Assembly (NCBI GenBank): GCA_045598365.1
Contig: JAZLLV010000056.1
Coordinates: 9,498 to 73,497 of the forward strand
Reading direction: 5' to 3'
DNA length: 64,000 nt
Origin: Lachnospiraceae bacterium
Lineage (GTDB): Bacteria; Bacillota; Clostridia; Lachnospirales; Lachnospiraceae
The translations under genes were made by a program, and so were the position numbers. How positions within the stretch are numbered: the stretch's first letter is position 1; the number at the start of each line of letters is the position of its first letter. Below the pieces are notes generated by a model that had not been told where the DNA came from, searched no databases, and saw only the letters and a program-made list of their open reading frames with translations. Below are positions 1 to 64,000 of this stretch, one piece after another.

Positions 1-753
1 GCGGTTAACGGTGATAATATTTTCGGACTGACTTTGAACGAGGCTGTTGCACTTATTAAGGGACCGGAAAATACGGATGTTAATCTCACAATCTACAGAG
101 AGGGTGAAAAGGACTATCTGGAATTTACGGTTACCAGAGGCAGAGTCGAATCCCCCACTGTTGAATATGAGATGAAGGAAGACCAAATCGGTTATATAAA
201 GATTACCGAATTTGACGATGTTACCACCACACAGTTCTCAAATGCTTATAAGGATCTTAACAATCAGAAAATGAAGTCCCTGATTATTGATTTAAGAAGC
301 AACGGCGGTGGAAACCTTGATACCGTACTTGATATTGCCAGGGAAATGCTTCCTGCAGGAATCATTACCTACACGGAAGATAAAAACGGACATCGTGAAG
401 AATATATGTGTAAGGGAAAAAGCGTAATAAAGATTCCTGTGGTTGTGCTTACAAACGGCTATACCGCAAGTGCATCGGAACTTCTTACGGGCGCCCTTAA
501 GGATTACGGCCTTGCCACTGTAATGGGCACTAATACCTTCGGAAAGGGAATCGTACAGACCATATATCCTCTTGAGGACGGTAGTGGTCTTAAGATTACC
601 ACCAGCAGATACTATACACCTTCCGGCATATGCATTCACGGAGACGGAATTGCACCTGATATAGAAATTGAGTTTGACTCAGAACTTTATTATGGTGAGG
701 ACAAAATAGATAATCAGCTTAATGCGGCTATTGATTACTTAAAGAAAAAATAA
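1..753 (+). CDS. ctpA: C-terminal processing peptidase (S41A, CtpA/CtpB family), 5'-truncated by the window edge
   Basis: Frame is open from base 1. Tail of a PDZ domain, then S41 motifs IDLRSNGGG, TASASE (catalytic Ser) and GKG. Confidence 0.9.
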   Translation, partial: AVNGDNIFGLTLNEAVALIKGPENTDVNLTIYREGEKDYLEFTVTRGRVESPTVEYEMKEDQIGYIKITEFDDVTTTQFSNAYKDLNNQKMKSLIIDLRSNGGGNLDTVLDIAREMLPAGIITYTEDKNGHREEYMCKGKSVIKIPVVVLTNGYTASASELLTGALKDYGLATVMGTNTFGKGIVQTIYPLEDGSGLKITTSRYYTPSGICIHGDGIAPDIEIEFDSELYYGEDKIDNQLNAAIDYLKKK

Positions 754-758
754 GATGG

Positions 759-787
759 AAAATGCTTTCCAAAAGAAAGCATTTTTT
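759..787 (+). terminator. Intrinsic terminator after ctpA
   Basis: 11-bp stem AAAATGCTTTC / GAAAGCATTTT with a 5-nt loop, running into a T tract. Confidence 0.75.
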
Positions 788-862
788 GTCATATATTAAG
801 CATTTATATTGCTATTTTTAAACAAATGGGGATGTTATTATATTTACGAAAAGGGGTAAAGT

Positions 863-2014
863 ATGTATCGAAACATTTATGTTGAGATAGATAATTCCAA
901 AATACTTAGTAACAGCAAACTTTTATGTGAGACCTTTCCTCACAAATACAATATTGCTGTTATAAAGGGTAATGCCTACGGCCATGGCTATGGTATTATC
1001 CCAGCCTTGATTAAAGGCGGAATGAATGCCTTTGCTGTCTCTTCTTTGGATGAGGCAATAGAGGTAAGGAAATACGATAAAGAGCATCCGGTGATAATGC
1101 TTCAGCCGGTTTCGAAAATATATTACGGACTTTGTTCCGCGGAGAACATATCGGTTCTTGTAAATGATACAGACACTCTTGAAGATGTAATTAAAAGTGG
1201 CGAGAGTCTCAAGGTACAGTTTAAGGTAAACTGCGGAATGAACAGGCTTGGCTACCGTGACGGTAGTCTCCTTTCAAGAGATGTGGACAGGGCTATGAAA
1301 TGCGACAAGGTGCAGGTGGAAGGCATTTTCTCACATTTTCATACATCAGGCCTTACAGATAACGAATACGCAGACAATCGCAGGAGATTTGAGGAAATTG
1401 TTAAGGACATAGATTTATCAAAGATTCCCATGGTTCACCTTGATAAGACACAGACAATTCTCCTTCACAAAACTCCGGATTACTGTAACGGAGCACGTTT
1501 CGGACTGTCATTGTACGGATTTCCGTCCATATATCCCTATGATGCTTCACCCAAGGGCAAGCTTCTTACCCTGAGGCGGGATATAAAGAACAGGCTCAAT
1601 CATGTGGAGCCCTCAATTGAAATAAAGAATTACGACTTAAAGCCTGCCTTTGCTTTGAAAACTGAGGTTATAGAGATTAACGTGGTTCCCGCAGGAGAGT
1701 ATGTGGGCTATGGTCTTAAATATAAAACCACAAAGGCAGAAAGAATTGCAGTTATAGATGCAGGATACGCAGACGGAATCGGAAGAAAACGTTCCGGAAC
1801 AAAGGTATGTATCAATGGCAGAAAGTATCCCATTGTGGGAGAAGTCGGCATGGGTATGTGCCAGGTACAGGTGGATGACAATGTAAAAAAGGGAGATGCG
1901 GTTACTGTTTTGGGGGCAGACATTTCCATAAAGGCCATTGCCTCGGCGCTTGAAACCACCACCTATGAAGTATTAACAAATATTAATTCACAGATTCAGA
2001 GAAGATATCTTTGA
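863..2014 (+). CDS. alr: PLP-dependent amino-acid racemase, alanine racemase fold; substrate uncertain
   Basis: PLP-lysine motif [23 protein letters not shown], catalytic Tyr in GEYVGYG, and TTTYEV. Divergent at the ANSAA and GRICMDQ positions. Confidence 0.85.
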   Translation: MYRNIYVEIDNSKILSNSKLLCETFPHKYNIAVIKGNAYGHGYGIIPALIKGGMNAFAVSSLDEAIEVRKYDKEHPVIMLQPVSKIYYGLCSAENISVLVNDTDTLEDVIKSGESLKVQFKVNCGMNRLGYRDGSLLSRDVDRAMKCDKVQVEGIFSHFHTSGLTDNEYADNRRRFEEIVKDIDLSKIPMVHLDKTQTILLHKTPDYCNGARFGLSLYGFPSIYPYDASPKGKLLTLRRDIKNRLNHVEPSIEIKNYDLKPAFALKTEVIEINVVPAGEYVGYGLKYKTTKAERIAVIDAGYADGIGRKRSGTKVCINGRKYPIVGEVGMGMCQVQVDDNVKKGDAVTVLGADISIKAIASALETTTYEVLTNINSQIQRRYL

Positions 2015-3255
2015 TGGAGAAAAGAATAATGACTCACAACGTTGTTTTGCTGGGTTCTGATATAAATGCCTATTATATGGCAAGATGCTACTACGAATTG
2101 TTTAACGAACCCGTTGATATGATAGCCGCAGAGAAGATTCGTTTTACCGAGTTTTCTTCGATTGTAAATATACAGTATCACCCGAATCTTAAGAATGAAG
2201 AAGTCTTTGTAGAGACACTTATTGAGTATGGTAAAGTCCATCTTGATAAGGGAAGGAGTCTGGTTATTCCCTGCCATGATGTATATGTGGATCTTCTTTT
2301 GAGAAAAGCCAACCAGCTTACTTCCTACTTTGTTTTTAACTGTCCTTCTTTTGAAATTGCAGACAGTTTTCTTGATAAGGAAAAATTTTATAAGAAGTAT
2401 GCAGGCAGCAAGCTTAAGTTCGCAAGAACCGAGTATTATGACTGCTCTTTAGAGGAAACAGCGCCCATTCCCGTGGATATGTTTTATCCCCTTATCATTA
2501 AGCCTGGCGACGCTATTGAGTATTACAGACATGTTTTTCCCGGTCAGCCCAAGGTATTTAAGGCAACGACCCCTGATAATGCCGTCAATTTTATCAATAA
2601 GGTTAAGGCATCAGGCTATAAGGGAACTCTTCTTGTGCAGGAATTCATTCAGGGAGATGATACGAATCTTTTTGACTCGATTTTCTATTGCAACAAAAAG
2701 GGAAAGGCTGAGCTTGCCACCTTTGCGCAGATTGGCCTTCAGGAGCATTCTCCTTCAGCCATAGGAAATGCCACTGTTTTAATTAACGGCTACAATCAGT
2801 ATGGCGGAACTGAAGAAATAATAGGGGAACTTAAGGAATTTCTTGAGGACCTTGGCTATACGGGCTTCTGTGAGTTTGACATAAAGTACGACAACAGAGA
2901 CAAGACCTTTAAGGTTATGGAAATCAATCCAAGGCAGGCCCGTTCAAGCTACTATCTTGCGGCTCTTGGTCACAACCTTATTGAGTATCTTTACAATGAT
3001 GTTTTCGAAAATGAAGAGCGTGAGTTTACTCTTCTTAAGGACGAATATCTTCTGACAATGGTTCCAAAATGCATCGTCAGAAAATACATCTTTAACACCG
3101 AATATAAGAAGAAAGCGCTTAAACTCTGGCGCAAACACAAAAAGTGCGATCCCTTAAGATTTTCAAAGGAAAAATCAATTAAGCACAGACTGTATCTTAT
3201 GCTCAGAGCTTACAGATACAGACAGAAGTACAGAAAGTTTTCCAACACCATATAG
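2014..3255 (+). CDS. ATP-grasp carboxylate-amine ligase, D-aspartate ligase (Asl/YxbA) family
   Basis: LLGSDINAYYMAR N-terminus, LIIKP, QEFIQGDD and GYTGFCEFDIKYDNRDKTFKVMEINPRQARSSYY match the Asl family from memory. ATG 2014 overlaps the racemase stop (TGATG); an alternative start at 2029 has a GGAGA SD. Confidence 0.8.
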   Translation: MEKRIMTHNVVLLGSDINAYYMARCYYELFNEPVDMIAAEKIRFTEFSSIVNIQYHPNLKNEEVFVETLIEYGKVHLDKGRSLVIPCHDVYVDLLLRKANQLTSYFVFNCPSFEIADSFLDKEKFYKKYAGSKLKFARTEYYDCSLEETAPIPVDMFYPLIIKPGDAIEYYRHVFPGQPKVFKATTPDNAVNFINKVKASGYKGTLLVQEFIQGDDTNLFDSIFYCNKKGKAELATFAQIGLQEHSPSAIGNATVLINGYNQYGGTEEIIGELKEFLEDLGYTGFCEFDIKYDNRDKTFKVMEINPRQARSSYYLAALGHNLIEYLYNDVFENEEREFTLLKDEYLLTMVPKCIVRKYIFNTEYKKKALKLWRKHKKCDPLRFSKEKSIKHRLYLMLRAYRYRQKYRKFSNTI

Positions 3256-3271
3256 GAAAGAGAGATATTCT

Positions 3272-5137
3272 ATGTGTGGATTTGCAGGTTTTATCGATAA
3301 CCTGAATACAGATAAAAAAAGAACCGTTATTAAGGAGATGAGCGATTCCATTGCCCACAGAGGTCCCGACGGAGAGGGCTTCTATGTGGATGACAGTATT
3401 GCTATGGGATTCAGACGCTTAAGCATCATTGACCTTAATACAGGAGACCAGCCCCTTTATAACGAGGACAAGTCTCTGGTTATTAACTTTAACGGTGAAA
3501 TTTATAACTACAGGGAATTAAGAGAAGATCTTATTTCCAAGGGCCATGTTTTTTATACAACCAGTGATACGGAGTCAATTCTTCATGGATTTGAAGAATA
3601 TGGAGAAAAAATTGTTGAAAAGCTTCGCGGTATGTTTGCCTTTGTTATCTGGAATAAGAATACAGGTGAACTTTTCGGAGCAAGAGACCCCTTTGGAATT
3701 AAGCCGTTTTACTATTACAATACCCCGGAGCTTTTTGCTTACGGCTCTGAAATAAAGGCTTTTCTAAGACACCCGGATTTTAAGAAGGAACTGAACAAGG
3801 ACGCACTTAAAACCTATATGTGCTTCCAGTATTCGGTTCCCACAGATACCTTTTTTAAGAATGTATATAAGTTAAATCCCGGTCATTACTTTTCGTTTAA
3901 GGATGGTGTCTTAAAGACAGAAGAGTACTTTAAGATTGAGTACAGAAACAACGAGGACGATTTAGATACAACAGTTGATAAGATAAACAACATAATGAAG
4001 GAAAGCATCGAATATCACAAAATCAGTGATGTTGAAGTAGGGGCTTTTCTTTCAAGCGGTGTTGATTCAAGCTACATAGTTGCAAATGCCAATGTTGACA
4101 AGGCCTTCACAGTGGGCTTTAAAAGCGATCACTTCGATGAGACAGAGGATGCCCACGCCCTTTGCGAAATACTTGGCATGAAGCATACAAGAAAGCATAT
4201 AACGGCAGACATGTTCTTTGATGCGCTGCCCACTGTTCAGTACCACTCCGATGAACCCCATGCGAATCTTTCCGCTGTGCCGCTTTACTTTCTGGCAAAT
4301 ATGGCGGCAAAGGAGGTTAAGGTAGTTCTTTCCGGTGAGGGTGCGGATGAACTGTTCGGAGGATATTATGAATACGAGACTCCTCCGGAATATGCAAAAT
4401 ACAATAAGATTCCTTTCCCTGTAAGACGCTTCTTAAAAGGCGTTGCGGAGAAGCTTCCCAACATGAAAGGAAGACATTTCCTTATTCGTGCAGGCTCCAC
4501 TTTGGAAGAATCCTACATCGGTCAGGCTTTTATCATGAACAACGAAGAGGCCGACAAGCTTCTAAAGCCCGACTACAGAGGGGGAAAGCTTTACAGCGAA
4601 GTTACTGTTCCTATTTTTGAAAAGGTCAAGGATAAGCCGGACCTTTTGAAGAAGATGTATCTTGATATGAATCTTTGGCTGCCCTATGACATTCTTTTGA
4701 AGGCTGACAAGATGACCATGGCGAATTCCCTGGAGTTAAGAGTTCCCTTCCTTGACAAGGAAGTGTTCAGGGTGAGCGAAGAGGTTCCTTTTAAGTATAT
4801 TATTAAGGATTATATTACCAAATATGCCTTCCGCCAGGCTGCGAATAAGACAATCCCCGAGGAATGGGCAAAGCGCAAGAAATTAGGCTTCCTTGTTCCT
4901 TTCAGAGAATGGCTTAAGGAAGATAAATGGTATGCCAAGGTAAAAGAGCAGTTTACTAAAGATTGGGTAAGCGAATTTTTCGATGTTGATGCAATAGTAC
5001 ATCTTCTTGACGAGCACAAAGCGGGAAAATGGAGCAATCAGAGAAAAATCTACACGATATATTCTTTTTTGATTTGGTATGAAGTATTTTTTATAAACGG
5101 TGCGATTGCACCAAAGGCGCCGGCTACAGAGGCGTAA
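3272..5137 (+). CDS. asnB: Asparagine synthase (glutamine-hydrolysing) family amidotransferase
   Basis: N-terminal nucleophile MCG, HRGPD, RRLSIIDL, FNGEIYNY, LSSGVDSS, LSGEGADELFGGY, SLELRVPFLD. Confidence 0.93.
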   Translation: MCGFAGFIDNLNTDKKRTVIKEMSDSIAHRGPDGEGFYVDDSIAMGFRRLSIIDLNTGDQPLYNEDKSLVINFNGEIYNYRELREDLISKGHVFYTTSDTESILHGFEEYGEKIVEKLRGMFAFVIWNKNTGELFGARDPFGIKPFYYYNTPELFAYGSEIKAFLRHPDFKKELNKDALKTYMCFQYSVPTDTFFKNVYKLNPGHYFSFKDGVLKTEEYFKIEYRNNEDDLDTTVDKINNIMKESIEYHKISDVEVGAFLSSGVDSSYIVANANVDKAFTVGFKSDHFDETEDAHALCEILGMKHTRKHITADMFFDALPTVQYHSDEPHANLSAVPLYFLANMAAKEVKVVLSGEGADELFGGYYEYETPPEYAKYNKIPFPVRRFLKGVAEKLPNMKGRHFLIRAGSTLEESYIGQAFIMNNEEADKLLKPDYRGGKLYSEVTVPIFEKVKDKPDLLKKMYLDMNLWLPYDILLKADKMTMANSLELRVPFLDKEVFRVSEEVPFKYIIKDYITKYAFRQAANKTIPEEWAKRKKLGFLVPFREWLKEDKWYAKVKEQFTKDWVSEFFDVDAIVHLLDEHKAGKWSNQRKIYTIYSFLIWYEVFFINGAIAPKAPATEA

Positions 5138-5150
5138 AAAGGAGACAAGT

Positions 5151-6416
5151 ATGAATAAATCCGTATTTGAAGAAAATGAATCAGTTGTAAGGTCCTACTG
5201 CAGAAAGTACCCTGTTGTGTTTGAAAAAGCAAAGGGCTCATACATTTATGATACCGAGGGAAAGGCATATCTTGACTTCCTTGCAGGCTGCGGTGCCCTT
5301 AACTATGGTCACAACAATGACGAAATCAAGGGAGCGGTTATCGAATACCTTATGCAGGATAACATTACCCATGCAATGGATATGTATACCAGGGCAAAGG
5401 CAGAATTCATTGATACCTTCAAAAACAATATTTTAGATAAAAGCGGACTTCAGTATAAGATTATGTTCTGCGGTTCCACAGGAACAAATGCTGTGGAAGC
5501 AGCGCTTAAGCTTTGCAGAAAGAATAAAAAACGTTCCAACATAGTTGCATTTATGGGTGCGTTCCACGGAATGACCTTAGGAAGCCTTGCACTTACCACC
5601 GACCAGACCAGCAGAGAGGGTGCAGGTGTGTCTCTTGACAATGTGACCTTCATTCCTTTTGAAAACGGCTTCTCCGGCAAGTTTGATTCTTTGGACTATC
5701 TTGAGAATATTCTTCTTGATGATCACTCCGGAATTGAAAAGCCCGCAGCAGTATTCATTGAAACTGTTCAGGCCGAAGGCGGAATTAATGTTGCAAGTGT
5801 TGAATGGCTTAAGCGCCTTGAAAAGCTTTGTCATGACAATGATATTCTTCTCGTGGCTGATGAAATTCAGGTGGGCTGCTCCAGAACAGGAACCTTCTTC
5901 TCCTTTGAAAGAGCAGGAATCAAGCCCGATATGGTTACCCTCAGTAAGTCCATCGGTGGCTATGGATTCCCTATGTCTTTGTTACTTATAAAAGAAGAAC
6001 TTGATATTTGGAAACCTGCGGAGCACAACGGAACCTTCAGAGGAAATCAGGTTGCTTTTGTAGCTGCCAAGAAAGCAATTGAAGTAAATGTAAACAGCAA
6101 TCTTAACGCAGAAGTAAGAAGAAAAGGTGAGCTTGTAAAGGCCTTTGTGGAAAAGAACCTTCTTCCTCTTGATGAAAACATTTCCTTAAGAGGACTTGGC
6201 CTTATCTGGGGTATCGATTTCGGAAAACTTTCAGGCGGCAGCGAAATTGCCCACAGGATAGCTGATAAATGCTTTACAAAGAATATGATAATCGAGCGTG
6301 CCGGAAGAGGTGACTCGGTTGTTAAGATTCTTCCTCCCCTTACCATTACGGATGAAGAACTTACAAAGGGACTTAATATTATTCTTGAATCAACAAAGGA
6401 AGTATTGGGCAGGTAA
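5151..6416 (+). CDS. ectB: Diaminobutyrate--2-oxoglutarate transaminase (EctB/Dat, class III aminotransferase)
   Basis: ESVVRSYCR, GCGALNYGHN, FHGMTLGSL, ETVQAEGG, DEIQVG, PLP-Lys in SKSIGG, EHNGTFRGN. AAGGAG SD before ATG 5151. Confidence 0.9.
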   Translation: MNKSVFEENESVVRSYCRKYPVVFEKAKGSYIYDTEGKAYLDFLAGCGALNYGHNNDEIKGAVIEYLMQDNITHAMDMYTRAKAEFIDTFKNNILDKSGLQYKIMFCGSTGTNAVEAALKLCRKNKKRSNIVAFMGAFHGMTLGSLALTTDQTSREGAGVSLDNVTFIPFENGFSGKFDSLDYLENILLDDHSGIEKPAAVFIETVQAEGGINVASVEWLKRLEKLCHDNDILLVADEIQVGCSRTGTFFSFERAGIKPDMVTLSKSIGGYGFPMSLLLIKEELDIWKPAEHNGTFRGNQVAFVAAKKAIEVNVNSNLNAEVRRKGELVKAFVEKNLLPLDENISLRGLGLIWGIDFGKLSGGSEIAHRIADKCFTKNMIIERAGRGDSVVKILPPLTITDEELTKGLNIILESTKEVLGR

Positions 6417-7865
6417 ATGAAACTCAGTGAACTGATTCCCACAGAGTGGGATGCGGATATAGAAGTAATAACCGATGACTCCCGCACCAAAGGCAAAAAT
6501 ATTCTTTTTGTGTGCGTGAAGGGACTTACCGTTGACGGACACAGCTTTGCGGCAAAAGCTGTGGAGAACGGTGCGGTTGCAATTGTGTGTGAGCACATTG
6601 TTGAAGGAATTTCAGTACCTCAGGTTGTTGTGAAAGACTCCCAGAGGGCAATGAATGAAATCCTTAATAAGTTTTACGGTGACCCTCTTTCAAAGCTTAA
6701 GCTTATAGGTGTAACAGGTACTGACGGCAAGACAACCACTTCCGAAATGATGTACCAGATTCTTAACGGTCTTTCAAAAAAAACCGGATACATCGGAACC
6801 AACGGCATACGTTCCGAGCACTACACTCAGGACAACGAATACACCACTCCTCTTCAGGGAGATTTGTTTAAGGCACTTAACGGTTTTTCCGAAGATTCCT
6901 GTGAATTTGTTTCAATGGAAGCTTCAGGCGAAAGACTTGGCACGGGAAAAATGGATGGTGTGGAATTTGATGCCTCCATATACACCAATCTTACAAGAGA
7001 TGCTTTGGACCTTTTTAAGACCATGGAGAACTATGGCAGTGCAAAGGCAAAGCTTATGGAATACACCAAAAAGTCCGGAGTCTGTGTCATAAACAAGGAT
7101 GATAAGTATTCGCCCATGTTTATTGAAAAGGCAAACGGTAAGGTTATCACCTATGGTGTGGAAGATAAGACGGCAGATGTATATGCAACCGATGTAAATA
7201 TTGCATATAATAATCTTTCCTTTACCATGAACGGTGTTCTTGGAACCCATAAGATAAAATGCAGCCTTTCAGGCATTTTCAATGTTTATAATATTATGGC
7301 AGTGATTTCCGCCCTTAACCATTTCGGCATTGAAGTGGAAACCCTTGTTAAGCAGGTCTCACTGCTTAAACCCATTGAAGCCAGACAGACTGTTGTGGAC
7401 TTTGGCCAGCCCTTCAGGGTAATTGTGGACTACGCACATACCGCCAATGCAGTAAAAAATCTTGTGGAATATATTAAATCCACTCTTACGGACGGCTTTT
7501 TACGTGTGGTTGTGGGCGCCGGCGGTTCAAGAGACATAAACAGAAGAACCGACATGGCCGAGTATTGCACCAAAATGGCGGATTACAATTATTTTACCAT
7601 AGAAGATGCCAGATTTGAGGATCCGCAGATGCTGGTGGAAACCATGGTTTCTACGGTTCCGACTGCTCATAATTACGAATTGATTGTGGACAGGGATGAG
7701 GCGATTGCCAAGGCTATCCACGATGCCAAGCCCGGTGATGCAATATTAATCCTTGGTAAAGGGGCTGAGCGTTATATGCTTACCAACGGAGTTCAGGTAG
7801 AACGCCCCAACGATATTGAAAGAGCCGCAATGGTTCTTAAAGAAATGGGTTATGAAGAAAAATAA
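6417..7865 (+). CDS. murE: MurE-family Mur ligase (third stem-peptide residue) with atypical specificity loop
   Basis: DSR, DGH, P-loop GVTGTDGKTTT, TNLTRD, VDYAHT, GGSRD, GKG. EDARFEDP occupies the DNPRxEDP position. Starts immediately after the ectB stop. Confidence 0.85.
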   Translation: MKLSELIPTEWDADIEVITDDSRTKGKNILFVCVKGLTVDGHSFAAKAVENGAVAIVCEHIVEGISVPQVVVKDSQRAMNEILNKFYGDPLSKLKLIGVTGTDGKTTTSEMMYQILNGLSKKTGYIGTNGIRSEHYTQDNEYTTPLQGDLFKALNGFSEDSCEFVSMEASGERLGTGKMDGVEFDASIYTNLTRDALDLFKTMENYGSAKAKLMEYTKKSGVCVINKDDKYSPMFIEKANGKVITYGVEDKTADVYATDVNIAYNNLSFTMNGVLGTHKIKCSLSGIFNVYNIMAVISALNHFGIEVETLVKQVSLLKPIEARQTVVDFGQPFRVIVDYAHTANAVKNLVEYIKSTLTDGFLRVVVGAGGSRDINRRTDMAEYCTKMADYNYFTIEDARFEDPQMLVETMVSTVPTAHNYELIVDRDEAIAKAIHDAKPGDAILILGKGAERYMLTNGVQVERPNDIERAAMVLKEMGYEEK

Positions 7866-7936
7866 TTATTCTCATGAAACATTGGTGTTCTGCTGCATTA
7901 TAGAAGTATTTGGTAGTGATTTAGAGAGAAGACATT

Positions 7937-9547
7937 ATGGTTAATGTAATCAGAAAGCAAGATAATATAGTTAGAAAAACCGTATGCATGTTGATTTTTA
8001 GCCTTATTGTATCTTTTTGCTTTGTTGCAGGTAAAATATATGACACTGAGTTGACAGATTCCATTTTTTCTGTTTTTTTTGTGAAAAAATACATATTTTT
8101 TGTTCTGTTTTTTTTTACTACACTCTTCTTTTCTTGCTTTATTTATACGTTTATCAAGTCGAATAATGACAAGAAGCGCGTTCTTTTTATAAAAAGTGGC
8201 CCAAGTAAAAGACTCGTGTGTCTATTGCCTTTATGCTGCTACGCTATTTCGTTACTGTCAATTTTTCCCGGGATTTTTTCATACGATTGTTGGCAGGAAT
8301 GGGATATGATTGAAAAAGGAATGCTTTCTTCGCATCATCCGGTATTGCATGTGCTTATTTTGGGTGGCTTTACAAGCCTATCAAATTATATATTTGGTAG
8401 TGGTAATGTGGGAATCTTTTTGTATGTGTCTCTACAAATATTCTTTTTCTTGATTGTGTTTAGATATATTTTTCTATATATGGATGAAAAGGGTACCAGT
8501 CCATTGTCACAATGGACTGCGTTGTGTTTTGTCTCATTATCTCCAATTATCAATTTATTTGTTTTGGCTACTTCAAAGGACAGTTTGTTTGCTATATTTG
8601 AGCTTCTATTTGCCTTTGAGTCTGTGCGTTTATACAAAGAAAAAAGCTATTTGGAAGAAAAGAAAAATGTAGTAATATTTCTATTTGCCTCACTTGGCAC
8701 GATGATTTTTAGAAACAATGGATTATATATTGTCGTGTTAACGAATCTCATTATGTTGTTTCTCTGTAAGGGACGACGATTAAAATTGTTGATACCATAC
8801 GCGATTATTGGCGTAATTTATCTGGCATATACAGGGCCGTTTTACAATTTGCTTTCGGTAGAAGCTGGAAGCAAACGAGAAATGCTTTCTGTACCAATTC
8901 AGCAACTTGCCAGAGTGCATCAGTACGATTTTGACGATTTTACTAAAAATGAATTAAACATAATGTATTCGGTTATTGATAAAGAGAATTGGAACCAATA
9001 TGTTCCAACTTGTGCAGATGCAGTAAAAAACGGATTCGACGATGAAGCGTTTTCAAAAGCTGGTAAAGATTTTCTGAAAATATGGGTGAAACATGGGATA
9101 AATCATCCTGCGACTTATGCGAATGCATTTTTGATTAATACTGTTGACTATTGGTATCCGTTAGCTGTGAATGACAATTACGCTTGGTTATATGGAAAAG
9201 ATGAAAAAATAGGTGATTTTTTCGATTATAGGGTTGCAGAGCCGGGAAATGAGGTAGTAATAATTAAACCTTTGCATGATTTTTATTATTACATTTCGAC
9301 GGATTTACTTGTTACAAGCAAAATAATTCCTGCGCTGTTCTTAAATCCGGGTGTATATTTATTGCTGTGGATTGCATGCATGTTTTGGGACATTGCGAAT
9401 AAGATAACTTCGCGTGCGCCGATTCACATAGTGTTGTTATTTAACTTTTGGACAGTTCTTTTAGGTCCGATGGTTCAAGTAAGGTATATTGTCGTTTTGT
9501 ACTTTATAGTTCCATTGTGGTTTATGCATCAGCCTGCGGAATGCTAA
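7937..9547 (+). CDS. Multi-pass membrane protein, DUF6020-like (putative GT-C-fold glycan-modifying enzyme)
   Basis: Many hydrophobic helices; motifs PGIFSYD, HHPVLH, KDSLFA, FRNNG, SVPIQQLARV, GPMVQVRY. Clear paralog at 55517-57124. Visibly AT-richer than its flanks. Confidence 0.65.
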   Translation: MVNVIRKQDNIVRKTVCMLIFSLIVSFCFVAGKIYDTELTDSIFSVFFVKKYIFFVLFFFTTLFFSCFIYTFIKSNNDKKRVLFIKSGPSKRLVCLLPLCCYAISLLSIFPGIFSYDCWQEWDMIEKGMLSSHHPVLHVLILGGFTSLSNYIFGSGNVGIFLYVSLQIFFFLIVFRYIFLYMDEKGTSPLSQWTALCFVSLSPIINLFVLATSKDSLFAIFELLFAFESVRLYKEKSYLEEKKNVVIFLFASLGTMIFRNNGLYIVVLTNLIMLFLCKGRRLKLLIPYAIIGVIYLAYTGPFYNLLSVEAGSKREMLSVPIQQLARVHQYDFDDFTKNELNIMYSVIDKENWNQYVPTCADAVKNGFDDEAFSKAGKDFLKIWVKHGINHPATYANAFLINTVDYWYPLAVNDNYAWLYGKDEKIGDFFDYRVAEPGNEVVIIKPLHDFYYYISTDLLVTSKIIPALFLNPGVYLLLWIACMFWDIANKITSRAPIHIVLLFNFWTVLLGPMVQVRYIVVLYFIVPLWFMHQPAEC

Positions 9548-9551
9548 ATAC

Positions 9552-9563
9552 AAACTAATGTTC
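9552..9563. promoter_or_regulatory. Candidate LexA (SOS) box upstream of uvrB
   Basis: AAAC-TAAT-GTTC (reverse complement GAAC-ATTA-GTTT) fits the Firmicute GAAC-N4-GTTY box and directly abuts the predicted -35. Confidence 0.6.
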
Positions 9564-9592
9564 TATACAATTGTGCATATATGTGTTAAAAT
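9564..9592 (+). promoter_or_regulatory. Candidate sigmaA promoter of uvrBA
   Basis: TATACA-N17-TAAAAT with an extended -10 TG at 9584-9585. Confidence 0.5.
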
Positions 9593-9615
9593 AGCCTCTA
9601 ATGGAGGCTATTTTT
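9588..9615 (+). terminator. Hairpin (probable terminator of the upstream gene) overlapping the uvrB SD
   Basis: 11-bp stem AAAATAGCCTC / GAGGCTATTTT; most of the SD GGAGG (9603-9607) lies in the 3' arm. Confidence 0.55.
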
Positions 9616-11607
9616 ATGAATTTTATACTTCACAGTGAATTCGCTCCTACAGGCGATCAGCCCCAGGCCATTAAGGAACTGGTGGAGGGTTTCAAAGAGG
9701 GTAATCAGTTTCAGACACTGCTTGGCGTTACCGGATCCGGTAAGACCTTTACCATGGCTAACGTTATTGCGGCACTTAACAAGCCTACTCTGATTATTTC
9801 CCATAATAAGACCCTGGCGGGACAGCTCTACTCAGAGATGAAAGAGTTCTTTCCCGAGAACGCAGTTGAGTATTTTGTATCCTACTACGATTATTACCAG
9901 CCTGAAGCATATATCCCTTCAACAGATACTTATATCGAGAAGGATTCTTCCATAAACGATGAGATAGACAGATTGAGACTTTCTGCCACAGCTTCTTTGA
10001 CTGAACGTAAGGATGTGGTTGTGGTAGCATCTGTTTCCTGTATATACGGTCTGGGTTCTCCTAAGGAATTCATGGCCATGTGCGTATCATTAAGACGCGG
10101 ACAGCAGATAGAACGTGATGATGTGGTAAGAGGCCTCATTAATATACAGTACACCAGAAATGACATGGACCTTCAGCGTAATAATTTCAGGGTTCATGGT
10201 GATGTTCTGGAGGTTATTCCTTCCCACGGAACTGACTATCTTGTAAGAATAGAATTTTTTGGTGACGAAATTGACAGAATATCGGAAGTGGATGTGCTTA
10301 CCGGCAAGATGTTAAGGACTCTTGAGCATGTTGTTCTTTTTCCTGCATCCCACTACGTTGTTGAGGCAGAGACCATCAAAAGAGCCTGCGAGAACATTGA
10401 AGCGGAGATGCATGAAAGAGTTAAGGAGTTTAAGGCAGAGGATAAGCTCATCGAAGCCCAGAGAATTTCCGAACGGGTAAACTTTGATGTGGAAATGCTT
10501 AGGGAAACCGGATTCTGCTCAGGTATAGAGAACTATTCGAGACATCTGGCGGGAACTGCCCCCGGCGAGCCTCCCAAGTGTCTTCTTGACTATTTCAGTG
10601 GAGATTATCTCATAATAGTAGACGAGTCCCACATTACCCTTCCGCAGGTTCGCGGTATGTACGCAGGCGACAGAGCCCGTAAGGAAAACCTTGTAAATTA
10701 CGGTTTCAGACTGCCCTCGGCACTGGATAACAGACCTTTGAACTTCGGTGAGTTTGAAGAGCGAATTGACCAGATGCTCTTTGTTTCCGCTACTCCCGGA
10801 GACTATGAGGGTGACCATGAACTGTTAAGAACCGAGCAGGTAATAAGACCTACAGGACTGCTTGATCCTCCCATAGATATCAGACCTGTTGAGGGGCAGA
10901 TAGATGACCTTATAGGAGAAATCCGCAAGACCACCGAAAAGGGTCATAAGGTCTTAGTCACAACCCTTACCAAGAAAATGGCGGAGGACCTTACTAAGTA
11001 TCTTGCGGAAGTAGGTATTCGTGTAAAGTACCTGCATTCGGACATAGATACCCTTGAACGAAGCGAAATCATAAGAGACATGCGACTGGATGTATTTGAT
11101 GTTCTTGTGGGAATCAACCTCTTAAGAGAAGGTCTGGACATTCCCGAAATCGCTCTTGTGGCGATTATCGATGCGGATAAGGAAGGCTTCTTAAGAAGTG
11201 CCACATCACTTATCCAGACCGTAGGTCGTGCGGCCCGTAATTCTGAGGGTCATGTGGTAATGTATGCAGACACCATAACGGATTCCATGCAGATAGCCAT
11301 TGACGAGACAAAGCGTCGTCGCGCCATCCAGATGAAATACAATGAGGAGCATGGAATTACTCCTACTACCATCAAAAAGGCCGTCAGAGATGTTATAAGA
11401 ATTTCCAATACCGAGTCCCACAATGCCATGAAGGATGTAAAGGATGCCGAGGCAATGAGCAGGGAGGAGATGGAAAAAGAAGTTGTTAAGCTTGAACGTA
11501 AGATGAAACGTGCGGCAGCAGACCTGAACTTCGAGGAAGCTGTTCAGTTAAGAGACCGCATGATTGAACTTAAGAAAGCTTTGTTGGACCTGGATCAGCT
11601 TGATTAA
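9616..11607 (+). CDS. uvrB: Excinuclease ABC subunit B
   Basis: [53 protein letters not shown]-terminal UVR domain. Start placed at ATG 9616 after GGAGG. Confidence 0.98.
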
Positions 11608-11627
11608 CAGGTATTGAAAGGATATAA

Positions 11628-14501
11628 ATGAGTGAAGTTAAGATGCGTCCCAAGTCTGAGATGATCAGAGTCAGAGGGGCAAATGAACACAACTTAAAAA
11701 GCCTTAATGTGGATATTCCCAGAAACGAACTGGTTGTTATCACCGGTTTGTCCGGTTCGGGAAAATCTTCATTGGCTTTTGATACCATATATGCGGAGGG
11801 TCAGAGACGATACATGGAGTCTCTTTCTTCCTACGCAAGACAGTTCCTCGGTGTTATGGAAAAGCCTAATGTAGAGAGAATAGAAGGTCTTTCGCCGGCT
11901 ATTTCAATCGACCAGAAGTCCACAAACCGAAACCCCAGATCTACTGTGGGAACCGTTACGGAAATCTATGATTACTTCAGACTTCTCTACGCAAGAATCG
12001 GAATTGTTCACTGTCCGCAGTGCGGAAGAGAGATAAACAGACAGAGCGTTGATCAGATTGTGGACAGAATAATGGCTTTGCCTGCAGGTACGAGAATTCA
12101 GCTTCTTGCTCCGGTTGTTCGCGGCAAGAAGGGTATGCATGAAAAAACTCTTGATAAGGCAAAACGTTCAGGTTATGTTCGTGCAATCATAGATGGTAAT
12201 ATGTATGAGCTTTCCGAGGAAATATCCCTTGATAAAAATATTAAGCACAATATTGATATAGTTGTGGACCGTCTGGTTATCAAAGAGGATATGCAGAAAA
12301 GACTTACCGATTCTGTCGAAACGGTTATAGACCTTGCGGAAGGTCTTCTTTCTGTGGATGTTATTGGCGGAGAACCTCTTACATTTTCCACAAATTTTGC
12401 CTGTCCGGATTGTGAAATAAGCATACCGGAAATAGAAACCAGAAGCTTCTCCTTTAACAATCCATTCGGCGCCTGCCCGGTTTGTGCCGGTCTTGGTTAT
12501 AAGATGGAATTTTCAAAGGAACTTATACTGCCTAACGATAATCTTTCCCTTAATGAGGGATGTATAGAAATAAACGGTCTTAAATCCATAGGTGATAAAA
12601 AGAGCTGGATGCATGCCATAATGGATGCAATGTGCGAAAAGTACAAATTCAGTATGGACACTCCTTTTAAGGACTATCCGGCAGAAATAAAGGACCTTTT
12701 ATGGAATGGTAACCATGGAGAAAAGTTCATCATTCACTACGAAAGCCAGCGTGGAAGGGGCGCCTACGAGGTAACCTTTGAAGGTTTCCTGGAAATCTGC
12801 AGGCAGAGATATAAGGAAACCTTCTCAGAATCCGCAAAAGCTGAATATGAAAAGTTCATGTCAATAACTCCCTGTGAAGCCTGCAAGGGAATGCGTTTGA
12901 GAAAAGAATCACTGGCCGTTACGGTGGGTGACATGAATATATACGAGATTACCAATCTCTCCATTACAAAGCTCCTTAATTACCTTGATAATCTTAATCT
13001 TACGGAGCAGCAGAGATTTATCGGTGATCAGATACTTAAGCAGATAAATGCAAGAGTTTCCTTCCTTATGGATGTGGGATTATCATACCTTACCCTTGCA
13101 AGAGCCACAGCATCTCTTTCCGGTGGTGAGGCTCAGCGTATACGACTTGCTACCCAGATTGGTTCAGGACTTGTGGGAGTTACATATATCCTTGACGAGC
13201 CTTCAATCGGCTTACATCAGAGAGATAACGACATGCTTCTTAAGACACTTAAGCACTTAAGAGACTTAGGCAATACAGTGCTTGTGGTGGAGCATGATGA
13301 GGATACCATGTTTGCAGCGGACCACATTGTGGACATAGGTCCCGGCGCCGGTATTAAAGGCGGCTGTCTTGTGGCTGAAGGTACTGCTGAGGATATAATG
13401 GCGAACCCCGATTCAATAACAGGTCAGTACTTAAGCGGCAAGAAGTTCATACCTGTTCCTGATAAGCGAATTGCCCCCTCGGGCTATATGACCATCAAGG
13501 GTGCCAGAGAGAACAATCTTAAGAACATAGATGTAAAGATTCCTCTTGGCATAATGACCTGTATTACAGGCGTGTCCGGCTCGGGAAAGAGTTCACTTAC
13601 TAATGAGATTTTGTATAAGTATCTTGCGAAAACATTTAACAGAGCTCATACAATACCCGGTGATTTTGATGAAATCGAAGGCGTTGAACAGCTTGATAAG
13701 GTAATAGACATAGATCAGTCTCCCATAGGACGTACTCCCAGATCCAATCCCGCCACTTATACAGGTGTGTTTGATCAGATTCGTGATCTTTTCGCCCTGA
13801 CCAAAGAGGCAAAAGAACGTGGTTACAAGAAGGGAAGATTCTCCTTTAACGTTAAGGGCGGCAGATGTGAAGCCTGCCAGGGTGACGGTATCATAAAGAT
13901 TGAAATGCATTTCCTTCCGGATGTATATGTTCCCTGCGAAGTGTGCGGAGGAAAACGATACAACAGAGAAACCCTGGAATGTCTTTATAAGGGCAAGAAC
14001 ATTTTTGACGTTCTGGATATGCCGGTTGAAGAGGCGGTAACCTTCTTTGAAAATGTTCTTTCCATCAGAGATAAGATCAAAACCCTTAATGAGGTTGGTC
14101 TTGGCTATATTAAGTTAGGACAGCCCTCCACCGAGCTTTCCGGAGGTGAAGCTCAGAGAGTTAAGCTTGCAACAGAGCTCAGTAAGCGTTCCACAGGTAA
14201 AACAATCTATATCCTGGACGAACCCACCACCGGTCTGCATTTTGCGGATGTACATAAGCTTTCGGAAATACTAAGAAGGCTTGTTGAGGGAGGCAATACG
14301 GTAATAGTAATCGAGCACAATCTGGATATTATTAAGACCGCTGACTACATTATCGATATGGGTCCCGAAGGTGGTGACGGCGGCGGAACTGTAGTTGCTT
14401 ATGGCACTCCCGAGGAAGTGGCCAAGTGCGAAAAATCCTACACCGGCAAGTACATAAAGAAGATGCTTGATAAGGACAAAGAACTTAAGGGCCAAGATTA
14501 A
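11628..14501 (+). CDS. uvrA: Excinuclease ABC subunit A
   Basis: [17 protein letters not shown], two ABC signature motifs LSGGEAQR, zinc-finger CxxC pairs, GVSGSGKSS. Confidence 0.98.
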
Positions 14502-14535
14502 TAATAAACATTTAATAAAAAAGTGTATGTAATTG

Positions 14536-14564
14536 TTGACGATTGAAATTTGATAAAGTATCCT
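14536..14564 (+). promoter_or_regulatory. Candidate sigmaA promoter of the lar-cbi operon
   Basis: TTGACG-N17-TATCCT. Confidence 0.6.
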
Positions 14565-14569
14565 TTATC

Positions 14570-14692
14570 TATCGGCCGACCGAAGTCGGCATTGTGGCTC
14601 TGAAGAGTCGAAACTTTTGCGTTAATTTACTATGTATACACATGAAGGTATACGATGTCCATGAAGGATAATCGTATGCCTTTTTTATTTTC
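14570..14692 (+). promoter_or_regulatory. Structured 5' leader with intrinsic terminator (candidate attenuator/riboswitch)
   Basis: Hairpin GCCGAC-CGAA-GTCGGC and further hairpins. Terminator stem ATACGAT (14650-14656) / ATCGTAT (14671-14677) is followed by TTTTTTATTTT. A competing GTATAC/GTATAC stem (14634-14653) overlaps its 5' arm. Confidence 0.55.
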
Positions 14693-14712
14693 AGGCAAAC
14701 GGATGGTTATAT

Positions 14713-15459
14713 ATGAAACTGGAAGAATTCTTTGCAAAATACAGAAAAGTTGCCATTGCTTTTTCGGGAGGAGTGGATTCCGCATATCTTTTGTATGCGG
14801 CGGTAAAAGCCGGAGCGGATGTTAAAGCCTATTATGTTAAATCTGCTTTTCAGCCGGAATTTGAGTATTCCGATGCCGTAAAACTTGCAGAACAGATCGG
14901 CGCCAAAATGAAAACTCTGACTGTGGACATTCTGCAAAATGAAGAAGTGAAAGCTAACCCGAAAGACAGATGCTATTACTGCAAAAAGACTATTTTTTCA
15001 ACAATAGTATATGAGGCCGCAAAGGATGGTTATGAAGTGCTGTTGGATGGAACCAATGCCTCGGATGAGGAAGGCGACCGCCCCGGCATGAGAGCATTGA
15101 GAGAACTGACTGTTTTCTCACCCCTCAGAATTTGCGGACTTACAAAGGATGAGATACGAAGACTGTCCAAAGAAGCCGGTCTGTTTACCTGGAACAAGCC
15201 GGCATATGCCTGTCTTGCCACAAGAATTCCTACGGGCTGTGCCATCAGTAAGGATATTCTTTCTGCAACAGAAAATGCAGAGGATTACCTGTTTTCTTTA
15301 GGCTTTTCCGATTTCAGGGTCAGATATCTTAACGGAGCTGCAAAACTCCAGCTTAGAGAATCCGATTTTGAACTGATGACAAAATACAGAAAAGAAATAG
15401 TTGAGGAACTGACAAAATACTATTCAGATGTTTTTGTGGATTTGGAGGTAAGAGGATGA
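14713..15459 (+). CDS. larE: Nickel-pincer nucleotide cofactor sulfur transferase LarE
   Basis: PP-loop AFSGGVDS, RCYYCK, DGTNASD, RPG, ACLATRIP, DFRVR. Confidence 0.92.
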   Translation: MKLEEFFAKYRKVAIAFSGGVDSAYLLYAAVKAGADVKAYYVKSAFQPEFEYSDAVKLAEQIGAKMKTLTVDILQNEEVKANPKDRCYYCKKTIFSTIVYEAAKDGYEVLLDGTNASDEEGDRPGMRALRELTVFSPLRICGLTKDEIRRLSKEAGLFTWNKPAYACLATRIPTGCAISKDILSATENAEDYLFSLGFSDFRVRYLNGAAKLQLRESDFELMTKYRKEIVEELTKYYSDVFVDLEVRG

Positions 15460-16211
15460 ACAGCGATATAAGAGTATTGCTTGAACAGGTTAAGGAAGGC
15501 TCGGTTTCCGTGGATGAAGCCTTGCTTTCCATAAAAAAGGAACCCTTTGAGGATATAGGCTATGCAAAAGTGGACTTTCACAGAGGCATCAGACAGGGTG
15601 CGCCGGAAGTTATATACGGAGCCGGAAAAACACCGGAACAGATTATTGGTATCGTCGGCAGTATGCTTAAAAATAAGCAGGAAACCATACTGATTACAAG
15701 AATGTCCAAAGAAGCTGCGGATATTGTATCTCAGAGCTACGAACTTGATTATCGTGAAAATGCAAGAATCGGAATAGTAGGTAAACTTCCCAAGCCCACA
15801 GGAATAGGAAAAATTGTGGTTGCCACCGGAGGAACTTCAGATATACCAGTGGCGGAGGAAGCAGCTCTTACTGCCGAAGCCCATGGTAATGAAGTGGTAA
15901 GGCTCTATGATGTGGGAGTAGCAGGATTGCACAGACTGCTTGCACATATGGATGAGATAATGAGTGCATCGGTAATAATTGCAATCGCAGGAATGGAAGG
16001 TGCTCTTGCAAGTGTAATCGGAGGGCTTGCGGATTGCCCCGTTATTGCGGTTCCCACAAGCGTAGGCTACGGCGCTTCTTTCAACGGATTGTCAGCACTT
16101 TTATCAATGCTTAACTCCTGCGCCAGCGGAGTGTCGGTGGTTAATATTGACAACGGTTTCGGGGCCGGATATCAGGCCAGTATGATTAATCATATGGAGG
16201 TTAAGAAATGA
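15456..16211 (+). CDS. larB: Nickel-pincer cofactor biosynthesis protein LarB (PurE-like fold)
   Basis: AKVDFHR, GAPEVIYG, TGGTSDIPVAEEA, DVGVAGLHRL, AGMEGAL, AVPTSVGYG, VVNIDNGFGAG. Confidence 0.95.
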   Translation: MNSDIRVLLEQVKEGSVSVDEALLSIKKEPFEDIGYAKVDFHRGIRQGAPEVIYGAGKTPEQIIGIVGSMLKNKQETILITRMSKEAADIVSQSYELDYRENARIGIVGKLPKPTGIGKIVVATGGTSDIPVAEEAALTAEAHGNEVVRLYDVGVAGLHRLLAHMDEIMSASVIIAIAGMEGALASVIGGLADCPVIAVPTSVGYGASFNGLSALLSMLNSCASGVSVVNIDNGFGAGYQASMINHMEVKK

Positions 16212-17557
16212 AAACACTTTATATAGATTGCGGAATGGGTGCAGCCGGAGACATGCTCACTGCGGCGCTCCTTGAACTTGTTCCGGATAAACAGGCTTTT
16301 GTTGAGGAGTTCATGAAGCTGGGGATTCCGGGAGTAACTTTTGAGGCTGAAGCTTCTGCAAAATGCGGAATTCTGGGAACTCATGTAACCGTAAAGGTTA
16401 ATGGCGAGGAAGAAGAAAGCCACGACCACCATCATGACCACAATCATGACCATGAGCACGGACACGAACATGATCATGACCATGAGCATGACCACGAGCA
16501 TGACCATGAGCATGAGCACGAGCATGACCATCACCACGAGCATGGCCATGAGCATGAGCACGAACATGACCATGAGCATGACCATCATCATGAGCACGAG
16601 CATGACCATCACCATGGTCACCATCACAGCAGTATGCACGATATTGAGCATATTGTTAACGGACATCTCAACGTTTCCTCAAAGGTTAAGGAGGATGTCC
16701 TTGCGGTATATAAGTTAATCGCAGAGGCTGAAAGCGTTGCCCATGGCGTTCCCGTAAGTGAAATACATTTCCATGAAGTAGGTACCATGGACGCTGTTGC
16801 GGACATAACCGCCGTTTGTATGCTGATGGAAAAGATTTCGCCGGATAAGGTTGTGGTTTCACCTATACATGTGGGAAGCGGTCAGGTCAAGTGTGCGCAC
16901 GGAATTCTCCCCGTGCCTGCGCCTGCAACTGCGTATATTCTTAAGGATGCCCCTATATACGGAGGCAGCATCCGCGGCGAACTTTGTACTCCTACAGGTG
17001 CAGCTTTGCTAAAGCATTTTGCCACCAAGTTTGGCGATATGCCGGTTATGAAGGTTTCAAATATCGGATATGGAATGGGCAAAAAGGATTTTGAAATTGC
17101 AAACTGCGTAAGAGTTATGCTGGGCGAGTCTGATATCAAGTCGGATACAGTCTGCGAACTTTGCTGCAATGTGGACGATATGACGGGTGAGCAGATAGGT
17201 TTTGCCATGGAAAAACTATTCGAGGCAGGTGCACTTGATGTTTACACCACCAATATCGGTATGAAAAAGTCCCGTCCCGGTATTCTGATTTCAGTTATGT
17301 GTAAAGAAGACGACCGTGAGAAAATGCTGAAACTTATTTTCAGACACACGAGTACGTTAGGGGTAAGAGAAAGCTTTTCCGGAAGATATACCATGGAGCG
17401 CTCCATTGATAAGGTGGAAACCGTATTTGGTGATGTAAGAGTAAAACGTTCTTCGGGATACGGAGAAACAAGAGAAAAATTTGAATATGAGGATCTGGCA
17501 CGCATAGCATCTGAAAATGATATGTCAATATCGCAGGTTCTTAATAAAATAAAATGA
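16208..17557 (+). CDS. larC: Nickel insertase LarC (full length, with long His-rich insert)
   Basis: GAAGDM, HFHEVG, HGILPVPAPAT, ELCTPTGAALL, GYGMG, NVDDMTGE, MKKSRPG, STLGVR, KFEYED. Confidence 0.93.
   Translation: MKTLYIDCGMGAAGDMLTAALLELVPDKQAFVEEFMKLGIPGVTFEAEASAKCGILGTHVTVKVNGEEEESHDHHHDHNHDHEHGHEHDHDHEHDHEHDHEHEHEHDHHHEHGHEHEHEHDHEHDHHHEHEHDHHHGHHHSSMHDIEHIVNGHLNVSSKVKEDVLAVYKLIAEAESVAHGVPVSEIHFHEVGTMDAVADITAVCMLMEKISPDKVVVSPIHVGSGQVKCAHGILPVPAPATAYILKDAPIYGGSIRGELCTPTGAALLKHFATKFGDMPVMKVSNIGYGMGKKDFEIANCVRVMLGESDIKSDTVCELCCNVDDMTGEQIGFAMEKLFEAGALDVYTTNIGMKKSRPGILISVMCKEDDREKMLKLIFRHTSTLGVRESFSGRYTMERSIDKVETVFGDVRVKRSSGYGETREKFEYEDLARIASENDMSISQVLNKIK
16421..16627 (+). repeat. His-rich (H-E/D)n coding repeat in larC
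   Basis: 69 codons with approximately 6-nt periodicity (CAY-GAN); I counted 40 His of 69 residues, with His at every odd position. Confidence 0.95.
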
Positions 17558-17576
17558 TAATAGGGGGTATATTACC

Positions 17577-18635
17577 ATGCATATGGCAGATGCTTTATTG
17601 GCGCCTGCAATGGCAGCCACGATGTATGTGGCATCAACAACAACAGCAGGATTTTCAATCCACAGTTTAAGAAAGGATGAGAATACTGCAAAACTTCCCA
17701 CAATGGCGGTTGCATCAGCGCTTGTTTTTGCGGGACAGATGATTAACTATACCATACCGGGAACCGGTTCATCGGGTCACCTTTGCGGAGGCTTTATGCT
17801 TTCAGCTCTTTTGGGACCTCAGGCAGGTTTTCTTTCAATGGTTGTTATTCTTGCAATCCAGTGTCTTTTCTTTGCAGACGGAGGCTTAATGGCCCTTGGA
17901 GCAAACTGTTGGAATATGGCATTTTACGGGTGCTTTGTGGGCTATTACCTGATTTGGAAACCGATTGTTCAGGGAAAGCTTTTCTCAAAAATGGAAAATG
18001 CAAAGGCAATGAGAATCAAGATTGTACTTGCTTCTATCATTGGATGCGTATTGACACTTCAGTTAGGTGCTTTTTCAGTTGTTCTTGAAACAACCTTCTC
18101 CGGTATCACAGAACTTCCCTTCGGTGCTTTTGTGGCTCTTATGCAGCCCATTCACCTTGCAATCGGTCTTGTTGAAGGCTTAGTTACCGCAGCAGTTCTT
18201 ATCTTTGTATATGAATCCAGACCGGAACTTCTTCAGGGAACCGTAAAAACCGAAGAAGAGAAGAAGGCACGTCTTTCCTTAAAAGTAACCATGGTTGTGA
18301 TTGCGGTTGTTGCTCTCCTTGTGGGTGGTGTTTTCTCACACTTTGCAAGTTCAAATCCGGACGGTCTTGAATGGTCACTGTTTGGCAACGAAGAAGAAGG
18401 TTACAATGCCAATATGGCACTTGATGAGGAAGATTACGGTATTTCAAGTGCTGTTGCCGATACGGCTGCTTTAATTCAGGAGAAAACAGCATTCTTACCT
18501 GACTATGCTTTCGCAGAAAGCGAAAGCCCTCTCGGAACCACCGTATCCGGTGTTGCAGGCTCGGTAATGGTTGCGGCTCTGGCTGCAGTTATCTGCTTTG
18601 TGGGTGGATTCTTCAGAAAGAAGAAAAAAATATAA
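17577..18635 (+). CDS. cbiM: ECF Ni/Co transporter substrate component, CbiM/NikM fused to a PDGLE (NikN-like) domain
   Basis: Metal-binding N-terminus MHMADALL, GTGSSGHLCGG, QCLFFADGGL, SSNPDGLEWS. Confidence 0.88.
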   Translation: MHMADALLAPAMAATMYVASTTTAGFSIHSLRKDENTAKLPTMAVASALVFAGQMINYTIPGTGSSGHLCGGFMLSALLGPQAGFLSMVVILAIQCLFFADGGLMALGANCWNMAFYGCFVGYYLIWKPIVQGKLFSKMENAKAMRIKIVLASIIGCVLTLQLGAFSVVLETTFSGITELPFGAFVALMQPIHLAIGLVEGLVTAAVLIFVYESRPELLQGTVKTEEEKKARLSLKVTMVVIAVVALLVGGVFSHFASSNPDGLEWSLFGNEEEGYNANMALDEEDYGISSAVADTAALIQEKTAFLPDYAFAESESPLGTTVSGVAGSVMVAALAAVICFVGGFFRKKKKI

Positions 18636-18642
18636 TTTTTTG

Positions 18643-18669
18643 TCGGAGCGGCAGCATATGCCGCTCCGA
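18643..18669 (+). other. Strong intergenic hairpin between cbiM and cbiQ
   Basis: Perfect 11-bp stem TCGGAGCGGCA / TGCCGCTCCGA, 5-nt loop, only a weak T tail. Confidence 0.7.
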
Positions 18670-18682
18670 TTATTAGGAATAT

Positions 18683-19495
18683 ATGTCGGATATTAATAAT
18701 TCTGCCATGGAAATTCGCCGAATGGACGAATATGCGTTGATGGATTCGCCCATTCACAGACTTAATTCCCTGGCAAAACTTTTAGTGACAATTGCATATA
18801 TTTTCATTGTGGCTTCTTTTGACAAATACGATTTTTCGGGGTTGTTTGCAATGATTCTCTATCCGGTTACTATGTTTACTGTGGCCGGATTTTCTTTCAG
18901 GACCTGCTTTGTAAAGTTTAAGTATGTGTTACCGCTTGTGCTTATGGTTGGCATATTTAATCCTTTTCTTGACAGAGAGCCGGCGTTTGCTGTGGGAACC
19001 TTTGTCATTACAGGCGGGATGATTTCCATGGTCACTCTTATGCTGAAAGGTATCCTTTGTGTCATGGCTTCATTCATATTTGCGGCTACCACACCGGTGG
19101 ATTCAATCTGCAAAGCACTGAGAAAGCTGCATGTACCGGGCATTTTCGTGAACCTGTTTCTTCTTACCTGCAGATACATCTATGTTCTGGTGGATGAGGT
19201 TTCGGTGATGACCACAGCCTACAAACTCAGAGCACCGGGGCAAAAGGGCATAAGATTTGATGCCTGGGGGTCTTTTTTGGGACAGCTTCTTTTAAGAAGC
19301 ATGGACAGAGCTGAGGAATTGTATTCCTCCATGTGCCTGAGAGGATTTACCGGAGAATATGAGTATGCTGACTCCGGAAAGATGAAACTTAAGGACTGGA
19401 TTTTCCTGATAGTGGTGATTTCTTTATCAGTGTATTTAAGACGATATAATATTTTTGCTGCCCTTGGCAGTCTCGGAGTGCAAAGACGGATATGA
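18683..19495 (+). CDS. cbiQ: ECF transporter T component CbiQ/NikQ
   Basis: SPIHRL...AKLL, RYIYVLVDE, LLLRSMDRAEELYSSMCLRGF. Confidence 0.88.
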   Translation: MSDINNSAMEIRRMDEYALMDSPIHRLNSLAKLLVTIAYIFIVASFDKYDFSGLFAMILYPVTMFTVAGFSFRTCFVKFKYVLPLVLMVGIFNPFLDREPAFAVGTFVITGGMISMVTLMLKGILCVMASFIFAATTPVDSICKALRKLHVPGIFVNLFLLTCRYIYVLVDEVSVMTTAYKLRAPGQKGIRFDAWGSFLGQLLLRSMDRAEELYSSMCLRGFTGEYEYADSGKMKLKDWIFLIVVISLSVYLRRYNIFAALGSLGVQRRI

Positions 19496-20223
19496 TAGAT
19501 TTTGTTGATGTTTCTTTTGAATATGAACCCGGAAAAAAGGCTCTGAACAACATTTCCGTAAAAATAGAAAAAGGCGAAAAGGTGGGGCTCATCGGTGCAA
19601 ACGGAGCCGGAAAATCCACATTTTTCAAGGCTCTTCTGGGGCTTGTCAATTACAAGGGAATCGTTCTTGTGGGTGATGTACCTGTGTCAAAAGAAAACCT
19701 TAAGGAAATTCGCAAAAAAGTGGGATACGTTCTTCAAAATTCCGATAATCAGATGTTCATGCCCACGGTTTTTGAGGACATTGTTTTTGCTCCGCTAAAC
19801 TACGGACTTGGGAAGAAGGAAGCAGAAGAAAGAGCAGATAACATTTTGAAAAAACTTGGAATAGAGGACTTAAAACATCGTCACAATCATAAGTTGTCCG
19901 GAGGTGAAAAACGTATGGCTGCCATAGCCACGGTTCTGGCAATGAACCCGGAGGTAATACTTATGGATGAGCCTTCTTCTGCACTTGATCCCTATAACAG
20001 AAGACAGGTTATTAATGTCATTAGGTCCCTTGATAACACCTGTATAATAGCTTCACACGATCTTGATATGATACTTGATACCTGCGATAAAGTAATTCTT
20101 TTGAACAAGGGCGGTGTTGTTGTAACGGGAACCTGTGAAGAGGTGCTTAAGGATGCGGATCTTTTAGAGAAAAACAGGCTGGAGCTGCCACTCTCCTACA
20201 GGGCATTTGGTAAATATTATTGA
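19492..20223 (+). CDS. cbiO: ECF transporter ATPase CbiO/NikO
   Basis: Walker A GANGAGKS, Q-loop, LSGGEKR, DEPSSALD, SHD. Confidence 0.88.
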   Translation: MIDFVDVSFEYEPGKKALNNISVKIEKGEKVGLIGANGAGKSTFFKALLGLVNYKGIVLVGDVPVSKENLKEIRKKVGYVLQNSDNQMFMPTVFEDIVFAPLNYGLGKKEAEERADNILKKLGIEDLKHRHNHKLSGGEKRMAAIATVLAMNPEVILMDEPSSALDPYNRRQVINVIRSLDNTCIIASHDLDMILDTCDKVILLNKGGVVVTGTCEEVLKDADLLEKNRLELPLSYRAFGKYY

Positions 20224-20241
20224 TGAATTTATACTTGCGAC

Positions 20242-20269
20242 TAAAGTTTTTTGGAAGAATGTCCGATAT
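20242..20269 (+). promoter_or_regulatory. Candidate sigma28 (SigD/FliA) promoter upstream of mreB-flgF-flgG
   Basis: TAAAGTTT...TCCGATAT versus consensus TAAA-N15/16-GCCGATAT; 16 nt between TAAA and the -10. Confidence 0.55.
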
Positions 20270-20389
20270 TTTTAAAAACATTCTTAAAAAGTTTTTTTTC
20301 CCTTTTATTTGGACAGTCGATAATGTATAATTCTTTCTGTATAAGGACGAAATTTTTCCATTGGATTTTAAAATAGAAAGGGATTAAAA

Positions 20390-21385
20390 ATGCAGTACAC
20401 AGATATCGGTATCGACTTGGGAACAGCTTCTGTTCTTGTTTATATACGAGGAAAGGGCGTTGTATTAAAGGAGCCCTCAGTAGTAGCTTTCGACAGAGAC
20501 ACAAATAAGATAAAGGCAATTGGCGAGGATGCCAGATTGATGCTTGGTAGGACACCCGGAAACATTGTAGCGGTAAGACCGTTACGTCAGGGTGTTATTT
20601 CTGACTATACAGTTACAGAGAAGATGATGAAATACTTCATCCAGAAGGCTCTCGGAAGAAGAACATATCGTAAGCCCCGTATTGCGGTTTGCGTACCTTC
20701 AGGTGTAACCGAAGTTGAGAAAAAGGCCGTTGAGGATGCTACATACCAGGCAGGTGCAAGAGAGGTTTCCATTATCGAGGAGCCTATTGCAGCAGCAATC
20801 GGCGCGGGAATTGATATTGCAAAGCCCTGTGGCAACATGATTGTTGATATCGGTGGCGGTACCACAGATATAGCAGTTATTTCTCTTGGCGGCACGGTTG
20901 AAAGTGCTTCCATAAAAGTTGCAGGCGATGACTTTGACGAAGCAATCGTAAGATATATGCGTAAGAAGCATAACCTTCTTATCGGTGAGAGAACTGCCGA
21001 AGATATTAAGATTAAGATTGGTTGTGCATTCAAGACCGGTGATGTTAAGTACCTTGACGTTCGCGGACGTAACCTTGTAACAGGTCTTCCCATTACCGTT
21101 AACATTTCTTCCGAAGAGACCCGTGAGGCTCTGGAAGACACAACAGCAAAGATTGTAGATGCTATTCACTCTGTTCTTGAGAAGACCCCTCCGGAACTTG
21201 CATCCGACATCGGTGAAAGAGGTATTGTACTTACCGGTGGCGGCAGCCTTTTAAGGGGACTTGAAGAACTTATTTCCGACAGAATGGGAATCAACACCAT
21301 GACAGCCGAGGATCCTATGACAGCAGTTGCCATCGGAACCGGTAAGTATGTTGAATTCCTGGCAGGATACAGAGAAGATATTTAG
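20390..21385 (+). CDS. mreB: MreB/Mbl-family actin homolog
   Basis: IGIDLGT, EPSVVA, RPLRQGVI, EEPIAAAIGAG, VDIGGGTTD, AGDDFD, LTGGG. Same arrangement as Bacillus mbl-flhO-flhP. Confidence 0.93.
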   Translation: MQYTDIGIDLGTASVLVYIRGKGVVLKEPSVVAFDRDTNKIKAIGEDARLMLGRTPGNIVAVRPLRQGVISDYTVTEKMMKYFIQKALGRRTYRKPRIAVCVPSGVTEVEKKAVEDATYQAGAREVSIIEEPIAAAIGAGIDIAKPCGNMIVDIGGGTTDIAVISLGGTVESASIKVAGDDFDEAIVRYMRKKHNLLIGERTAEDIKIKIGCAFKTGDVKYLDVRGRNLVTGLPITVNISSEETREALEDTTAKIVDAIHSVLEKTPPELASDIGERGIVLTGGGSLLRGLEELISDRMGINTMTAEDPMTAVAIGTGKYVEFLAGYREDI

Positions 21386-21403
21386 TCCTATGGAGGAGCG
21401 GGC

Positions 21404-22177
21404 ATGGTTAAAGGTTTATACACAGCTTATACAGGTATGGTAAACGAGCAGCACCGAATGGATGTGTTGACCAATAATCTTGCCAACTCTACAACCGTAG
21501 GTTTCAAGAAGGAAGGAACCACGAGTCAGTCCTTTGACTCGGTTCTGGCATACAAGCTTAAGGATGCTTCTCAGGGGGCAAATATTCCCAGAAGAATGGG
21601 TATCAATACTCCCGGAGTTAAAATCGGAGAAAATTACACCGATTATTCCCAGGGTTCCTTCAAAATAACGGATAATACCTATGATCTGGCATTGTCCGGC
21701 AACGGATTCTTTAACATCGAATTTACCAATAAAGCGGGAGAGACTTCCACGAAGTATACAAGAGACGGCTCATTCACTCTCACGCAGGAAGGGTATCTTG
21801 TTACCAAGGACGGTAACTATGTAATGGGTATTGAAGGCAGGATAAGACTTAACCCTCTTTTAGACTCTTCAATTGATTCTCAGGGAAGAATATTTCAGAA
21901 TGGAGCTGTTGTGGCTACAATAAGGCTCACAGATTTTTCTGATTATAATTACTTAAAAAAATATGGCGAAAATCTCTTAGAACCGGTAGAAGGAGCTACG
22001 GTGCAGGATGCTGACTGTGATATTCACTCAGGATATCTGGAGATGTCAAATGTTTCAATTGTTAGTGAGATGGTGGATCTGATCTCAATAACAAGACAGT
22101 ATGAGGCTAATCAGAAAGTGATTAAGTCCTACGATCAGACGCTTGATATTGCAGCTAACCAGCTTGGTAGAGTGTAA
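21404..22177 (+). CDS. flgF: Flagellar hook-basal body rod protein (FlgF/FlhO type)
   Basis: NNLAN...GFK, DLALSGNGFF, YTRDGSF, GYLEMSNV, YEANQKVI. Confidence 0.8.
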   Translation: MVKGLYTAYTGMVNEQHRMDVLTNNLANSTTVGFKKEGTTSQSFDSVLAYKLKDASQGANIPRRMGINTPGVKIGENYTDYSQGSFKITDNTYDLALSGNGFFNIEFTNKAGETSTKYTRDGSFTLTQEGYLVTKDGNYVMGIEGRIRLNPLLDSSIDSQGRIFQNGAVVATIRLTDFSDYNYLKKYGENLLEPVEGATVQDADCDIHSGYLEMSNVSIVSEMVDLISITRQYEANQKVIKSYDQTLDIAANQLGRV

Positions 22178-22206
22178 CAAAGCCCTTTAGGTAAAGGAGG
22201 ATTTAA

Positions 22207-23022
22207 GTGGTAAGAAGTTTATGGACAGCTTCAACAGGTATGCGGGCTCAGCAGACCAATGTTGATACAATTGCTAATAACCTTGCAAATGTTAATACAA
22301 TGGGTTACAAAACAGAGGTTAACGAGTTTAAGTCTCTTTTGTACCAAACTTTACAGACAAAGACAACCACAGCCGACGGCAACAGAAAGCCCATAGGCGC
22401 TCAGGTGGGACTTGGTGTCAGAAATGCATCCATTACGTCGATTTTTACTGATGGTGCTTTGCTTGCCAGCGCCAGTGATTCTTCTTTTGCTCTTTCCGGA
22501 AGAGGTTTCTTCTCGGTAAGAGGAGAGGATGGTACCCGCTATTATACCAGAAACGGCAGCTTTAACTGGGCTATTAACGATCAGGGTGGGGTTATGCTTA
22601 CAAACAGTGACGGCCTTCCCGTTCTTGATTCCAATGGAAATGCAATTTCCTTTGGACCTGAATATATTGCAAGCCAGATTACCGTAACAGGAGATGGTCA
22701 GTTCTGCTATCCCGACGCGAATAATAATCCCCAGCCCCTGGGAATCACCTTTGGTATCTTCCAGTTTAATAATCCTGCGGGCCTTGAGAAGCGCGATTCA
22801 GGCTTGTTTGAGGAGTCAGTTGCCAGTGGTGCAGCTATTAACGAAGAAACAACTCCGGGAGTAAGCAGGAGTAAAGTCAGCCAGGGATATTTGGAAGGCT
22901 CCAATGTTCAGGTTGTTGATGAAATGGTAAATCTTATTACAGCACAGAGAGCTTACGAGCTTAACTCCAAAGCCATAACCGCTTCGGACGAAATGCTCCA
23001 GCAAGCCAATAACTTGCGCTAA
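22207..23022 (+). CDS. flgG: Flagellar distal rod protein FlgG (FlhP)
   Basis: GTG start; IANNLANVNT.GYK, YYTRNGSF, QGYLEGSNVQVVDEMVNLITAQRAYELNSK. Confidence 0.9.
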   Translation: MVRSLWTASTGMRAQQTNVDTIANNLANVNTMGYKTEVNEFKSLLYQTLQTKTTTADGNRKPIGAQVGLGVRNASITSIFTDGALLASASDSSFALSGRGFFSVRGEDGTRYYTRNGSFNWAINDQGGVMLTNSDGLPVLDSNGNAISFGPEYIASQITVTGDGQFCYPDANNNPQPLGITFGIFQFNNPAGLEKRDSGLFEESVASGAAINEETTPGVSRSKVSQGYLEGSNVQVVDEMVNLITAQRAYELNSKAITASDEMLQQANNLR

Positions 23023-23035
23023 CAATGAGCAGTGC

Positions 23036-23099
23036 AAATCTGTGAATAGGCAATAGCACTTGAGCTTGCTCTAAAGTGCTATTGCCTATTCACAGATTT
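23036..23099. repeat. Long perfect inverted repeat (26-bp arms)
   Basis: AAATCTGTGAATAGGCAATAGCACTT (23036-23061) and its exact reverse complement (23074-23099). The 12-nt loop itself contains GAGC-TT-GCTC. Confidence 0.95.
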
Positions 23100-23124
23100 A
23101 TAGCGCGAATGCGCGACATGAGTA

Positions 23125-23206
23125 TTTCGAAGAAATACGAATGGCACTGCGAAGTAAAGAGAGAGGTGCAATACGGGTTTCGAAGAAATACGAATTGCAC
23201 TGCGAA
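23125..23206. repeat. Two 29-nt direct repeats (28/29 identical) separated by 24 nt
   Basis: TTTCGAAGAAATACGAAT(G/T)GCACTGCGAA at 23125-23153 and 23178-23206. Confidence 0.9.
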
Positions 23207-23220
23207 ATGAGGAGGAAGTC

Positions 23221-23577
23221 ATGGAATTTGATGCTAAATCAATCTCGGCAGCATATAACAACTACTTAAGCGATGCCGCAAAAACGGCTTCTTCAAGTGC
23301 GTCAAAATTAGATACAAAGAAGGACTATTCCAAGGCCAGTGATGAGGAACTTATGGATGTATGTAAGCAGTTTGAGGCTTACTTTTTGGAACAGTGCTTT
23401 AAGGAAATGTATAAAACCGTGGGCACTGAGGAATTCTCATCCCAGTCCACATCCACACTGGTGGATTATTACAAGGATAATATGCTTCAGAAGATTGCTG
23501 CCGATTCCACCGAGAAGAGCAGCCTTGGTCTTGCTCAACAGCTTTATGAGCAGATGAAGCGTAATTATAATCTTTAA
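23221..23577 (+). CDS. flgJ: FlgJ-type rod-binding protein (no muramidase domain)
   Basis: ELMDVCKQFEAYFLEQCFKEMYKTV and LGLAQQLYEQM; follows flgG. Confidence 0.75.
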   Translation: MEFDAKSISAAYNNYLSDAAKTASSSASKLDTKKDYSKASDEELMDVCKQFEAYFLEQCFKEMYKTVGTEEFSSQSTSTLVDYYKDNMLQKIAADSTEKSSLGLAQQLYEQMKRNYNL

Positions 23578-23579
23578 TT

Positions 23580-25796
23580 ATGGAAACAATCAAAGGATAT
23601 ATTTCTTCAATTCGTTATCGTAATGCGGATAACGGCTATTCAGTTCTTTCTTTTGTGATTGATAACACTGAAGAAACCGTTGTCGGCAGTTTCTTATCGG
23701 TATCTGAAGGCGAAATGCTGGAGGTAACCGGCGAATGGGTAGTTCACCCGATTTACGACAAGCAGTTCAAGGCAATTTCATATCAGCCCATACAGCCCGA
23801 AGACGAATTATCCGTTCTTCGCTATTTGAGTTCCGGAATTATTAAAGGCATAGGTCCCACTCTTGCCAAAAGAATTGTGGATGAGTTCGGAGAAGATACA
23901 TTCAGAGTATGCGAAGAGGAGCCGGAACTTCTGGAACGTGTAAAAGGCATTACTTTGCGTAAGGCGCAGGAGATTGGTGTTCTGATGCAGGAAAAAAAGG
24001 GCTACAGAGAAGCCATGATTTTCCTCGGCAAATTTGGCATCAGCAATTCTCTGGGTATTAAAATATATACATATTACGGTGACAGAGTATATTCGATTCT
24101 TAACGAAAATCCCTATAGACTTGCGGAAGATATTCAGGGCGTAGGCTTTAAGACCGCAGACGAAATTGCTGCCAAAATAGGCGTAAGAAGTGACAGCAAT
24201 TACAGAATCCAAAGCGGAATTCTGTATACTCTTTTACTTGCCATGGGCCAGGGCCATATGTTTCTTCCGCTGGACATCTTGAGACGGGAAGCATCTAAAA
24301 TTCTGGATGTTGACGAGGAACCGGTTTCAATACAGATTGACAATCTTGCAATGGACAGAAAACTGATTATAAAGGGAGATGAAGTATATTCACCTTCAAA
24401 CTATTATGCAGAACAGTCGGTGGCAGGTCTGCTAAAAACCATTTCCGAGGAGTTTTTTGACGATGGCGAAGATAATGAACTGCTTATGCTTAAGCAGATT
24501 GAGAGAATTGCAAAAAACAGTAATGTGGTTTTGGACCCTCTTCAGACAAATGCCATTGTAAGTGCCGCCCGTAATGGTGTGTCAATAATAACGGGCGGAC
24601 CCGGGACGGGAAAAACCACTACAATTAAAACGCTCATAGGTTATTTTGAGGCAGAGGGAATGGATATTGCTCTTGCGGCTCCCACCGGCAGAGCGGCAAA
24701 AAGAATGACGGAAGCCACCGGCTATGAGGCTAAAACAATTCACAGACTTCTTGAATTAAGCGGTGGGCTTGAGGAAAACAGAAATGATGCGGGATTTGAA
24801 CGAAATGAGGACAATCCCCTGGAAATAGATGTGATCATTGTGGACGAGATGTCCATGGTGGATATCTTTCTCTTCAGAGCGTTGCTGAAGGCTATTCCGG
24901 CCGGAGCAAGGCTTGTTATGGTGGGCGATGCCCACCAGCTTCCGAGCGTAGGCCCCGGCCAGGTGCTGCGAGACCTTTTGGAAAGCGAGTGTTTTCCGGT
25001 GACAAAGCTTGAAACGGTCTTCCGACAGGAAGGCAGTGGAGATATTGTCTTAAATGCCCACAGAATCAACAACGGACAGCCTGTAAAGATTGAAAAGGGC
25101 AGCAGGGACTTTTTCTTCCTTGAAAGAAACGATCCGGCTAAAATAATGGTAAATATGGTGGAACTGATTACTAAAAGTCTCCCTTCTTATGTTGAAGCGG
25201 ATTCTTTTGATATACAGGTACTTACACCCACGAGAAAAGGTAATTTAGGGGTTATTGCTCTTAACAGATATCTGCAGAACGCTCTTAATCCTCAGGCTCC
25301 GGATAAGGCAGAGCATGTATATGGGGAAGAAGTCTTCAGAGTGGGAGACAAGGTTATGCAGGTAAGAAATAATTACCAGGCCGAGTGGAAGGTAATGGGT
25401 AATTTTAATATACCCATAGACGCGGGTGTAGGAGTCTTTAACGGTGATGTGGGAAGAATTATTGAAATTGATGAGTCCGAAAACTGCATTACGGTGGAGT
25501 TTGATGATTTAAGAAGGGTAAATTATCCATTCACCAATTTAGATGAGTTGGAGCTTGCTTATGCCATTACCGTTCATAAATCCCAGGGTAGTGAATATGG
25601 TGCGGTTATTATGCCTATTGTTTCGGGACCAAGGCAACTTTTGAACAGAAATCTTCTTTATACAGGAGTTACAAGAGCCAAAAAGTGCCTCGTAATGCTG
25701 GGAAATAACTCAATACTCGGAGAAATGATAGAAAATAATCAGGAAAACTTAAGATATTCAGGCTTAAAAAAGCGTATATTGGAAATTGGATTTTGA
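23580..25796 (+). CDS. recD2: RecD2 (RecD/TraA family) SF1B helicase
   Basis: GIIKGIGP, NPYRLAEDIQGVGFKTAD, GGPGTGKT, APTGRAAKR, TIHRLL, VDEMSM, GDAHQLPSVGPG, TVHKSQGSEY. Confidence 0.95.
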   Translation: METIKGYISSIRYRNADNGYSVLSFVIDNTEETVVGSFLSVSEGEMLEVTGEWVVHPIYDKQFKAISYQPIQPEDELSVLRYLSSGIIKGIGPTLAKRIVDEFGEDTFRVCEEEPELLERVKGITLRKAQEIGVLMQEKKGYREAMIFLGKFGISNSLGIKIYTYYGDRVYSILNENPYRLAEDIQGVGFKTADEIAAKIGVRSDSNYRIQSGILYTLLLAMGQGHMFLPLDILRREASKILDVDEEPVSIQIDNLAMDRKLIIKGDEVYSPSNYYAEQSVAGLLKTISEEFFDDGEDNELLMLKQIERIAKNSNVVLDPLQTNAIVSAARNGVSIITGGPGTGKTTTIKTLIGYFEAEGMDIALAAPTGRAAKRMTEATGYEAKTIHRLLELSGGLEENRNDAGFERNEDNPLEIDVIIVDEMSMVDIFLFRALLKAIPAGARLVMVGDAHQLPSVGPGQVLRDLLESECFPVTKLETVFRQEGSGDIVLNAHRINNGQPVKIEKGSRDFFFLERNDPAKIMVNMVELITKSLPSYVEADSFDIQVLTPTRKGNLGVIALNRYLQNALNPQAPDKAEHVYGEEVFRVGDKVMQVRNNYQAEWKVMGNFNIPIDAGVGVFNGDVGRIIEIDESENCITVEFDDLRRVNYPFTNLDELELAYAITVHKSQGSEYGAVIMPIVSGPRQLLNRNLLYTGVTRAKKCLVMLGNNSILGEMIENNQENLRYSGLKKRILEIGF

Positions 25797-25821
25797 AATC
25801 CGCCGAGAGATAAATATATGA

Positions 25822-26514
25822 ATGGATTTGTACAAAATTCTGTATCCGGACCGATGCCCGGTATGTGACAGGGCACGTCCGATCTTTGGAACGGGAGTCT
25901 GTCCCGAATGCATAAAAGAATTAAAAAATATTCCACTTCCGGTTTGTGAAGTTTGCGGAAGACCTGTTGAAAAGAACGAATTCAGATGCAGGGAGTGTAA
26001 AAGCGCAAGATATTCTTTTGACGGTGGCAGAAGCGTTTTTGCTTATAGTTCATTAAATGAAAGCATATACCGGTTTAAGTACATGAAAAGACCTGCCTAT
26101 GCAAAGCCCTATGCGGAGCTTATGTACAGGGAAATAAAGGGTTGGCTGGAATGGCTCAATCCTGACATCTTCATTCCTGTCCCACTGCATAAAAAACGGT
26201 TAATAGCCAGGGGTTATAATCAGGCAAAAGAGTTGGCAGAGGAACTTTCGAAACTCACCGGTATTCCTGTTGAGAGTTCAGTGCTTGAACGTGCAAAGAA
26301 CACTCTTCCTCAGAAACTAACGGACCGTAGGGGCCGGCAAATAAATATGAAAAAGGCTTTTATTGTAAGGAAAAATGTTGTAAAATTTAGGCGAATAGTC
26401 CTGATTGACGACATTTTTACAACCGGAAGTACAATTGATTCGGCGGCGTTTGCCTTAAAAGCTTCCGGCGTTTCTGAAGTATATTTTCTGACTCTTTCAA
26501 GAGCAGGTGTTTAA
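25822..26514 (+). CDS. comF: ComF family protein (zinc ribbon plus phosphoribosyltransferase domain)
   Basis: CxxC pairs, PVPLH...RGYNQA, LIDDIFTTGST. Confidence 0.85.
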   Translation: MDLYKILYPDRCPVCDRARPIFGTGVCPECIKELKNIPLPVCEVCGRPVEKNEFRCRECKSARYSFDGGRSVFAYSSLNESIYRFKYMKRPAYAKPYAELMYREIKGWLEWLNPDIFIPVPLHKKRLIARGYNQAKELAEELSKLTGIPVESSVLERAKNTLPQKLTDRRGRQINMKKAFIVRKNVVKFRRIVLIDDIFTTGSTIDSAAFALKASGVSEVYFLTLSRAGV

Positions 26515-26545
26515 TCATCTGTATGAACATGATAGGAGATTTGCT

Positions 26546-26953
26546 ATGAACGTACGTAATTGTAGAAAATGTGGAAAAATTTTTAACTATGCCATGGGTC
26601 CCATTATGTGTCCTCAGTGCAGAGAGGGACTTGAACAGAAGTTTAAAGAGGTTAAGACATATGTACAGAATCATCCCGGTTGCGGAATAAGAGAGGTTTC
26701 ACAGGAATGTGATGTCGATACTTCCCAGATTCAGCAGTGGCTTCGTGAAGAGAGACTGCAGTTTTCCGATGATTCCGCAGTTCAGCTTATTTGTGAAGCA
26801 TGTGGCACCTCAATCCGTTCAGGAAGATTTTGTGACAAATGTAAGAATGCAGTGTTAAACGGATTTAACCGTACACTTCAGGCAGCCGCTCCTCAGGCTC
26901 CCGTGCAGAAGCCGGATACCAAGGAGTCACCCCGTATGAGATTTATTAACTGA
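26546..26953 (+). CDS. Flagellar-operon zinc-finger protein, YvyF family
   Basis: NCRKCGKIFNY, CPQC, WLREERL, CEACG..I.SGRFCDKC. Follows comF as in Bacillus comF-yvyF; GGAGA SD before ATG 26546. Confidence 0.75.
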   Translation: MNVRNCRKCGKIFNYAMGPIMCPQCREGLEQKFKEVKTYVQNHPGCGIREVSQECDVDTSQIQQWLREERLQFSDDSAVQLICEACGTSIRSGRFCDKCKNAVLNGFNRTLQAAAPQAPVQKPDTKESPRMRFIN

Positions 26954-26987
26954 TAAGGGGAATAAACAGACAGATATAAGGTGAGTT

Positions 26988-27401
26988 ATGCTAAGTGAAG
27001 AACGTGTAAAACTGATGACACGCATGGCCTCCTATGAAGCAACCGAGGGACAGAAGAATGTGTCCGTTGCGAAGCATTTCAGAGGAGATTATGTGGGTCT
27101 GCAGGTGCTTAAGGCGGTCATATGTGCAACTATAGCATATATGATTGCTTTTGGTGTGTATATTTATTATGACCTTGAGCACTTTATGATGGACATTTAT
27201 AAAATGGACATTATGGCTTTTGGCGCAAAGGTATTAAGGTATTATGCAATATTTGTGGTTTCGTACTGCGTTATTGTATACATTACCTTTTCGATTAAAT
27301 ATACCAAGGCCAAAAATAATCTTAAGCGTTATTTTAATAATCTTAAGCTGCTCGGTGCTCTTCTTGTGAAAGAAGAAAGAGAGAATAAGCAGGAGTTATA
27401 G
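26988..27401 (+). CDS. Hypothetical membrane protein (2 TM)
   Basis: 137-aa ORF with two hydrophobic segments, tightly packed in the gene run. Confidence 0.7.
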   Translation: MLSEERVKLMTRMASYEATEGQKNVSVAKHFRGDYVGLQVLKAVICATIAYMIAFGVYIYYDLEHFMMDIYKMDIMAFGAKVLRYYAIFVVSYCVIVYITFSIKYTKAKNNLKRYFNNLKLLGALLVKEERENKQEL

Positions 27402-27408
27402 GGGATTT

Positions 27409-28545
27409 ATGAAGGAACTTTTACTGATAAAAGAAAAAATAAAACAATTTGCGGGAAAATATGATATTTACATTATTCCCGTACTTAAATTCTTACTGGT
27501 ATTTTTAGTACTTGGAAGAATAAACGGCCAGATCGGATATATGGCAAGACTTACCGGGAAGCCCATTGCTTTGATAATTGCGCTTGCGGGATCGTTTTTA
27601 CCTCTTAACCTTACAATGGTTATTCTTTCTCTGATTGTGGTCGCTCATGTATATGCCCTTTCTTTGGAGTGCGCAATACTTGTTTTGGCGCTGTTCATCA
27701 TAATGTTTCTTTTGTATTTCAGGTTTTCGTCAAAGGACTCTGTGGCAACTCTTCTGATGCCTTTGTCCTTTGCTTTCAAAATTCCCTATGTAGTGCCTGT
27801 TTCAATGGGTCTTGTGGGAACACCTTCATCCATGGTTTCCGTAGGCTGTGGTACCGTAGTTTATCAGGTGCTTCACTATATAAGTGTCAATGCTGACAGT
27901 CTTAAGCCTGTGGAAGGTGAAAAGACAAAAATAATCAACACTTTTAAGGATCTTATAGACGGAATATTACTTAATAAAGCAATGATTCTTTATGTAATTG
28001 CTTTTGCGGCAACCGTTCTTATCGTATATATCATCAGAAGACTTTCCATCGATTATTCCTGGTGGATTGCCATTGCGGCAGGTTCTATGACCTGTTTTGT
28101 GGTGATGCTCTTGGGAAATGCAAAGCTTGGCACCGGAGTTTCCATGGGCGGAGCCTTTGTCGGAATACTGATTTCAATAATTCTTAATATTATTTTGCAG
28201 TTTTTCTGCTTTGATTTGAATTACAATCGAACTGAAAGAGTTCAGTTTGAGGATGACGAATATTATTACTATGTCAAGGCTGTGCCCAAGAACACGGTTA
28301 AACTTCCTGAGCCTGCAAGCACAAAAAAGGCACCTGTCAAAAAAGCAGCACCTGCACCCGCACCTGCTAAGAAGCCCGCACCCGCAAGAGTTGCACCTTC
28401 ATCTCAGGTTCGCAGGGAAATTCAGCCTGCAAAAAAGCCTGTGAGTCCTTCGGCGGCTCCAAGTGCAAGGGATGTTGTTCGAAAGACCGCTATTGATGCA
28501 GCAAAGGCACACTCAACGGAAAGAACTCCCAATAATCACGAATAG
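27409..28545 (+). CDS. Hypothetical multi-pass membrane protein with Pro/Ala/Lys-rich tail
   Basis: About 8-9 hydrophobic segments, then ERVQFEDDEYYYYVKAVPK and a low-complexity KKAPVKKAAPAPAPAKKPAPA tail. Confidence 0.75.
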   Translation: MKELLLIKEKIKQFAGKYDIYIIPVLKFLLVFLVLGRINGQIGYMARLTGKPIALIIALAGSFLPLNLTMVILSLIVVAHVYALSLECAILVLALFIIMFLLYFRFSSKDSVATLLMPLSFAFKIPYVVPVSMGLVGTPSSMVSVGCGTVVYQVLHYISVNADSLKPVEGEKTKIINTFKDLIDGILLNKAMILYVIAFAATVLIVYIIRRLSIDYSWWIAIAAGSMTCFVVMLLGNAKLGTGVSMGGAFVGILISIILNIILQFFCFDLNYNRTERVQFEDDEYYYYVKAVPKNTVKLPEPASTKKAPVKKAAPAPAPAKKPAPARVAPSSQVRREIQPAKKPVSPSAAPSARDVVRKTAIDAAKAHSTERTPNNHE

Positions 28546-28560
28546 GGGATATAGATTTTA

Positions 28561-29430
28561 ATGGCTAATTTCATTGAATTTGGCAAGTCCACCTTTGAAA
28601 AATTCAATATGCCCGAAGTTTCATGGACTGACGTTGTTGAAATTCTCGTAATAGCATTTTTGCTTTACGAGTTTTTTGCATGGATAAAGAATACTCAGGC
28701 CTTTGTTCTTTTGAGGGGTATGGTTGTTATCGGAGCGTTCCTTCTGATAGCCATTTTCTTGGAAATGAATACTATTCTCTGGATTGCTAACAGACTCTTT
28801 ACCATTGCGGCAACCGTTATTGTGGTGGTTTTCCAGCCTGAATTAAGAAAAGCCCTTGAACAACTCGGCCGTAAAAACTTTATTTCATCCATGATTTCTT
28901 TTGATTCGAACAGCTCTTCCGAAGGAAGATTCACGGATAATACCATTCAGGAAATTATCAGAGCCTGCACCGAAATGGCGAAGGTCAAAACCGGTGCGCT
29001 CATTGTAATAGAACAGAACACCTCACTTAATGACGTGGAGAGAACCGGTATAGTGGTTGATGGTGTTGTAACAAGTCAGCTTTTAATTAATATCTTTGAG
29101 CATAACACTCCTCTTCATGATGGAGCCGTTGTGATAAGAGGTGACAGAATCACTGCAGCTACCTGCTACCTTCCCCGTTCGGAAAGTCCTCTTCTTAGCA
29201 AGGACCTTGGAACAAGACACCGTGCAGGTGTTGGTATTTCAGAGGTAACGGATTCACTTACCCTGATTGTTTCCGAAGAAACAGGACGTATAAGCATTGC
29301 TTATGAAGGCAAACTTTTAAGAAATGTCGATACAGAGACCCTTAGAAGACATCTTGAACTTATTCAGAACAAGGTGGAGGGCGAAAAGAAGCATACTCTC
29401 TTTAAGGTGAAGGGAGGTAAACGCGTATGA
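28561..29430 (+). CDS. cdaA: Diadenylate cyclase CdaA/DacA
   Basis: 3 N-terminal TM helices, FQPELRKALEQLG, TPLHDGA, LGTRHRA, VSEETG. Confidence 0.95.
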   Translation: MANFIEFGKSTFEKFNMPEVSWTDVVEILVIAFLLYEFFAWIKNTQAFVLLRGMVVIGAFLLIAIFLEMNTILWIANRLFTIAATVIVVVFQPELRKALEQLGRKNFISSMISFDSNSSSEGRFTDNTIQEIIRACTEMAKVKTGALIVIEQNTSLNDVERTGIVVDGVVTSQLLINIFEHNTPLHDGAVVIRGDRITAATCYLPRSESPLLSKDLGTRHRAGVGISEVTDSLTLIVSEETGRISIAYEGKLLRNVDTETLRRHLELIQNKVEGEKKHTLFKVKGGKRV

Positions 29431-30746
29431 CGGCGAATTTTGATTTTAAGAAGCATTTTACCAAGCAGAAGCTTACGGAGAATATCGGACTTAAAATTAC
29501 TTCCCTGATAGTGGCGATTATTCTATGGTTCGTGGTTGTGAATTTTACCGATCCTACAGGAACCACAAAAATCGATGGCATACAGGTCCGTATTATTAAT
29601 CAGGAGATTATTACGGGTAATAGCAAGACTCTTGAAGTGGTTGATGGTACAGACATGATATCCAGCGTTACCATCAGAGCTCCCAGAACGGTTATTAAAG
29701 AGCTTGGTAATTCTGCAGACAATATTATTGCGGTTGCGGATATGAATACACTTATGAAAGACGGTATAAGTGTGCCTATATCTATTTCAGCCGCGAAGTA
29801 CAATGACAAAATCGAGATTATCAGAAGCTCATCTGATGTCTTAAAAGTTAAAATTGAAAACAAACATACCATACAGCTTCCCTTGACTGCCTCAACCTCC
29901 GGCAGCATAGAGAGCGGATTTATATTGGGCAATGTTGTTCCCGCCCAGAATCAGATACGAATCAGTGGTCCTGAGTCGGTGGTTAATCGTATAGAAAGTG
30001 CCAAGGTTGATGTTCAGGTAACCGGATTTACCAGTGATATTTCAACTCAGGCAGACATTATGCTTTTTGATACAAACGGTGACGGAATTCCCACCAGCAA
30101 TCTTGAACTTAACATTTCATCCGTAAAAGTTGATGTGGAGATACTTGCGACCAAGAAGGTTCCTCTTCTCTACTCAACAATTGGCGTTCCAAAGGACGGT
30201 TACGGAGTTACGGGAGAAATCGAATGTAATCCGGAGATGATAACCATTGCGGGACCGAGCGGTATCATTGACGATATAACAGGCATTAAAGTACCCGCTG
30301 AAGTGCTGAATATAACCGGACAGTCTTCGGATATGCTTTCCATTATCGATGTTAAACAGTATCTTCCCGAAGGCATCAGACTTGCGGATGGAGATAACAG
30401 TAAGGCCTCCATTACTGTCTTTATTGAACAGTTTGCAGAGGAAAACTTTGGAGTATTCTTAAAAAATGTTTCCATAGAGAATGTGCCACTTGGATTTGAA
30501 GCTTCCTTTGACATAGACGATGTGAACATTGATTTTACTCTTGTGGGCCTTAGAAAGGATCTTGAAAAACTTTCTCTTGGCAACTTAAATTACAGAGTGG
30601 ATTTTGACGATTATGCTCTTCTTCATGATGTAACGGAATTCAAAGAAGGAAAGTATAAGTGTTTCCTGGTAATGGACCTTCCGAGCGCAGTTATGCTTAA
30701 GGACAATATCAGTGTATATGTAAGACTTACTAAGGAAGAGGATTAA
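29427..30746 (+). CDS. cdaR: CdaR (YbbR-repeat) regulator
   Basis: KITSLIVAIILWFVV anchor and beta-rich YbbR-like repeats; located between cdaA and glmM. Confidence 0.85.
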   Translation: MTANFDFKKHFTKQKLTENIGLKITSLIVAIILWFVVVNFTDPTGTTKIDGIQVRIINQEIITGNSKTLEVVDGTDMISSVTIRAPRTVIKELGNSADNIIAVADMNTLMKDGISVPISISAAKYNDKIEIIRSSSDVLKVKIENKHTIQLPLTASTSGSIESGFILGNVVPAQNQIRISGPESVVNRIESAKVDVQVTGFTSDISTQADIMLFDTNGDGIPTSNLELNISSVKVDVEILATKKVPLLYSTIGVPKDGYGVTGEIECNPEMITIAGPSGIIDDITGIKVPAEVLNITGQSSDMLSIIDVKQYLPEGIRLADGDNSKASITVFIEQFAEENFGVFLKNVSIENVPLGFEASFDIDDVNIDFTLVGLRKDLEKLSLGNLNYRVDFDDYALLHDVTEFKEGKYKCFLVMDLPSAVMLKDNISVYVRLTKEED

Positions 30747-30748
30747 CT

Positions 30749-32098
30749 ATGGCAAGAATGTTTGGCACCGATGGAGTCAGAGGTGTGGCAAATAAAGAAT
30801 TAACGCCCGGTCTGGCACTTAAACTTGGTCAGGCAGGTGCTTATGCTTTGGCAAAAAACAGTGATCACAGGACAAAAATTTTAGTGGGCTGTGATACCAG
30901 AATTTCAGGCGATATGCTTGCAAATGTGTTGATGGCAGGAGCCTGCTCAGTTGGAGCGGACTGCGTATATGTTGGTATTGTACCTACTCCCTGTGTAGCA
31001 TATATTACGAAAAAGCATGGTTACGATGCAGGAGTGGTTATTTCCGCATCCCATAATCCTGTGGAATTTAACGGTATTAAATTCTTTGACAGAAACGGAT
31101 TTAAGCTTCCGGATGCGTTGGAAGACGAGATAGAAGCTCTTATAAAGAGCAATATGGAGGGAGTGGATTTTCCTGTCGGTGCAAATGTGGGAAGGGTTAC
31201 CTACGACTATGATGCCAAAGAAGAATATATTGCACATTCTGTGGAAGCAGTGGGCTGTAATCTTAAGGGCATGAAGATAGTTGTCGATACTGCTGAAGGT
31301 GCTTCTTTTTATACATCGATTGAAACATTGAAAAGGCTTGGCGCTTCGGTTGTTGCTATCCACAACAATCCCGATGGCACAAATATAAATGATAAATGCG
31401 GCTCCACCCATATGGAAGAACTTATGGAGAGAGTTGTTGCAGAGAAGGCAGATTTAGGACTGGCTTTTGATGGTGATGCAGATAGACTTCTTGCTGTAGA
31501 CGAAAACGGTGTTGCTATTAACGGTGACCAGATAATGGGTATTATAGGTGGATTCATGAAGGAAAAGGGCACACTTAAGAAGAACACCATTGTGGCAACC
31601 GTAATGAGCAATTTGGGATTCTTCCAGATGGGAGAACGTGAAGGAATTCATATTGAACAGACTAAGGTTGGCGACAGATACGTTCTTGAAAGAATGAGAG
31701 AGATAGGCGCAAACCTCGGAGGTGAGCAGTCCGGACATGTTATTTTCCTTGATGATAACACCACGGGAGATGGTCTCCTTAGCGCACTTCACTTACTTAA
31801 TGTCTGCGTTGAAACGGGCAAACCCCTTTCAGTGCTTGCAAAGAATATAGAAATTTTACCTCAGGCTCTTGTGGGAGCAAAGGTTTCCAATGAGAAAAAG
31901 CATTCTTATATGGACAATCCGGTTATTGCGAAGGCGATTGAAGAACTTACGGAAAAGTTTGCAGGACGCGGAAGGGTGCTTATTCGTCCAAGCGGTACTG
32001 AACCTCTTGTAAGAGTAATGATTGAAGGAAATGACAAGGCCCTGATTGATGAAGAAGCTAAAAAACTTGCTGCCCTCATTGAAGAGACCATGAAATAG
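30749..32098 (+). CDS. glmM: Phosphoglucosamine mutase
   Basis: FGTDGVRG, DTRISG, SASHNP, DGDADR, GGEQSGH, RPSGTEP. Confidence 0.97.
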   Translation: MARMFGTDGVRGVANKELTPGLALKLGQAGAYALAKNSDHRTKILVGCDTRISGDMLANVLMAGACSVGADCVYVGIVPTPCVAYITKKHGYDAGVVISASHNPVEFNGIKFFDRNGFKLPDALEDEIEALIKSNMEGVDFPVGANVGRVTYDYDAKEEYIAHSVEAVGCNLKGMKIVVDTAEGASFYTSIETLKRLGASVVAIHNNPDGTNINDKCGSTHMEELMERVVAEKADLGLAFDGDADRLLAVDENGVAINGDQIMGIIGGFMKEKGTLKKNTIVATVMSNLGFFQMGEREGIHIEQTKVGDRYVLERMREIGANLGGEQSGHVIFLDDNTTGDGLLSALHLLNVCVETGKPLSVLAKNIEILPQALVGAKVSNEKKHSYMDNPVIAKAIEELTEKFAGRGRVLIRPSGTEPLVRVMIEGNDKALIDEEAKKLAALIEETMK

Positions 32099-32101
32099 GG
32101 T

Positions 32102-32671
32102 ATGAAAATGAATCATTTGAAACCGTTAAATAAGGCGCTTAGGATTGAGTCCGAGCGCCTTTACTTAAGACCTATAACAGAAGAAGACACGGATACCGTA
32201 CTGAGATTCAGAAATGCGGATTACGTTAAGAGGAACTTTTTTTACCGTAATACAATTTCTCATGATGAGCATGTGGCCTTTTTTAGAAATAAATGTCTTA
32301 CCGGTGAAGTACTATATTTCCTTGTTTTTGATAAAACAACAGATTCACCCATAGGTTGTGTTTATTATCAGCATTACGATCAGAATAAAAAGTCCATAGA
32401 ATCAGGACTGTTCTTTGATGAAAATGCACCAAAGGGTAAGGGCTATGCCACTGAAGGCTATAAACTGGCCAATGAATATGTTTTTGAAAACTATGAAATT
32501 AATAAGCTGTTTGCAAGGGTAATCGCTGAAAACAGTGCAAGTATGAAACTTCACCAAAGAGCCGGCTATGTGGAAACATCCAGAGACCTGCAGCAGATTA
32601 TACCTGATGGTAATATGGTTCAGGCTGTTTCTTTTGAACTTGTCGGATTTCGTAAGCCAACCGGAGATTGA
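32102..32671 (+). CDS. GNAT N-acetyltransferase, PseH/RimJ-like
   Basis: LYLRPITEEDTDTVLRFRN...ISHDEH..FF, KGKGYATE, N.ASMKLHQRAGY. Confidence 0.65.
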   Translation: MKMNHLKPLNKALRIESERLYLRPITEEDTDTVLRFRNADYVKRNFFYRNTISHDEHVAFFRNKCLTGEVLYFLVFDKTTDSPIGCVYYQHYDQNKKSIESGLFFDENAPKGKGYATEGYKLANEYVFENYEINKLFARVIAENSASMKLHQRAGYVETSRDLQQIIPDGNMVQAVSFELVGFRKPTGD

Positions 32672-32672
32672 G

Positions 32673-33584
32673 ATGAAAAAATTTTTTGTTATGATGGCAT
32701 GTCTGTTAATATTCTTAACCGGCTGCGGGAAGTCATACAGAGAAAAACTTGTTGATGAAGGCTATACACTTGATGAAGTTACCATTGATATAGGCCTTAA
32801 AAAAGAGACTAAAATCCTTGTGGTAAATGATGCTCACATTCAGATAAATGATGACTCCGTTCCGGACGAGGACAAGGAGACGGTGAGTCAGAGAATCGGC
32901 CTTTTTTCTGTGGGAGGGATCACAACCGAAGAACGGTTTAAGCGACTATCGGATATTATCGGGAACGCGGATGTTTCTCTATGTGTCTTCGCAGGAGATA
33001 TGGTGGATTTTAATTCCGAAGCCAATTTAGCCTGTCTTAAAGAAGGTTTTTCTAAATTAAAAAGCGATTATTTTTATATAAGATCCGACCATGATGTGGA
33101 GGATTACTGGCAGAAGAGTGTCGGGTTTGCAGCTCTGCGGGAGAGGCAGGAGGCAGTATGTGATATGAGCCCTTTGGTGGTAAAGGAACTGGAGGAGTTT
33201 GTGGTTGTGGGTATAAACCTTTCACATACTACTATGAGCAAGGCAATTCCTGAGAAGCTGAAAGAGGTTTTCGCTCTTAACAAGCCTGTAATTGTTGTGA
33301 CCCATGTGCCCTTTGGTCAATCAAACGGGACTGAGCTTAAGGAGTTGTCAGAGGCAGTGCGTGGTGGAAAGAAACTGTACTGGTCCACAGACGGCGACGA
33401 ATATATTCCGATGGGTCCGGAGCTGGAGCTTATGAATATGATGTATGCAGAGGATTCGCCTGTGGTGGCAATATTTGCCGCTCATCTTCATGAAAAATGG
33501 GACGGAATGGTGACTGACAACATACGTGAGCACATTTTTGCTCCCTGTTATATGGGCAATATAGGTATAGTAACCGTTAAATGA
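32673..33584 (+). CDS. Metallophosphoesterase-family lipoprotein
   Basis: Signal peptide with lipobox LTGC; NDAH, GDMVD, SDHD, THVP and AHLH metal motifs. Confidence 0.75.
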   Translation: MKKFFVMMACLLIFLTGCGKSYREKLVDEGYTLDEVTIDIGLKKETKILVVNDAHIQINDDSVPDEDKETVSQRIGLFSVGGITTEERFKRLSDIIGNADVSLCVFAGDMVDFNSEANLACLKEGFSKLKSDYFYIRSDHDVEDYWQKSVGFAALRERQEAVCDMSPLVVKELEEFVVVGINLSHTTMSKAIPEKLKEVFALNKPVIVVTHVPFGQSNGTELKELSEAVRGGKKLYWSTDGDEYIPMGPELELMNMMYAEDSPVVAIFAAHLHEKWDGMVTDNIREHIFAPCYMGNIGIVTVK

Positions 33585-33604
33585 TATGAAAAGAGGATGA
33601 TATT

Positions 33605-34906
33605 TTGCAGATAATTTTGTTATCAGGTGGTTCAGGAAAAAGACTTTGGCCACTTTCAAATGATGTGAGATCAAAACAATTTATACGAATTTTTAAGGGC
33701 GAAGAGAATAAGTATGTTTCCATGGTGGAAAGAATATACAAGTCTCTAAAAGAAGCAATTCCGGGGGTTCATGTAACGGTTGCAACGGGAAAAAGCCAGG
33801 TTTCCATCCTTGAAAATCAGTTGGGGGAGAATATAGATATTTGTGTTGAACCGGCAAGACGTGATACTTTCCCGGCAATAGCACTTGCTGCAACATATCT
33901 TCACGATGTTCTTATTGTTTCAAAAGATGAGGCTGTTGTTGTATGTCCTGTAGACCCTTATGTTGAAAAGGATTATTTTGAAGTTGTTAAAAAAATAGGG
34001 GAAGCAGTGGATAACAACGCTTCAAACATCACCCTTATGGGGATAAAACCCACATATCCAAGCGAGAAGTACGGATATATAGTACCTGAAGAAAATGGAA
34101 ACGTTAAAGCGTTTAAGGAAAAGCCTGATTTGGAAGGCGCAAAGGTTCTTCTTTCCCAGGGCGCTTACTGGAACGGTGGCGTTTTTGGATTTAAGTTGGG
34201 TTATATGATTAATAAAGCCCACGAACTGATTGATTTTAAGGATTATGAAGACCTTGTCTTGAAATATGAGACCCTTACAAAAATCAGCATCGACTATGCT
34301 GTTGTGGAAAAGGAAAAATCTATTAAAGTTCTTCCCTTTGCCGGGGACTGGATGGATGTAGGTACATGGAAAACTCTTACAGAAGTAATGGAAGAGAACT
34401 GCATAGGTGAAGTTCTAATGGATGATACCTGTGAAAATTCCCATGTCGTAAATGAGCTGGATATTCCAATACTTGCCATGGGCCTTAAAAATGTTGTTGT
34501 TGCAGCAAGCCCGGATGGTATTCTTGTTGCGGATAAAGATATGTCGAGCTACATGAAGCCCTTTGTGGACAAGATAGAAAACCCCACAATGTATGCGGAA
34601 AAATCCTGGGGAAGTTACAGGGTTCTTGATATTGAGGACGGCAGCTTGACGGTTAAGGTTACTTTGCTGCCGGGGCATGGAATGAATTATCACAGCCACG
34701 AAAGACGTGACGAGGTATGGACCGTCATCGAAGGAAAAGGTATTACCTGCATCAATGGTATAAAGCAGGAAGTGGGTCCCGGGGATTGTATAACTATTCC
34801 TGCAGGCTGTAAGCATACGATTGAAGCAATAACTTTGTTAAAAGTTATGGAAGTTCAGACCGGAAAAGATATTGATGTGACCGATAAGATTAAACATGAA
34901 ATGTAA
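33605..34906 (+). CDS. manC: Mannose-1-phosphate guanylyltransferase with C-terminal cupin (ManC-like)
   Basis: LSGGSGKRLWPLS, EPARRDT.PAI, YGYI, FKEKP, SIDYAVVEK, WMDVGTW, SWGSY, HSHERRDEVW. Confidence 0.85.
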   Translation: MQIILLSGGSGKRLWPLSNDVRSKQFIRIFKGEENKYVSMVERIYKSLKEAIPGVHVTVATGKSQVSILENQLGENIDICVEPARRDTFPAIALAATYLHDVLIVSKDEAVVVCPVDPYVEKDYFEVVKKIGEAVDNNASNITLMGIKPTYPSEKYGYIVPEENGNVKAFKEKPDLEGAKVLLSQGAYWNGGVFGFKLGYMINKAHELIDFKDYEDLVLKYETLTKISIDYAVVEKEKSIKVLPFAGDWMDVGTWKTLTEVMEENCIGEVLMDDTCENSHVVNELDIPILAMGLKNVVVAASPDGILVADKDMSSYMKPFVDKIENPTMYAEKSWGSYRVLDIEDGSLTVKVTLLPGHGMNYHSHERRDEVWTVIEGKGITCINGIKQEVGPGDCITIPAGCKHTIEAITLLKVMEVQTGKDIDVTDKIKHEM

Positions 34907-34917
34907 GGAGTGCAGCT

Positions 34918-35994
34918 GTGGCGAAAAAGACGCGTAATGCCAATATGGAATTTTTAAGAATGCTGTCCATGTGTATGGTTGTTATGCTCCATGCCCTTGG
35001 GAAAAGTGAACTGCTTGTTAATCTTGCTTCAGAAGGCAGTGCTAACGGAGTTATAGCCGGCATTTTGGAGGCATTATCAATTTCTGCGGTTAACATTTTT
35101 ATATTGATTTCAGGATATTTTCTTATCGACTCAGGGTTTAAGCTTGGCAGGCTGGCGGAACTCATATTTCAGATGCTTTTTTATTCTATAGGGGCATTTG
35201 TTGTATGTCTTATGTTTGGAATCAGACCTGAAGGAGGAATTAATACATATTTTCTTCTTAATACAGCCTTTCCCGTTCACATGGATGTTTTCTGGTTCCT
35301 TTCCTCATATGTGATTGTATATGTATTGCTGCCTGTGATTTCGGGCGGTGTAAAAGCTATAACTAAGAAGCAGTTTGCTACGCTTATTGCAGTAATGCTC
35401 TTCTTTGAAAGTATACTTAAAACATGCCTCCCCATCAGATTCGAAGGAGACACAAAGGGGTATGATGCCATCTGGTTTCTGACTGTTTTCCTGATAGGTG
35501 CATATATAAAGCTTTACGGTTTTAAGTATTTAAGATCTTCATTGAGCGGACTGGTTTTATATATCCTTGCGACAGCATTGATAGCTATAGAGAATTTTGC
35601 AATAGATTTTTGTCGTGTTCACTTCGGAAGATTCGAAGAAATAAAAGGTGTAGCATACGAGTACAATCATATTTTTGTACTCCTTGCAGCAATCGGACTG
35701 TTTGCATGCTTTTTGAATAAAAAAGAGGCCGGTGCAAAGGCATCCGCTGTAATTTGTGCATTATCTCCCATGGCTCTTGGAGTTTACCTTTTCCATGAGA
35801 ACCTGTCACTAAGATATAATTGGCAGAAGTGGCTTGGAATATATGATTCGATTAACACTCCCACCTATCTGTTTGCTGTGAAAATAATAGGTGCAGTACT
35901 GACAATTTATGTCTGTGGCACTGTTGTGGACTTCATACGTATCAAACTATTTGCACTTATAAAAGGCATGGCAGGTAAAAAGAATGAAACTTGA
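34918..35994 (+). CDS. Acyltransferase family 3 (OafA-like) membrane protein
   Basis: RNANMEFLRMLSM..V..LH, AVNIFILISGYF, WFL, GVYLFHE. Confidence 0.8.
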   Translation: MAKKTRNANMEFLRMLSMCMVVMLHALGKSELLVNLASEGSANGVIAGILEALSISAVNIFILISGYFLIDSGFKLGRLAELIFQMLFYSIGAFVVCLMFGIRPEGGINTYFLLNTAFPVHMDVFWFLSSYVIVYVLLPVISGGVKAITKKQFATLIAVMLFFESILKTCLPIRFEGDTKGYDAIWFLTVFLIGAYIKLYGFKYLRSSLSGLVLYILATALIAIENFAIDFCRVHFGRFEEIKGVAYEYNHIFVLLAAIGLFACFLNKKEAGAKASAVICALSPMALGVYLFHENLSLRYNWQKWLGIYDSINTPTYLFAVKIIGAVLTIYVCGTVVDFIRIKLFALIKGMAGKKNET

Positions 35995-36781
35995 GCTATT
36001 GATATCCGCGGTCAACGCGGATCCGAAAATGCTGATAGAGAAAATGAAAATTCTCGGAGATGCCGTGCTGATTAACCAATGCGGAAAGGAATCGGAAGAA
36101 ACCTTAAAGACAGAAAGGGGTGAAGTTAAGGTCCTTTCTTTTGATGAAAAGGGTGTAGGCTTAAGCAGAAATCGGGCAATTGAAAATTCTTCGGCAGATA
36201 TAATTCTGTTTTCCGATGACGATATTGTATATGATTTTGACTATGAGGCAACGGTTCTAAATGAGTTTGCGAAGCATCCCGAAGCAGACTGCATATTTTT
36301 TAATGTGGAAGTTTGCGAGGAGAGAAGAACCTATTACAATCAGAGTTTCGGACCGGTTCATTTATGGAACGGTGGAAGATATCCGGCCTACAGTATTGCC
36401 ATGAGGCGTGATTCGCTGGTAAAGTCCGGGGTTAAGTTTTCACTGTTATTTGGCGGAGGTGCCAAATATTCCTGTGGAGAGGACAGCCTTTTTATAAAGG
36501 ACTGTATTGAATCGGGACTTAAGCTTTTTAAGACTCCTGCGCTAATCGGAAAGGAAGAACCGAGAGAAAACGGTGAATCCACATGGTTCAAAGGCTATGA
36601 TAAAAAGTTTTTTTATGACAGAGGGGTTTTGTATGCTTTTCTTTATGGCCCCTTGGCGAAACTCTTTGGCTTTCGATTTGTTTTTACGAAAAGAAATGTT
36701 ATGTGCAGGGAAATTCCCTGGCAAAAATGCTATAAATATCTTAAGGACGGAATTTCCAAGGGAAATTCCCTGAAAGCCTGA
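35984..36781 (+). CDS. Glycosyltransferase family 2
   Basis: GVGLSRN.AI, FSDDD (DxD), GEDSLF. Confidence 0.8.
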   Translation: MKLELLISAVNADPKMLIEKMKILGDAVLINQCGKESEETLKTERGEVKVLSFDEKGVGLSRNRAIENSSADIILFSDDDIVYDFDYEATVLNEFAKHPEADCIFFNVEVCEERRTYYNQSFGPVHLWNGGRYPAYSIAMRRDSLVKSGVKFSLLFGGGAKYSCGEDSLFIKDCIESGLKLFKTPALIGKEEPRENGESTWFKGYDKKFFYDRGVLYAFLYGPLAKLFGFRFVFTKRNVMCREIPWQKCYKYLKDGISKGNSLKA

Positions 36782-36796
36782 TATAAGGAGGAAAAT

Positions 36797-37828
36797 ATGC
36801 AGACTGTCAGATTGGGAAGTACAGGAATAGTAACCGGGAAAAATGCTTTTGGAGCATTACCGGTACAGAGAGTATCCGTGGATGATGCGGCTAAAATATT
36901 AAGAAGAGCCTATGAGGGCGGAATGACTTTTTTTGATACTGCAAGATATTATTCGGACAGTGAGAAAAAGTTAGGTATTGCATTTGAAGGTATGCGTGAA
37001 AAGATTTTTATTGCCACAAAGACAGGTGCAACAACCGTTGAAGCTTTCTGGAAAGATCTTGCCACATCTTTGGAACTTCTTAAAACAAGCTATATAGATA
37101 TTTATCAGTTCCATAATCCTTCTTTTTGCCCTAAGCCCGGTGACGGAACCGGTTTATATGAAGCAATGCTTGAAGCAAAAGCTCAGGGAAAAATAAGACA
37201 TATCGGTATTACCAATCACAGACTTTCCGTAGCAAAGGAAGCAATCGAGTCAGGTCTGTATGAAACCCTTCAGTTTCCTTTCTGCTATCTTGCAACAGAT
37301 AAGGACATTGAACTTGTTAATATGTGTAAAGAAGCGGATATGGGCTTTATTGCCATGAAAGCTTTATCCGGCGGACTTATTAACAATGCCAAGGCTGCGT
37401 ATGCCTTTGAAGCAGAGTACGAAAATGTGCTTCCTATCTGGGGAATTCAGAAAATGACAGAACTTGAAGAATTCCTTGAAATGCAGGAAAATCCTCCTAA
37501 GATGACAGGAGAAATAAAGGCGCTTATAGAGCATGACAGACAGGAACTTAGTGGTGATTTCTGCCGTGGCTGTGGATACTGTATGCCCTGCCCCATGGGA
37601 ATAGAAATCAATAACATGGCAAGAATGTCACTCATGTTAAGACGTGCTCCCAGTGAAGCTCAGCTTACCCCTGAGATGCAGGAAAAGATGATGAAAATAG
37701 AAAACTGTATCCATTGTAATCAGTGTTCTTCAAAATGTCCTTATGGTCTTGATACGCCAAATCTTCTTCAGAAGAATCTGGCTGACTACAAGGATGTGCT
37801 TTCAGGAAGGGTCAGCGTTAGGAGTTAA
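36797..37828 (+). CDS. Aldo/keto reductase with C-terminal 4Fe-4S dicluster
   Basis: FDTARYY, ATKT, DIYQFHN, IGITNH, CRGCGYCMPCP and CIHCNQCSSKCP. Confidence 0.88.
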   Translation: MQTVRLGSTGIVTGKNAFGALPVQRVSVDDAAKILRRAYEGGMTFFDTARYYSDSEKKLGIAFEGMREKIFIATKTGATTVEAFWKDLATSLELLKTSYIDIYQFHNPSFCPKPGDGTGLYEAMLEAKAQGKIRHIGITNHRLSVAKEAIESGLYETLQFPFCYLATDKDIELVNMCKEADMGFIAMKALSGGLINNAKAAYAFEAEYENVLPIWGIQKMTELEEFLEMQENPPKMTGEIKALIEHDRQELSGDFCRGCGYCMPCPMGIEINNMARMSLMLRRAPSEAQLTPEMQEKMMKIENCIHCNQCSSKCPYGLDTPNLLQKNLADYKDVLSGRVSVRS

Positions 37829-37918
37829 ATAATTATAAATCTATTGTTTCGTTAATGGAATGATGGTATAGTATAAACAGATGTGATGGCTAATGCATCA
37901 TCATTTGGAGGCTGTTTA

Positions 37919-38182
37919 ATGGTAAGTCAGAAAGTTATTATTAAGAACCCTACAGGGCTACACCTAAGACCCGCAGGCATCCTATGTAAGGAAGCAATGC
38001 AGTTCAAATCACTAATTACATTTAATTATGGGGACAATACGGCAAATGCCAAGAGCGTTTTGAGCGTTCTGGGTGCATGCGTTAAGTGCGGTGACGAAAT
38101 CGTGTTCGTGTGTGACGGTGATGACGAAGAAGAAGCTTTGGAAAAGCTCGTCGAAGTTGTTGAAAGTGGTCTTGGAGAATAA
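37919..38182 (+). CDS. ptsH: Phosphocarrier protein HPr
   Basis: GLHLRPA (His15) and NAKSVLSVL (Ser46); GGAGG SD. Confidence 0.88.
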   Translation: MVSQKVIIKNPTGLHLRPAGILCKEAMQFKSLITFNYGDNTANAKSVLSVLGACVKCGDEIVFVCDGDDEEEALEKLVEVVESGLGE

Positions 38183-38199
38183 AAATTTTGTTTATTTAG

Positions 38200-38230
38200 T
38201 ACCCCATTCCGATTGGAATGGGGTATATTT
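38200..38230 (+). terminator. Intrinsic terminator after ptsH
   Basis: 11-bp stem TACCCCATTCC-GATT-GGAATGGGGTA, then TATTT. Confidence 0.7.
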
Positions 38231-38277
38231 ATATTATCCGACTTTATTAGAGTAAAGCGGTACAAGGAGGAAAAGAA

Positions 38278-39948
38278 ATGCTTAACTACAAACGTTATCG
38301 AAGAAACCCTGTCTTTAAATATTCAAAAAGACAGTGGGTGGACAAGGAGATCATGCAGGCGCCCATATGGTGCAGTGTTGATCTACGCGACGGTAACCAG
38401 GCACTAATTGACCCTATGGTAGTTAGCGAGAAAATAGAGTTATTTGAGTACATGGTAAAGATGGGCTTTAAGGAAATCGAAGTCGGATTTCCCGCTGCCA
38501 GCCAGATTGAGTATGATTTTTTAAGAGAACTCATCGACAGGAAACTGGTTCCCGATGATGTGAAACTTCAGGTGCTTACACAGTGCAGAGAAGAACTTAT
38601 TGACAGAACATTTGAAGCAATAAAGGGCTGTAAGTCAGCCATTGTTCATATTTACAATTCCACTTCAGTGCTCCAGAGAGATGTGGTTTTCAATATGAGT
38701 AAGGAAGAAATAAAGCAGATTGCAATTAACGGCACAAGAATGGTTAAGGAAAGAGCAAAGAACTTTGATGGAGAAATCATTCTTGAGTATTCTCCTGAGT
38801 CATTTACGGGAACTGAGCCTGAATATGCTCTTGAAGTATGTGAAGCGGTTCTTAAGGAATGGGGCGCCACAAAGGACAAAAAGGTTATAATTAACCTTCC
38901 CTCCACAGTTGAAATGACCACTCCAAATGTTTACGCAGATATTATCGAATGGTGTAACTGCAATTTTTCGAATCGTGAAGCGGTTATCTTAAGTGTACAC
39001 CCCCACAATGACCGTGGTACCGGTGTGGCAGCAACCGAACTTGCATTACTTGCCGGAGCAGATCGTGTTGAGGGAACATTATTCGGCAACGGTGAGAGAA
39101 CAGGTAACGTTGATATACTTAATGTTGCTTACAATATGTTCTCACAGGGAATAGACCCCAAGCTTGAAATTTCTCATGTTAACGAGATAATTGAAATCTA
39201 CGAACGTCTTGTTAAGATGCCGGTTCATCCCCGTCATCCTTACGCAGGAAAACTGGTATTTACCGCATTTTCAGGTTCTCATCAGGACGCAATCAATAAG
39301 GGTGTTAAGGCCATGAAGGAGCGTGGAGGAGAATACTGGGAGGTGCCTTACCTTCCCATCGATCCTGCGGATATTGGAAGAGAATATGAACCCATTGTTC
39401 GAATCAATTCCCAGTCCGGTAAGGGCGGAGTTGCATTCATCATGGATTCCTACTTTGGATTTAAGCTTCCCAAGGGAATGCATAAGGAATTTGCGAATGT
39501 TATTCAGGCCATTTCCGAGAAACAGGGCGAGGTATCACCTGAACAGATTATGGATGCCTTCGAGGAAACTTACCTTGCATCCAGAACTCCTTATCACTTT
39601 GAAAAACTTAAAGTGGAGGATAATACCGGAGAAAGACGTGCTGAATTTGATACTACCGTAAATCTCGAGTTTACAGATCACGGGGAAGCAAAGACCTTCG
39701 AGGCAGTTGGTAACGGACCTATTGATGCGGTTAAGAGAGGCATAATCCAGAACCTTGGTATTGATATTAAAATTCTTGACTACGAAGAGCATGCTCTTCA
39801 GGCCGGTTCAAATTCAAAGGCAGCGGCGTATATTCACCTGCTTGATTCAAATACAGGCCGCGTAACCTATGGTGTAGGTGTAAGTTCAAGTATTACCAGA
39901 GCTTCGGTATATGCTATCTTCTCAGCAATGAACAGACTTTTTGATTAA
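38278..39948 (+). CDS. leuA: 2-isopropylmalate synthase (LEU4/actinobacterial-type LeuA)
   Basis: PIWCSVDLRDGNQAL, EVGFPAAS, EYSPESF, HPHNDRG, GNGERTGN, AFSGSHQDAI, GNGPIDA. Confidence 0.95.
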   Translation: MLNYKRYRRNPVFKYSKRQWVDKEIMQAPIWCSVDLRDGNQALIDPMVVSEKIELFEYMVKMGFKEIEVGFPAASQIEYDFLRELIDRKLVPDDVKLQVLTQCREELIDRTFEAIKGCKSAIVHIYNSTSVLQRDVVFNMSKEEIKQIAINGTRMVKERAKNFDGEIILEYSPESFTGTEPEYALEVCEAVLKEWGATKDKKVIINLPSTVEMTTPNVYADIIEWCNCNFSNREAVILSVHPHNDRGTGVAATELALLAGADRVEGTLFGNGERTGNVDILNVAYNMFSQGIDPKLEISHVNEIIEIYERLVKMPVHPRHPYAGKLVFTAFSGSHQDAINKGVKAMKERGGEYWEVPYLPIDPADIGREYEPIVRINSQSGKGGVAFIMDSYFGFKLPKGMHKEFANVIQAISEKQGEVSPEQIMDAFEETYLASRTPYHFEKLKVEDNTGERRAEFDTTVNLEFTDHGEAKTFEAVGNGPIDAVKRGIIQNLGIDIKILDYEEHALQAGSNSKAAAYIHLLDSNTGRVTYGVGVSSSITRASVYAIFSAMNRLFD

Positions 39949-39956
39949 TTAATCAG

Positions 39957-39987
39957 GGGCGTATGAAAATCTGTTTTTCATACGCCC
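39957..39987. terminator. Probable bidirectional terminator between convergent leuA and dfx
   Basis: 13-bp stem GGGCGTATGAAAA / TTTTCATACGCCC. Confidence 0.75.
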
Positions 39988-40028
39988 TATTTATAATGCA
40001 GCAGCTAAATCCCCATTTACTGTTTTGG

Positions 40029-40499
40029 CTATTTTTCAGGTAAGGTTATATACTTGTTCTTTGTGATTTTATCCATGAGGTCCGGTGTGTCATTAATGAC
40101 GGGAGCAGCTTCATACAGTCCATGTATATTGCAGTAAGCAAGAACTTTTTGCACGCTTTCGTGCTTGCATATTTTGAAGCAGGCCTCTGAATCATTTTCA
40201 GGGGTCAGATATTTGGTATACATACCTTGGTTTGTAATTATCAGGATCCATTGGATAAGGTGGGAATCAATCATTGGGTGGGGCTCTTCTCCGACTGACA
40301 CATGTACCTTACAGCCCTCCATATACCACACGGGCACATGACGAAGCGGGTTTCCTTCGCCTTCACCGGGTTTTAACTCAATCATATCACGACCACAGCA
40401 TTGGGGATCTATACCGCTGTCATTCAGCTTAACAATAATATTGCCGCATACGGAACAACGGTAGATTTTGTAACTTGGAATTTTACTCTTGGAAAACAT
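40029..40499 (-). CDS. dfx: Desulfoferrodoxin (superoxide reductase)
   Basis: Centre I CxxC...CCG; centre II HVP, HPM..SHLIQWI, YCNIHGL; AAGGAGG SD. The only clear minus-strand gene in the window. Confidence 0.88.
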   Translation of the reverse strand: MFSKSKIPSYKIYRCSVCGNIIVKLNDSGIDPQCCGRDMIELKPGEGEGNPLRHVPVWYMEGCKVHVSVGEEPHPMIDSHLIQWILIITNQGMYTKYLTPENDSEACFKICKHESVQKVLAYCNIHGLYEAAPVINDTPDLMDKITKNKYITLPEK

Positions 40500-40622
40500 T
40501 TTTAACCTCCTTGCAAATGTATGTTTTATGATTATGTTTTATACCCCTTTGAAGCTGCCTGAAAGGCTTTGCAAAGCTATCTTTTTTGTGTATCCTTCCA
40601 AAAGATGGTGGCGCAATATACT

Positions 40623-40653
40623 GATGAAAAAAGTGTTTTTTTGTGCTACAATA
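40623..40653 (+). promoter_or_regulatory. Candidate promoter of gmd-fcl
   Basis: ATGAAA-N17-TACAAT with extended -10 TG. Confidence 0.5.
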
Positions 40654-40701
40654 TTTTGAGTGAATCAAAAATAGAAAGATACAGATATAGGAGATATATA
40701 A

Positions 40702-41739
40702 ATGAAAAAAGCAGTTATTACAGGTATTACCGGTCAGGACGGATCCTATCTTGCAGAGTTTCTTCTTGAGAAAGGATATGAAGTTCACGGATTAATGCGT
40801 CGTCATTCCACTGCAAATACAGAAAGAATCGATCATTTATTAAATGACAGCAACATAAACGGAAAGAAGCTTTTCATGCATTATGCGGATACAACGGATT
40901 CATCCTGCCTTATTTCACTTATGAATAAGATTAAGCCGGATGAGGTATATAATCTTGCTGCCCAGTCACATGTGGGTATTTCTTTCGAAATTCCCGAATA
41001 TACTGCAGAGGCAACGGGTGTTTCCACAATAAAGCTTTTGGAGGCCGTAAGAATGGCCAATAAGCAGTGCCGTTTTTATCAGGCTTCAACCTCTGAACTT
41101 TTCGGCGGAATTCCCGAAACAGCACCTCAGAGTGAAAAGACTCCCTTTTACCCCAAGAGCCCCTATGGCGCGGCAAAGCTTTATTCCTACTGGATTACCG
41201 TAAATTACAGAGAGTCATATAATATGTATGCATGTAACGGTATCCTTTTTAACCACGAATCTCCCAGACGTGGTGAGAATTTTGTAACAAGGAAAATAAC
41301 CCTTGCAATTGCAAATATACTTGCAGGTAAGCAGGAAAAACTTTCATTAGGTAATATGGACGCCAAGCGTGACTGGGGTTACGCCGGCGATTATGTAAAG
41401 GCTATGTGGCTTCTTCTTCAGCAGGATAAACCCGACGACTTTGTTATCGCCACAAATGAAACCCACACTGTCCGTGAGTTTGTTCAGATTGCTTTTGAAA
41501 AAGCCGGTGTGGAATTAAGATTTGAGGGTACAGGTGTTGACGAGAAGGCGTACGATGCAAAAACAGGTAAACTTCTCGTAGATGTAAATCCTGAATTTTT
41601 CAGACCCTCAGAGGTCGAATTCCTTTGGGGCGACTGTACAAAGGCAGAAACAATCCTTGGCTGGAAGCGTGATGTCAGCTTCGAACAGCTTGTGGAAATG
41701 ATGGTTAAATCGGACATTGCTCTTGTAAATGGCAAATAG
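40702..41739 (+). CDS. gmd: GDP-mannose 4,6-dehydratase
   Basis: [53 protein letters not shown]. Confidence 0.97.
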
Positions 41740-41774
41740 GGTTGCCCGTATTTTACAGGCAAGCGGAGGATGAT

Positions 41775-42716
41775 ATGAATAAGACGGATAAGATTTTTGT
41801 TGCCGGTCACAAAGGCCTTGTGGGAAGCGCAATAGTAAGAAACCTTGAATCAAAGGGATACAACAACATAGTAACAAGAACTCATAAAGAGCTGGATCTT
41901 AAAGATCAGGCAGGCGTATATAAATTTTTTGAGGAAGAAAAGCCCGATGTGGTAGTTCTGGCAGCAGCTAAGGTTGGCGGAATAAATGCAAATAATACTG
42001 CTCCCGCTGAGTTTGCCTATGAGAATATGCAGATTCAGTGCAATGTGATTAATGCGGCGCATGTTAATGGAGTGAAGAAGCTTTTGTTCCTTGGCTCAAC
42101 CTGCATTTACCCTAAAATGGCTCCCCAGCCGATTCCTGAGGATGCTCTTCTTACGGGCCCCTTAGAGGTAACAAATGAAGCCTATGCAATTGCCAAGATA
42201 TCAGGACTTGAGATGTGCAAATTCTATAAGAGACAGTATGGCGATGACTTCATAAGTTGTATGCCTACAAACCTTTACGGACCTCATGACAATTATGATT
42301 TGTCCGGCTCCCATGTTATGCCCGCAATGATCAGAAAATTCCATGAAGCGAAGGTTAATAACAAGGAAAGCGTTGAACTTTGGGGTACAGGTTCTCCCTT
42401 GAGAGAATTTTTATATGTTGATGATATGGCTGATGCCTGTGTATTTCTGCTTGAAAATTACAGCGGTGAGCAGCATGTAAACATTGGTACCGGCAAGGAA
42501 GTAACAATAAAGCAGCTGGCAGAAACCGTAAAAGCCACTGTAGGATTTGAAGGAGAGATTGTGTGGAACACCGCCATGCCTGACGGAACTCCCAGAAAAC
42601 TTACTGATGTTACAAAGCTTCATAATCTCGGATGGCACCATAAGGTTGACCTTGAAGAGGGTGTTAAGCTTGCCTATGAATGGTTTAAGGAAAACGTGGA
42701 TAACGCAAGAATGTAA
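41775..42716 (+). CDS. fcl: GDP-L-fucose synthase
   Basis: [55 protein letters not shown]. Confidence 0.96.
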
Positions 42717-42720
42717 GCAA

Positions 42721-42750
42721 AAAAGAGCCGATTTTTCGGCTCTTTTATTA
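42721..42750 (+). terminator. Intrinsic terminator after fcl
   Basis: AAAAGAGCCGA-TTTT-TCGGCTCTTTT-ATT. Confidence 0.8.
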
Positions 42751-42781
42751 TTATATGCGGCTTTTCTTCATAGAATCATAA

Positions 42782-42812
42782 GATGAAAAAGACAGGGCTT
42801 TATGCTACAATA
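42782..42812 (+). promoter_or_regulatory. Candidate promoter of the glycosyltransferase gene block
   Basis: ATGAAA-N17-TACAAT with extended -10 TG; 22/31 identical to the gmd promoter region. Confidence 0.5.
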
Positions 42813-42831
42813 AACCCGAAAAGGCAGGATT

Positions 42832-44298
42832 ATGATTATATTACTTTTATTAGTGGTGCTTGTGGCGCCCATACTTACAGGTTCATTAGTGAGTGCTGTT
42901 TTCAGAGAAAAAAACTCAACCTACACATTTAAGTTTGGTACCGGGTTTATTTCTCTTCTTGGTGTTCTTTTTGCAGTGCAATTAATTAGCCTTAAGTTTG
43001 ATAAAGGTTTCGAATGGCTTTTGACAGCATTTTGGGTTCTTTGCGGCTTATTGAGCCTTGCCGGCATTCCGTTCATTAAGAAGCCCTGTAAATTGTCGGT
43101 GAGAAAAGATATGCTTCCGGTGCTGGTATTAACAGTAATAACTGCACTTTATGCATTCGTATACCTTGCCCCGTCCTTTGCAAACGATGATTCATTTGAA
43201 ATTGTAGCTAACAGCATTGCCACAAAGACCATATATGAATACTCTTCAATGACCGGCCAGAAGATGATTGCAGGCTTGCCTATTTTCAATAAAATTCAGG
43301 TAATGCCGATACTTTTAGCAGTACTGTGTAGCGGATTCGGAGTATCAATGTGGACAGTCGGCGCGTTTTTAATTCCGGTTACAGTATTCGTTACAGGAGT
43401 TCTTCTGGTAAATGATATTGCAGATGAACTTAATATACAGAGGAGGCCTTTTTTTCTTATCTCATACCTTTTGATTCTTTTTACGGGTACCTATCTTCCG
43501 AAGAATGGTATTCCGGTCACTACCGGTTATGCGGTTCTGAGAGAAGGCTACTCAGGCTATGCTGTAGCATATGGCATTCTGCTTCCGCTTATTGTTCTGC
43601 TGCTTCTTAAGAAAAATTATTTATATGCTTTGGTCATGTCTGCACCGGTGGTCTGTCTTGTGCGGATTGACAGAATCTTTTATGCAATTATGGGGCTTGG
43701 TGAAAACTATGCTTCAATGAACAGGAGTGGCAAACATTTAGGCCTATACCTCTTTTCTGCTTGCGCCATGATTATTCTCTGTGCTGCAAAAAGAAAAAAG
43801 ATAAACTGGTGGCTACTGCTTTCTCCGGCGATTTTTGTGGCATTTTCTTTTGAAGAACTGGCATTTTCCATTTCGGAAAGCGGTAAACGTATGCTGTTTT
43901 GCCTCGGTGGTTCTCTGATTATTTTAAGTTCCTGTTATTTCACCCCTTTCGATGGCGCAGAGACTTCTTCAGAAGTGAAAAGATTTGAAAACTACGTAAA
44001 AGGTGAAATAGCAAGGATTGACGATTTTGATTACAGCATTTATGGGTCTGCTGAGTTCATGGCGGCGGCAAGACGGATTGACGGGCGGGTTAAAACGCTG
44101 TACGGAAGAGACGATGTAAGCGAAGCGCTTCAGGGGCTCGACTATGAAGAAGTTTCGGAATATGCAAGAGATTATTATCATTATATGCTTAACTATAACC
44201 TTTCTGTTGAAGGTTATGCACTTGAGCATAGTGAAGAGGAAATATTAATGCAGGCAGAGCGTGAGGGCATGAGGTACTTTTTTCCGCCTGCTGAGTAG
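42832..44298 (+). CDS. Hypothetical multi-pass membrane protein (possibly GT-C-like) in the glycan locus
   Basis: 488-aa ORF with about 11 hydrophobic segments and a soluble C-terminal tail. Confidence 0.6.
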   Translation: MIILLLLVVLVAPILTGSLVSAVFREKNSTYTFKFGTGFISLLGVLFAVQLISLKFDKGFEWLLTAFWVLCGLLSLAGIPFIKKPCKLSVRKDMLPVLVLTVITALYAFVYLAPSFANDDSFEIVANSIATKTIYEYSSMTGQKMIAGLPIFNKIQVMPILLAVLCSGFGVSMWTVGAFLIPVTVFVTGVLLVNDIADELNIQRRPFFLISYLLILFTGTYLPKNGIPVTTGYAVLREGYSGYAVAYGILLPLIVLLLLKKNYLYALVMSAPVVCLVRIDRIFYAIMGLGENYASMNRSGKHLGLYLFSACAMIILCAAKRKKINWWLLLSPAIFVAFSFEELAFSISESGKRMLFCLGGSLIILSSCYFTPFDGAETSSEVKRFENYVKGEIARIDDFDYSIYGSAEFMAAARRIDGRVKTLYGRDDVSEALQGLDYEEVSEYARDYYHYMLNYNLSVEGYALEHSEEEILMQAEREGMRYFFPPAE

Positions 44299-44317
44299 AT
44301 TTATCTTTGGAGGAAAT

Positions 44318-45055
44318 ATGATAAGCATAATAGTTCCTGTTTACAATGCAGAAAAATTTTTAAGGGAAACAATAGATTCGGTACTGGGACAGACATATGG
44401 GGACTTTGAGCTTCTTTTGGTAGATGATTGTTCAAAGGACGGCTCAGTAAAGCTTGTTGAAGAATATACAGATTCAAGAGTGCGTCTCATTAAACAGGAA
44501 GAAAATCATGGCGCATATGCAGCCAGAAACAGAGGACTTGAGGAAGCAAAGGGCAGATTTATAGCATTTCTTGATTCCGATGATCTGTGGGAGAAGGATA
44601 AACTTTCAAAAGAAATGTCCTTTATGCAGGAAAAGGATGCCGGATTTGTTTTTACCGGTTACGAGTTTGCTGACTGTAACGGTGTGGGCACGGGAGTGAT
44701 AGTAAAAGTGCCCGAAACAATTAACTTTAAGCAGGCTCTTAACAACACAACGATTTTTACATCCACAGTCCTAATTGACCGGGAAAAGATACAGGATGAT
44801 CTTATAAGGATGCCTAATATTACCAGCGAGGATACTGCAACCTGGTGGAGAATACTCAAGGCAGGAAATATTGCCTTTGGTCTCAATGAAAACCTTGTAA
44901 AATACAGAAGAAGTGCCGGCTCACTTTCTTCAAACAAGTTTGAGGCAATAAAAAGAATTTTCAGATTGTACAGAGAAATTGCGGGCCTTTCGGTGCCGTC
45001 GTCCTGTATGCACTTCTGCTTTTGGGCTGTTACAGCTGTACTAAGAAGAATCTGA
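44318..45055 (+). CDS. Glycosyltransferase family 2
   Basis: SIIVPVYN, VDDCSKD, ARNRG, FLDSDD, SEDTATW. Confidence 0.9.
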   Translation: MISIIVPVYNAEKFLRETIDSVLGQTYGDFELLLVDDCSKDGSVKLVEEYTDSRVRLIKQEENHGAYAARNRGLEEAKGRFIAFLDSDDLWEKDKLSKEMSFMQEKDAGFVFTGYEFADCNGVGTGVIVKVPETINFKQALNNTTIFTSTVLIDREKIQDDLIRMPNITSEDTATWWRILKAGNIAFGLNENLVKYRRSAGSLSSNKFEAIKRIFRLYREIAGLSVPSSCMHFCFWAVTAVLRRI

Positions 45056-45142
45056 ATTGATGGCATTGGGGATTTTTGTTAGTAATTATGACGTTTTAGT
45101 GGTATAATAAAATGTCAAGCGTTTGAATGGAAAGGCGATTAT

Positions 45143-46528
45143 ATGCGTCACGTTGAATCAATAAAAAGAGCTATGCAGATTTTACTCTGTGCAATCGGAC
45201 TTGTTTTTCAGACCCTTTTGTTCAGATATTTCTATTACATGTATTATGCAACGGCTATAAAACTTCCCTTTTGGAGAAGAGGTCACATACTTATTATTTT
45301 GATCTATGTTTTTCTTTTGTACCTTTTCATATCCATGTACGGAGGAACGAAGTTAGGACAGCTTAAAAACATTGAACTGACAATATCCCAGATAGTGAGC
45401 ATTGTTATAGTCAATACCATTGAGTATCTGGAGATTTCACTGCTTTGTCTTGGCCTTATGTATCCCTGGAACTATTTAAGGATGACTTTAGAGCAGTTAA
45501 TAGTGGCAATAGTCTGGGTTCTTTTTTCGAACTGGCTTTGCAGGGTTATTTTTCCGCCAAGAAAGCTTTTGCTGGTGCATGGAGACCGAGCCATAGATGA
45601 TATTGTGGCGAAGCTTGACAGCAGAAAAGATAAATTTGAAATAAGCAAAACAATGAATATCCATGAGGGCTTTGACAAGGTATCAAATGAAGCTCTTCAG
45701 AGATATGATGCAGTGGTTATTTGGGATATTCCCGCAGCTGACAGAAACAATCTCTTAAAGTTCTGCTATGGAAATGATATTCGAGTTTATATCATGCCTA
45801 AAATCAGCGATGTGATTTTATCAGGAGCCGAGCAGTTACACATTTTTGATACTCCGATTCTTTTGACCCGTGAATATTCACTTAAGCTTGAGCAGCGTGT
45901 AATAAAACGATTGATAGACATTATCTGCGCTTTGATTCTTATAATACTTACTTCTCCTTTTATGCTTCTTACGGCTATTGCGGTTAAACTTTGCGACAGA
46001 GGACCCATTCTTTACAAGCAGACAAGATGCACAATCGGCGCAAAGGAATTTAAGATACTTAAATTCAGAAGTATGCGAATCGATGCCGAAAAGGACGGTG
46101 TTGCAAGACTTGCAAAGGCCAACGATGACAGAATTACGCCCGTTGGTAAGTTCATAAGAAAGGTTAGACTGGATGAACTTCCGCAGTTGTTTAATATACT
46201 TAAGGGAGATATGTCCTTCATAGGCCCGAGACCTGAGAGACCTGAAATAATAAAGCAGTATATGGAAGCAATGCCTGAATTTGCTTTCAGGACTAAGGTT
46301 AAAGCCGGACTCGCCGGCTATGCGCAGGTGTACGGAAAGTATAATACAACTCCTTATGATAAACTTAAGCTGGATCTTTGCTACATAGAGCAGTACAGTG
46401 TGTGGCTTGACATTAAACTTATGTTTTTAACCATAAAGGTTCTGTTTACACCGGATGCCACCGAAGGAGTGCTTGAAAACCAGATTACGGCAATGAAGGA
46501 TGATGCTGTGGAAGAACACCGCAACTAG
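45143..46528 (+). CDS. Priming polyprenyl glycosylphosphotransferase (CpsE/WcaJ family)
   Basis: N-terminal TM region; KFRSM, RITPVGKFIRKVRLDELPQL, GDMSFIGPRPE, GYAQV. TGnTATAAT upstream at 45100-45108. Confidence 0.92.
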   Translation: MRHVESIKRAMQILLCAIGLVFQTLLFRYFYYMYYATAIKLPFWRRGHILIILIYVFLLYLFISMYGGTKLGQLKNIELTISQIVSIVIVNTIEYLEISLLCLGLMYPWNYLRMTLEQLIVAIVWVLFSNWLCRVIFPPRKLLLVHGDRAIDDIVAKLDSRKDKFEISKTMNIHEGFDKVSNEALQRYDAVVIWDIPAADRNNLLKFCYGNDIRVYIMPKISDVILSGAEQLHIFDTPILLTREYSLKLEQRVIKRLIDIICALILIILTSPFMLLTAIAVKLCDRGPILYKQTRCTIGAKEFKILKFRSMRIDAEKDGVARLAKANDDRITPVGKFIRKVRLDELPQLFNILKGDMSFIGPRPERPEIIKQYMEAMPEFAFRTKVKAGLAGYAQVYGKYNTTPYDKLKLDLCYIEQYSVWLDIKLMFLTIKVLFTPDATEGVLENQITAMKDDAVEEHRN

Positions 46529-46536
46529 GACAAAGC

Positions 46537-47322
46537 ATGAAGTTTTCAATAATAACCGTAAGCCTTAACTCAGGAAATAAACTGCTTGAGACCGTTCAGA
46601 ACATTCTTAAGCAGACATATGATGATTTTGAAATTGTTATTAAAGACGGTGTGTCCACAGATGATTCAATTTCAAGGGTTAAGGACTTAAATTCCGAAAA
46701 GATTAGAATAGTATCAGAGAAAGACAAGGGAATATATGACGCCATGAATGAAGCGGTGAAATGTGCCACCGGTGATTTCATTCTTTTTCTTAATGCAGGC
46801 GATATGTTTTATTCCGGCGATGTGCTTGAACACATCGCAAAGATGGATGTGAAGCCGGTTGGAACCATCGTATATGGCGACACCTATTTTGCAACTTCCG
46901 ATTCCCTTTCAAAAGCTCCGCCTGTTATAACCGGCTCGGTGTGCTATAGAAATATTCCCTGTCATCAGGCTATTTTCTATTCAAGGGATGTGCTTATGGA
47001 AAGAGGTTTTGATACATCCTACAAAATACGTGCTGATTTCGAACATTTCGCCTATTCCTTTTTTGAAGCCAAGCGCGACTTTGTGTATGCCGGTATTCCG
47101 ATTTGCATATATGAGGGTAATGGTTTTTCTGAGTCAAAAGAAAACCGTAAGAAGGATAAGGCAGAATATACAAGAGCGGTAAGAACCAATATTCCGTTTG
47201 CAAATAGAGTGGTTTACCGTGCAACATTGATACTTACACTTCATAAGCTTCGTGGCTTTCTTGCAAGAAACAAGAAAACCGCTAAACTATATCAAAGTAT
47301 AAAAGGCAGGCTATACGGATGA
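46537..47322 (+). CDS. Glycosyltransferase family 2 (WcaE-like)
   Basis: FSIITVSLN, GIYDAMN, FLNAGD, PCHQA, ADFE. Confidence 0.85.
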   Translation: MKFSIITVSLNSGNKLLETVQNILKQTYDDFEIVIKDGVSTDDSISRVKDLNSEKIRIVSEKDKGIYDAMNEAVKCATGDFILFLNAGDMFYSGDVLEHIAKMDVKPVGTIVYGDTYFATSDSLSKAPPVITGSVCYRNIPCHQAIFYSRDVLMERGFDTSYKIRADFEHFAYSFFEAKRDFVYAGIPICIYEGNGFSESKENRKKDKAEYTRAVRTNIPFANRVVYRATLILTLHKLRGFLARNKKTAKLYQSIKGRLYG

Positions 47323-48590
47323 GAATTCTCTGGCTTTGCAACATAATACTTCCGTCAATAGCTATGAAACTTAACCTGAAACCGTCCAATAAGGAGGGAT
47401 GGCTTTCGGGTATTTGTGATGCAGTAAAAAGAAGCCATGACTTTGAACTGGGAATCTGCTTTCCTGTTTCGAAGGCAAATGACGGATTCTTTTGCGAAGA
47501 GGATGGAATATCCTATTTTGGATTTTATGAGGATACCGTTCATCCAGAAAAATACGATGAGAATTTAGAGGTGCGGCTTGGAAAAATTCTTTCGAAATAT
47601 CAGCCTAACCTGGTTCATATTTTCGGAACGGAATACCCTCATACACTTGCAATGTGCAGATGTTTAAGCGGGGTACCCGAAAAACTTCTTATAGGGATTC
47701 AGGGAATACTTGACATATACAAGGATCACTATTATGACGGAGTGCCGGAAGATGTTTACATGCGTTCCACTTTTCGGGATATCGTAAAGAGAGATTCAAT
47801 TCTTGCTCAGCGAAAGAAATTCTGTTTAAGAGCCTTAAACGAAGTGGAAGCGGTTAGGATTGCAGGCAATATAACGGGACGAACTCCGTTTGATAAGAAA
47901 TTTACAGAGGATACAAATCCCAAAGCAAACTATTATCACATGAATGAAACCCTTAGGAATACCTTTTACGAAGGTAAGTGGGACTATGATACCTGCGAAA
48001 AGCATTCTTTGTTTTTAAGTCAGGGCAATTATCCCATAAAAGGACTTCATACAGCATTAAAGGCAGTAAGCTCACTTAAATACAAATATCCTGACATTAA
48101 GGTTTATGTTGCGGGAGATAAAATTACAGCAATGAAAACCTTTAAGGATAAACTGAAAATCAGCTCCTACGGAAAATATATACTTGAACTGATAAGTATG
48201 TATAAGCTCGAGTCGGTTGTTTCTTTTACCGGTAGTCTGGATGCTGAAGGTATAAAGAAACAGCTGTTAAAATCAGAAACATTTTTGTGCCCGTCATCCA
48301 TTGAAAATTCGCCCAACTCCTTAGGAGAAGCAATGCTCCTTGGTGTTCCCTGCATTTCATCTGATGTAGGCGGAGTAAGAGGCATTTTTGAAGAGGGTGA
48401 AGACGGTCTTCTTTTTGCAAATACCGATTATGAGGGTCTTGCCCGTACCATAGATAAAATGTGGAGTAATGAAGGCAGTATGCTTGAGTTTTCAAGGAAC
48501 GCTTCAAGACATGCCGCTATTACGCATAACCCGGAAACAAACTATTCGAGGCTCTTGGAAATATACAGAGGGATTACAAAATGCGTATAA
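47319..48590 (+). CDS. Glycosyltransferase family 4
   Basis: VHIFGTE, KGLH, E-X7-E motif ENSPNSLGE, SDVGG. Confidence 0.88.
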   Translation: MRILWLCNIILPSIAMKLNLKPSNKEGWLSGICDAVKRSHDFELGICFPVSKANDGFFCEEDGISYFGFYEDTVHPEKYDENLEVRLGKILSKYQPNLVHIFGTEYPHTLAMCRCLSGVPEKLLIGIQGILDIYKDHYYDGVPEDVYMRSTFRDIVKRDSILAQRKKFCLRALNEVEAVRIAGNITGRTPFDKKFTEDTNPKANYYHMNETLRNTFYEGKWDYDTCEKHSLFLSQGNYPIKGLHTALKAVSSLKYKYPDIKVYVAGDKITAMKTFKDKLKISSYGKYILELISMYKLESVVSFTGSLDAEGIKKQLLKSETFLCPSSIENSPNSLGEAMLLGVPCISSDVGGVRGIFEEGEDGLLFANTDYEGLARTIDKMWSNEGSMLEFSRNASRHAAITHNPETNYSRLLEIYRGITKCV

Positions 48591-49705
48591 CATTTGTATC
48601 AAACTATATTAACCACCACCAGTTGCCGGTTTCGGATGGGCTTTATGAGCATCTTGGAGCGGATTATACCTTTATACAGACCGAGCCTATGGAAGAGGAA
48701 CGCATAAACATGGGCTGGGATGCCGATGCATCCAAGCGCCCGTATGTAAAGCTTTTCTATGAGGAGAAGGACCTTTGCGAAAAACTTATTCTTGAAAGTG
48801 ACTGTGTTATTTTTGGCGGCTGTGAAGATGAATCGATAATTAAGCCAAGGCTTTTAGCAAAGAAGTTCACGATTAGATATTCGGAAAGACTGTACAAAGA
48901 GGGGCGTTGGAAATTTGTATCACCCAGAGGCCTTAAGAAAAAATATAACGATCATACAAGATTCAGAAAGCAGGATGTCTTTTTGCTTTGTTCGGGAGCC
49001 TTTGTTAAGGGTGATTTTTCACTGGTTCGTGCCTATACCGGTAAGATGCTTAAGTACGGGTACTTTCCTAAAACCGAATTATATGATGACTTAAACCTGC
49101 TTAGAAATAATAATTCAAGAACAGAAATTCTTTGGGCCGCAAGGTTCATTTCCTGGAAGCATCCGGAAATGATGATTACACTGGCAGCACAGTTAAAAAG
49201 TCAGGGAATAGAAGCCCACATTACTATGGTGGGAACCGGCGAACTGTTTGATAAAACGGTAAGTGATTGTGAAAAAGCAGGATTGGCAGATTACATTTCC
49301 TTCGAGTCGGGAAAAACTCCTGACGAAGTAAGACTTTTGATGCGAAGGGCTGACATATTTGTTCTTACCTCTGACAGAAAAGAGGGCTGGGGTGCAGTTG
49401 TGAATGAGGCAATGAACTCCGGATGCGTGACGATAGCTTCGAAAAGCGTGGGTGCGGTTCCTTATCTTATTAGTCACGGGGAGAACGGATTAACATACAA
49501 AGCAAAGTCGGATAAGGATTTATACAAACAGGTTTATAAGGCAATAAACGATAAGAAAGGCGCAAAGGAAATCGGAAGAAAAGCTTATGAAACCATTACG
49601 GATTTATGGAATTCAGAGGTGGCAGTTGAAAGATTACTTGAATTCATTGAATCCAAAGGGAATACGCTTAATAAATATAAAACCGGTCCTTTGAGTAAAG
49701 CATGA
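48581..49705 (+). CDS. Glycosyltransferase family 4
   Basis: WAARFISWKH, E-X7-E motif EGWGAVVNE, VGAVPYLI. Confidence 0.88.
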   Translation: MRITFVSNYINHHQLPVSDGLYEHLGADYTFIQTEPMEEERINMGWDADASKRPYVKLFYEEKDLCEKLILESDCVIFGGCEDESIIKPRLLAKKFTIRYSERLYKEGRWKFVSPRGLKKKYNDHTRFRKQDVFLLCSGAFVKGDFSLVRAYTGKMLKYGYFPKTELYDDLNLLRNNNSRTEILWAARFISWKHPEMMITLAAQLKSQGIEAHITMVGTGELFDKTVSDCEKAGLADYISFESGKTPDEVRLLMRRADIFVLTSDRKEGWGAVVNEAMNSGCVTIASKSVGAVPYLISHGENGLTYKAKSDKDLYKQVYKAINDKKGAKEIGRKAYETITDLWNSEVAVERLLEFIESKGNTLNKYKTGPLSKA

Positions 49706-50703
49706 GTGTTTTTATTACTGTTATAGTTCCAATTTACAATATTGAAAAATATTTAAGACGCTGCCTCGACTCCATACTGAGTCAGACCTACAGTAATTAT
49801 GAACTGATTCTTGTAGATGACGGCTCTACAGACACAAGTGGGACAATTGCCGATGAATACGGGGAAAAGGATGACCGCATAATTGTTATTCACAAGAAAA
49901 ACGGCGGCTCTTCAAGCGCAAGAAATGAAGCACTGAAAATTGCTAAAGGTGAATACATATCCTTTATAGACAGCGATGATTATATAGAGCCTGATTTTCT
50001 GGAGACTCTTGTAGCGCCTATTATTGCGGCAAAAGAAGCAGGTAAGTTTTTACCTGAGTTTGTGCAGGTGGGGCGTAATGAAATCGATGAAGACGGAAAA
50101 CTTCGTCCTGACATATGTGTACCTGCTTCAGCGGAAGTTTGGATTGATTCCAAGGACTTTATTTTTGAACTTCTTATGCACAGAGGTGACTGCTCTTTTT
50201 GTACCAAGCTGTCTGCAAAGAAGCTGTTTGAAAAAAGGGATTTCCCGGTGGGAAAACTGAATGAAGATTTTCACATTATGATTCAGATGCTTTTTGAAGG
50301 GAGCAAAGTGGTGAGCCTTCCCGGTTATAAGTATCATGTTTTCTACAGAATCGGCAGCAACTCGCGAAAAGAGAATAAAAACATTTTTTCACCGGTATTT
50401 AAGGACAGCGTTGATAACGCAGACATGGTGGAAAAGATTGTTATGGAAAAAATGCCCGAATTAAAAGAGGTTTCGAGACGTTTTGCACTGTTCCAAAGAA
50501 TCGAGTATTTGCTTCATATCCCGATTCCTTTTATGAACAAAAACTACGAAGGTTACCCGGAATGTGTTTCCTACATAAGAAAACATTTTTTCTCCGGAAT
50601 GACCAACAGATATTTAACACTGAAGAATAAGATTTATATTGCGATTTTCGCAGTGGCACCTAAAATTTCCCGTGTAATTCACAGTAAGATTAAAGGATTA
50701 TAA
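49702..50703 (+). CDS. Glycosyltransferase family 2
   Basis: VIVPIYN, VDDGSTD, SARN, FIDSDD, NEDF. Confidence 0.9.
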   Translation: MSVFITVIVPIYNIEKYLRRCLDSILSQTYSNYELILVDDGSTDTSGTIADEYGEKDDRIIVIHKKNGGSSSARNEALKIAKGEYISFIDSDDYIEPDFLETLVAPIIAAKEAGKFLPEFVQVGRNEIDEDGKLRPDICVPASAEVWIDSKDFIFELLMHRGDCSFCTKLSAKKLFEKRDFPVGKLNEDFHIMIQMLFEGSKVVSLPGYKYHVFYRIGSNSRKENKNIFSPVFKDSVDNADMVEKIVMEKMPELKEVSRRFALFQRIEYLLHIPIPFMNKNYEGYPECVSYIRKHFFSGMTNRYLTLKNKIYIAIFAVAPKISRVIHSKIKGL

Positions 50704-50775
50704 AGCATTGGATAGGGAGTTAACGTAGTTGACTTAAGAAACTAACAGAAATGTAGTCATAAAGGGAATAGAAAA

Positions 50776-52338
50776 ATGAAGGAAAATGTGTTAAAAAAGC
50801 TGAATATAATAACCTTTGTGGTCATTATAGCTGCAGTGGCGGCTCTGGTTTATGTGATTGCTTTTTCAAAGAGCAGGCCCTCATTGTCAGGTGATAAACG
50901 CCTTGCGGCCATAGTTCAGAGCGAAAACGAAAAACTGTCATATGAGCATGATTTTCATGTTTTTATGAGAAACGCTTTTTCAAAAAGGGCAGATGAGGTT
51001 TCGGTCAGAAGCGATGACATCAGAAACCTTAGTTTAGGCTCCTATGAAAATGTTCAGATTTCAATGTGGGATGATTCACTTTGCACCCCTGAATGGTATG
51101 AGGTATTCTTTGCAAAAAAGCTTTTGAATACGAATTATAATATTTCATCACCACAGGAACTTTTTGCATATTTGAATAGCTGCTTTTCTTCCGAAAATGA
51201 GGTGTCTAAAATACATTTATGTCTTGAACCTAAGTCGTTTGAAGAGCAATACTACGAAAACATATACTATGATGCTGAACCGGCATCGTATGAAGAATAT
51301 TTGATGGATGAACTTATTCCGCTTATTAATGAAAACAAGAATGTAGCCATTGATATATTTTTACCTATTAAGCCTCTTTCATACTTTGCGGAAATGTCCA
51401 AAGACGAGTTCGATGATTTGTTCGGTAAATGGTACAGTTTTTTAATGATGCTTAAATGGTGTGATAATGTAAGGGTTTCGTACCTTGGAGCAGAAGAATG
51501 GCTTATTACCAGAGAAGATTTGTTTACGGAGACCGGAGAACTTAAGAGGCCTGTTTTGGAAAATGCATACTTAAATGAATATGCGTATGAAGAATACACG
51601 GTCAATGCACCGGAACTAAAAGAAAAGAGTAAACAGATTGCCTCATACATGGATAAGCTTAATCATGGCTGGTATGACTGGAGCGGTTTTGAAGAAGATA
51701 CATTGGTTTTCTTTGGAGACAGCATATTTTCCTGCGGGGCAATATCTGAATTCAATATTCCGGAATATTTAAGTCAATATACGGGAAGTTTACATGTTAA
51801 TCGTGCAATTCCCGGAACGCTTGCAACAAGTGGCAGGGAAAACAGCTTTCTGGAGATTTTAGAAGATTCCCTGGCTCATGAACTTTCAGAATATGCAAAC
51901 GAAGATCCTGTCGGTGAAAAATTATGTGTATTTATAAATTACGGTACAAATGATTATTTTTCGGGTATTCCGCTTAAGGACAAAAATGATGAACTTAATG
52001 AAGAAACCTTTGAGGGGGCACTGAGAAAAGGTGTCCAAAGAATCAAAGAAGTTTTTCCGGAGAGCAAGGTTGTTTTATTAACGCCCTATACAATTTCCAT
52101 TGGCAATTTTGGAAAGGATAAATATGACAAAAAGGGTGGCAGAATGGCTGATTACATTTCCTCAGTTGAAAAAGTCGCAGATGATTGTGGAGTTATTTCA
52201 ATCAACATGAAAAAACTCTTTTCAGGCACAGAAACTGAAAGCAGAGAATATTTAAGAGACGGTGTTCATCCGGCTACCAGCAAAGCAATTTTGTTTTCGC
52301 GAATAATATACGAAAAAACTATGGAGGCTCTGCAATGA
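50776..52338 (+). CDS. Membrane-anchored protein with C-terminal SGNH/GDSL hydrolase domain
   Basis: N-terminal TM; FFGDS (block I), PG (II), YGTND (III), DGVHP (V). Large uncharacterised N-terminal region. Confidence 0.8.
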   Translation: MKENVLKKLNIITFVVIIAAVAALVYVIAFSKSRPSLSGDKRLAAIVQSENEKLSYEHDFHVFMRNAFSKRADEVSVRSDDIRNLSLGSYENVQISMWDDSLCTPEWYEVFFAKKLLNTNYNISSPQELFAYLNSCFSSENEVSKIHLCLEPKSFEEQYYENIYYDAEPASYEEYLMDELIPLINENKNVAIDIFLPIKPLSYFAEMSKDEFDDLFGKWYSFLMMLKWCDNVRVSYLGAEEWLITREDLFTETGELKRPVLENAYLNEYAYEEYTVNAPELKEKSKQIASYMDKLNHGWYDWSGFEEDTLVFFGDSIFSCGAISEFNIPEYLSQYTGSLHVNRAIPGTLATSGRENSFLEILEDSLAHELSEYANEDPVGEKLCVFINYGTNDYFSGIPLKDKNDELNEETFEGALRKGVQRIKEVFPESKVVLLTPYTISIGNFGKDKYDKKGGRMADYISSVEKVADDCGVISINMKKLFSGTETESREYLRDGVHPATSKAILFSRIIYEKTMEALQ

Positions 52339-52409
52339 AATACGCATTGATTGGATGTGAAAGAATTTCCACAAATCATATAATAGCACCATTGATAATA
52401 AGTCGATGA
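52335..52409 (+). pseudogene. Short remnant of a Gfo/Idh/MocA (WlbA-like) oxidoreductase
   Basis: MKYALIGCERISTNHIIAP resembles the N-terminus of such enzymes (MKYALIGCGRI..NH); stop after 24 codons. ATGA overlap with the upstream stop and an upstream GGAGG. Confidence 0.5.
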
Positions 52410-52530
52410 GGAAAATTTTTCAGATATAGTTTTATTCCTTCTTCTTAACAAATATGTAGCTAGGTTACAACAGGCGGAAGTGGCGTAGCTCATAAAGATA
52501 AAAATAATTCTTATAATAGGAGAATACAAT

Positions 52531-53845
52531 ATGATTTCGTTTGTGGTTCTTTTTACATTGGTGCTGGGCAACCTTGTTTTGGGAAATATTATTGGATATC
52601 AAATTTTTAAGGATTTGCTTTTTAACTATTCGTGTGCATTTATCTATATAGCTTTTATGATTTTGAGAAAAGCCAAAATAAGAAAGAAACTGATATTCGG
52701 CATTGTTGTGTATGCTTGCTATGCCATTTATTTTCTAGTATTTCATAGAAATGATTGGGGATGGCATTATTGTACTTTATTGATATCTGAGTTTGTAATG
52801 TATGGGTCTTTGGTACTTCTACTTATATCAACGGATGTACTTATTAGTTTTCGAGAAAAGCCATTGCGTATCAATTTTCTATTAATTTTGAGTGCAATGA
52901 CTCTTTTCGTTGTTCTTGTTGCTGGTCAAAAATATGCCATACCGGTTATTATTCCGATTCTCTTGCTATCTGCAGTAAAACCCACGAAAGAAGAGTTTAA
53001 CAAGGGAATCATGGCTTTGTCATTTGCTGCATATATTGATTTTCTTATATTTCTTTCGCTTTCATTTATTGTTGCTCCGAATGTATATGAAGGAAACAGA
53101 TATTTGGGCTTCTTTCACTTCCCTGTGGTAGGGGGGCTTATATCTTCTATTGCATTTCTAGCGGGTATCATACTTATATCCTTTTTTTTCGAGAAAATTC
53201 AAAACCCAAAAGAGCAAGGTGCTTTTGGGCGTTACTATATTGCTATACCCAGGGGTTGGTATTTTGACATTTTTTAATAAAGCTTCACTTTTAGGGCTTT
53301 TGTGTGTTGGTATTATGGTGTTTATTATCGGGTTTAACAGACATGATTCGAAAAAAGTTCTAGGAAGAAGCTTACTTGTCTTTGGGATTGCTTTGTTCGG
53401 CATTATCATTCTTTCGATATCATTACACTTTTTTATTAAGACTGGTACGCCTAAGTTGGATGAATATGCTAATAATCATTATGAAAACCCCCTGGGGATG
53501 TATATTGTGAATGTTATAAGAAAGACGCTTAACAGTGAGAGTAAAACTGGGTTATTCTTGGATGGCACGGTGAAAAATGCGTATGATCATCTTTCCAGCA
53601 GTCGACTTGGAATTTGGTATATAGGCGTTAAGCAGATTAATTTTTTCGGTAATTCTGATACTGCAGTTACTGTTCCAAATGGTGAATTTTATGCCCATAC
53701 TCATAATACATATCTGGATATATTCTTACGCTTCGGCTGGATAGGCGGTTGTATTATTATCTTGTGGTTTTTTGTGTGCTTTTGTACCCTCTGTATAATG
53801 AAAACGTGGAGTAATATTACGGATGAATGTGAAAAAATCTTTTGA
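52531..53845 (+). pseudogene. O-antigen ligase/Wzy polymerase family gene split by a 1-nt frameshift
   Basis: Two overlapping hydrophobic ORFs (52531-53277 and 53219-53845). The second carries SSRLGIW...FFG...HTHNTYLDIFLRFG. Removing one T from the T8 tract at 53182-53189 joins them into a 437-aa ORF. Confidence 0.7.
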
Positions 53846-55514
53846 CAAAAGAATATTTTTCCCTATAGCACATTTTCTTCTTTCATTTGTTTACGAGCAT
53901 TTTGTGCTTTTGTTTGAGGATTCAAAGGCAGTGGCTTTTTCTGTACCCATAAATGGTACCTTTAGCGACACTTTTGAAAAATGGATGTGCTATGGTATAT
54001 CGAAGCTGATGGCCTTTATCATTATCTTTTTGCTGTGGGGACTTTTGTTTAGTGTGATTGATAAAAAGACCGACAGGGAAACAACGGTTGTTTTTTCTGT
54101 TGTCATGGCGCTTTTCTGGCTGCTTACGATAATACAGTGGCCGGAGGTTTTCACTACGGGCGGGGACAATTATATTCCCTACTCCTATGCAATAAGATTG
54201 GTTCCTGAATATTGGCATTCTGTCTATTTGAGCTGCATGTATACTGCAGCTTTAATGGTATTCCCACATAACATTTCAATTTCTCTTTTGCAGTGTACCT
54301 CATTCATTATTGCAATTGCCTATTTATATCAAAGGATTAATACTTCCGAAAGATTGAAAAATGTTAAATGGGTGAGATTTTTCCTCCCTTTGATGCTTAT
54401 TTTCAGAGATACCGCCAATGTATCCACAAACCCTGAAAGGGCGGAGATTAATGTTAGCTTTATGTTGTTCTTTGTGTCCTTCATACTGATGGATACAATT
54501 GAAAAAAGACAAAGAACAAATAAGGAACTGATTCTTTTTTCCGCATTTTCCGCCTTTTTTGCATTGTACCGGTCGGAAAACATTATTATTGCAGTATTGG
54601 GACTTTTGCTTCTTTTTTGCCACCGTTTCGGTCGGGAAATCATTAAAGCAGTGCCTTACATTTTAGTGTTTGGAATTTCTTTTGCGATAATATCTTTGCC
54701 TTCAAAAGTCGGAGAGATAAAGTACTATGGAAAAGACTATTCCATAATGAATTCCTTTGAAAGCCTTCAGAATATTCTGAATAAATCAGACAGCAATTTG
54801 TCATATAATGGAGCGGAAGCTGATCTTAGTGCGATAGAGGCAATAGTACCGGTGGAGTATATAAAGGCCTTTGGCTCGGACGGCTACAGAAGGAAAAATT
54901 ATATGGAAGGCAGACATGACTTTAATCAGTCATGTGCCGATATTGAAGATTCTAACGCATATCTTGCAGCCTATAAAAGAATTATTATTCATAACCCTGT
55001 TACTTATGCAAAGACGCAGATTAATTTACTGTTGAGAGCATTGGGATTTAAGGTAAAGCCATATAAGGAAGCATATGCAGGTGTGGAGCCTGCCATTCCG
55101 TATAGAGGTGAAGAAATCTGGAATGTGGGCAGAGATGATATGGCTAATGTTCCGGGATTCTACAAAATGTCACATTTCGGCATAAGAAACAAACTTACCG
55201 GATATATAGCAACCGTAAGGTCATTTTATATTGACAGGGTTACTAAGTACTACTTATATACCGGATTCATCGTGCTGGAATTTTTATTGAGTATTTATAT
55301 GGTAGTTGAGTCTGTTATCGGGCTGATTAGAAAGAAAAAGGTATTTGTGCATGTGCCCGGAATGGCTCTCATTATGGATATGTACTTCTGCGCCCTGGCT
55401 TTGGTTATGCCTGTGGCGGCAAATATGTATTTTCATGCCTATATTTACGGAATGTATGTTGTAACAATATTGTTTTTTGCAATTAAAATCACCGGCAGAA
55501 AGGATAGCCTGTAA
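53823..55514 (+). CDS. Multi-pass membrane protein, distantly DUF6020/GT-C-like
   Basis: Long hydrophobic ORF; TGGD...WHSVY, YRSEN and HNPVTY segments fall in positions loosely similar to the DUF6020-like paralogs. Confidence 0.55.
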   Translation: MNVKKSFDKRIFFPIAHFLLSFVYEHFVLLFEDSKAVAFSVPINGTFSDTFEKWMCYGISKLMAFIIIFLLWGLLFSVIDKKTDRETTVVFSVVMALFWLLTIIQWPEVFTTGGDNYIPYSYAIRLVPEYWHSVYLSCMYTAALMVFPHNISISLLQCTSFIIAIAYLYQRINTSERLKNVKWVRFFLPLMLIFRDTANVSTNPERAEINVSFMLFFVSFILMDTIEKRQRTNKELILFSAFSAFFALYRSENIIIAVLGLLLLFCHRFGREIIKAVPYILVFGISFAIISLPSKVGEIKYYGKDYSIMNSFESLQNILNKSDSNLSYNGAEADLSAIEAIVPVEYIKAFGSDGYRRKNYMEGRHDFNQSCADIEDSNAYLAAYKRIIIHNPVTYAKTQINLLLRALGFKVKPYKEAYAGVEPAIPYRGEEIWNVGRDDMANVPGFYKMSHFGIRNKLTGYIATVRSFYIDRVTKYYLYTGFIVLEFLLSIYMVVESVIGLIRKKKVFVHVPGMALIMDMYFCALALVMPVAANMYFHAYIYGMYVVTILFFAIKITGRKDSL

Positions 55515-55516
55515 CG

Positions 55517-57124
55517 ATGCTTAATAAGCTGACAACAAAAGATTGCATATATGCGGGCATAGGCGGATTTATTATTTCTTTGATGCTCGTTCTGGGTGCT
55601 TTTGTCAAAAGAAGCGGAACTGTTTTTGAACATGGTATAAAAATTCTGTATATTTTGCCGGTATTTGCCGTTTGTACAGGTGTTCTTTTGCTTTTGTTTA
55701 TGCTTATGAAAAGAATGGGCAGGACAACTGTCTGCCCTCTTCCGAATCGCCTTGTTAGAAGCTCCTTTGTTTATTTTGTTTTGATGTTTGTTGCAGTACT
55801 GATACTGTGGCTTCCTTCTCTTCTTGCGGTCTATCCGGGATTGTATACATATGATGCATCATGGCAGCATGATATGTATAAGGATAACATCGTTACGGAA
55901 CACCATCCTGTGTGGCACACTTACCTTTTGGGGTGGTGTACGGAAACCTTTAGAAATGCGGACGGAATGAATAAAGGTGTATTTTTGTACACTGTAATTC
56001 AAATGATTATTATGGGTATTGGCTGTGCATATATTTTGTATCTGCTGCACAGGAGAAAAGAACCTGCATGGATGCATGTGTTTGCATTGGCATTCTTTTG
56101 TCTTTATCCGCCATTCGTAATATTTGTGTTCACAAATACAAAAGACAGCATTTTCGCAATAGCAATAGCTGATTTTCTGCTGTTAAATCTGGATATCATA
56201 GAAAATAGGGATGCTTTTTTTGAAAAAATATCCAATATGATTTCGTGGATTATATTATTCTTTTTGATATCTACACTTAGAAATAATGCAGTATATGCGC
56301 TGATAATTGTACTTCCTTTTTTTCTGTGGAAAGTACTTTTTAAGTCAGGAAAAAATCTTAAGGCGCTTTTGATGGTGTCGATTGCTTTGGTTATATATCT
56401 TGTTTATAAATACCCGATAACCAATGCAATAACCGTGGAAGGAATAGCTGAAAGAGAAAAACTTTCGGTACCCTGCCAGCAGGTTATGAGAGTTTACACA
56501 TACCATAGAAATGAGTTAGAGGATGAAGAGAAAGCAGCCATAAGGCGGGCTTTTGAATCAAAGCGCTGGAATATGTATTACCAGCCCCAGATTGCTGACC
56601 CTGCAAAGGGCGCTTTTGATATTGAACTTTTTGAAGAAAAAAAGAGCGAATGCGTGAAGTTCTGGCTGAATCTTGGTAAGAAGTATCCAACGGAATATAT
56701 AGATTCTTTCATTGAAAATACCTATGGTTTCTGGTACCCCTGGCCCAAATATGTTTCATATTACGATGGAAGGACAGCCTACACTCCCATAGAGTGCAAA
56801 GATCCGGCTGCCATGAACAGTAAACTTCCCGCGCTTCTTAACTTTTTTAAACTGTTTGAAAACAGCAGTGTAGTGGATGGAAATGTTTTTATTTCCTGGA
56901 TTTTTTCGCCTGCTCTATTTTTATATATAGCTTTCTTTGTGGCTTTGGTTGTCATTAAAGAGAGAGGATTAAAATATATTTTGCCGTTTTTGTTTATTGC
57001 ACTTTTGTGGGCAACATATTTGCTTGGTCCGGTTGCAGCAGTCAGGTATGCATTTTTTATGTTCCCGTGTGTTGTTGTCTGGCCTGCTTTTATCAGGTCA
57101 TGTAAACAGGCAGATTTAGTATAG
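55517..57124 (+). CDS. Multi-pass membrane protein, DUF6020-like
   Basis: YPGLYTYD, HHPVWHT, TKDSIFA, LRNNA, SVPCQQVMRV, LLGPVAAVRY; paralog of 7937-9547. Confidence 0.65.
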   Translation: MLNKLTTKDCIYAGIGGFIISLMLVLGAFVKRSGTVFEHGIKILYILPVFAVCTGVLLLLFMLMKRMGRTTVCPLPNRLVRSSFVYFVLMFVAVLILWLPSLLAVYPGLYTYDASWQHDMYKDNIVTEHHPVWHTYLLGWCTETFRNADGMNKGVFLYTVIQMIIMGIGCAYILYLLHRRKEPAWMHVFALAFFCLYPPFVIFVFTNTKDSIFAIAIADFLLLNLDIIENRDAFFEKISNMISWIILFFLISTLRNNAVYALIIVLPFFLWKVLFKSGKNLKALLMVSIALVIYLVYKYPITNAITVEGIAEREKLSVPCQQVMRVYTYHRNELEDEEKAAIRRAFESKRWNMYYQPQIADPAKGAFDIELFEEKKSECVKFWLNLGKKYPTEYIDSFIENTYGFWYPWPKYVSYYDGRTAYTPIECKDPAAMNSKLPALLNFFKLFENSSVVDGNVFISWIFSPALFLYIAFFVALVVIKERGLKYILPFLFIALLWATYLLGPVAAVRYAFFMFPCVVVWPAFIRSCKQADLV

Positions 57125-57145
57125 ATTGATCTATAGGAGAGTTAA

Positions 57146-58630
57146 ATGGTTTTTAATTCAATACAGTTTCTTGTGTTCTTCCCGATTGTAGTGGTTATCT
57201 ACTATTTAATTCCCGGAAAGGCAAGAAAGTTCTGGCTTCTTTTTGCAAGCTATTATTTCTATATGTCCTGGAATGCGGTCTATTCCCTTTTGATATTGGC
57301 CTCCACCCTTATTACCTATTTAAGCGGTATTTTTCTGGCGGGTACAGAGAATGTTAAAAAGCGCAGGTGGGTTGTGGCCGGAAGTTTTATCGTTAATTTA
57401 GGCATTCTGGTATTCTTTAAGTATTTTGATTTTCTGTTAAGCAACATTAATGCCCTGCTTGGAGCAGTGAAATTTGGGAATATTGTAAATCCTTTCAGTA
57501 TTATTCTGCCTGTGGGCATTTCCTTTTATACTTTTCAGGCACTCAGCTATACCGTTGACTGCTACAGAAAAGAAATTCCGGTTGAAAAAAATTTCATAAA
57601 CTATGCACTTTTTGTATCATTCTTCCCGCAGCTTGTGGCAGGTCCCATAGAGCGCTCCGGAAATCTTCTTTCGCAGGTTAATAATCTTGACAGAAAGAAG
57701 TTATTTACATACGAAAAAGCGGTTTCCGGTTTTTCGCAGATGTGTCTTGGTATGTTTATGAAAATGGTTATTGCGGATAATCTTGCTGTTTTCGTGGATG
57801 GTGTGTGGAATAACCTGTATAAAGCGGGAACAGTGGCAACAGTAGTTGCGGCAGTTGCTTTTTCGCTTCAGATATATTGTGATTTCGGCGGCTATTCCGC
57901 AATCGCGATAGGTGCAGCCCGAATGATGGGATTTGATCTTTGCGAAAACTTTAATACGCCATATTTTGCAACTTCGGTGGCTGATTTTTGGAGAAGATGG
58001 CATATATCCCTTTCTACCTGGTTCAGGGACTATTTGTATATTCCGCTGGGTGGCAGCAGATGTTCCAAAACTAAAAAATATCGAAACATAATGATTACAA
58101 TGCTTGTAAGCGGTCTTTGGCATGGTGCTGACTGGACTTACGTAATCTGGGGTGGCATCCATGGAATTTATCAGATAGTCGGTGATGCCACAAAAAATGT
58201 CAGAGAGCGAATATGCAATATATTCAAGGTGGATAGTTCTGCAGAAAGCTTCAGACTGGGAAAGGTATTAGTGACCTTTTGCCTGACAACCTTTGCATGG
58301 ATATTTTTTAAGGCAAAGACTTTTTCTGAGGCTCTGCTGTTCTTAAAGAATATGTTTACGAAGCCGGATCCATGGACTTTATTTGACGGATCGTTATATG
58401 GTTTCGGAATTAATGTGCAGGGATATCATCTTGTCGTTTTTGCAATAATCGTTCTATTTGTCATTGACTATTGCAAATTAAAAAAGCAGATGGACTTTGG
58501 TGAATTTATTACAAAACAAAACCTGTGGTTTAGGTGGTTTGCACTAATAGCATTAGTGGTTATATGCGTTGTTTACGGTGCATATGGTGCTGAATTTGAT
58601 TCAGCACAGTTTATATATTTTCAGTTTTAG
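57146..58630 (+). CDS. MBOAT O-acyltransferase (AlgI/PatA/DltB-like)
   Basis: PVGISFYTFQ, FFPQLVAGPIER, YCDFGGYS, FWRRWHISLSTWFRDYLYIPLGG, GLWHGA. Confidence 0.93.
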   Translation: MVFNSIQFLVFFPIVVVIYYLIPGKARKFWLLFASYYFYMSWNAVYSLLILASTLITYLSGIFLAGTENVKKRRWVVAGSFIVNLGILVFFKYFDFLLSNINALLGAVKFGNIVNPFSIILPVGISFYTFQALSYTVDCYRKEIPVEKNFINYALFVSFFPQLVAGPIERSGNLLSQVNNLDRKKLFTYEKAVSGFSQMCLGMFMKMVIADNLAVFVDGVWNNLYKAGTVATVVAAVAFSLQIYCDFGGYSAIAIGAARMMGFDLCENFNTPYFATSVADFWRRWHISLSTWFRDYLYIPLGGSRCSKTKKYRNIMITMLVSGLWHGADWTYVIWGGIHGIYQIVGDATKNVRERICNIFKVDSSAESFRLGKVLVTFCLTTFAWIFFKAKTFSEALLFLKNMFTKPDPWTLFDGSLYGFGINVQGYHLVVFAIIVLFVIDYCKLKKQMDFGEFITKQNLWFRWFALIALVVICVVYGAYGAEFDSAQFIYFQF

Positions 58631-58641
58631 GGTTAAGGATT

Positions 58642-60054
58642 ATGAAGAAATGCATCCGGGCGGTTGGCTTTGCAATTCTTTTGATGTTTGTTCTTTTTTG
58701 TACATACAGGATTATTTCCTGGAAGGACACAACAGGAGATTATATATCAAGCATTGAGCAGCTCAAAAACACAAAAAAGAATACTGTAGATGTGGTATTT
58801 TTGGGGAGCTCCCATGTTTACTGTGGAGTAGCTCCGCACGTTCTTTGGCAGGAATTCGGGATACCTGCTTTTGATATGTCTGTTTCCGGTATGGACAAGT
58901 ACAGCGAATATTACTATACCGAGTACTTCCTAAAGTACCAGAAGCCGAAACTTATATGTATCGATACATTCAGCCTTACTTTTGATAAGGGTGATGTACT
59001 CGCTAACGATTATAGAAATATGCTTTCAATGCCGTCCTCATTGACACAGATTAATCTTGTAGACGACTATGTTGAAGACAAAGAGATGGCCATGAATTAC
59101 AAATTAAAGTGGCCCATTGTTCACACAAGATATAAAGAATTGGGAAAAAAGGACTTTATAAGTCCTGTATTTAACAGAGTCGGAAAGGGCGAAAATCTAA
59201 CCCCGATAGGCGAAGCCAGGGAGGGTTCCAATTACTCGGCGAATACAGATATAAAGGAAAGCACATCGATTTCTGCGGAAAATAAAAAACTGATTGATAA
59301 ATATATCTCTTTATCAAAGAAAACAGGAATTCCTATATTGTTCTTTTCAGTACCCTATGAAATGAGTACTGAGAGGGCTATGATTACCGCCGGTATTGAA
59401 GAGTATGTTAAAAATATGGATGGCATATTCTTTATGAATGGCTCAAGGGAAATCGGAGATCTTCTGGATGTTTATGAAGACTTCTACGACAGAACCCATT
59501 TGAGTTACAGTGGCGCGCTTAAATTTACCTCATGGCTTGGAGAATATTTGACTAAACTGGTTGAGCTTAAGAGCCATGCAGGAGATGAAAATTATCGAAG
59601 CTTTGATGACGATGTCATATACCACAATGTTCTTTCTGCAAATTATGCTGTTAATATGGCGACTTCAAACGGAGCAGCTCCGGATAAACTGCTTTTGGAA
59701 GTGATGCAGCATGATTTTCTTTCATACATTGTGACCTTTGGCGACAGTGATCTTTATGAGGTTTGGGAAAAGGATATAAAACTTTTGCTGGGTGTGTCTG
59801 AGGGGGAAACGTTACGAAACAGAGCACTGACAGGCAGTGGTCTGCAGATTTCTTTTCTTGACGAAACAACTGATTCGTATGTTTTCCGGTTTAACCGTTA
59901 TGATGCTGCAAAGCTGACTAAGGCAGAGAACGGTGGGTTTGACCTTAACATTCATGCAAATGAAGATACTACAATAGAGCAATCATCAAAAGTTATTTCA
60001 ATAACCGCTTATGATAATTACAATCAGGAATTGTTGGGAAACTGGTCCTGGTAG
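58642..60054 (+). CDS. SGNH-like extracytoplasmic partner of the MBOAT (AlgJ/PatB/DltD-like)
   Basis: N-terminal anchor, VFLGSSH and D..H motif (FYDRTHLS); directly follows the MBOAT gene. Confidence 0.7.
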   Translation: MKKCIRAVGFAILLMFVLFCTYRIISWKDTTGDYISSIEQLKNTKKNTVDVVFLGSSHVYCGVAPHVLWQEFGIPAFDMSVSGMDKYSEYYYTEYFLKYQKPKLICIDTFSLTFDKGDVLANDYRNMLSMPSSLTQINLVDDYVEDKEMAMNYKLKWPIVHTRYKELGKKDFISPVFNRVGKGENLTPIGEAREGSNYSANTDIKESTSISAENKKLIDKYISLSKKTGIPILFFSVPYEMSTERAMITAGIEEYVKNMDGIFFMNGSREIGDLLDVYEDFYDRTHLSYSGALKFTSWLGEYLTKLVELKSHAGDENYRSFDDDVIYHNVLSANYAVNMATSNGAAPDKLLLEVMQHDFLSYIVTFGDSDLYEVWEKDIKLLLGVSEGETLRNRALTGSGLQISFLDETTDSYVFRFNRYDAAKLTKAENGGFDLNIHANEDTTIEQSSKVISITAYDNYNQELLGNWSW

Positions 60055-60159
60055 TTAATAATGGTTTAAGTAAATATGAAGATTTGCCCAGTTGGTTGAA
60101 AAAAACGGCTAAATAGGATAGAATCACGATTAGTGATTAATCATATAAGAGGAGTCAAA

Positions 60160-61167
60160 ATGATAAATAATAAAGTGATTTTAATAACCGGAGGAACCGG
60201 ATCATTTGGTAAAGCATTTACAAAATATGTTTTGGATAATTATGATCCGAAAAAGATAATTATATATTCACGTGATGAATTCAAGCAGTTTCTTATGCAA
60301 AACGATTTCAAGAAAGAATATCCTGAAAAGTTTAGCAAGTTAAGATTTTTTATTGGCGATGTAAGAGACTGTGAGCGTCTTAAGCGTGCTATGGAAGGTG
60401 TTGACTATGTTATTCATGCAGCAGCTCTTAAGCAGGTTCCCGCGTGCGAATACAATCCTTCGGAAGCGATTAAGACAAATATTCATGGTGCCATGAATGT
60501 TATTGATGCTGCCCTTGCAACAGGTGTTAAAAAGGTTGTTGCTTTATCAACCGACAAGGCTGTAAACCCTGTTAACCTTTACGGTGGTACAAAGCTTGTT
60601 TCCGATAAGCTTTTTATCGCAGCAAATGCATATGCAGGCAGTAAGGATATTAACTTCTCAATAGTAAGATATGGTAATGTTGCGGGTAGCCGTGGATCAG
60701 TTATTCCTTTCTTTAATGACAGAATTAAAAAGGGCGAAACATCCATGCCCATAACCGATTACAGAATGACCAGATTCTGGATCAGCCTTACTCAGGGTGT
60801 TGAACTTGTAATCAAGGCTTTAATGGAAGCAAGAGGTGGCGAAACTTTTATTTCAAAGATTCCTTCTTTCAAAATTACGGATTTGGCGGAAGCAATGCTC
60901 CCCGGATGCGAGAAGCCTGAGGTTGGTATCAGAGAAGGTGAGAAACTTCATGAAATTATGGTCACAGTGGAAGATTCCATGACCACATATGAGTACGATA
61001 AGCACTTTATCGTATATCCTCAAATGGTATTTAATGACAGACAGACAATAATTCCAGGCGGCAAGAAGGTTCCTGAGGGCTTCTCATACAGCTCCGGAAA
61101 CAATACAGAATGGCTTTCCGTTGAAGAGATAAAGGCTCTTCTTAAGACAATTGATCTTGAAAAGTAG
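60160..61167 (+). CDS. pseB: UDP-N-acetylglucosamine 4,6-dehydratase (inverting), PseB
   Basis: ITGGTGSFG, SRDEFKQ, HAAALKQVPACEYNP, STDKAVNPVNLYGGTK, RYGNVAGSRGSV, RMTRFWI, GIREGEKLHE. Confidence 0.9.
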   Translation: MINNKVILITGGTGSFGKAFTKYVLDNYDPKKIIIYSRDEFKQFLMQNDFKKEYPEKFSKLRFFIGDVRDCERLKRAMEGVDYVIHAAALKQVPACEYNPSEAIKTNIHGAMNVIDAALATGVKKVVALSTDKAVNPVNLYGGTKLVSDKLFIAANAYAGSKDINFSIVRYGNVAGSRGSVIPFFNDRIKKGETSMPITDYRMTRFWISLTQGVELVIKALMEARGGETFISKIPSFKITDLAEAMLPGCEKPEVGIREGEKLHEIMVTVEDSMTTYEYDKHFIVYPQMVFNDRQTIIPGGKKVPEGFSYSSGNNTEWLSVEEIKALLKTIDLEK

Positions 61168-61212
61168 CTCTTTAAGGGCAAGACCTCATTGACACTTTTA
61201 TAGTGTATAATT

Positions 61213-61258
61213 ATAGCGGTTCTCAAAGTCACTGACTTGAAGTAACCGCTATTTTTGT
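61213..61258 (+). terminator. Probable terminator after pseB
   Basis: Outer stem ATAGCGGTT / AACCGCTAT, inner AGTCA/TGACT stem, followed by TTTTGTT. Confidence 0.6.
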
Positions 61259-61299
61259 TCATTTCACATTGCACAGAAATAATACGGAGAACAGTGGTT

Positions 61300-62928
61300 G
61301 TGATTATCGGCGAGAAAAAGAAAAGATTTAATATAGCGCTTGTGCTTAGCCTGTGTTTCTGGCTGTTTGCCCATGGCTACAGATTTTTTAATAATTATTA
61401 TACCCACGATGCCCTGATGGAGATTTTTCAGGATGACATTTTTTTTCAAAGATCTCTTGGAAGATTTTTGCAACCGGTATTTATAATATTAAGGGGATCT
61501 GTATGCGCACCCTGGCTTATTGGTATTATCTCACTGGCGTTTCTAGCTCTGTCTGCTTTCTTTGTGATTGAGCTTTTAGAACTTAATAACATTTTTTTCA
61601 TTGTTTCAGTGGTGGGGTTAATGGTATGCAACAATATTTTTACTGTTGCAAACGTGGCCTTTCTTCCATGGGTGGACATATTTGCTGCTTCCTTGTTTTT
61701 TTCTGTTCTGGCGGTGTGCTTTGCGAATAAGGATACATTAAAGGGCTATTTCGCAGGTGGATTTTTCCTGTTTTTGAGTTTGGGATTGTATCAGGCATAT
61801 GCAGGTGTAACGCTGATGCTGATACTGATTATGCTGCTAAAAGAGCTGCGTAACGGAAAAGATGTGAAAAGCACAGTGGTTAAGGGATTAAAAAATTGTG
61901 GCATGCTTGTGACTTCGGGAGCACTGTATTGGGGAATGTACAGGCTGGTGTGCATTATACACCATGTAGAACTTTCAGGTTCGTACAACAGTCTGGAAAA
62001 TTTTACTGCCTTTGAAAATATTTCGATTATTGATCTTATCCTTGGAACCTACAAGCATTTCTTTGTGAGTCTTTTTAATACAGCGACTTATGTGTCTACA
62101 TATATTGCAGGCATTAAAATAAGCTATGCATATTCAAGAATGTTATTTATTGTAACTTTACTTCTTATGGCTCTTGGAATAGTATGCATGGTTCTTATAA
62201 ATGTTAAAAGAAAAAGCAGCGTGGCGGCGGTATGCCTGCAGATATTTGGCATCATTATGCTTCCGCTTATGGCTGATTTCATATATATTGCGGCGAAGGG
62301 AATGGTTCATTCATTAATGGTCTTCTCCTTTTTGCTGACGTACATCATGATTATTGGATTGGTGGATGAAACCCTTTTGCTATATGAGGTGTCGCCTAAG
62401 ATAAACAGGTATGTAAGTGTTACGGCTTTTGTTTTGATGATTGCAATGGTCTGGAACAATATTGTGGTAAGTAATCAGGCTTATTACAAGATTGATCTTC
62501 AGATGGAAGCTTTTGAAAGTTTTACCACAAGGCTGGTGGGAGATATCGAGAGACAGGATGATTATGAGTTCGGAAAAACACCGGTGTGTTTTGTTGGTGA
62601 ATTCGAGAAGTCGGAGTACATAGGGGAAGTACCGTATATTAGGGAAATTACAATGCAGGGCGTTGGAAAAACTCCAATCACATATATGGACACGTTCTAT
62701 TCCTACCTGACAAATGTGCAGAATATTAATATAAACATTGTAAAATATGATGGTGATAAATCGTATGAAATAGACAAAATGCCAATATACCCGACTAATG
62801 GCAGTATCAAAAGTCTTGATGGCATTTTATATGTTAAGTATCTGAATAAAATAGTGAAAGGCTTAGGGGGCTCGGCGAAGCCCCCTTTTTTCGTTGAAAA
62901 GAATAGGGTTTTGATATATACTATATAA
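61300..62928 (+). CDS. GtrII-like (glucosyltransferase-domain) membrane protein
   Basis: FAHG..F.N...THD, SLGRF, LGLYQAY and many TM helices. Start placed at GTG 61300 (GGAGA SD); the ORF is open from 61255. Confidence 0.7.
   Translation: MIIGEKKKRFNIALVLSLCFWLFAHGYRFFNNYYTHDALMEIFQDDIFFQRSLGRFLQPVFIILRGSVCAPWLIGIISLAFLALSAFFVIELLELNNIFFIVSVVGLMVCNNIFTVANVAFLPWVDIFAASLFFSVLAVCFANKDTLKGYFAGGFFLFLSLGLYQAYAGVTLMLILIMLLKELRNGKDVKSTVVKGLKNCGMLVTSGALYWGMYRLVCIIHHVELSGSYNSLENFTAFENISIIDLILGTYKHFFVSLFNTATYVSTYIAGIKISYAYSRMLFIVTLLLMALGIVCMVLINVKRKSSVAAVCLQIFGIIMLPLMADFIYIAAKGMVHSLMVFSFLLTYIMIIGLVDETLLLYEVSPKINRYVSVTAFVLMIAMVWNNIVVSNQAYYKIDLQMEAFESFTTRLVGDIERQDDYEFGKTPVCFVGEFEKSEYIGEVPYIREITMQGVGKTPITYMDTFYSYLTNVQNININIVKYDGDKSYEIDKMPIYPTNGSIKSLDGILYVKYLNKIVKGLGGSAKPPFFVEKNRVLIYTI
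62865..62891 (+). terminator. Terminator-like hairpin lying inside the 3' end of the gtrII-like ORF
   Basis: AGGGGGCT-CGGCGA-AGCCCCCT followed by TTTTT. Confidence 0.6.
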
Positions 62929-63047
62929 GTATTTTTATGCGTTTGGGAGAGCATTAATGTTCCCGACCTTTATGAGATTTTAAGAAACGCTTATATATAT
63001 TCATAATAAACCAAAGGTATATTTTTGTTATGAATGGAGGCTGTTTT

Positions 63048-64000
63048 ATGGAAAAACTTGCTATTTTCGGGGGAAACCCTGTAAGAACCGAAAAACTTGG
63101 ATACGGAAGACAGTGGATAGAGGCAGACGATGTTGCGGCTGTAACAGAGACACTTATAAGCCCATATCTTACCTGTGGTCCTAAGATTACTGAGCTTGAA
63201 AATAAACTTTGCGAAATAACAACTGCGAAGCATGCCATTGCTGTTTCAAACGGTACTGCGGCATTGCATATTGCGTGCATGGCAGCAGGCATAGGACCCG
63301 GTGATGAGGTAATTGTATCAACAATTACTTTTGCTGCCAGCTCCAATTGCGTACTCTATTGTGGCGGCACACCTGTTTTTGCGGATATCAGACCTGATAC
63401 ATACAATATAGATGTTGAGGATGTTAAGAGAAAAATAACCGATAAAACAAAGGCAATCGTTGCTGTTGATTTTACAGGCCAGGCCGTGGAGCTTGATGAG
63501 TTAAGAAGCATTTGCGATGAGCACGGACTTTTACTTATCGAGGACGGTGCCCATTCAATCGGCACAAAGTACAAGGGAAAGCCTGTGGGCTCAATTGCCG
63601 ATATCACAACGTTTTCTTTTCATCCGGTTAAAACCGTCACCTCGGGTGAGGGTGGTGCATGCATGACCAATGATGATGAACTTGCGAGAAAATTAAGACT
63701 GTACAGAAGCCACGGAATCACAAGAAATATTGATGAAATGGTTAATAAAAGTGATGATCCCTGGTATAACGAGCAGGTTACACTTGGATACAATTACAGA
63801 ATAACAGATGTTCAGGCGGCTCTTTTAATTAGCCAGCTTAATAAGCTTAACAGATTCTCAGACTGCCGTAAGGCTATTGCGGAAAAATACGATGAAGCCT
63901 TTAAGGACATGCCGGAAATCTTTTTGCAGTCAACAATTAAAGAGTCTGATACAACCCGTCATCTTTATATAATCAGGCTGAATCCCGAAAAGCTTTCATG
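63048..64000 (+). CDS. pseC: UDP-4-amino-4,6-dideoxy-N-acetyl-beta-L-altrosamine transaminase (PseC; DegT/DnrJ family), 3'-truncated by the window edge
   Basis: Missing from the ORF track because it has no stop in the window. I translated MEKLAIFGG...GYGRQWI...LTCGP...AVSNGTAALH...TFAASSN...EDGAHSIG...FSFHPVKTVTSGEGG...LGYNYR. GGAGG SD. Confidence 0.85.
   Translation, partial: MEKLAIFGGNPVRTEKLGYGRQWIEADDVAAVTETLISPYLTCGPKITELENKLCEITTAKHAIAVSNGTAALHIACMAAGIGPGDEVIVSTITFAASSNCVLYCGGTPVFADIRPDTYNIDVEDVKRKITDKTKAIVAVDFTGQAVELDELRSICDEHGLLLIEDGAHSIGTKYKGKPVGSIADITTFSFHPVKTVTSGEGGACMTNDDELARKLRLYRSHGITRNIDEMVNKSDDPWYNEQVTLGYNYRITDVQAALLISQLNKLNRFSDCRKAIAEKYDEAFKDMPEIFLQSTIKESDTTRHLYIIRLNPEKLS

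What the first reader, a model, noticed from the sequence alone, without database searches (positions are those of the whole stretch)
14536..14712. Candidate new metal-responsive attenuator/riboswitch ahead of larEBC-cbiMQO
Seen: a good promoter, then a leader of about 140 nt. It contains GCCGAC-CGAA-GTCGGC, alternative GGCTC/GAGTC and AGAGT-CGAA-ACTTT hairpins, and a GTATAC/GTATAC stem (14634-14653) that is mutually exclusive with a terminator stem (14648-14679) followed by T6ATTTT. CATGAAGG occurs twice. A mini-ORF MYTHEGIRCP (14632-14664, no clear SD) overlaps the switch. Established: Ni/Co transport genes in Clostridia can be controlled by NiCo or cobalamin riboswitches, but I do not recognise either consensus here. 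Inference: an undescribed cis-regulator sensing Ni, the cofactor or a precursor.
Basis: partly seen in the sequence, partly recalled or inferred. Interest (0 to 1): 0.66.

Follow-up and report, generated by a model that had tools for sequence, protein, structure and literature searches.

The report
Conserved attenuator RNA before nickel-cofactor genes
The stretch in front of larE is one copy of a widespread RNA leader, absent from Rfam and not found in the papers searched, that switches between a terminator and an antiterminator hairpin and controls nickel uptake and nickel-pincer cofactor genes in gut and rumen Clostridia; what it senses is still unknown.

Summary
Window 14536-14712 has a sigma-70-like promoter, two small hairpins (H1, H2), a GUAUAC/GUAUAC antiterminator (H3) and a strong terminator with a U run 22 nt before larE.

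It is not a chance structure. Covariance models find the same architecture in front of 41 of 80 larE loci from diverse Clostridia. They also find it ahead of nikA-type ABC transporters, ECF S-components and two unnamed small membrane proteins. H1, H2, H3, the terminator and its inner hairpin H4 all covary. All four hairpins present the same loop, C-(A/U)GAA-G.

Rfam 15 has no match, and I found no paper on it.

The terminator (-21 kcal/mol) far outweighs the antiterminator state (-9), so read-through needs a factor.

I favour a protein, with the lar-type clade of DUF3842 as the candidate:
- Its gene lies directly upstream of the leader in at least 20 loci.
- It is present in about 60 of 62 genomes that carry the motif.
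- Its sister clade pairs with the nickel-binding protein CooT.

A direct Ni2+ or cofactor riboswitch is not excluded (about 0.3). The mini-ORF, the second "alternative" hairpin and the hammerhead-like match are not conserved.

The parts
14536..14564 (+). Sigma-70-like promoter: TTGACG, 17 nt, TATCCT. Predicted start near 14571.
   Evidence: 9 of 12 matches; consensus match only. In 22 of 48 homologous leaders a TTGAY-N16-18-YANNNT site ends 10-39 nt (mode 15) before the first GAAG loop.
14575..14590 (+). H1: GCCGAC-CGAA-GUCGGC. In the family it is a stem closed by C-G with a pentaloop A-N-G-A-A; here it is a CGAA tetraloop variant.
   Evidence: -10.5 kcal/mol. Covariation on A3: all 5 pairs show double changes. 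R3 scores 25.4 bits at 14571-14612, the only match in the window with E below 0.01; the window row was in the training set.
14595..14610 (+). H2: UGGCUC-UGAA-GAGUCG. Stem closed by C-G with a tetraloop (A/U)GAA.
   Evidence: -5.6 kcal/mol. On A3 5 of 6 pairs covary, and the closing C is present in 32 of 32 sequences.
14611..14633 (+). Spacer, not conserved in sequence; 23 nt here, up to about 130 nt in other loci.
14634..14653 (+). H3, the antiterminator: A strand GUAUAC (14634-14639), loop ACAUGAAG (14640-14647), B strand GUAUAC (14648-14653).
   Evidence: On A4, 88% of cells pair. Pair 7-18 is GC in 23 and AU in 17 sequences with no mismatch, and 5 of 7 pairs show double changes. Energy -5.5 kcal/mol.
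14645..14682 (+). Intrinsic terminator stem: AAGGUAUACGAU (14645-14656) pairs with AUCGUAUGCCUU (14671-14682). It shares strand B with H3, so the two exclude each other.
   Evidence: -21.2 kcal/mol against -8.7 for the H3+H4 state. On A4, 91% of cells pair and 15 of 18 pairs show double changes. R1 scores 68.3 bits at 14632-14691.
14657..14669 (+). H4: GUCC-AUGAA-GGAU, nested in the terminator. Family consensus is a stem closed by C-G with a tetraloop (A/U)GAA.
14681..14691 (+). U run of the terminator (UUUUUUAUUUU).
   Evidence: Columns 53-63 of A4 are T-rich in all 40 sequences.
14713..20223 (+). Controlled operon: larE (14713-15459), larB (15456-16211), larC (16208-17557), cbiM with a PDGLE domain (17577-18635), cbiQ (18683-19495), cbiO (19492-20223).
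   Evidence: ORFs, Pfam, NCBIfam.

Best explanation
The region is the 5' leader of the larE-larB-larC-cbiMQO mRNA and works as a factor-dependent transcription attenuator.

Proposed course of events:
1. RNA polymerase starts near 14571 and first makes two constitutive hairpins, H1 and H2.
2. It then makes strand A, a purine-rich loop and strand B.
3. A and B can form a weak 6-bp antiterminator hairpin, H3.
4. Once hairpin H4 and strand C are made, the far more stable B:C terminator displaces A. Transcription then stops at the U run, about 22 nt before larE.
5. Read-through therefore needs something that holds H3 together.

All four hairpins display the same apical element, C-(A/U)GAA-G. In H3 that element is also the 5' base of the terminator (GAAGG). 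I infer that a multivalent trans-acting factor recognises these loops. H1-H2 would act as a constant loading site, and binding at H3-H4 would lock the antiterminator and keep GAAGG away from CCUUC.

I think the factor is most likely a protein. The leading candidate is the lar-type clade of the small Rossmann-like protein DUF3842. Its RNA binding would be switched off by nickel or by the finished nickel-pincer cofactor. Nickel uptake and cofactor synthesis would then be expressed only when they are needed.

Shown: the two alternative structures, their conservation and covariation, the regulon, and the linkage to DUF3842.

Inferred: the transcription start, that termination really occurs, which factor acts, and the sign and identity of the signal.
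For: Family and structure:
- R1 finds the core upstream of 41 of 80 larE loci.
- It finds one copy in the own genome, 7 convincing hits in 400 Clostridia genomes and 13 convincing hits in 401 genomes of the order.
- H1/H2: 92.8% of cells pair, against 26-40% when the partner is slid; covariation score 0.80 against 0.10-0.15.
- Antiterminator. Terminator plus H4.
- An H1-H2 model searched on its own lands 30-90 nt upstream of the core in G056, G167, G070, G263 and G201. In G171 it finds a full leader upstream of larE that R1 had missed. Together these are 6 of its 7 best hits.
- Strict C-N(1-2)GAA-G hairpins occur in 39 of 48 leaders, against 0.8 expected from shuffles.

Default is off: terminator -21.2 against -8.7 kcal/mol.

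Regulon: larE/B/C, cbiMQO, nikA-type ABC systems, ECF S-components, two small membrane proteins and an FmdE-domain protein.

NikR is absent from 14 of 16 motif genomes, including this one.

DUF3842:
- It lies directly upstream of the leader and outside the regulated unit in 12 of 41 loci. Nine further genomes show the same, eight on the same strand and G712 divergent.
- It is present in 27 of 29 motif genomes where it is not adjacent, in 7 of 7, and in 13 of 13 convincing motif genomes tested.
- For comparison it is in 14 of 21 larE genomes without a motif hit and in 125 of 399 Clostridia genomes.
- The family splits with 100/100 support into a CooT-linked clade and a lar/motif-linked clade. 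The copy in the window's own genome falls in the second.
- The sister clade sits next to the nickel-binding CooT. In two genomes it lies next to nickel transporters preceded by terminators whose 5' strand reads CCAUGAAGG.
Against:
- DUF3842 has no recognisable RNA-binding fold. The AlphaFold model (pLDDT 83) gives only weak Rossmann/flavodoxin-like matches with TM 0.45-0.54.
- DUF3842 also tracks lar genes where no motif was found (14 of 21; L039, L066, L051). It could therefore simply be a cofactor-pathway protein.
- In the window's own genome the DUF3842 gene is on another contig, next to glmS.
- Two motif-bearing MAGs lack it.
- Repeated simple hairpins can also be a riboswitch architecture, as in guanidine-II.
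- The promoter call rests on a consensus match that is no better than chance in this window.
Confidence: 0.5

Rival explanations
1. A true riboswitch. The RNA itself binds Ni2+ (or Co2+), the nickel-pincer nucleotide or a precursor such as NaAD, P2CMN or P2TMN. The purine-rich (A/U)GAA loops of H1-H4 would form the pocket or pockets, for example by ligand- or metal-mediated loop-loop contacts, and so stabilise H3.
For: - Conserved, covarying structure with a classical expression platform.
- The regulon combines metal uptake, cofactor synthesis and a possible salvage transporter plus kinase. The cobalamin and Moco riboswitch regulons look like this (own knowledge).
- NikR is missing from 14 of 16 genomes.
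- No single regulator is proven.
- Guanidine-II shows that two small hairpins with identical loops can be a riboswitch, and NiCo shows that purine N7 atoms can bind Ni/Co (own knowledge; review PMC11672702).
Against: - Conservation is limited to apical loops and closing pairs.
- There is no conserved junction or core.
- The spacer between the hairpin pairs varies from 23 to about 130 nt and is unconserved.
- The energetic default is termination. A ligand that stabilises H3 would turn the genes on, which is the wrong sign for an end product or for nickel acting on its own high-affinity uptake.
- A candidate protein partner co-occurs almost perfectly.
Confidence: 0.3
2. Protein-mediated antitermination by a regulator other than DUF3842, for example an ANTAR response regulator, a PRD or HutP-like antiterminator, or one of the Lar proteins acting on its own mRNA.
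For: - Tandem hairpins, one of them overlapping the terminator, resemble ANTAR and RAT targets.
- ANTAR genes occur in 12 of 16 motif genomes, including this one.
Against: - ANTAR is absent from 4 motif genomes, three of them 97-100% complete (G056, G070, G167).
- The loops are (A/U)GAA tetraloops or pentaloops, not hexaloops with A1 and G4 (the ANTAR rule is from my own knowledge).
- CooT is absent from all 7 motif genomes tested.
- Lar proteins are not encoded downstream of the nikA-type and ECF S-component copies as far as those loci were read (1.5 to about 6 kb), though they may lie elsewhere in those genomes.
Confidence: 0.1
3. No regulation. The hairpin plus U run is just the uvrA terminator, or a constitutive terminator, and the other hairpins are incidental.
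For: - uvrA ends 145 nt upstream.
- The promoter match is weak.
Against: - The whole architecture follows the downstream lar/nik genes whatever gene lies upstream.
- The antiterminator covaries with the terminator.
- Only about 22 nt separate the U run from larE, which leaves no room for another promoter.
Confidence: 0.03
4. A DNA operator. The GTATAC / GTATAC / GTATGC boxes and the GCCGAC-N4-GTCGGC palindrome would be binding sites of a NikR-like repressor.
For: The boxes are palindromic, and the half-sites recall the E. coli NikR box GTATGA-N16-TCATAC (own knowledge).
Against: - NikR is absent from 14 of 16 genomes.
- The boxes change by compensatory substitutions rather than staying fixed.
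- A strand-specific U run always follows.
- The nested H4 covaries.
- The boxes lie 60-200 nt downstream of the promoter-like sites.
Confidence: 0.02

Closest known systems
Protein-stabilised antiterminators of Firmicutes: RAT hairpins bound by LicT/SacY/GlcT, the hut leader bound by HutP, pyr leaders bound by PyrR
   Same: - A weak hairpin shares a strand with a strong intrinsic terminator and needs a bound factor to win.
- The regulator gene often sits just upstream of the controlled leader, as hutP does.
- The regulator is a small protein whose RNA binding is controlled by a metabolite.
   Different: - The RNA element is four hairpins with C-(A/U)GAA-G loops, not a RAT, UAG repeats or a PyrR box.
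- The candidate protein, DUF3842, belongs to none of those families and has not been shown to bind RNA.
- The regulon is nickel and the nickel-pincer cofactor.
ANTAR dual-hairpin targets (EutV, NasR, AmiR)
   Same: Tandem small hairpins with matching loops, one of them competing with a terminator.
   Different: - Loop size and sequence differ: (A/U)GAA tetraloops or pentaloops closed by C-G, against hexaloops with A1 and G4.
- There are two hairpin pairs rather than one.
- ANTAR genes are missing from 4 of 16 motif genomes.
Cobalamin (RF00174) and Moco (RF01055) riboswitches
   Same: The regulon logic is alike: one RNA element ahead of metal uptake, cofactor biosynthesis and possible salvage genes.
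   Different: - No sequence or structure match.
- Those are large single aptamers that switch genes off on binding the cofactor.
- Here the default is off, and direct binding is unproven.
NiCo (czcD) riboswitch, RF02683
   Same: A metal-related RNA leader with a terminator platform in anaerobic Firmicutes.
   Different: - NiCo is a four-way junction ahead of efflux genes and turns them on at metal excess.
- No match here.
- This leader precedes uptake and cofactor synthesis genes.
Guanidine-II (mini-ykkC) riboswitch
   Same: It is built from small hairpins with identical conserved tetraloops and a variable linker.
   Different: - The loops are ACGR, there are two hairpins, control is translational, and the genes concern guanidine export.
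- The (A/U)GAA loops here cannot form the C-G loop-loop pairs of that class.

Membership tests
Terminator/antiterminator transcription attenuator | Intrinsic terminator (G+C-containing stem plus U run) between the promoter and the first gene | tested here: met
   Stem 14645-14682 at -21.2 kcal/mol, U run 14681-14691, larE at 14713. Conserved in 40 aligned leaders.
Terminator/antiterminator transcription attenuator | A mutually exclusive alternative helix that uses one terminator strand and is kept by evolution | tested here: met
   A:B helix: 88% of cells pair, 5 of 7 pairs show double changes, and pair 7-18 is GC in 23 and AU in 17 sequences.
Terminator/antiterminator transcription attenuator | Condition-dependent termination and read-through in vivo or in vitro | not testable with these tools
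No transcript data were available.
Riboswitch (any class) | Conserved structured RNA with covariation upstream of functionally related genes | tested here: met
Riboswitch (any class) | Compact aptamer with conserved core or junction nucleotides | tested here: inconclusive
   Conserved bases are confined to apical loops and the A/B/C strands. The spacer of 23 to about 130 nt is unconserved.
Riboswitch (any class) | Direct, protein-free binding of a small ligand | not testable with these tools
   Needs in-line probing, ITC or in vitro transcription.
NiCo (RF02683) and cobalamin (RF00174) riboswitches | Match to the Rfam covariance model | tested here: not met
   No gathering-level match in the 64-kb window. 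Neither family appears at E <= 10 in 14480-14730.
ANTAR dual-hairpin target | Two hairpins with hexaloops carrying A at position 1 and G at position 4 (rule from my own knowledge) | tested here: not met
   The loops are A-N-GAA pentaloops and (A/U)GAA tetraloops closed by C-G.
ANTAR dual-hairpin target | An ANTAR-domain protein in every genome that has the RNA | tested here: not met
   PF03861 is absent from G056, G070, G167 and G702, that is 4 of 16 genomes.
Hammerhead ribozyme type III (RF00008) | Core CUGANGA...GAAA with stems I, II and III, and a score at or above gathering | tested here: not met
   20.4 bits against a gathering score of 48.5. Stem II is reduced to one unpaired base and stem I is mispaired.
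Guanidine-II riboswitch | Two hairpins with ACGR tetraloops | tested here: not met
   The loops are (A/U)GAA. No Rfam match.
NikR operator (DNA) | A NikR gene in the genome and sequence-fixed inverted half-sites near the promoter | tested here: not met
   PF08753 is absent from 14 of 16 motif genomes, including this one. The boxes covary instead of staying fixed.
Leader-peptide attenuation | A conserved short ORF with start codon and regulatory codons overlapping the switch | tested here: not met
   The ATG at 14632 is present in a minority of the 40 aligned leaders, and loop indels shift the frame.

The most novel reading that the evidence does not exclude
The leader and the lar-type DUF3842 protein form a previously unknown two-part sensor. 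DUF3842 would be a small Rossmann-like protein with a GQGGGIG loop and an invariant Cys. It would bind the nickel-pincer nucleotide (or Ni), and in its free form clamp four C-(A/U)GAA-G hairpin loops to antiterminate nickel uptake, cofactor synthesis and cofactor salvage genes. Its sister clade would do the same together with the nickel-binding protein CooT at CCAUGAAGG terminators ahead of nik genes. This would be the first regulator known to sense the nickel-pincer cofactor, and a new family of RNA-binding antiterminators.
Probability: 0.35. Interest if true: 0.85.

Novelty: new variant of a known kind. Interest (0 to 1): 0.75.

Why it matters
Regulation of the nickel-pincer nucleotide pathway is known only for Lactobacillus plantarum, where the DNA-binding activator LarR acts. 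The 2024 metallostasis review I searched lists NiCo/czcD, which controls efflux, as the only Ni/Co-sensing riboswitch class.

This leader gives three things:
- a defined RNA of about 120 nt that is ready to test;
- a regulon that points to new nickel or cofactor transporters, namely two unnamed small membrane proteins and an ECF S-component with a kinase-like partner;
- a candidate function for DUF3842, which is present in about a third of Clostridia genomes.

The outcome is new whichever sensor is right. Either it is a new riboswitch class for Ni or the cofactor, or it is a new ligand-controlled antiterminator protein. It would also help to annotate nickel-dependent metabolism in gut and rumen anaerobes.

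Tried and rejected
- **BLAST of the leader against 60 related genomes:** found nothing alignable. Same-genus larE genes lie in other contexts without the leader. The family became visible only through larE loci of more distant Clostridia.
- **Rfam:** no family matches. The weak Hammerhead_3 match is an accident of CUGAAGAG...CGAAAC.
- **Mini-ORF and leader peptide:** not conserved.
- **Second "alternative" hairpin AGAGU-CGAA-ACUUU:** not conserved.
- **NikR operator idea:** the NikR gene is mostly absent.
- **ANTAR:** wrong loops, and the gene is absent from 4 of 16 genomes.
- **CooT as the partner:** absent from all 7 motif genomes tested.
- **Alternative expression platforms for H1-H2:** none found. 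The weaker R3-only hits that were inspected lie in coding sequence.
- **DUF3842 against solved structures:** nothing by sequence. By fold, only generic Rossmann/flavodoxin-like matches.
- **Papers:** no hit linking a riboswitch to lar genes or the nickel-pincer cofactor. DUF3842 occurs in a single unrelated paper.

Full report
**1. What is in the window**

uvrA ends at 14501. An operon follows: larE (14713-15459), larB, larC, a cbiM gene carrying a PDGLE domain, cbiQ and cbiO, ending at 20223.

The 211-nt gap holds these features:
- a sigma-70-like site, TTGACG-17-TATCCT, at 14536-14564 (9 of 12 matches, no better than shuffles);
- hairpin H1, GCCGAC-CGAA-GUCGGC, 14575-14590;
- hairpin H2, UGGCUC-UGAA-GAGUCG, 14595-14610;
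- a 23-nt spacer;
- GUAUAC (strand A, 14634-14639), the loop ACAUGAAG, and GUAUAC (strand B, 14648-14653);
- a nested hairpin H4, GUCC-AUGAA-GGAU, 14657-14669;
- strand C, AUCGUAUGCCUU, 14671-14682;
- the run U6AU4, ending at 14691.

B:C plus H4 is a -21.2 kcal/mol terminator. The A:B plus H4 state is worth only -8.7 kcal/mol. The whole leader folds better than shuffles (z = -3.5).

**2. Known families**

Rfam 15 has no gathering-level match in the whole window. In 14480-14730 with relaxed thresholds only junk appears. The best is Hammerhead_3 at 20.4 bits against a gathering score of 48.5, with no stem II. That match comes from CUGAAGAG...CGAAAC and is a chance resemblance.

**3. Conservation**

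The leader is not alignable by BLAST in 60 related genomes. Same-genus larE genes lie in other contexts.

Eighty larE loci from other Clostridia (LarE 61-68% identical) showed short shared words at the same distance from larE. By eye they showed the same architecture.

A covariance model of the core (R1) gives:
- hits upstream of 41 of the 80 loci, plus three clear variants seen by eye (L053, L075, L096);
- exactly one copy in the window's own genome;
- 7 convincing copies in 400 Clostridia genomes.

A second model (R2) finds 13 convincing copies in 401 genomes of the same order.

**4. Structure and covariation**

H1 and H2, on alignment A3 of 32 sequences:
- 92.8% of cells pair, against 26-40% when the partner is slid;
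- 109 cells show changes on both sides;
- the covariation score is 0.80, against 0.10-0.15 for the slid controls.

I chose these sequences partly by looking for hairpins, so I ran two independent controls:
- Strict C-N(1-2)GAA-G hairpins with at least 4 bp occur in 39 of 48 leaders, against 0.8 expected after shuffling.
- A model of H1-H2 alone (R3), run blind over 400 genomes, places 6 of its 7 best hits 30-90 nt upstream of a core element. One of these is a leader that R1 had missed.

Antiterminator A:B, on the 40-sequence alignment A4:
- 88% of cells pair;
- pair 7-18 is G-C in 23 sequences and A-U in 17, with no mismatch;
- 5 of 7 pairs show double changes.

Terminator plus H4: 91% of cells pair, and 15 of 18 pairs show double changes. 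Both mutually exclusive structures are therefore under selection, which is the signature of an attenuator.

**5. The repeated loop**

The conserved bases are not in junctions but in the hairpin tips:
- H1: C-A-N-G-A-A-G. A 29, G 30, A 30, A 31 of 32 sequences.
- H2: C-(A/U)-G-A-A-G. C 32 of 32, G 30, A 30, A 30, G 31.
- H3 loop, ending ...N-G-A-A-G-G: 38, 35, 40, 37 and 39 of 40.
- H4: C-(A/U)-G-A-A-G: 29-35 of 40.

In H3 the GAAGG is also the 5' foot of the terminator, where it pairs with CCUU(C). This explains why a terminator stem is conserved in sequence.

The spacer between H2 and A is unconserved; it is 23 nt here and up to about 130 nt in other loci.

In 22 of 48 leaders a good sigma-70 site ends 10-39 nt before the first GAAG loop, most often 15 nt, as here. 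H1 is thus probably the 5' end of the transcript.

**6. Regulon**

Immediately downstream of the leader lie:
- larE-larB-larC, in this window together with cbiMQO;
- two unnamed membrane proteins followed by lar genes. One is about 137 aa (MACFLVPAAEA...FEHVWHGE) and one is 104 aa (MTLLTT...WLVDAIFEY);
- an FmdE-domain protein followed by larE;
- a nikA/opp-type binding protein with its ABC partners (G056 and three congeners);
- an ECF S-component in two unrelated genomes, in G413 followed by a protein with a nucleoside/nucleotide-kinase-like C-terminus.

Every copy that could be assigned concerns nickel supply or the nickel-pincer cofactor. NikR is absent from 14 of 16 motif genomes, including this one.

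**7. What senses the signal**

The energetics make termination the default, so a factor must stabilise H3. Four near-identical loops arranged as two tandem pairs (H1-H2 and H3-H4), joined by a free spacer, look like binding sites for a multimeric factor.

The candidates compare as follows.

| Candidate | Result |
|---|---|
| ANTAR | Wrong loop type; gene absent from 4 of 16 genomes |
| CooT | Absent from 7 of 7 motif genomes |
| DUF3842 (PF12953) | About 135 aa; consistently linked to the leader, see below |

Evidence on DUF3842:
- Its gene lies directly upstream of the leader, before the leader's promoter and so outside the regulated unit, in 12 of 41 loci.
- The same holds in nine further genomes: G070, G167, G413, G531, G658, G702, G806, G813 and G861 on the same strand, as counted with G712 divergent.
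- It is present elsewhere in the genome in 27 of 29 motif genomes that lack an adjacent copy.
- It is present in 7 of 7 class representatives and 13 of 13 convincing motif genomes tested. The two genomes without it there are the two hits I had judged spurious.
- The background is 125 of 399 Clostridia genomes, and 14 of 21 larE genomes without a motif hit.
- A maximum-likelihood tree splits the family, with 100/100 support, into a clade whose genes sit next to cooT and a clade holding all 21 motif-adjacent copies, 3 lar-adjacent copies and this genome's own copy. That copy lies next to glmS on another contig.
- In two genomes of the CooT clade, the DUF3842-cooT pair is followed by a hairpin with an AUGAA loop, a terminator whose 5' strand reads CCAUGAAGG, and then nikA or nikM. 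This is the same recognition word in a different platform.

The AlphaFold model (pLDDT 83) is a small Rossmann/flavodoxin-like domain. It has a GQGGGIG loop after strand 1 and an invariant Cys, and gives only weak fold matches. That suits binding of a nucleotide-like ligand but says nothing about RNA.

A 2026 paper notes that NAD-type folds next to lar genes can bind the pincer cofactor (PMC13524815). It does not mention this family.

**8. Verdict on mechanism**

| Claim | My estimate |
|---|---|
| This is a conserved terminator/antiterminator leader controlling lar/nik genes | about 0.9 |
| The sensor is a protein | about 0.55 |
| That protein is DUF3842 | about 0.35-0.4 |
| The RNA binds Ni2+ or the cofactor directly | about 0.3 |

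The sign of control argues mildly for a protein. A ligand that stabilised H3 would switch on high-affinity nickel uptake at high nickel, or switch on cofactor synthesis at high cofactor. A protein can instead be released by its ligand.

The weak points are these:
- There are no transcript data.
- DUF3842 has no demonstrated RNA binding.
- DUF3842 also follows lar genes where no leader was found, so it may simply be a pathway protein.

**9. Novelty**

There is no Rfam family. No paper in the library links a riboswitch or attenuator to lar genes or the nickel-pincer cofactor. The 2024 metallostasis review lists NiCo/czcD, which controls efflux, as the only Ni/Co-sensing riboswitch class.

Two earlier notes of this scan describe the same kind of leader before lar operons in other genomes. 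They agree with this reading but are not independent evidence.

Noticed in passing
L115:997-1422(-) and L115:686-1000(-); also L062:1707-2120 and 2123-2437; L023:955-1272; L021 upstream of 888: Two conserved small membrane proteins without any Pfam or NCBIfam match. One is about 137 aa (MACFLVPAAEA...LAFEHVWHGE...) and one is 104 aa (MTLLTTVFAAI...WLVDAIFEY...). They sit between the leader and larE in many loci. The 104-aa one also precedes larE in same-genus genomes that lack the leader. They are candidates for a new nickel or cofactor-precursor transporter.
   Followed up: partly
L134-L145 (DUF3842 loci of other Clostridia): In 9 of 12 loci DUF3842 is followed at once by a CooT-family gene (MCEANVY..., PF10133). 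The DUF3842 family splits into a CooT-linked clade and a lar-linked clade with 100/100 support.
   Followed up: partly
L134 (G447) and L137 (G429), about 600-800 nt downstream of the DUF3842 start: After DUF3842-cooT comes a hairpin with an AUGAA loop and a terminator whose 5' strand reads CCAUGAAGG, followed by a nikA-like lipoprotein (L134) or nikM/cbiM (L137). This may be a sister attenuator that uses the same word.
   Followed up: no
L149 (G413:C64) 5605-6147(-) and 4521-5621(-); L158 (G658) 1585-2136(+): The leader also precedes an ECF transporter S-component of unknown substrate. In G413 this is followed by a 366-aa protein whose C-terminus resembles nucleoside/nucleotide kinases. It may be a salvage route for a pyridinium nucleoside or the cofactor.
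   Followed up: partly
L086:1946-2485, also L095 and L106: A 179-aa FmdE-domain protein with a C4 zinc-finger tail lies between the leader and larE in Intestinimonas and Ruminococcaceae loci.
   Followed up: no
window 17577-18635: The cbiM gene of the operon carries a C-terminal PDGLE domain (CbiN-like region), so the M and N parts of the transporter are fused.
   Followed up: no
G184:C1:3952585-3952977 (L141): One of the two DUF3842 copies in this genome has an in-frame TGA inside the conserved PLNRCN motif, at the position of the invariant Cys. It is either a pseudogene or a possible selenocysteine.
   Followed up: no
L146 (G000:C3) 2420-2839: The window genome's own DUF3842 gene starts 13 nt after the glmS stop and ends 2 nt before an MBOAT/DltB-like membrane protein gene, so it is probably co-transcribed with them.
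   Followed up: no
L037, L038, L046, L047, L049, L067 and others, upstream of larE: In many larE loci without a nearby leader, larE directly follows the last permease gene of an opp/nik-type ABC operon. A leader, if present, would lie beyond the 2.5-kb flank.
   Followed up: no
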